A DNA stretch of 19,235 bases, from assembly GCA_027319565.1 (NCBI GenBank), contig DAHVNA010000037.1, positions 1 to 19,235 of the forward strand, given 5' to 3'. Origin of the DNA: Elusimicrobiota bacterium (GTDB lineage Bacteria > Elusimicrobiota > Elusimicrobia > UBA1565 > UBA9628). How positions within the stretch are numbered: position 1 is the first letter of the stretch; each line of letters begins with the position of its first letter. Shown here piece after piece: positions 1 through 19,235 of this stretch. The position numbers and the translations under genes were made by a program. The notes beneath the pieces were generated by a model. That model had not been told where the DNA came from. It was given only the letters and a program-made list of their open reading frames with translations, and did not search any database.

Positions 1-2099
1 TCTTCGGTCACTTTTTTGATCGTGCGATTTCGTAGAGAAAGAAGACCTTCCCCCTCCCCCCACTTGGTTTCATAAACCATGGTCCAAATTTTTCTTAAGA
101 AGCGATAAGAGCCTTCAATGGAGCGCATATCCCAGGGTTTTGACTGTTCAAAAGGCCCCATGAACATTTCATAAATTCTGAAAACATCCGCCCCATAACG
201 CGCGATGACGGAATCGGGACTGACGACATTTTTCTTGGATTTGGACATCTTCTCAACTTGACTGGAAAGTTTTTCCTCGGTTTTTAAAAGGACCGGCTCT
301 CCATTGGAATTAAACGAAACGTCTTCATAAGGGTGATAGACGCCGCTTGAATCACGATAGGAAAAAGAGAGAATGAGACCCTGATGGCGAAGTTTCTGAA
401 ACGGCTCTAAGGTCGAGACCAAGCCTTGATCAAAGAGAACTTTGTGCCAGAATCTCGCATACAGAAGATGGAGAACGGCGTGCTCGCTGCCTCCGACGTA
501 AACGTCGACCGGCATCCAGGCTTTTTCAATTTCCGGAGACCACGCTAAATCTTTATTTTTGGGGTCTATAAACCGCAAATAATACCAGCAAGACCCCGCC
601 CATTGCGGCATGGTGTTAGTTTCTCGCCGAGAAGAGGCTCCGCATTGCGGGCAAAAAGTCTGAACCCAGTCGGCAACTAAAGCCAAGGGAGATTCCCCGG
701 TGCCGGTGGGCTTATAATTAGACAGCTCCGGCAATAAAACCGGCAAGTCTTTTTCCGGAACCGGAACCACTCCGCATTTCGGACAATGGATAATGGGAAT
801 TGGTTCTCCCCAGTAACGCTGTCTTGAAAAAATCCAGTCGCGCAAGCGGTATTGAACCGCTTTTTTGCCGAGCCTTTTTTCTTCAAGAACTTGGACCATC
901 TTTTCCTTGGCCGCCGCGGTTGGAAGGCCTTCAATGGCCGGAGAATTGACGGCAATTCCGTCTTCCACATATGCATATTCTTTGACTTCATCCAAAAGAC
1001 CAGAGAAGGGGCGCACCACGGGAATAATCGGAAGGCCGAATTTTTTGGCAAAAGCGAAATCCCGCACGTCATGGGCAGGAACGGCCATGACCGCCCCCGT
1101 CCCGTAATTTCCAAGAACATAATCGGCAATCCAAATGGGAATTTTTTTTCCGGTCAGAGGGTGAACGGCATAAGAACCGGTGAAAACTCCGGTTTTATCT
1201 TTCTGCAAATCCGAACGCTCAAGCTCCGCTTTATTTTTTGACTCCTCAATATAGGCCGCTATCGCCGCAGCTTTGTCCAAAGAAGCCAGCTTAAGAGACA
1301 AGGCATGTTCCGGGGATAAAACCAGGTAGGTCACCCCGTAAAGGGTGTCAGGCCTGGTCGTGAAAATAGAAATAACATCCCCCGCCTCGGTATTGAAATT
1401 GATTTCGGCGCCTTCGGACTTTCCAATCCAATGCTTCTGCATCGCCAAAGTCGAATGAGGCCAATCCAAGGTTTCCAAATCTTTTTCAAGCCTCTCGGCA
1501 TAAGCGGTAATTTTAAGCGCCCATTGCCGGATATTTTTTCTTTCGACCTGGGTTTGGCAGCGCTCGCATACGCCGTTAAAAACCTCTTCATTGGCCAGCC
1601 CGGTTTTACAAGACGGACACCAATTAATCGGAGCCGTGCTTTCATAGGCAAGGCCTTTTTTGAAAAGTTCAAGAAATATCCATTGCGTCCACTTATAATA
1701 CCCGGGATCGGTGGTGTTGATTTCGCGGTCCCAATCGTAGGAAAAGCCCAAGGACTTCACCTGCCGCTTAAAATTGGCGATATTTTCCCGCGTAATTCCT
1801 TCCGGATGGCGGCCCGTTTGTATCGCGAAATTTTCCGCCGGAAGCCCAAAAGCGTCCCAGCCCATCGGATGCAAAACGTCGAAATCTTGCCGGCGCCTCA
1901 ACCGGCAAAGGATATCGGTCGCGATATAGCCTTCGGGGTGCCCGACGTGAAGGCCGGCTCCCGAAGGATAGGGAAACATGTCAAGGCAATAAAATTTCTT
2001 TCCGGCCCGGGGAGTCCTTGGAGCTTTAAAAATTCCCGAGGCTTCCCATTTTTCCTGCCATTTCGCCTCTATTTTAGAGAAATCAATCGAATCAGTCAT
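1..2099 (-). CDS. leuS: Leucine--tRNA ligase (partial; 3' end runs off the window)
   Basis: Absent from the ORF track because no stop lies in the window. Manual translation from ATG 2099 gives MTDSIDFSKIEAKWQEKWE…FYCLDMFPYPSGAGLHVGHPEGYIATD (HIGH-type motif) and QVEKMSKSKKNVVSPD (KMSKS) near 215-260. Confidence 0.97.
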   Translation of the reverse strand, partial: MTDSIDFSKIEAKWQEKWEASGIFKAPRTPRAGKKFYCLDMFPYPSGAGLHVGHPEGYIATDILCRLRRRQDFDVLHPMGWDAFGLPAENFAIQTGRHPEGITRENIANFKRQVKSLGFSYDWDREINTTDPGYYKWTQWIFLELFKKGLAYESTAPINWCPSCKTGLANEEVFNGVCERCQTQVERKNIRQWALKITAYAERLEKDLETLDWPHSTLAMQKHWIGKSEGAEINFNTEAGDVISIFTTRPDTLYGVTYLVLSPEHALSLKLASLDKAAAIAAYIEESKNKAELERSDLQKDKTGVFTGSYAVHPLTGKKIPIWIADYVLGNYGTGAVMAVPAHDVRDFAFAKKFGLPIIPVVRPFSGLLDEVKEYAYVEDGIAVNSPAIEGLPTAAAKEKMVQVLEEKRLGKKAVQYRLRDWIFSRQRYWGEPIPIIHCPKCGVVPVPEKDLPVLLPELSNYKPTGTGESPLALVADWVQTFCPQCGASSRRETNTMPQWAGSCWYYLRFIDPKNKDLAWSPEIEKAWMPVDVYVGGSEHAVLHLLYARFWHKVLFDQGLVSTLEPFQKLRHQGLILSFSYRDSSGVYHPYEDVSFNSNGEPVLLKTEEKLSSQVEKMSKSKKNVVSPDSVIARYGADVFRIYEMFMGPFEQSKPWDMRSIEGSYRFLRKIWTMVYETKWGEGEGLLSLRNRTIKKVTE

Positions 2100-2106
2100 A
2101 AAAATT

Positions 2107-2180
2107 TGCGCCCGGCAGGACTTGAACCTGCGACCCTCCCGTTATGAGCGGGGTGCTCTGACCAACTGAGCTACGGGCGC
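2107..2180 (-). tRNA. tRNA with CAT anticodon, probably tRNA-Ile2 (lysidine) rather than Met; CCA not encoded
   Basis: GCGCCCG-TA-GCTC AGTTGGTCA GAGC-A-CCCCG CTCATAA CGGGA-GGGTC-GCAGG TTCAAGT CCTGC-CGGGCGC-A folds as a cloverleaf. It has a G1-C72 pair and no GGG/CCC initiator stem. C4-G69 and C5-G68 resemble TilS determinants. Ile2 versus elongator Met is an inference. Confidence 0.9.
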
Positions 2181-2289
2181 GTGCGTAAAGTCTTTCTTCA
2201 TAGACGCCCGCGCACGCTCTCACTCCGCGAGAGAGGAATGCAGGCGCGTGCGTAAAGTCTTTTAGACGCAGGCGCATGCGTAAATCTTT
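2176..2289. repeat. Three imperfect ~20-bp direct repeats GGCGC(G/A)TGCGTAAA(G)TCTTT
   Basis: Copies at 2176-2195, 2243-2262 and 2271-2289. The first overlaps the first 5 nt of the tRNA. Confidence 0.85.
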
Positions 2290-2333
2290 CCGTGCCCTTG
2301 AAATAGCAGGCCGACGGAAAGTTCCGCAGGTTC

Positions 2334-2342
2334 ATTTTAACA
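2334..2342 (-). promoter_or_regulatory. Candidate extended -10 promoter (TG-T-TAAAAT) for tRNA-leuS
   Basis: Reverse complement of 2334-2342 reads TGTTAAAAT, about 150 nt upstream of the tRNA. Confidence 0.5.
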
Positions 2343-2376
2343 AAAAGAGCCTCCCCTTTTATTTCAAGAAATCAAA

Positions 2377-2393
2377 TGTCACGCGTTTGTTAC
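2377..2393 (+). promoter_or_regulatory. Pho-box-like direct repeat (TGTCAC-N5-TGTTAC)
   Basis: Two TGT(C/T)AC half-sites with an 11-bp period (2377 and 2388), upstream of a phosphate transport operon. Confidence 0.5.
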
Positions 2394-2414
2394 TTGATCG
2401 TTGCTCTAAGGCCA

Positions 2415-2444
2415 TTGACAGAAAAGCCCCCAAATCGATACCCT
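2415..2444 (+). promoter_or_regulatory. Sigma70-type promoter TTGACA-N18-TACCCT, probably leaderless
   Basis: TTGACA at 2415-2420 and TAnnnT at 2439-2444. ATG follows at 2451 with no SD. Confidence 0.5.
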
Positions 2445-2450
2445 AATCTC

Positions 2451-3074
2451 ATGATGAGATTTATCCCCAGAGAAGAGAAATTTTTCGATTTGTTCGAAGC
2501 CCAGGCCGAGCACAACGTTCACGCCGCGCGCGTCTTTAAGGATTTGGTCGCCCAATGGGACCTGGAATCCCCCTCGTTTCAGAAGATCCAAGATATCGAA
2601 CATGAAGCCGATATCACGACTCACGAAATTTACGATCGCCTAAACCGCACTTTTATCACGCCCTTTGACCGCGAGGATATTCACGAACTCGCTTCTGAAT
2701 TAGATGATATTGTCGATCTGGTTCAATCGGTCTCCATGCGAATGCGCATTTACCGCATCGATCGCTCCGACCCGGCGCTCCTGAGCCTTTCAGAGATACT
2801 TCTCAACGCCACCGAAAATATCCACAAAGCCGTAACAGAATTGCGGCGTTCGGAAAAACAAAGGCGGGTTTTGGATTACTGCATCGAGATTAACCGGCTT
2901 GAGAACGCGGGAGACAAAGCGCTTGAAGAAGCCCTTCGGCATCTTTTCGAGGGTCAACCCGAACCTCTCAACGTCATTAAGTGGAAAGAAGTATATGAGG
3001 GCATCGAAACAGCCATTGATAAATGCGAGGATGTCGCTAACGTTTTAGAATCGATCCTCGTTAAGTCTTCCTAA
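2451..3074 (+). CDS. DUF47/PhoU-like phosphate transport regulator (Pit accessory protein)
   Basis: MMRFIPREEKFFDLF…EHEADITTHEIYDRLNRTFITPFDREDIHELASELDDIVD…INRLENAGD…KWKEVYEGIETAIDKCEDVANVLESI is the typical DUF47 signature. Start moved from 2376 to ATG 2451 (or 2454). TAATG overlap with pit. Confidence 0.92.
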   Translation: MMRFIPREEKFFDLFEAQAEHNVHAARVFKDLVAQWDLESPSFQKIQDIEHEADITTHEIYDRLNRTFITPFDREDIHELASELDDIVDLVQSVSMRMRIYRIDRSDPALLSLSEILLNATENIHKAVTELRRSEKQRRVLDYCIEINRLENAGDKALEEALRHLFEGQPEPLNVIKWKEVYEGIETAIDKCEDVANVLESILVKSS

Positions 3075-4069
3075 TGCCGCACTTATTGATCGTCTACGGA
3101 ATCGTCTTTCTTGCCCTTTTTTTCGATTTTTTAAACGGCATGCACGATGCCGCCAATGAAATCGCGACCGTGGTTTCAACCCGTGTTCTCTCTCCGCGCA
3201 ACGCCGTTTTATGGGCCGCCTGCTTTCATATGGTCGCGGCCTTTGGCTTTGGCGTTCATGTCGCGACGGCTATTGGCAAGGGTCTCATCAATCCTTCCGT
3301 CATGGACAATGCCGTTATTTTGGGAGCTCTCGTTGGGGGGTCCTTGTGGAATTATTTTACCATTACCCTCGGCTTGCCGGTCAGCTCGTCTCATTCCCTG
3401 ATTGGCGGCTTGGTGGGCGCGGCCGTCGCCAAGGCGGGTTGGGGCTGCCTCCTTTATAAGGGGATCGGCCTTGTCGTGGCCTTCATGATCCTGTCTCCCA
3501 TCGCGGGCCTTCTGTTGGGCTATATCCTCATGATCTCTAGTTTTTGGATTTTTCGCAAAACCTCGCCGCACCGCGTGGATTCGTTTTCTCGGGTCGGGCA
3601 ATTGGCCTCCTCGGCTTTTTTGAGCTTGTCGCATGGCCTTAACGACGCGCAAAAAACGATGGGCGTCATCGCGATTCTTCTTTTTTCAAACGGATTTCTC
3701 GGCGCGCACTTTTATATCCCCAAATGGGTAATTTTGAGTTGCTATTTTATTATGTCCTTGGGAACCCTGGCCGGGGGCTGGAAGGTGGTCCACACCGTCG
3801 GACAGCGCGTGACGAAATTGCGCCCGCTGAGCGGCATGTGCGCGGATCTAGGTTCCGGGACGGTCATGTTTGTCTGCGGAATGGCGGGAATTCCGATTTC
3901 AACGACCCATCTTGTCAATGGAACGCTGATGGGAGTCGGAGCCACTCAAAGGCTGTCGGCGGTTCGTTGGGGAGTCGTCCATGAAATCATCGTCGCTTGG
4001 TTTTTAACCATTCCTTGCGCTGCCGCGGTCGCCGCCATCAGCTATCATATTTTCGCTCATTTCATTTGA
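3074..4069 (+). CDS. pit: Inorganic phosphate transporter, PiT family
   Basis: NGMHDAANEIAT and HGLNDAQKTMG signatures, GLPVSSSHSLIGG, GIPISTTH and multiple TM helices. Confidence 0.95.
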   Translation: MPHLLIVYGIVFLALFFDFLNGMHDAANEIATVVSTRVLSPRNAVLWAACFHMVAAFGFGVHVATAIGKGLINPSVMDNAVILGALVGGSLWNYFTITLGLPVSSSHSLIGGLVGAAVAKAGWGCLLYKGIGLVVAFMILSPIAGLLLGYILMISSFWIFRKTSPHRVDSFSRVGQLASSAFLSLSHGLNDAQKTMGVIAILLFSNGFLGAHFYIPKWVILSCYFIMSLGTLAGGWKVVHTVGQRVTKLRPLSGMCADLGSGTVMFVCGMAGIPISTTHLVNGTLMGVGATQRLSAVRWGVVHEIIVAWFLTIPCAAAVAAISYHIFAHFI

Positions 4070-4117
4070 CTTTAAGCGCCAAAAGGTGGACAATAACAGG
4101 GTCAAGGAGATTTTCCC

Positions 4118-4486
4118 ATGAAAAGAAATTTAATGCGCTTTCGAGGATACCCCCTGTTTATCTCAAGCGCGCTTTTACTGGCGAGCCTTTCGGGATGTCT
4201 CTACACCAACACCTACGCTCCCAATTCCTACCGTTCAGCGACGCCCATTGACGTCAAAGCCGCCGTTTCCGATCCTATTGTTTCCGGAATGGGATGCACC
4301 TACTCCGCTTTGTGGCTCGTCAGCTGGGGAAACTCGGGATACGCTCTTGCCACTCAAAAAGCGCTCAAAAACGATCCTCAAGGCGTTCTCTATGACGTTA
4401 AATCAGATTTAAAGGTGACCTCTTATTTGCTCGGCCTCTGGACTCGAGCCTGCACCATCGTCACCGGAAGAGCCGGTCACGTGTGA
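4118..4486 (+). CDS. TRL-like lipoprotein
   Basis: Lipobox LSGC. The pattern GxxC…LVSWGNSGY…YDVKSD…LGL…CTIVTG resembles the TRL-like family. AAGGAG SD upstream. Confidence 0.65.
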   Translation: MKRNLMRFRGYPLFISSALLLASLSGCLYTNTYAPNSYRSATPIDVKAAVSDPIVSGMGCTYSALWLVSWGNSGYALATQKALKNDPQGVLYDVKSDLKVTSYLLGLWTRACTIVTGRAGHV

Positions 4487-4944
4487 AAAGACCCCTTCTT
4501 ATCGCCTTTTTCGCATTTCTATTCTTTCCTTCAAAGGCTCTCGCCGCGACCTATAATCAATATCCAAGCGTCGTCAGCCCCAGCGGATATTTCATCGTCT
4601 ATGACGTTCAAGGAACCCTTTCCTTTGAGCCCTCAACCCGCTGGGAACTTCCAAAAAACATCCTGGATCGCGGAGAAGTTCTAGGACAAAGCTGCGCCTA
4701 TGCTCTGAGTATTCCCCTTTCCTTGGCTCTAAGCACGACTAAGATTTCCGGGGCTTACGGAGAAAATGGATACAATAAAGCGGTCAAAAATATTTTAAAA
4801 ACCCACCCCAACATTACCGGAATTTACGACGTCAAGGTCGACACGCATATCATCACTGTTTTAGGAATTTTTACCCGCCAATGCCTGGAATTAACGGCAA
4901 GAGCATTTCAAATTCCGACATCCAGTCCGAGGCAAAAAACATGA
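4483..4944 (+). CDS. Second TRL-like exported protein (paralog of the previous gene)
   Basis: Signal peptide ending in ALA. GQSC…YGENGYNKAV…IYDVKVD…VLGIFTRQCLELTA aligns with the upstream gene. GTGA start/stop overlap. Confidence 0.6.
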   Translation: MKRPLLIAFFAFLFFPSKALAATYNQYPSVVSPSGYFIVYDVQGTLSFEPSTRWELPKNILDRGEVLGQSCAYALSIPLSLALSTTKISGAYGENGYNKAVKNILKTHPNITGIYDVKVDTHIITVLGIFTRQCLELTARAFQIPTSSPRQKT

Positions 4945-5519
4945 GAGAAATAATTCTATCCTTCGATCGTTATCTGTTTCACATTATCAACGGCGTTCTC
5001 GTTTGCCGTCCTCTTGATTATGCGATGCCCACCATTACGGATTTTCATAAAATTTCCCTCGTTCGCTTTCTCCTTTTACCGGCGATCGTCCTTTTTTGGA
5101 TTTGGAAAAGAAAAAAAGAAGCCTTAAAGGTGATTTTAGTTCTCGGCATTGTCGCGGGATTTACCGATTTAATCGCCCACCGAATCATTAAGCCTTTAGT
5201 GGGCCGCCTAAGACCTCCTTTATCCGGCATTCCCGTGATCGTGCGCGCGCCCTACGGAGGGAAACTCAGTTTTCCCTCTAATCATGCGGCGAACATGTTT
5301 GCCGCGGCCGCGGTCTTAAGCGCCGCCTACCCGTCTTTAACTCCGCTATTTTATTCCGCGGCCGTCATCGTCTCCTACAGCCGCGTCTATGTAGGGGTTC
5401 ATTACCCCTTAGACGTCATCGGCGGAGCGGTGTTGGGGTCTTTGATCGCCTTTATCGCGATACGGGCCGCCCGCAAGACCGGAGTTTTCCCCCAGCCAGA
5501 AGCTCCTAAAAAAGCTTAG
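4941..5519 (+). CDS. PAP2-family membrane phosphatase
   Basis: KxxxxRxRP (KPLVGRLRP), SFPSNHA and [13 protein letters not shown] motifs. ATG 4941 overlaps the upstream stop (ATGA). Confidence 0.92.
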   Translation: MREIILSFDRYLFHIINGVLVCRPLDYAMPTITDFHKISLVRFLLLPAIVLFWIWKRKKEALKVILVLGIVAGFTDLIAHRIIKPLVGRLRPPLSGIPVIVRAPYGGKLSFPSNHAANMFAAAAVLSAAYPSLTPLFYSAAVIVSYSRVYVGVHYPLDVIGGAVLGSLIAFIAIRAARKTGVFPQPEAPKKA

Positions 5520-7105
5520 TGACCGCGAAAAAGATTTCGGCGCTTTTTCTTTTCATCGTCTTGCCCTCCGTTTTATTTATCTTAAAGAAAAATCAACTCT
5601 CTATTCCGCTCATCAGCGACGAAGGGGAATACGCCTATGAAGCTCGCCTACTCTCCGGACAAGGACTGCCCTATTTAGACGCTTACAATCAAAAGCCTCC
5701 GCTCATTTTCTTTCTCTACCGATGGGCCTATCAATTTTCCTCGAATCCCCTTGCCCCTAGAATTCTCAGCTTTATTTTCTCATGTCTAACCCTCTTTTTT
5801 CTTTTTTTCATCACCCCTGAAAGTTTTAGCCTTCTCTCCCGATTGGCGGCCCCAAGTTTTTTCGTCATTCTCAGCTCGACTCCCTTGGCCGATTTATTTT
5901 CGGCTAATTGCGAAATGTTTTTGATCTTGTTTAACGCGGTCTCGATTTGGGCTTTGCTTCAATTCTGGAAAAATCCCCGGAATCTTTTATGGCCGCTTAT
6001 CTCCGGCTTTTTTTGCGGCCTGGCCCTCATGACCAAACAAACCGCCTTCTGGTTTGTCTTGGGTCTCATCCCCTTTTGGGCTCTTAAGCGCGAAACCCGC
6101 CCGCGAACTTTTATCCAGATAAGCTCTTTTCTGCTGGGAACCCTTTTAGTCCCGGCCGTTTGCGCTTTTTATTTTTTTGCCAGAGGAGATTTAAGAGCCT
6201 TCGCGCAAGAAGCCTTTTTCAACAACGGAAGATACATCGCGGTCATCTCAAAGCTGGGATGGAATTCCATCGTCCAGCACGTTTTAATCTGGTGGGGCGG
6301 CTGGTATCTAACGAAAGCAGTGATCCCCAACTCGACGATATGGGCGCTTTGTCTCTACGGCTTAAGCGTTTTAAAAATAAGCGAAGAAAACCGCTTCGGG
6401 GTTTTAGCGACCCTTTGGCTGGGAACGAGTTTTATGGGGGCCATGACCGGGCTTTTTTTATTTCCCCACTATTTTTTTACGGTCTATCCTCCGCTGGCTG
6501 TCTTAGCGGCCCAGGGCCTTGAGTGCCTTCGCGAAAAATATCGCCTCTCTTCGCGTTCTGTGGGAATTTTAATTTTCGCGTTTTGCCTCTATCCGGTTTT
6601 GATTCAAAGCCGCGCTTATTTTGACGAAACTCCTCTTGAGCTTTCAAAAACCCTTCTCTACCCCAATCCCCTTTTTGAATCGAAACTCATCGCCCAGGAA
6701 ATCAGAAAAGAGACGAGCCCCTCGCAAAAAATCTACATCTTCGGTTCCGAGCCTGAAATTTATATTTATAGCGGGCGCAAGGCCGCAACCCCCTACATCA
6801 CTTCTTATCCTCTGACCTTATTCCCCAAGAATAAATCCCAGATATCGGAAGAGTTGTCCAGACTTGAGAAATCCCCTCCGGAATTAATTGTTTATTCCGA
6901 CATCGCGGGCTCCCAAGTCATCGGATCGGCTTTGGGACTTTATTTTAGAGACCAGATTCAAAATTTTCTCAAAGCCCGTTATTTGCCCGTTGGGAAAGCG
7001 CCGGTCTTACGCGCGAACGCGCCGCCGCAGTTTATTCCGGAGACGGCTTTTCCGAAATTAGACTACACAAACGCCCTCTATCTTTTTCGTTTAAAAAAAT
7101 CCTAG
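5519..7105 (+). CDS. ArnT/PMT (GT39/GT83-like) membrane glycosyltransferase
   Basis: DEGEY…GLPYLDAYNQKPPL motif, GLALMTKQ, many TM segments and a C-terminal extracytoplasmic domain. Confidence 0.8.
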   Translation: MTAKKISALFLFIVLPSVLFILKKNQLSIPLISDEGEYAYEARLLSGQGLPYLDAYNQKPPLIFFLYRWAYQFSSNPLAPRILSFIFSCLTLFFLFFITPESFSLLSRLAAPSFFVILSSTPLADLFSANCEMFLILFNAVSIWALLQFWKNPRNLLWPLISGFFCGLALMTKQTAFWFVLGLIPFWALKRETRPRTFIQISSFLLGTLLVPAVCAFYFFARGDLRAFAQEAFFNNGRYIAVISKLGWNSIVQHVLIWWGGWYLTKAVIPNSTIWALCLYGLSVLKISEENRFGVLATLWLGTSFMGAMTGLFLFPHYFFTVYPPLAVLAAQGLECLREKYRLSSRSVGILIFAFCLYPVLIQSRAYFDETPLELSKTLLYPNPLFESKLIAQEIRKETSPSQKIYIFGSEPEIYIYSGRKAATPYITSYPLTLFPKNKSQISEELSRLEKSPPELIVYSDIAGSQVIGSALGLYFRDQIQNFLKARYLPVGKAPVLRANAPPQFIPETAFPKLDYTNALYLFRLKKS

Positions 7106-7770
7106 GAACACGAAGCGGTTCCTTCTTTACAGCCATAGCGGGCCTGATAAAAACATTCTTGTTGAAGCTCTTGGTTTTTTTGGACATGCTTTTCGCATCT
7201 TCTCTCAAGGCCCAGTGACTTTTGATAAGAATCATCCTTTTGAAGACAGCGTCTAAGACAACTTTTTTGACAAGACCTTCGCGAAAAATAAAAATTTTTC
7301 CGTTTCAAACATCGGGCGCGGCATTGGGGCTTGCAATTTCGTTTTAACTCCTCTTGAGCAAGCGACGCGTAAGCGGCCTCGCAATGAATGACGCCATTTC
7401 GAACGCAAAGTTTTGAATTCCACTCAACGCAGCGCTCAATAGAACAGGAAGCCCCTGGCGAGACATTCTGGGGGTTATCCCCATTGGGATTTTCGCTATA
7501 TTCCGAAGGAATTTGTCCCTGAAAGGCCGAGTGGACCGTCGGCGCGCGAACGGAGGGCTGTGAAACCTCAAACTCATTTCCGGATACGGATTTCACCTCG
7601 TCGTTATGGGTAAAATTATTCTTAAGCCGCGAGAAATCGACCGCGGTGTTATCCGACTGATATCCGGAGACATTCCCATTGAGAGTTGGAAACTGTTGCG
7701 CCCGCGATGAAAAGATGAAAACTCCTCCCGCAAAAACCACTAATATCAGGATGAACGCCCATTTTCGCAT
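7102..7770 (-). CDS. Secreted or membrane-anchored cysteine-rich hypothetical protein
   Basis: N-terminal hydrophobic signal, a polar linker and 14 Cys in the C-terminal ~115 aa. It has its own consensus promoter. Confidence 0.75.
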   Translation of the reverse strand: MRKWAFILILVVFAGGVFIFSSRAQQFPTLNGNVSGYQSDNTAVDFSRLKNNFTHNDEVKSVSGNEFEVSQPSVRAPTVHSAFQGQIPSEYSENPNGDNPQNVSPGASCSIERCVEWNSKLCVRNGVIHCEAAYASLAQEELKRNCKPQCRARCLKRKNFYFSRRSCQKSCLRRCLQKDDSYQKSLGLERRCEKHVQKNQELQQECFYQARYGCKEGTASCS

Positions 7771-7776
7771 AAAATC

Positions 7777-7805
7777 ATTATGCGCTGAGTTTGAGCGTTT
7801 GTCAA
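7777..7805 (-). promoter_or_regulatory. Sigma70 promoter TTGACA-N17-CATAAT, leaderless
   Basis: On the minus strand, TTGACA at 7805-7800, a 17-nt spacer, CATAAT at 7782-7777, then 6 nt to ATG 7770. Confidence 0.8.
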
Positions 7806-7872
7806 TTGGGAAGAAAAAAACACGGTAAATTTTGAAAATACCGAATTCGAGGCTATCGCTAGGAATTTGACG

Positions 7873-9474
7873 CTACCGCAAGACAATAGGGAGAATCTTG
7901 GAGAGTTCCGAGCGCGGAAGAAGCTGAGGATTTTGAGAATGATTGTCCAACTCCGCCACATTTTCAACTTCCGGCTCTAAATAATCGTAAAGCGACCCTA
8001 AGGTCACGTTTTTTTTGCCGCTCAACGCCTTTCCGTTGAGTCCGCGCAAGAAATAATAGGTCAAAAGCCCGTGGCCTTGGCTTTTGATGACCTCGGCCGT
8101 TTGATCGTCGCGCGCGGCGGTCAAAACCGCGATTTGGCCGTTTCCAGGGACAAAGCCCGGGCGAACGCGAGTCGACAACGGGCGTATTCCCAGACGGATA
8201 ATTGAGCGCGCGCCAGCGCCGGAAAAACAAGAGTCTAAAACGACGATGATTCGCTTGGCGTGAATCTTCAAAAAATCGGCATAGAGCCTTTTTAACGGAT
8301 AGGCGGTCTTTTCTAAAAACTCCGGATCCCCGTCAAAGGGAACCAGGTAGGCCTGTCCCGTATCCGGATTAGGCGCGCCATGCCCTGAAAAATAAAAAAA
8401 GACGCGGGATTTTGTTCCCACGTTTTTGGGCAGCCAGTCCTCCAAATAAGCCGCCAAATCGCTTTTGGTCGCCGTTTCATTGAGCAGAAAGCGGATATGG
8501 CGCGCAGGCACGCCCAAGGCAAGCATATATTTTTTGACGGTCAGCGCGTCTCTTTGAGAAAATTCGGAATGCGGCAACTTGCCGGCGTATTTCTCGACTC
8601 CCACCACAATCGCAAAATCATCTCGCCGGGGCGGCTCCTCAAAACTAGGCGCGTCCACGTCGCTTTTAATCGCTTTTGTTTTTTTCGCGAGCTTCGATTG
8701 TTTTTTAAGGCTTTCTATTTCCTTGGCGAGAACATCCAAACGCCGCGCGATATCGGCCTGGGTTGAATTTTGGGCGGATTGCGCGGCTTTCAAAGCGATT
8801 TTAGAGACGTCTTCCCGCGTCAAATTCTGTTTGTTGGATAAACGCTCGGCGTCCTCTCGAATACCTGGAGACGGGGGATGACGCCGGTAATCCTCAATAA
8901 GCGCCGCCACCTGCTGGTGTTCGGTCTGATAGGCATAATCGAGAGCGGTCCGTCCATTTTCATCGCTCGCATCGACATCGGCCCCATGGTTGAGCAAAAG
9001 CTCGACTAAACCCGCCTGCCCATATTTCGCGGCCAGCATCAGGGCCGTGCGGCCATAGATGTTTTTGGCGTTGAGGTCCGCTCCATTAAGGATTAAAAAA
9101 TGCGCGACCTCCATCTGTTTTTGGGAAATCGGGGAAGATAAATGGCGAACAGGCATTACATGAAATTTCGGAAAAAGAAAATCGGGCCGGATAAAACCGC
9201 TGTCATTCCAAAGCTGCGGCATATCGGCATGGCCGTTGGAGGCGATTTCCATTAAGGCCGTGTCTCCGGCCTTGTCAACCGCGTTGATATCGGCGCCCTG
9301 ATCAATGAGGCTTTTGACTTTGGAAAGATCCCCTCTGGATACGGCGCGGAAAAATTGAGAGTTCAGTCCGGCGAAAGAAGAACGCGGCAAGAAAAGAAGC
9401 AAAACGGAAAGTAACGGGAAGAAACAGAAAGGCGAAAATGGGAAGAACTGACCTTTGTTTGTCTTTTTGATCAT
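7873..9474 (-). CDS. Secreted ankyrin-repeat + caspase-like (peptidase C14) protein
   Basis: Signal peptide (…SSFA/G), ankyrin repeats (GADINAVDKAGDTAL, GRTALMLAAKYGQ, GRTALDYA) and a coiled-coil. The C14 domain carries the catalytic His (FSGHG) and Cys (LDSCFSG). Confidence 0.9.
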   Translation of the reverse strand: MIKKTNKGQFFPFSPFCFFPLLSVLLLFLPRSSFAGLNSQFFRAVSRGDLSKVKSLIDQGADINAVDKAGDTALMEIASNGHADMPQLWNDSGFIRPDFLFPKFHVMPVRHLSSPISQKQMEVAHFLILNGADLNAKNIYGRTALMLAAKYGQAGLVELLLNHGADVDASDENGRTALDYAYQTEHQQVAALIEDYRRHPPSPGIREDAERLSNKQNLTREDVSKIALKAAQSAQNSTQADIARRLDVLAKEIESLKKQSKLAKKTKAIKSDVDAPSFEEPPRRDDFAIVVGVEKYAGKLPHSEFSQRDALTVKKYMLALGVPARHIRFLLNETATKSDLAAYLEDWLPKNVGTKSRVFFYFSGHGAPNPDTGQAYLVPFDGDPEFLEKTAYPLKRLYADFLKIHAKRIIVVLDSCFSGAGARSIIRLGIRPLSTRVRPGFVPGNGQIAVLTAARDDQTAEVIKSQGHGLLTYYFLRGLNGKALSGKKNVTLGSLYDYLEPEVENVAELDNHSQNPQLLPRSELSKILPIVLR

Positions 9475-10457
9475 CTTTGATCGAACTGCTTTGACTCATC
9501 CCAAGAATCCCAGCACTCATTGGCATGAAGTAAAAGCTCGGGGTTTTCCTGCATCCGATCTATAAACTTTTTGACGATGGGCGACTCCCAAGCCTTGACC
9601 ACCTTGTCCCAAGCGGATTTTAGTTCTTCTTTCTTAAGATCCGCCGCATAGAAAGGAAGGGCGTTGAGGAGTTTAACCTTGCCGTCGGGAACGACCAAGA
9701 CCATGGATTGCGGGTTTTGAAGTCTCACCACCGCTTCACGGCGAATATCCCAAGGATAAGCTGAAATTTTAACCTTATTGCCGAGAGTCTCGGCCCGCTC
9801 TTTAATTTTTTTGAGGGTTTTTTTCCACGCCTCATCTGAAACCGACAAGCGATCCCAGGCCGCCGCGGCCCGGCCCAAGCGCATCATGGGGCCGGTGACA
9901 AACAGGCGCGCGCCCAATGAATGAGCCAATTCATAAGCGGAGACCGCGTCCTCTAAATTCAATCGATTCGGAACGAAAACAAATTCCGGCTCGAGTCCCG
10001 CTTGAGACAAGGCCTTAAGAGCATCCACGGCTTTTTTCCAGGAGCCGCTGGGCCTGACGCGCTCATGAATTTCCGGAGTCGAACCGTCGACGCTAATTTG
10101 AATGGAGGAAATTCCCAAGCGCTTCAAGCGTTCAATCGCCGCTGAATCAATGGCAAGCCCATTGGTCTCGATTTTAATTTGCGCGCCGCCGCGGCTTAAA
10201 ACTTCAAAAACATCCCAAGCGTGTTCGACAAAAAGAGGCTCTCCGCCTCCAAAAGCGACATATGGAATTCCCAATTCGACGATCTGGCGGGATAAAGACA
10301 GGGCTTCTTCTTTGGAGAGCTCTTTTTTCCACGCCTTATCCGGACCAGATTCTTCGCAACAGTGAAGGCAAAAAGAGGTGCAGCGGTTAGTCAGCTGCCA
10401 AGCAAGAAAGAGGGGAGCGCTATAATCGACGATCCGCGCCCCCCTCTCGTGAGTCAC
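9471..10457 (-). CDS. Radical SAM protein 3 (PqqE/MftC-like core, Cys-poor SPASM-like tail)
   Basis: CTSFCLHC (CxxxCxxC), GGGEP, IETNG and QISVDG. The GTG start overlaps the peptide stop. Confidence 0.92.
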   Translation of the reverse strand: MTHERGARIVDYSAPLFLAWQLTNRCTSFCLHCCEESGPDKAWKKELSKEEALSLSRQIVELGIPYVAFGGGEPLFVEHAWDVFEVLSRGGAQIKIETNGLAIDSAAIERLKRLGISSIQISVDGSTPEIHERVRPSGSWKKAVDALKALSQAGLEPEFVFVPNRLNLEDAVSAYELAHSLGARLFVTGPMMRLGRAAAAWDRLSVSDEAWKKTLKKIKERAETLGNKVKISAYPWDIRREAVVRLQNPQSMVLVVPDGKVKLLNALPFYAADLKKEELKSAWDKVVKAWESPIVKKFIDRMQENPELLLHANECWDSWDESKQFDQR

Positions 10458-10576
10458 GTGAACCGAATGTAGGGCTGCGCCATCACCCGCTCGGAAACCT
10501 CTTCCATTTTGGGAGTTTCCCAGACGAGTTTTTTTGAGGCTTTCGCCCCTTCGCTCACGTTTTTTTGGTCGTTCAT
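10454..10576 (-). CDS. 40-aa putative RiPP precursor peptide MNDQKNVSEGAKASKKLVWETPKMEEVSERVMAQPYIRFT
   Basis: AAGGAG SD 5 nt before ATG 10576. It fills the only gap in the operon, and its stop overlaps the next start (GTGA). WxxPxM resembles the (W/Y)xxPx(L/F) leader motif bound by RREs. Confidence 0.8.
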   Translation of the reverse strand: MNDQKNVSEGAKASKKLVWETPKMEEVSERVMAQPYIRFT

Positions 10577-10595
10577 TCTGTCTCCTTCGTGCCGA

Positions 10596-11561
10596 CTAGA
10601 CCATAGCCGGCAAATCGGACGTTTCCAAAGGCCGCAGCTGATTGGCGGCGGCCAAAACGGAATCGTCTTTAAGAATTTCCTCAAAACCTGAAGATATCTT
10701 AGGATTTTGGTAAGCCTTTTGACACTTCTCCCACGCTTGGATTAAAGTTTCTTTTCTCAAATCAGCGCAGGTATAGGGCAAAAAGGCGGACACCCGAACG
10801 CGGCCATCCGGCAAAATCAAAATGGTGGCGGGAGAAGATACTTTCTTGGCCGTTAAGTCCTCTTGAATCGAAAAAGGCCTAAACAAAATCTCCATCTTTC
10901 CAGAAAACTCTTTTTCTTTCATCTCAAGCAAATTATAAAATTTTTCGTATTCCGCAAAAGAGAGGTTGAGTTTTTCCCAGAGTTTGGCCGCGGTTCCAAG
11001 CCGCATCAAACTGCCGGTGTTTAAGCGAAAAGCCCCGAGACTAGCCGCCAAATCAATGACCGCCGCGGCTTCAGAAACATTGATTCTGGTCGGCGCGAAA
11101 GTAATTTCAAGCGGAAGATTAAATTTCCGCGCCGCGCGGCAGGCCGAAAGGGTTTTCTCCAAAAAAGCGCCGGGGCGCATTTTAGAATAAACGGCCTGGG
11201 TGGCGCCGTCAATTGAAATCTGAAGAGACCGGATCGGCAAATGAGAAAGCCTTTCCGCTTCTTTTTCTCCGAAAATTTGGCCATTGGTCTCGACTTTAAG
11301 ATAAACCCCACCTTGCCCCAAAAATTCGGCCAGCTCGAAAAAATGCGGAACAATCAGAGGCTCGCCCCCCGCCAAGAGAAGATACGGCACTTGGGCTTTT
11401 ACAATTTGGCCCGCGATGTTTAACGCCTCGCCGCGGGAAAGCTCATGGAGAAAAGGCCTTCCCGGAGCGGAATCGGTACAGCAATGCAGGCAGGCAAGAT
11501 TGCAGTCTCTCGTCACCTGCCAGGCGATAAAACTCGGCGCCGAAAGATCGGATGTTTTCAT
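10596..11561 (-). CDS. Radical SAM protein 2
   Basis: CNLACLHC, AGGEP, VETNG and QISIDGA. ATGA overlap with the prenyltransferase. Confidence 0.92.
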   Translation of the reverse strand: MKTSDLSAPSFIAWQVTRDCNLACLHCCTDSAPGRPFLHELSRGEALNIAGQIVKAQVPYLLLAGGEPLIVPHFFELAEFLGQGGVYLKVETNGQIFGEKEAERLSHLPIRSLQISIDGATQAVYSKMRPGAFLEKTLSACRAARKFNLPLEITFAPTRINVSEAAAVIDLAASLGAFRLNTGSLMRLGTAAKLWEKLNLSFAEYEKFYNLLEMKEKEFSGKMEILFRPFSIQEDLTAKKVSSPATILILPDGRVRVSAFLPYTCADLRKETLIQAWEKCQKAYQNPKISSGFEEILKDDSVLAAANQLRPLETSDLPAMV

Positions 11562-12484
11562 TTAGAGATCAGGAGAGTCAAGGTAAAAACCGAGGTTGAA
11601 ACGAGATAGCACAAAACGATATTTTTAATCGCCGGAATAAAGAGGCGCGGGCTGTCCCAGGCGTTTAAAGCCGTCTTGGCGCTCAGTATCCAAAATGGAA
11701 GCCCAGAAAAGGCCGCGAAAAAAGCCGCTTTGGGAAAAACTCCCGCCGCCGCTCCCACGATCGCAACCAGAAGGCCCAAGGCGGACAATCCCAAGTATAA
11801 GAAAACCCCGTTTTTTCTCCCCAATCTCACGACGAGGTTCCGCTTTCCCACCAAACGGTCTTGATAAAAATCGGGAATCGCGTTGACGACCGCCAAGGAC
11901 ATAATCAAAAGCCCGGGAACCAAGGAAGCCAAAAGCGCTCCCCAAGAAAATCGCCGGGTATAAAGCGCCAAGCTTCCCAAGGTCATCCAAGGCCCGTAGG
12001 ATAGGCCAATCATCAGTTCCCCCATGCCGCGGTAAACCCATCGAATGGGCGGACCGACATAAAAAAGAGCGGCCAGTCCCCCGAGCAAGGTGTAAAGGAT
12101 GACGGGCCATCCGCCAAATTTCGCCAGGTAAAACCCCACCGCGGCCGCGACCGCAAAGGAGAAAATTCCCAGCCACAGCATCCACTCCGGAATATATTCA
12201 TCATCGGAGGGGTTAAACACGCGATCGGTGCCCATCCGGGCGTCGAAATATTCGTTAAAAGACTCAACCCCCACGACAGACAGGAAAATTCCAAAAAGCC
12301 CCAAGGAGAAAAGATGCGGCGAAAAAGTTTTTTCCACTCCATAGGCCCAGGCCGAGCCTAAAAGATAGGGAAGCAGCCCCGCATAGAGAAAGAAACGATA
12401 GCGAATCAGTGAAAAGACGCGAAAAGGCGCGTCTAAGACACCGGGGACGCCGGGGCACTTCGCGATAGGCGTTTCCGCCGCCAT
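11558..12484 (-). CDS. UbiA-superfamily prenyltransferase (MenA/UBIAD1-like)
   Basis: Asp-rich motifs NEYFDARMGTDR and NAIPDFYQDRLVGKRNL, YRGMGE and multiple TM helices. Start at ATG 12484 by TAATG coupling. Confidence 0.9.
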   Translation of the reverse strand: MAAETPIAKCPGVPGVLDAPFRVFSLIRYRFFLYAGLLPYLLGSAWAYGVEKTFSPHLFSLGLFGIFLSVVGVESFNEYFDARMGTDRVFNPSDDEYIPEWMLWLGIFSFAVAAAVGFYLAKFGGWPVILYTLLGGLAALFYVGPPIRWVYRGMGELMIGLSYGPWMTLGSLALYTRRFSWGALLASLVPGLLIMSLAVVNAIPDFYQDRLVGKRNLVVRLGRKNGVFLYLGLSALGLLVAIVGAAAGVFPKAAFFAAFSGLPFWILSAKTALNAWDSPRLFIPAIKNIVLCYLVSTSVFTLTLLISK

Positions 12485-13461
12485 TAAACCTCGACCCATT
12501 TATGGAGTTTTGAAACCACCGTCGGATCTTTTTCCAACTCCTGGACAAAGCCGTAGACCTTGGGGTTTTTCCAGGCTTCCTGAAAATGCTTCCAGACCCG
12601 GCCCAAGGACTCATCGCGCAAGTTTCCGCAGACAAAAGGAAGGGCGTTAATGAGTTTGACCTTGCCATTGGGCAAAATAATGAAAAGCGCCGCTGGATTT
12701 TCAAGGCGATATTTGAGCTCTTCCAAAAGGCCCATTTCATGGAAATAAACTCTCATTCGCCCTTCATATTCCTTGGCTTTGGCGCGCAAGGCGTCAAAAA
12801 ACTCCGGGTAATCGGCTTCATCGGGAGCGGTCATCTTCCAAGTCCTGACCGCGTTGCCGGTGTACATGATTTTGCCGGTATAGAAGCTGTAAGCCCCCAG
12901 TTGATACGCCAAGTCCACGACATCGGAAATTTCCTTGATGTTGAATTTCGCCGGGACAAAGTTGATTTCAATCGGCACGCCCGCAAGGCCTAGATTTTTA
13001 ATTCCCTCGGTCGCCGATTCAAAACGCCCGTGAATCCGCATCTTGTTAAAAGACGCGGGGTTTGCCCCGTCTAATGAAACCTGGACGGCCTTGACTCCTA
13101 GGGTCTTAAGCCGCCGGCAATTTTCAGGCGTCAAATAATGCCCGTTGGTCTCGATTTTCAGCCCCACCCCGCCCTTAATGATTCTTTCGACCATCTCGAA
13201 AAAATGCGGGTGAACCATCGGCTCGCCGCCGGAAAAAGAGACGTAGGGCACCTGTCCTTCGATTAGCTGATCGATAATCGAAAAAGCCTCGTCTTTCGTC
13301 AATTCGTCTTTAAAGGCTTTTCCCGGCCCGGATTCTTCGATGCAGTGAAGGCAGGCGAGATTGCACTCATTGGTGATCTGCCAGGCGACATAAAGAGGCG
13401 CGCCTAAATCTTCGGAAGAAACCGCTTCTTCCGCTTCTTTAACTTGAGCGGGAGAAGCCAT
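12484..13461 (-). CDS. Radical SAM protein 1
   Basis: APLYVAWQITNECNLACLHC, SGGEP, IETNG and QVSLDGA. Confidence 0.93.
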   Translation of the reverse strand: MASPAQVKEAEEAVSSEDLGAPLYVAWQITNECNLACLHCIEESGPGKAFKDELTKDEAFSIIDQLIEGQVPYVSFSGGEPMVHPHFFEMVERIIKGGVGLKIETNGHYLTPENCRRLKTLGVKAVQVSLDGANPASFNKMRIHGRFESATEGIKNLGLAGVPIEINFVPAKFNIKEISDVVDLAYQLGAYSFYTGKIMYTGNAVRTWKMTAPDEADYPEFFDALRAKAKEYEGRMRVYFHEMGLLEELKYRLENPAALFIILPNGKVKLINALPFVCGNLRDESLGRVWKHFQEAWKNPKVYGFVQELEKDPTVVSKLHKWVEV

Positions 13462-13901
13462 TATTCGACGATGAGGCCCTTGCCTTTGAGATCGGTTAAA
13501 AACCCGGCGGCCTCTTTTTCCATATTTCCGGTCGGATCCTCGTATTTTTCCTTCAGTTTCCCGAATAAGGACGCGGAATCGGCTCCGGCGACGATTTCGC
13601 GAACCACCGCCGCGCCTGTGGGGCTTAAGGTATAAACCTTTTCGGACCGGGTCTCAAACAAAACCGCCCCGAATTTTTCCTCTCTAAATTTCACAAATGG
13701 CGCTAATTTCATAACTCCTCCCTTGGATGCGGCCAAACACGCGGACGCGTCCGCCGCTTCTCTTTCAATGATGTCCTCAAGTTCGCGCCGCACGTTTTCG
13801 CGGCTTTGAACGTTGACTGCGTCTTTAGAGTTCGCTTCTTTTTCCGATACGGCAAAATCTCCCGACTTCCAGGCTTTTTTAATCAAGGATTGATAAGACA
13901 T
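13461..13901 (-). CDS. PqqD/RRE-family peptide-binding protein with a 63-aa N-terminal extension
   Basis: Residues 64-146 (MKLAPFVKFREEKFGAVLFETRSEKVYTLSPTGAAVV…LKEKY…FLTDLKGKGLIVE) show the 3-strand/3-helix PqqD/MftB pattern. TAATG coupling at both ends. An internal SD and ATG lie at 13712. Confidence 0.85.
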   Translation of the reverse strand: MSYQSLIKKAWKSGDFAVSEKEANSKDAVNVQSRENVRRELEDIIEREAADASACLAASKGGVMKLAPFVKFREEKFGAVLFETRSEKVYTLSPTGAAVVREIVAGADSASLFGKLKEKYEDPTGNMEKEAAGFLTDLKGKGLIVE

Positions 13902-14854
13902 TAAAATTCTCTCTTGGCCATGACTTCAATAAAGAAAGACAGATCTTTGGCCTCGTCTTTAAGCGGCAGACCCAAACACAGGGCTTTCATCGAATCGACG
14001 ATCTCGCGCCCTTTAACGCGCGCTTCATCTAAGAAACCCTCCTTCTTAACGAAAGAAATCGCCTCTTTGACCGCGTTTGAGTCGGTTTCGCCGCGGCGCC
14101 ATAAATCCAAAAAGTTTCCGCGGGTTTTCGGGTTTTGAAGGGCCAAAATGCAGGGCAATGTCAGACGGCGATTCATCAAATCCTGGGCCGCGGGTTTTCC
14201 CGAGACTTCCTCGGTTAAAAGAAAATCATGGATGTCGTCGACAATTTGAAGCAAGATTCCCGCCGATAAAGCGAGCCGCGGCGGATCGGAGGACTCATGG
14301 GGAAAGGGGCTTATTTCGGAGAGAACCTTGCCGCACCACTCAAACAAGGCGCCGGTTTTTCGAGCGGCGATTCCCAAATAAGCGTCTACGGAGACCTCGA
14401 CACTTCCTTTTAGAAATTCTTCCTGAAGCTCTCCGGCCGCCATTTCCCGAACCGTCGTCACCAGATGTTCCGGGGCTCTTGGAGAAATATCGATGGCCTC
14501 TTCAAGGCCTTGAGAAAAAGCGAGATCGCCCAGCAAAAGCGCGACCGTATTTCCAAAAAGAGCGTTCGGCGTGGCCACGCCGCGGCGGGTGTCGGCCTTA
14601 TCCACGCAATCATCATGCAAAAGAGAGGCGTTGTGAACAAACTCCATCGCGCGGGAAGCCGCCTCCGCTTTTTTTTCGTCAACCCCCAAGGCTCTGGCCA
14701 AAAGAAGGCAAAAGCGGGCTCTCAGCATTTTCCCCGGGCGGCCCACGTAACCGGCCAGGGTCTCCCCCACGCGCCCGGAAAGCCTGCGCGCGCGGCTCTC
14801 CATTCCGAGGCGAACTCTCTCGATGGAATCTTCAAGGCTAAGTAGCGCTAGCAT
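13901..14854 (-). CDS. Trans-polyprenyl diphosphate synthase (probably long-chain)
   Basis: GKMLR, FARM (HNASLLHDDCVD…RRG), KTGALF and SARM (LQIVDDIHD). Confidence 0.93.
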   Translation of the reverse strand: MLALLSLEDSIERVRLGMESRARRLSGRVGETLAGYVGRPGKMLRARFCLLLARALGVDEKKAEAASRAMEFVHNASLLHDDCVDKADTRRGVATPNALFGNTVALLLGDLAFSQGLEEAIDISPRAPEHLVTTVREMAAGELQEEFLKGSVEVSVDAYLGIAARKTGALFEWCGKVLSEISPFPHESSDPPRLALSAGILLQIVDDIHDFLLTEEVSGKPAAQDLMNRRLTLPCILALQNPKTRGNFLDLWRRGETDSNAVKEAISFVKKEGFLDEARVKGREIVDSMKALCLGLPLKDEAKDLSFFIEVMAKREF

Positions 14855-14868
14855 AGATTTAGATATCT

Positions 14869-14877
14869 ATTATAGCA
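14869..14877 (-). promoter_or_regulatory. Extended -10 promoter TG-C-TATAAT for the prenyl/rSAM operon
   Basis: Perfect TGnTATAAT 14 nt upstream of ATG 14854, with no SD. Confidence 0.7.
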
Positions 14878-14957
14878 TTCTGAAAAAAATTCCATCATTA
14901 AAAACGTTAGGTACACGCCCCCGTTAAATTGTTAAATTAAGTAGCGTCTTATTTTAT

Positions 14958-15431
14958 ATGCCGAGCCGAAATACATCGAATTTCCTCCGCCGTTTGTTTC
15001 GCGTTAGCTTAGCGCTCAAGGCAGTGGACGGAGTTCTTGAAACAGCGGGCGGAATTCTCTTAGCGATCTTCAATCGAGGAACGCTCAACCAGATGGTCAT
15101 CGCCTTGACCCAGCATGAATTGACCGAAGATCCAAAAGATTTCGTGGCCAATCATCTTCGTTTACTTGTCGGGCATCTCACCAGCGACGTCAAGTTGTTC
15201 GCGGTAGCCTACCTTTTGATTCATGGACTTTTGAAAGTGGCGCTCGCCATTAACTTACTGAAAGGACGGACCTGGGTCTATCCCTGGGCGATGGGTTTCT
15301 TTAGCCTCTTCATGGCCTATGAAGCTTATCGTCTGAGCTACGCTCATTCCCTGCCGATGGCGTGCTTCTTTGCCTTAGACCTAGCGATTGTCGCGCTCCT
15401 TTACTGGGAACACAGGGTAAAAACGCTATGA
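14958..15431 (+). CDS. DUF2127-like membrane protein
   Basis: LKAVDGVLETAGG…HELTEDPKDFVA…YLLIHGLLK…WVYP…YEAY pattern with about 4 TM segments. Confidence 0.75.
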   Translation: MPSRNTSNFLRRLFRVSLALKAVDGVLETAGGILLAIFNRGTLNQMVIALTQHELTEDPKDFVANHLRLLVGHLTSDVKLFAVAYLLIHGLLKVALAINLLKGRTWVYPWAMGFFSLFMAYEAYRLSYAHSLPMACFFALDLAIVALLYWEHRVKTL

Positions 15432-15910
15432 CACCCGCCAAAGCTCTCGCCATTTTTGGCGCGAAATATTTGCTCGTGATCATCGTAGGCATCGCGCTGA
15501 TTTACTTTCTGCGGCAGCCGCGACCCACTCAGAGGAAAATGCTGACCCTCGCCGCCGTCGCCTGTCCGCTCATTTTGCTCATCGCGCGCCTTATCGCGAT
15601 TTTTTATTACGATCCAAGGCCCTTCGTCGTGGGCCATTTTGCGCCCTTGATTCCGCACGATCCCGATAACGGCTTTCCGTCCGATCATGCCCTATTGGGG
15701 GCCGCAATCTCATCATGGGCCTTTCCCTTTTCAAAAAAACTATCGGCCGCCGCTTGGATTTTGACCCTGCTGGTCGGTTTTTCAAGAGTCTATGTCGGGG
15801 TTCATCATCCGATTGATATCGCGGGCAGCATCATCATCTCGATTTTGACCACCTCCGCGGTTTACCGAGGTCTCAATCTTCGGAGCGCACCCGAGCGCGA
15901 AATTTTTTGA
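15428..15910 (+). CDS. PAP2-family phosphatase (BcrC-like undecaprenyl-diphosphatase)
   Basis: PRPFV, GFPSDHA and [13 protein letters not shown] motifs. ATG 15428 overlaps the upstream stop. Confidence 0.88.
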
Positions 15911-16277
15911 CGCCGGAGCGGTGGAGTTTGTCTTTTAATATTCGCGCCTTTGAGGCTTTGGACCTTCCGCGCTTTTGGCGACGGGCTCTTTCAAGCTCGC
16001 TTTTCTCTCGCGCCTTCTCCGCGCGCAAGCGGCTTTCCAGCTTTTCAAGCAGCCGCAATCTCGCCAAAAAACGGTTTTGCGCCTGAGAGCGGGATTCCTG
16101 GCAGCGCACGATGATTCCGCTCGGACGGTGAATCAATGTGACAGAGGTCTCGACTTTATTGACGTTTTGCCCGCCCTTTCCGCCCGAGCGCGAAAAACTC
16201 TCGGCTAAATCCTTCTCCAAGACGCCCAGCCTAGCCAAGCGCGCCGAAATCTCATCCCATTGACTCGCGATCTCCAT
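15873..16277 (-). CDS. arfB: Alternative ribosome-rescue peptidyl-tRNA hydrolase (ArfB/YaeJ-like)
   Basis: [17 protein letters not shown] (GGQ motif), SRSQAQNR, a basic C-terminal tail and no codon-recognition domain. Confidence 0.85.
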
Positions 16278-16283
16278 CCATCA

Positions 16284-16292
16284 ATCATAGCA
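16284..16292 (-). promoter_or_regulatory. Extended -10 promoter TG-C-TATGAT, leaderless arfB
   Basis: TGCTATGAT on the minus strand, followed by 6 nt and then ATG 16277. Confidence 0.65.
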
Positions 16293-16406
16293 CTCCCAAG
16301 CCGCCTAAAGAGCGTAAGCCGATGCGGGTTAATTTTCTCGCGGCAAAAATTTTTTCTGGAATCGAAAGGCTGAAAATAGATAAAATAGCGCGTCGGAGTA
16401 TTTTAC

Positions 16407-16481
16407 GCGCTCGTAACACAACGGATAGTGTCCAAGCCTGCGAAGCTTGGTATCCAGGTTCGATTCCCGGCGAGCGCACCA
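16407..16481 (+). tRNA. tRNA-Arg(GCG), CCA encoded
   Basis: GCGCTCG-TA-ACAC AACGGATA GTGT-C-CAAGC CTGCGAA GCTTG-GTAT-CCAGG TTCGATT CCCGG-CGAGCGC-ACCA. A20 Arg determinant in the D-loop, and one A-C mismatch in the T stem. Confidence 0.92.
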
Positions 16482-16506
16482 TTTTTTGGCGCTTTCGCTT
16501 TTGGCT

Positions 16507-17739
16507 TTACGCTTCCGAGCGGATTAAATCCGCAAAGGTCTCGCGGCGGCGGATAAGCCGCGCGGTTTTGCCATCAACCAGAACTTCAGAGGCGCGCGGG
16601 CGGAAATTGTATTGGGAGCTCATCGAAAACCCGTAGGCTCCCGCGTTTAAAATCCCCAAGAATTCCCCGGACTTGGGCGCGCAAAGGCTTAAATCTCTCG
16701 CGAAAAAATCGGCGGACTCGCAGACCGGCCCCGCGACGTCAAAAATCTCGGCCTTGCCGGTTTTTTTCTCAAGAGAAACGACGGGATGGCGCGCCCCGTA
16801 AAGCGCGGGGCGCAAAAAGTCGTTCATTCCCGCATCCACAATCAAGAATTTGCGTTTACCCCCCGCCTTGACATGGACAATGCGGGTTAGAAGAATTCCG
16901 CTTTCGGCGACCAAAAAACGCCCCGGCTCAAGAACCAAGCCCAAAGCCGGCCACTCTTTAAATTCCTGAGAATAGGCGCCGGCAATGCCTGAAAAGTCGA
17001 TTGTCTCATCTCCCACTCCAAACCCGCCTCCCATATCGACAAAGGAAAGAGAAATTTTTCGCATCGCCAATTGACGGATAAAATTTTTCGCAAGAGAAGC
17101 GGCTTGGACGTAGGGCTTGGAAGAAAAAACCTGCGAGCCTAAATGGCAGTGAAGTCCCGCAATCTTTAACCATTTCGCTTTCCTCGCCCATTCATACATC
17201 AAGAAGGCCTCTTTTTGATTAACTCCAAATTTGGACAAGTTTCCGGAGGTCACCGTATGGGGATGGGTCTTGGCTTTAATGGGAAAATTAATCCGCACCG
17301 AAACGGAAGCCTTTAGCCGCATTTGAGCGGAGACTTCCCCCAAAGCCTTTAATTCCTCAAAAGATTCGACATTGAAGGCCAAAATCTTTTGTTTAATTCC
17401 AAAACGAATCTCATCCCGGGTTTTCCCGACTCCGGAAAATAAAATTTTTGAAGGCGAAAAACCGATGCGAAGGGCCTGGCGCAATTCTCCGCCCGAGACC
17501 ACTTCCGCCCCGGCGCCCAGCTCTTTAAAAACCCGGCAGAGAGAAAAATTAGAATTGGCCTTGAGCGCGTAACAGATGAGTAGCGGGCGGCCGGAAAACG
17601 AATTCTTAAGGCTTAAGTATTGATCCATCAGCGAAGCCTGGGAATAAACGTAAAGCGGGGTTTTAAATTTTTGGGCCAAAGAGGCGAGCGGCACCCTCCC
17701 AACGCTCAAGCTTTTCCCGCGATAACTAAAAAAACTCAC
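16507..17739 (-). CDS. lysA: Diaminopimelate decarboxylase
   Basis: TPLYVYS, YALKAN (PLP Lys), HCHLGSQ, LEPGRFLV, GPVCESAD and GAYGFSMSSQYN. Start moved to GTG 17739 (GGAG SD, GTGA overlap with the upstream stop). Confidence 0.95.
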   Translation of the reverse strand: MSFFSYRGKSLSVGRVPLASLAQKFKTPLYVYSQASLMDQYLSLKNSFSGRPLLICYALKANSNFSLCRVFKELGAGAEVVSGGELRQALRIGFSPSKILFSGVGKTRDEIRFGIKQKILAFNVESFEELKALGEVSAQMRLKASVSVRINFPIKAKTHPHTVTSGNLSKFGVNQKEAFLMYEWARKAKWLKIAGLHCHLGSQVFSSKPYVQAASLAKNFIRQLAMRKISLSFVDMGGGFGVGDETIDFSGIAGAYSQEFKEWPALGLVLEPGRFLVAESGILLTRIVHVKAGGKRKFLIVDAGMNDFLRPALYGARHPVVSLEKKTGKAEIFDVAGPVCESADFFARDLSLCAPKSGEFLGILNAGAYGFSMSSQYNFRPRASEVLVDGKTARLIRRRETFADLIRSEA

Positions 17740-19235
17740 GTTTGTTTCTCCGCGAACGCTTCTTTTAAGAACTCCTGGCCTCGCCTTCTGGAAGGCGAGT
17801 GCTTTTTTCGGCAAAGGTTTGGAAAGCGGCAATACCGGCAATGACCATATTCGCTTTCATCGTCCGGGTTAATGGGAAAATATCCGCGCTCAATTGAGTT
17901 TAAAATTTTGGAGAGATTCTTTAAAAAGAGCTCGCGCTGATTTTGCCAATCGGAAAAAGAATAAGGATAGGCCGAAATTTCATCTTGACCTCCCTCCAGT
18001 TCATAGAGAGAAGCGCCTTTAATCTCTTTACCGGGATAAGCATGGGACAAAAGCTCAAGATAAAACGGAATCTGAAAAAATTCTCCGCCTAAAACCAGTT
18101 TTTTGGGATCGCCTTTTTTCCAACTCTTCTTGTAATCAATGATCTCAAGCATGTTTCCGTCTAAACTCTCGTCAATTCGATCAAGCCTTCCGCGTATTTG
18201 GTAACCCACAGAATGGGGGATATCGGCGCGGAATTCTTTTTCCAACTCAAAAGGGCGCATTTTCTCTTGTCTGAGCCTGCGAATGTCCAACTCGACTAAT
18301 TTTCTCAAACGCTCGCTGATATTGTTTTTAACCGACAGCCACAAAAGAGGATACACCCCGAGCCGGTTTTCGTCATATTCGGAAAAAGACTCTTCAATGG
18401 CCCGGTCTAACAAATCATCATATGGTTTTTTCCCTTCTAAAACCGGATTGGGAAAATGAGACCAAGAAGAATAAAACCGCCTAAGAATATCATGATAGAT
18501 TTGGCCGATCATCTGGGGAGAAATCTCATCCTTGCTGTTTTTCTCGTCTTCCGAAAGCTCTAAAACCCGCGCGGCGAAAAAACGAAACGGACATTGAGTA
18601 TAAACCTCAAGACTCGTGGGCGAAACGCCTTCTCTCAAGCGTCCAAGAAACTTATTGGGAGTTTCCACGATCCCGTCTCTTTCACCGTTGGAAACGCGGA
18701 GATTTAACTCTTCAGCCGCCTTGAGGCCCACTTCCAAAAGTTCCGCCTGCGGAAGATTGAGCGCCGCCAAAAAAGGGACCGCACTCGCGTTTTGAAGACA
18801 AGCATAAAGACTCATCTCCGCCGGAGACAGATACCGCGGCTCTATCATTTGGAGTTTTTCCGAGGCGTCTCTCGGAACCCTGATGAGATCAGAATCCCCC
18901 AGAGAAATATGAGCCGCCTGGGCCAACTCATAAAGGTAAAAAGACGGAACCTGTTCCTTACCCTCCTCATTGGAACGCGAATAAGCGCAGTAGAGCTTCT
19001 CTTGGGCGGAAGAGACAAGCAAATAAAATAGAAGCTTTTCTTCTTCGTATCCTTCCTTTTTCGGGCGAATCCAGTATCCGGCGGGATGGCGCAAGAAAGC
19101 GCGCGCCGGGTCTTTTAAAATGGGGTCTTCCACTATCGCCCGCGGAAATATTCCTTCATTAAGACCCAAGATAAATAAAACCCGAAAAGATTCCCCGCGG
19201 GCGGCCATCGCATCCATGACGCGAACCCCAATAGT
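17736..19235 (-). CDS. AddB/RexB-like PD-(D/E)XK nuclease subunit (partial; 5' end outside the window)
   Basis: ILGLNEGIFP, EEKLLFY…SA…LYCAYS and SPTSLEVYTQCPFRFF. RecB-type RGRLDRID…IIDYK motif and a C-terminal CRYC…C Fe-S staple. The frame stays open to the window edge. Confidence 0.88.
   Translation of the reverse strand, partial: TIGVRVMDAMAARGESFRVLFILGLNEGIFPRAIVEDPILKDPARAFLRHPAGYWIRPKKEGYEEEKLLFYLLVSSAQEKLYCAYSRSNEEGKEQVPSFYLYELAQAAHISLGDSDLIRVPRDASEKLQMIEPRYLSPAEMSLYACLQNASAVPFLAALNLPQAELLEVGLKAAEELNLRVSNGERDGIVETPNKFLGRLREGVSPTSLEVYTQCPFRFFAARVLELSEDEKNSKDEISPQMIGQIYHDILRRFYSSWSHFPNPVLEGKKPYDDLLDRAIEESFSEYDENRLGVYPLLWLSVKNNISERLRKLVELDIRRLRQEKMRPFELEKEFRADIPHSVGYQIRGRLDRIDESLDGNMLEIIDYKKSWKKGDPKKLVLGGEFFQIPFYLELLSHAYPGKEIKGASLYELEGGQDEISAYPYSFSDWQNQRELFLKNLSKILNSIERGYFPINPDDESEYGHCRYCRFPNLCRKKHSPSRRRGQEFLKEAFAEKQT

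Follow-up and report, generated by a model that had tools for sequence, protein, structure and literature searches.

A conserved peptide, radical SAM and prenyltransferase cassette that probably makes a peptide-derived membrane electron carrier

Small aromatic compounds serve as precursors of the respiratory quinones known so far. The cofactors known to derive from peptides, PQQ and mycofactocin, are soluble molecules. In a 19,235-nt window of Elusimicrobiota DNA (the whole stretch analyzed here), a short peptide gene shares an operon with genes for an RRE protein, three radical SAM enzymes (rSAMs), a polyprenyl diphosphate synthase and a UbiA-family prenyltransferase, which raises the question of whether a membrane carrier might also be made from a ribosomal peptide. 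Such a carrier would link the fields of respiratory quinones and peptide cofactors, and its synthesis would entail a new RiPP reaction, UbiA-type prenylation, together with rSAMs that lack auxiliary clusters.

Operon organization and conserved core

ORF analysis of the window located the seven co-oriented genes of the original prediction, all on the - strand, at the place claimed. In transcriptional order, the features are:

14869..14877, - strand: extended -10 element TGCTATAAT, 14 nt 5' of the first ATG, implying a short or leaderless 5' end
13901..14854, - strand: long-chain trans-polyprenyl diphosphate synthase (IspB/HepT-like), accessory; PF00348, 154 bits
13461..13901, - strand: whole RRE ORF, PqqD-type with a 63-aa N-terminal extension
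13713..13901, - strand: the 63-aa extension, co-inherited with the synthase
13461..13712, - strand: 83-aa RRE core of PqqD fold, preceded by a separate Shine-Dalgarno sequence and starting at an internal ATG (13712)
12484..13461, - strand: radical SAM 1 (PF04055), the paralogue with the highest conservation; its CxxxCxxC motif is intact and its tail SPASM-like
11558..12499, - strand: UbiA-family membrane prenyltransferase, own subfamily of the MenA/UBIAD1 branch; likely start 12484
10596..11561, - strand: radical SAM 2, paralogue, absent in locus L074
10454..10576, - strand: 40-aa precursor peptide with variable N-terminus, WxxP leader motif and invariant C-terminal core V(M/T)AQPYIRFT
9471..10457, - strand: radical SAM 3, paralogue
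7873..9474, - strand: ankyrin-repeat and caspase-like gene, an eighth gene, ATGA-coupled after radical SAM 3

As had been predicted, all junctions but one are overlapping stop/start codons (TAATG, TAATG, TAATG with the UbiA start at 12484, ATGA and, after the gap, GTGA); the exception is a 19-nt gap between rSAM2 and the peptide gene, with a Shine-Dalgarno sequence 5' of the latter. The operon is real and its genes are coupled. The extended -10 element claimed ahead of it was also borne out, lying just 5' of the synthase start (14877-14869). TGnTATAAT occurs only this once in the window, and since 29 of 200 shuffles also yield one, the match carries little weight by itself. Gene content was then compared in 100 related loci (71 proteobacterial and 29 from Elusimicrobiota) by means of a codon-score gene caller. 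Of the 25 synthase-carrying loci, 19 have TGnTA(T/G)AAT just 5' of where the synthase begins, and the predicted extended -10 element is common to the loci of relatives. Only 11 of the 100 loci, all of them in Elusimicrobiota, have ankyrin-type genes downstream; the ankyrin-caspase gene was rejected as a pathway member on this ground and is probably a lineage-specific neighbor outside the pathway.

The conserved core consists of the peptide (ending AQPYIRFT), the RRE, one to three rSAMs and the MenA-like prenyltransferase. The seven genes do not hold together as a unit, since the synthase occurs in 25 of the 100 loci and the number of rSAMs varies. A fixed three-rSAM or seven-gene unit was rejected on the evidence of variants with fewer rSAMs; three one-rSAM loci (L159, L236 and L239) and the two-rSAM L074 retain the same peptide core. 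The minimal variant of the cassette has four genes.

A search for the peptide core succeeded in 94 of the 100 loci, the six others being short or ending inside the cassette. Because the core is invariant in amino acids yet varied at synonymous positions, the peptide is not a product of chance. The same ten C-terminal residues occur in 117 of 120 sequences among the homologues listed, and the core stays the same from phylum to phylum. The gene combines the attributes of a RiPP precursor, namely short length, a leader motif, a conserved core and adjoining enzymes. Some metagenome loci, L208 among them, have additional peptide genes that stand apart from the enzymes.

Enzymes of the cassette

The RRE, present in 99 of the 100 loci, scores 37 bits against PF05402 (cut-off 23.4) and matches TfuB1 in the PDB (6jx3, E 5e-6). 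Its 63-aa extension is found where the synthase is present and is missing in L028, L030, L035 and the proteobacterial loci. A family search with the extension gave no usable match, and comparison with the synthase revealed no likeness; it is possibly a partner of the synthase.

CxxxCxxC is present in all three window rSAMs and in their alignments, in keeping with an RRE-dependent rSAM RiPP system. The SPASM cysteines of PqqE and MftC, however, are missing: none of the rSAMs matched PF13186, and the cysteine ligands of the auxiliary Fe-S cluster that mark SPASM/twitch domains are absent. Conserved C-terminal cysteines number one in rSAM1 and one or two in rSAM2, with none strongly conserved in rSAM3. 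The best NCBIfam match of rSAM1, MftC/AhbD at ~134 bits, lies far below cut-offs.

Both Asp-rich motifs are conserved in the synthase, and the residue preceding the first is Ala/Ser, which we take to indicate a long-chain product. The enzyme is confined to Elusimicrobiota (0 of the 71 proteobacterial loci). It had been described as dedicated to the operon; in the host genome it is the second of two PF00348 proteins and the sole long-chain-type synthase found, and hence not an extra copy.

The prenyltransferase scores 72 bits against PF01040, its nearest PDB structure is UBIAD1 (8djk), and the Asp-rich Mg/diphosphate motifs (NEYFD...D and PD...QD...GK) are kept. Identity with MenA was rejected, considering that the protein reaches 52 bits against TIGR00751 (MenA; cut-off 102) and groups apart from MenA in a fast tree where MenA was represented by a single true member and three MenA-like rows. 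It also has an invariant N-terminal motif, unlike MenA. Two unrelated functions might still lie side by side, a salvage MenA acting on scavenged DHNA and a separate rSAM/peptide system. Lone menA salvage would also yield exclusivity with the full Men pathway, and stand-alone MenA-like genes do occur in some Elusimicrobiota (L123-L125). We nevertheless regard this as very improbable, since 99 of the 100 loci have the UbiA gene inside the cassette, as do the one-rSAM variants with reordered genes, and the UbiA product groups with the cassette rather than with MenA or the stand-alone genes, which sit in carriers as additional copies.

Comparison with known systems

The cassette resembles mycofactocin in having a short precursor whose N-terminus varies and whose C-terminus does not, an RRE, an rSAM whose best NCBIfam match is MftC, and a cofactor-like distribution alongside dependent redox enzymes. 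It differs in that the rSAMs lack SPASM cysteines and score 102-134 bits against an MftC cut-off of 265, the RRE scores 18.7 bits against MftB (cut-off 33), and the peptide matches no model; mycofactocin membership was therefore rejected, the MftA, MftB and MftC cut-offs not being reached. Moreover, the cassette has a membrane prenyltransferase where mycofactocin has a peptidase and a glycosyltransferase, and its partners are membrane quinone enzymes rather than nicotinoproteins. An earlier account (PMC3023750) describes MftA-type precursors as variable at the N-terminus, invariant at the C-terminus and conserved at the protein level.

With PQQ, the cassette shares a PqqD-fold RRE, a Tyr-containing core and a presumed quinone-like product; PqqA, like the cassette peptide, carries a WxxP leader. 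Yet the cassette has no ExxxY core, PqqB or PqqC, its rSAMs score 53-80 bits against the PqqE model (cut-off 381) and its RRE 16 bits against the PqqD equivalog (46), and its product would be lipid-anchored. On these cut-offs and the PqqA/B/C/E features, PQQ membership was rejected. The menaquinone (Men), futalosine and RquA routes have in common with the cassette a MenA-branch prenyltransferase, a long-chain prenyl synthase and, apparently, the physiological slot as partner of quinol:fumarate reductase. In contrast to them, the cassette's head group would derive from a ribosomal peptide, no genes for a chorismate-derived ring were found in carriers, and the distributions are nearly exclusive.

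Isoprenoid attachment to a ribosomal peptide, predicted for the cassette, is also seen in ComX/ComQ and the cyanobactins (LynF/PagF). ComQ has an IspB fold, the cyanobactin enzymes are of ABBA type, and their peptide cores are variable, whereas the cassette has a UbiA-type transferase, a synthase with both Asp motifs and an invariant core. The uncharacterised GeoRSP and SynChlorMet systems likewise pair a PqqD-like chaperone with multiple genes of rSAM/SPASM-like type, and membership was rejected at 52-91 bits against cut-offs of 400, with a peptide that had no match among NCBIfam models. Indeed, none of the cassette parts reached the cut-off of a curated NCBIfam family, and a literature search found no description of the cassette; the main texts of the RRE-Finder and 2025 RRE papers do not mention prenyltransferase or UbiA. 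Our results thus support the original proposal of an undescribed RiPP-type system that includes a UbiA-family prenyltransferase of its own.

Distribution and proposed function

Marker genes were counted in the same 151 genomes of one betaproteobacterial family, MenA and MenB being scored over cut-off. The cassette was present in 27 genomes, FrdC in 62, MenB in 31, MenA in 40 and RquA in 12, and the cassette co-occurred with MenB in none and with MenA and RquA in one each. The 62 genomes with FrdC (quinol:fumarate reductase) comprised 19 with the cassette only, 40 with menA/menB only, one with both and two with neither. Where menA/menB were lacking (108 genomes), 19 had both cassette and FrdC, 7 the cassette only, 2 FrdC only and 80 neither. 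As MAGs are involved and related genomes do not count as independent, Fisher values for these counts overstate the association. RquA was rejected as the partner of the family's Frd (FrdC in 0 of 12 RquA genomes). A divergent cassette was sought beside frd in 20 of the 42 cassette-free FrdC genomes; none was found, and menA and/or menB were present there. The FrdA tree (18 cassette and 18 Men rows) contains 6 label changes, forced by well-supported branches, and cassette and Men therefore do not form two clades. Among hosts of dependent enzymes, the distribution is complementary to that of other low-potential quinone pathways, with exceptions. According to PMC11707229, low-potential quinones are the partners of fumarate reductase, and MK and RQ seldom occur in the same organism.

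Among 251 Elusimicrobiota genomes, MenB was absent, and the cassette (25 genomes) and MqnC-type genes of the futalosine pathway (17) did not overlap, an exclusivity confounded by descent because 24 of the 25 carriers belong to one order. NuoA (complex I) was present in all 25 carriers, and the cassette in 0 of 185 NuoA-negative genomes. Against a menaquinone substitute, neither cassette nor MqnC was found in 24 of the 66 NuoA-positive genomes; a divergent cassette there was rejected, since a search that also used a divergent one-rSAM enzyme as query returned best matches of only 28-31% identity. The host (G000, 91.65% complete) encodes Nuo, SdhCAB of b558 type, CydA (cytochrome bd) and two heme-copper oxidases, with no MqnC, MenB or MenG/UbiE over cut-off; its only UbiA besides that of the cassette is heme O synthase, and no other quinone-type prenyltransferase was found. 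Two close kin, G007 (99%) and G037 (97%), have NuoA and COX1 without cassette, MenB or MqnC, so carriers are not alone in having a respiratory chain but no known quinone route. The neighborhoods of 20 further UbiA-type genes from relatives, among them non-carriers, contained no cassette-type rSAM or peptide, and a hidden alternative cassette there was likewise rejected.

Since the cassette occurs mainly in respiring bacteria without known menaquinone pathways, an undescribed membrane electron carrier is probable. The genomes show that the parts are inherited together, that the core does not vary, that the cassette and the Men and Mqn pathways nearly exclude each other, and that the cassette is linked to quinone-using enzymes. 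On these grounds we consider it likely that menaquinone is replaced by a low-potential carrier, peptide-derived and polyprenylated, whose synthesis the cassette directs; the chemistry is deduced. The same fumarate reductases accompany either system, and a cassette-specific quinol site in FrdC was rejected (17 versus 20 sequences; 5 columns differ in tendency, none fixed). Together with the proximity of the prenyltransferase to MenA/UBIAD1, this would also suit a third route to a (demethyl)menaquinone-like naphthoquinone, in which peptide and rSAMs would build or help build a DHNA-like ring and the MenA-like enzyme would prenylate it, giving a known or nearly known quinone. An alternative MK pathway is argued to be necessary in some cyanobacteria in another study (PMC13386864). 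The UbiA protein, however, forms its own group with an N-terminal motif unlike MenA, and none of the 4 Elusimicrobiota examined, including 3 carriers, had MenG/UbiE over cut-off. We also know of no precedent for a naphthalene ring from a Tyr/Phe peptide, and we judge the naphthoquinone route improbable.

For the peptide-derived carrier, the RRE would bind the WxxP leader, and the rSAM(s) would modify the core, most likely by joining the Tyr ring to a neighboring residue to give a redox-active ring; a single rSAM may suffice in some lineages, while three paralogues would split the work in others. The MenA-like enzyme would then C-prenylate the aromatic ring with a long chain, supplied by the cassette synthase in Elusimicrobiota and presumably by the IspB of ubiquinone synthesis in Proteobacteria. 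Since no peptidase is conserved in the cassette, host proteases may trim the leader. The product could shuttle electrons from complex I, Sdh, Fdh or hydrogenase to cytochrome bd, fumarate reductase or NapC-type quinol dehydrogenases. It is not obvious how Tyr would become a two-electron carrier, because no oxygenase, methyltransferase or peptidase is conserved in the cassette across the 100 loci and the rSAMs lack auxiliary-cluster cysteines. On balance, we lean toward a respiratory quinone equivalent of a new class, with a ribosomal-peptide redox head and a polyprenyl tail added by a MenA-like enzyme, which would be the only membrane carrier in most of one Elusimicrobiota order and a low-potential carrier in scattered beta-, gamma- and alphaproteobacteria, repeatedly exchanged with the Men pathway.

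The original prediction had allowed either a redox carrier or a membrane-anchored lipopeptide as product; the distribution tests and gene neighborhoods favor the former. A prenylated, rSAM-crosslinked lipopeptide of non-redox role (a ComX-like signal, a membrane anchor or an assembly factor for anaerobic respiratory complexes), linked to respiration by a shared low-oxygen lifestyle, would be consistent with Y-I-R-F in the core, which fits known rSAM crosslink motifs, and with the extra peptide genes away from the enzymes. The same can be said of the lack of a conserved oxidase or peptidase and of FNR-like boxes, which lie upstream of 7 of 70 proteobacterial loci but in none of 213 control windows. 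We think it unlikely, as signals and antimicrobials vary whereas the core is invariant across phyla, no exporter, receptor or immunity gene is conserved in the 100 loci, and a shared lifestyle predicts co-occurrence with menaquinone genes rather than the near exclusion seen. As regards the neighborhoods, frd, napC or fdhC lies within the fetched flank in 47 of the 71 proteobacterial loci; the 29 Elusimicrobiota loci, none of which has them nearby, count against the carrier. In L179 and L211, napC is one of the genes within the cassette; in L172, L196 and L219 it lies directly 5' of the peptide gene. The one-rSAM variant of L239 has an Nqr-like operon ahead of it.

The seven-gene cassette and its conservation

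The RiPP-like cassette put forward by the original prediction was located in the window as seven co-oriented ORFs on the minus strand, running from 14854 to 9471. The overlapping stop/start junctions were borne out, the one predicted exception being a 19-nt gap with a Shine-Dalgarno sequence that precedes the peptide gene. Pfam assigned polyprenyl synthetase, PqqD, three radical SAM (rSAM1-3) and UbiA domains among the products, in agreement with the predicted gene content, and the 40-aa peptide belonged to no Pfam family. The single extended -10 element claimed for the operon (14877-14869) was indeed the only match of its type across the window, and a matching element lies 5' of the synthase gene in 19 of 25 related loci, but it is weak on its own since 29 of 200 shuffles also yielded one match. 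Other features of the window were as follows:

7873-9474, minus strand: ankyrin-repeat and caspase-like (Peptidase C14) protein whose N-terminus resembles a signal sequence; its gene is translationally coupled to that of rSAM3
7102-7770, minus strand: 222-aa Cys-rich protein, probably secreted, without a match in Pfam and NCBIfam searches; near-consensus promoter at 7805-7777
4118-7105, plus strand: coupled run that encodes a pair of small TRL-like proteins, a PAP2-like protein and a PMT_2 glycosyltransferase
2376-4069: DUF47-like/phosphate-transporter pair, preceding that run

Ankyrin-type genes were also seen downstream of the cassette in 11 Elusimicrobiota loci, in tandem in two of them (L019 and L114).

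The cassette is real and conserved. rSAM1 was matched at E 1e-30 or better in 52 of 61 related genomes, and a GTDB scan returned 202 stretches, of which the 80 most similar to a betaproteobacterial query (71 proteobacterial, nine Elusimicrobiota-type) were joined with 20 loci from relatives into a 100-locus set that holds a few genomes twice (e.g., L017 and L112). By title, proteobacterial loci among the best 80 of 202 included Casimicrobiaceae, Usitatibacter, Caldimonas, Steroidobacteraceae, Acidiphilium, and Acidocella. One record (L097) is titled as a Bordetella species and its locus resembles those of environmental betaproteobacterial MAGs; the label may be wrong. The order RRE-rSAM1-UbiA-rSAM2-peptide-rSAM3 was kept across loci. 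Conserved co-occurrence held in the 100 loci for UbiA (99) and the peptide (94), as for rSAM1 (100), RRE (99), rSAM2 (94), and rSAM3 (93), but the synthase was present in just 25.

The claim that no characterised pathway has this gene set also stood: none of the seven proteins reached an NCBIfam cut-off, and the cassette resembles mycofactocin and PQQ systems in logic, and menaquinone in proposed function, but failed membership tests for each. Apparently the cassette is undescribed, with no published description found in the literature searched, outside which most subscription papers fall. The main text of the two RRE surveys makes no mention of a UbiA or prenyltransferase, although their supplements may list this RRE, and the available passages of an Elusimicrobia survey (10.1101/765248) do not mention the cassette.

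The peptide and its enzymes

The peptide ended in V(M/T)AQPYIRFT-stop in 94 of 94 loci, with synonymous sites varying freely. Among 120 homologues listed of 452, the last ten residues were identical in 117; two others had one changed position and one was unrelated. Haft (PMC3023750) took the same conservation pattern as a sign of mycofactocin being a cofactor precursor. Orphan precursor copies exist, since the peptide gene of metagenome locus L208 has no enzyme gene within 6 kb. One-rSAM-type peptide genes in metagenome loci L208, L216, L246, and L230 lie next to either a cluster resembling an NADH-dependent hydrogenase or a molybdopterin reductase accompanied by NrfD.

Genome G405 (locus L159) carries a shorter form, peptide-RRE-one rSAM-UbiA, in which the peptide core is unchanged. 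Among 80 metagenome loci listed of more than 120, this form recurred in six (L231, L233, L236, L239, L243, and L246), two of which have a polyprenyl synthase nearby; L074 holds a cassette without rSAM2. The rSAMs fell into four groups within one family in a fast tree, one group each for rSAM1, rSAM2, rSAM3, and the single type; this fits an origin of the paralogues by duplication inside the cassette. SPASM-type cysteine sets were not found in the rSAM C-terminal domains. The RRE ORF has a 63-aa N-terminal extension (13713-13901, minus strand) that is co-inherited with the polyprenyl synthase, and an internal start behind this extension and ahead of the RRE core is kept; the ORF likely gives two products. 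The UbiA kept both Asp motifs, had UBIAD1 as its closest solved structure, and was set apart from MenA in a fast tree with few outgroups; that it is a salvage MenA next to an unrelated system is highly improbable. Three carriers (G025, G008, and G010) also have stand-alone MenA-like prenyltransferases in which the first Asp motif is altered (L123-L125).

Neighbours and distribution in proteobacteria

Beside the 71 proteobacterial cassettes we found Wolinella-type fumarate reductase (24), NapC/NirT-type cytochrome (23), pyruvate:ferredoxin oxidoreductase (21), a RatA/COQ10-like START protein (14), and formate dehydrogenase cytochrome b (9), as well as decaheme Mtr-type genes and hydrogenase. 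In L179 and L211, napC sits within the cassette. frd, napC or fdhC lay near 47 of the 71 proteobacterial loci and near 0 of 29 Elusimicrobiota loci. An Nqr-like operon lies 5' of the one-rSAM form in L239, with NqrB and NqrC over cut-off and the other subunits under.

Distribution was analysed in 151 genomes (completeness filter 85) of the betaproteobacterial family of L043. The cassette was present in 27, FrdC in 62 (59 over cut-off), RquA in 12, and, over cut-off, MenB in 31 and MenA in 40; the cassette overlapped with MenB in no genome, and with MenA and RquA in one each. Of the 62 FrdC genomes, 19 had the cassette only, 40 menA and/or menB only, one both, and two neither. Seven carriers were without FrdC, and the six looked at had an frdB remnant (two) or napC and fdhC beside the cassette (four). 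An FrdA tree with 18 rows linked to the cassette and 18 to menaquinone genes, one row (L106) being a long branch, needed six label changes forced by well-supported branches, indicating that the same fumarate reductase goes with either system, repeatedly. According to PMC11707229, fumarate reductase uses low-potential quinones, and menaquinone and rhodoquinone rarely occur together; Wolinella-type Frd was found in 0 of the 12 RquA genomes. In the betaproteobacterial family of G061, a conserved island combines pyruvate:ferredoxin oxidoreductase with Wolinella-type FrdCAB, and menA/menB occur in 43 of 151 genomes.

Genomics speaks directly to co-inheritance, exclusivity, and neighbourhood only, and each step of the chemistry is inferred. 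Most probably the cassette produces a prenylated, peptide-derived carrier. The RRE would present the peptide through its WxxP leader, and the rSAM enzymes would turn the core with its Tyr into a redox-active ring. The MenA-like enzyme would attach a prenyl chain of long type and the leader would be cut back by host proteases; the resulting low-potential carrier would take the place of menaquinone. For the head-group chemistry, auxiliary-cluster ligands, an oxygenase, and a peptidase were not found in the cassette. A third route to a menaquinone-like naphthoquinone and a non-redox lipopeptide are both unlikely. If the product is indeed a peptide-derived carrier, the cassette would be categorically new, and this reading is testable.

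Elusimicrobiota and respiration in the host

Of 251 Elusimicrobiota genomes, 25 carried the cassette, 17 had MqnC-type genes (14 over cut-off), 66 had NuoA, and MenB was found in none. No carrier had MqnC, NuoA was present in all 42 carriers and MqnC genomes, and the cassette was found in 0 of 185 NuoA-negative genomes; this test is confounded by descent because 24 of the 25 carriers fall in one order. Neither cassette nor MqnC was found in 24 NuoA-positive genomes, divergent-enzyme query included, and these could be quinone scavengers, reflect assembly gaps, or use another carrier. The 24 comprise G007, G037, and 22 further genomes, and MenB was not found in them either. G007 and G037, close kin, have respiratory complexes and no cassette was found in either, which counts against the cassette being necessary. 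Published work describes respiratory complexes in Elusimicrobia (10.1101/765248) and many lineages without known quinone pathways (PMC13386864).

Going by the organisms to which its best-matching proteins and loci are assigned, the host falls in Elusimicrobiota. Its genome (G000) encodes complex I, including NuoF, as well as SdhCAB of the b558 type, CydA, two heme-copper oxidases, and proline dehydrogenase. MqnC, MenB, and MenG/UbiE over cut-off were not found in this genome, which is 91.65% complete, so that missing genes are to be read as not found rather than absent. The ubiquinone-gene search covered UbiA and UbiE, and heme O synthase was the only UbiA-family gene besides the cassette UbiA. 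Two PF00348 genes were present, the cassette synthase and an IspA-type gene beside dxs; each of two non-carrier kin had one only. The host also has a hopanoid cluster (G000:C56:74500-83357) in which squalene-hopene cyclase and an HpnH-like rSAM accompany IspA, dxs, and IspH.

Follow-up and report, generated by a model that had tools for sequence, protein, structure and literature searches.

The 40-residue open reading frame located between two radical SAM genes in this Elusimicrobiota contig is a real gene, and its product is a widespread and apparently undescribed RiPP precursor. This precursor reading is strong. The window, which is the whole stretch of DNA that was analyzed, is 19,235 nucleotides long. 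The peptide probably serves as the starting material of a membrane molecule not yet described, and possibly of a respiratory electron carrier, because its near-constant tail extends from bacteria to an archaeon and is accompanied by radical SAM enzymes and a vitamin-K-type prenyltransferase. In its specific form, this reading holds that the peptide gives rise to a polyprenylated electron carrier of the membrane that substitutes for a quinone, and we assign it a probability of about 0.5. To our knowledge, the head group of every respiratory quinone described so far derives from a small aromatic metabolite, and the peptide-derived cofactors known to us (PQQ and mycofactocin) are soluble. A 2026 survey of 26,264 genomes reported many lineages without any quinone pathway and expected undiscovered quinones (PMC13386864). 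The cassette described here is a seven-gene candidate for this gap.

The precursor gene lies at 10454-10576 on the minus strand. As described in the original prediction, it encodes 40 amino acids and is preceded by the Shine-Dalgarno sequence AAGGAG (10582-10587, minus), 5 nt ahead of the ATG. This AAGGAG is retained in all five of the closest relatives. The ATG is located 19 nt past the stop codon of radical SAM 2, and at its stop the peptide gene shares 4 nt with radical SAM 3, which starts with GTG. The peptide is composed of a variable N-terminus (residues 1-18), a leader motif (W19-x-x-P22-x-M24-E-E-V27) and an invariant tail (M32-A-Q-P-Y-I-R-F-T40), and its C-terminal part is translated as WETPKMEEVS-ERVMAQPYIRFT-stop. 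The core contains neither Cys nor ExxxY, as had been noted, and no Pfam or NCBIfam family was matched at E 0.1. A 76-residue form listed by the ORF finder, which starts at a TTG at 10684 inside radical SAM 2, was rejected as the gene because the frame upstream of the 40-residue ORF contains stop codons in three of the five closest relatives (L010, L011 and L013). A promoter and terminator scan of positions 7000-15400 gave no signal that distinguished the peptide gene.

A homologue search with the peptide identified 452 proteins. Among the 120 homologues listed, 117 end in VMAQPYIRFT, two differ at one residue and one is a read-through. In a profile search represented at 50% identity (n = 98), 91 representatives end in IRFT and one in IRFS, while the remaining six have other ends, one being a read-through and the rest apparently mis-called or spurious. 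These results bear out the expectation of a novel precursor family with an invariant C-terminus. The tail Tyr is replaced by Phe in four of the 98 representatives and by Cys in one, and the last Phe of the tail is invariant. Genome scans for the peptide confirmed 284 of 313 and 304 of 314 stretches, about 300 genome loci, and 80 loci were retained from each of the two scans. Across 138 loci, which comprise 125 distinct 69-nt strings and were selected on QP[YF]IRF, the residues W, P, V, M, A, Q, P, I, R, F and T and the presence of a stop are invariant and the spacing from W to stop is constant. All synonymous codons are used across the same loci (six for Arg; four each for Pro, Ala and Thr), as are all three stop codons. 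The amino acids are thus fixed while synonymous codons are free, which indicates selection on the peptide.

An unconditioned test of this conservation was made by searching metagenomes with the enzyme alignment, which gave 77 loci. Leader and tail were both present at 59 of these, the tail was present at a contig edge at two more, and at the other 16 the contig ends before the tail position. Among 18 doubtful loci, six were read by eye, and one unrelated match to the loose pattern was removed. No core other than MAQP[Y/F]IRFT was found among the 77 loci. Elsewhere, plasmids gave no match to the peptide, viral contigs gave three pattern matches with none confirmed, and PDB sequences gave no meaningful match to the peptide profile. 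All 30 ESM Atlas matches were without a shared Pfam family, and the nearest named clusters were lasso-leader peptides (0.76-0.78), a lead only. A second, orphan copy of the peptide occurs in the genome of locus L109 (L135, 7156-7302), beside ORFs that look to us like a transposase.

The operon is ordered polyprenyl synthase, PqqD-type RiPP recognition element (RRE), radical SAM 1, UbiA-family prenyltransferase, radical SAM 2, peptide and radical SAM 3, and its seven genes are tightly coupled. Among the NCBIfam models shown, no cut-off was reached by any of the seven proteins. A short leader-core precursor gene beside its enzymes and a PqqD-like RRE in the cluster are features of RRE-dependent radical SAM RiPPs, and both are present here. 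Two architectures were observed. Type II, found in Elusimicrobiota (including the analyzed window) and proteobacteria, contains RRE, radical SAM 1, UbiA, radical SAM 2, peptide and radical SAM 3; the synthase is upstream of it in Elusimicrobiota, and no synthase match was found in the proteobacterial loci. Type I is a minimal cassette of peptide, RRE, one radical SAM enzyme and UbiA, with a synthase near 12 of 43 loci and with record labels that include Planctomycetota, Omnitrophota, WOR-3, Lentisphaerae, Aminicenantia and Bacillota, among others. The position of the peptide gene differs between the architectures while its sequence is kept. In the first 80 loci, radical SAM 2 was found in 77, radical SAM 3 in 76, UbiA in 75, radical SAM 1 in 71, the RRE in 67 and the synthase in 49, missing members being mostly due to contig ends. 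In 66 further loci, a radical SAM enzyme was found in 60 and UbiA and the RRE in 59 each. The Phe variant of the peptide occurs at three loci with intact cassettes, one of which is labeled Sulfolobaceae and has three radical SAM genes. No hydroxylase or oxygenase, methyltransferase, peptidase or transporter is conserved in the type I loci, and no additional conserved enzyme cluster adjoins the cassette. The minimal cassette is thus little machinery for a quinone head.

Several other features were observed in or near these loci. At L003 (6455-7957, on the contig of L010), the insertion of a gene for a 500-residue Fic-domain protein separates the peptide from radical SAM 3, and the initial 25 codons of radical SAM 3 are left as a copy behind the peptide. 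The archaeal-labeled cassette (L168, 2461-8045) includes an unassigned 110-residue ORF and has a heme O synthase gene directly upstream. In the window, an ankyrin-repeat protein with a caspase-like (C14) domain is encoded at 7873-9474 (minus), its start overlapping the stop of radical SAM 3, and its His and Cys motifs look intact. This gene was rejected as a fixed leader peptidase; it follows the cassette in the five closest genomes and is not conserved more widely. The closest genomes also retain a Cys-rich, probably exported protein of 222 residues (7102-7770, minus), for which Pfam gave no match. At 4118-4944 (plus), two small exported proteins, the first of the TRL-like family, are encoded side by side between a gene pair that we read as phosphate-transporter-like and a PAP2 gene. 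ARAGORN called tRNA-Met(CAT) at 2107-2180 (minus) and tRNA-Arg(GCG) at 16407-16481 (plus), the GCG anticodon being unusual.

The RRE (13461-13901, minus) matches PF05402 over residues 64-146 (37.1 bits, cut-off 23.4), scores below every NCBIfam cut-off and is present wherever the contig reaches its place. Its N-terminal extension of about 63 residues (13713-13901, minus) has no Pfam match and occurs in Elusimicrobiota loci only. The motif [Y/W]xxPx[L/V/I/F/A] is described as the leader motif that binds discrete RREs (PMC13381572), and WxxP has been reported for StsA also (PMC12710340). The WxxPx[L/M] leader of the peptide fits this published motif; position six over the 138 loci is Leu in 94, Met in 33 and Ile in seven. 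In addition, the paeninodin lasso model was faintly matched by 14 of 31 members, the first at profile positions 1-10, and the PqqA model by two of 36 and one of 31. The resemblance to PqqA and lasso RRE-binding motifs claimed in the original prediction is therefore in keeping with both the published motif and the faint paeninodin matches. Binding itself had also been proposed, and a predicted complex of the RRE domain with the peptide scored 0.56, versus 0.05 for the best control, with at least 95% contact agreement between runs and a partner pLDDT of at least 57. The mark used for such complexes was reached by 116 of 157 solved pairs and two of 215 mismatched pairs, and passes at 0.60 or under comprised 18 of the 157 solved pairs and both mismatches. 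The pass may reflect likeness to solved RRE complexes, and the prediction is a weak hint of binding.

The three radical SAM enzymes are paralogues, encoded on the minus strand at 12484-13461 (radical SAM 1), 10596-11561 (radical SAM 2) and 9471-10457 (radical SAM 3, whose start overlaps the peptide stop). Radical SAM 1 matches PF04055 and has the CX3CX2C motif without the SPASM/twitch cysteine set. Its predicted structure (pLDDT 93.3) has SkfB and PqqE as best fold matches. A tree was built from 58 enzymes, which represent selected loci and include four outgroup rows. CX3CX2C is kept by all the cassette enzymes in the tree, and the 54 cassette enzymes have 0-4 C-terminal Cys residues versus 9-11 in the four outgroup SPASM proteins, so that the C-terminal cysteine set of SPASM/twitch proteins is lacking. 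Auxiliary clusters define the SPASM and twitch domains (PMC10114670), and the cassette enzymes therefore represent a family without auxiliary clusters. Among NCBIfam models, MftC was the best or second-best for the cassette enzymes (102-134, cut-off 265), and the heme-pathway models AhbD and NirJ2 scored about equally. All Phe-variant enzymes fall in one clade (100/99), and inside it the three archaeal copies group together (96/89), separate from radical SAM 1, 2 and 3; thus, the enzyme was probably triplicated twice. The presence of one enzyme in the minimal cassette versus three paralogues here suggests several successive steps, all of which would be done by one enzyme in type I.

The UbiA-family membrane prenyltransferase (11558-12499, minus; PF01040) has both Asp-rich motifs conserved. 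Its best NCBIfam matches are MenA models, all under cut-off, and its sole PDB sequence match is UBIAD1. Judged by sequence, the enzyme is MenA/UBIAD1-like and not of the heme O synthase or 4-hydroxybenzoate type. The trans-polyprenyl diphosphate synthase (13901-14854, minus; PF00348) has its best matches among long-chain or encapsulin-cargo models. The source genome contains two UbiA-family genes, a heme O synthase and the cassette gene, and two trans-prenyl synthases, a separate farnesyl diphosphate synthase and the cassette synthase. Thus, the only candidate quinone-tailing enzymes of the genome are inside the cassette.

The respiratory genes of the source genome (91.65% complete) include complex I, with NuoD over cut-off, an alternative complex III-type locus, in which subunit names beyond the NrfD family are our reading of the sequence, and two heme-copper oxidase subunits. 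A chain of complex I, alternative complex III and oxidases needs a lipid carrier. At that completeness, MqnA/D, UbiD and a full-length MenG/UbiE were not found in the genome, no MenB was over cut-off, and the bc1 cytochrome b was not found either. Respiring groundwater Elusimicrobia have been described (10.1101/765248), and the available text of that source makes no mention of their quinone. The fixed MenA-like prenyltransferase together with this respiratory gene context is a stronger lead than the reading in the original prediction.

Among 201 Elusimicrobiota genomes, the peptide was identified in 11 and a PF02621 match in 11 others. A COX1-family gene, a class that includes NO reductases, is present in 21 genomes, of which nine have the peptide, nine have both futalosine genes, none has peptide and futalosine genes together and three have neither; in the other 180, which have no COX1-family gene, the peptide was found in only two. 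All peptide-positive genomes of this sample belong to one order, and the exclusion is therefore one lineage contrast. The three of the 21 with neither cassette nor futalosine pair (G192, G076 and G128) have heme-copper oxidases, and their only UbiA gene is a heme O synthase. Oxidase chains can therefore lack a detectable quinone route in any case.

Outside Elusimicrobiota, the co-occurrence tests were mixed. In subsets of the cassette loci found, MenB was over cut-off in none of 50 cassette genomes, and PF02621 was matched in three of 50 and none of 28. Nqr-like neighbors occur among the 43 type I loci (NqrF-like 12, NqrE 11, NqrB, NqrC and NqrD 10 each, NqrA six), and the majority, about 30 of 43, are without them. 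At L105, NqrB and NqrD pass their cut-offs and the other four Nqr subunits are below. The cassette splits the Nqr-like operon at some loci, for example between nqrE and nqrF in L095 and L151. An ORF of about 150 residues without a family follows the NqrF-like gene at L105 (5873-6334) and at four other type I loci. In proteobacteria, the neighbors are MtrCAB with NapC, formate dehydrogenase-N or quinol:fumarate reductase. In one proteobacterial family of 201 genomes the peptide was found in four, all with MtrA within 5-12 kb, and it was absent from 60 of 64 MtrA genomes of the same family. Most proteobacteria make ubiquinone (PMC13386864). Among the 151 genomes of a Planctomycetota order, the peptide was found in seven (one match with stops left out) and PF02621 in 17, with an overlap of one, about the chance expectation. 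Among 16 nqrB-like genomes of this order, one has the peptide, six have a Men or Mqn gene and nine have neither. Mutual exclusion of the cassette and known pathways was thus uninformative in the order, and the version restricted to nqrB gave no support. In addition, PF02621 is matched in the genome of the archaeal cassette. Because of these Elusimicrobiota, Planctomycetota, MtrA and archaeal counter-cases, the absence of a known pathway proves little by itself.

The carrier reading would proceed as follows. The RRE would grip the W-x-x-P-x-M leader, as the motif and, weakly, the model suggest, and would position the invariant tail for the radical SAM enzyme or enzymes. These would rework the tail, most likely around Y/F36, F39 and the terminal Thr. 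Tyr and Phe, put forward in the original prediction as modification sites, are thus candidates. Chemistry that needs a phenol hydroxyl cannot be universal, because the Tyr is a Phe in four of the 98 representatives and in three intact cassettes. The MenA-like enzyme, going by its family, would join the long isoprenoid chain from the operon synthase to the resulting aromatic unit. General proteases are proposed to trim the peptide, because no peptidase is conserved in the cassette. The product would then carry electrons in the membrane, here from complex I to alternative complex III. An invariant tail with the stop directly behind it is consistent with a single, defined small molecule, by analogy to PqqA and MftA. 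A fuller version of the proposal is tentative: the cassette would define a new carrier class in which radical SAM enzymes without auxiliary clusters make the nine-residue tail into a redox head that the MenA-like enzyme prenylates, and the product would be the main carrier in a respiring Elusimicrobiota order and a low-potential carrier elsewhere. If this is true, such a low-potential carrier has a scattered distribution that takes in Planctomycetota, Omnitrophota, proteobacteria and an archaeon. A membrane UbiA enzyme that prenylates a RiPP, and a radical SAM family whose auxiliary clusters were lost, would be new enzymology even with a product that has no redox activity.

Four other explanations were considered. 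First, the product may stay a peptide, as a cross-linked, prenylated and non-redox lipopeptide that serves, for example, as a membrane-anchored regulator, assembly factor or accessory subunit of complexes that use quinones. At least nine residues are invariant, which exceeds what a small cofactor needs, no peptidase, hydroxylase or transporter is conserved, the respiratory neighbors vary by lineage and the change from Tyr to Phe is tolerated, all of which agree with a lipopeptide. However, it does not explain why the sole long-chain synthase and the sole non-heme UbiA gene are in the operon while the chain needs a carrier, nor the complementary pattern with futalosine genes, and we consider it unlikely. 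Secondly, the peptide could be a reusable scaffold or activating subunit on which the enzymes build a quinone head out of a small metabolite, with the MenA-like enzyme prenylating that head afterwards. The cysteines that typical peptide maturases have for auxiliary clusters are lacking (0-4 versus 9-11), and this agrees with such a role, as do the near-equal AhbD/NirJ2 and MftC scores and the report of species with menaquinone and no known pathway (PMC13386864). A discrete RRE, a leader motif, a fixed spacer and an invariant tail that ends at the stop are nevertheless the anatomy of a RiPP substrate, and the best folds are the peptide maturases SkfB and PqqE, which makes a scaffold improbable. 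Third, the cassette might supply a single membrane redox complex with a prenylated ligand or prosthetic group, and not make a carrier of the free pool, which would account for cassettes inside Nqr-like operons, such as those in the nqrE/nqrF gap of L095 and L151. The neighboring complex varies by lineage (Nqr, Mtr/NapC, Fdn, Frd, heme O synthase or, here, none); therefore a shared carrier fits better, and a dedicated prosthetic group is very improbable. Lastly, a chance frame or conserved RNA element between two genes, which the short ORF and the lack of a family model might suggest, is refuted by fixed amino acids with varying synonymous and stop codons and by a gene that moves between architectures with its sequence kept.

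The cassette was compared with known systems. In the available text of PMC7470986, PMC9062424, PMC9266682, PMC10114670, PMC13381572, PMC12710340 (with one supplementary file), PMC13386864 (with eight) and 10.1101/765248, no description of it was found; external data sets may list the RRE or the cluster. The words UbiA and prenyl are absent from the main text of the RiPP-mining papers searched for both, and the core motif was found in unrelated papers only.

PqqA has a W-x-x-P leader and a Glu-x3-Tyr core. The cassette shares with PQQ biosynthesis a short W-x-x-P precursor, a discrete RRE of the PqqD family, a PqqE-like fold and a conserved core Tyr, but it has no Glu-x3-Tyr and no SPASM cysteines, includes a fixed MenA-like prenyltransferase and occurs in anaerobes and an archaeon. 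PqqB, PqqC and PqqF are not among the conserved neighbors, PqqB and PqqC are absent from the window, and the PQQ models are under cut-off (PqqD 15.8 of 46 bits, PqqE at most 80.3 of 381). With mycofactocin, the cassette shares an invariant C-terminal core at the stop, a small RRE and a radical SAM enzyme nearest to MftC. The MftA core ends in Val-Tyr, whereas the cassette core ends in Phe-Thr, with no MftD, MftE or MftF neighbors and with MftB (18.7 of 33) and MftC (at most 133.9 of 265) under cut-off. Mycofactocin, a peptide-derived redox cofactor (PMC10114670), is glycosylated, whereas the cassette product is proposed to have a lipid tail instead. Paeninodin-type lasso peptides, as WxxP RRE ligands, share the W-x-x-P-x-[L/M/I/F] leader, but the invariant cassette core is unrelated to lasso cores, the lasso cyclase and leader peptidase (B2 protease) are absent from the window and the conserved neighbors, and the peptide scores 13.7 bits against the lasso cut-off of 27. 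Menaquinone tailing has in common a MenA/UBIAD1-like enzyme, a trans-prenyl synthase and neighbors that use low-potential quinones; it differs in that the cassette UbiA is below all MenA cut-offs and has a fixed link to a peptide and RRE, and the source genome is without the MenB, MqnA/D and MenG of the Men or futalosine pathways. Thus, while falling outside each of these systems by its defining members, the cassette resembles the first steps of PQQ or mycofactocin biosynthesis joined to the tailing steps of menaquinone.
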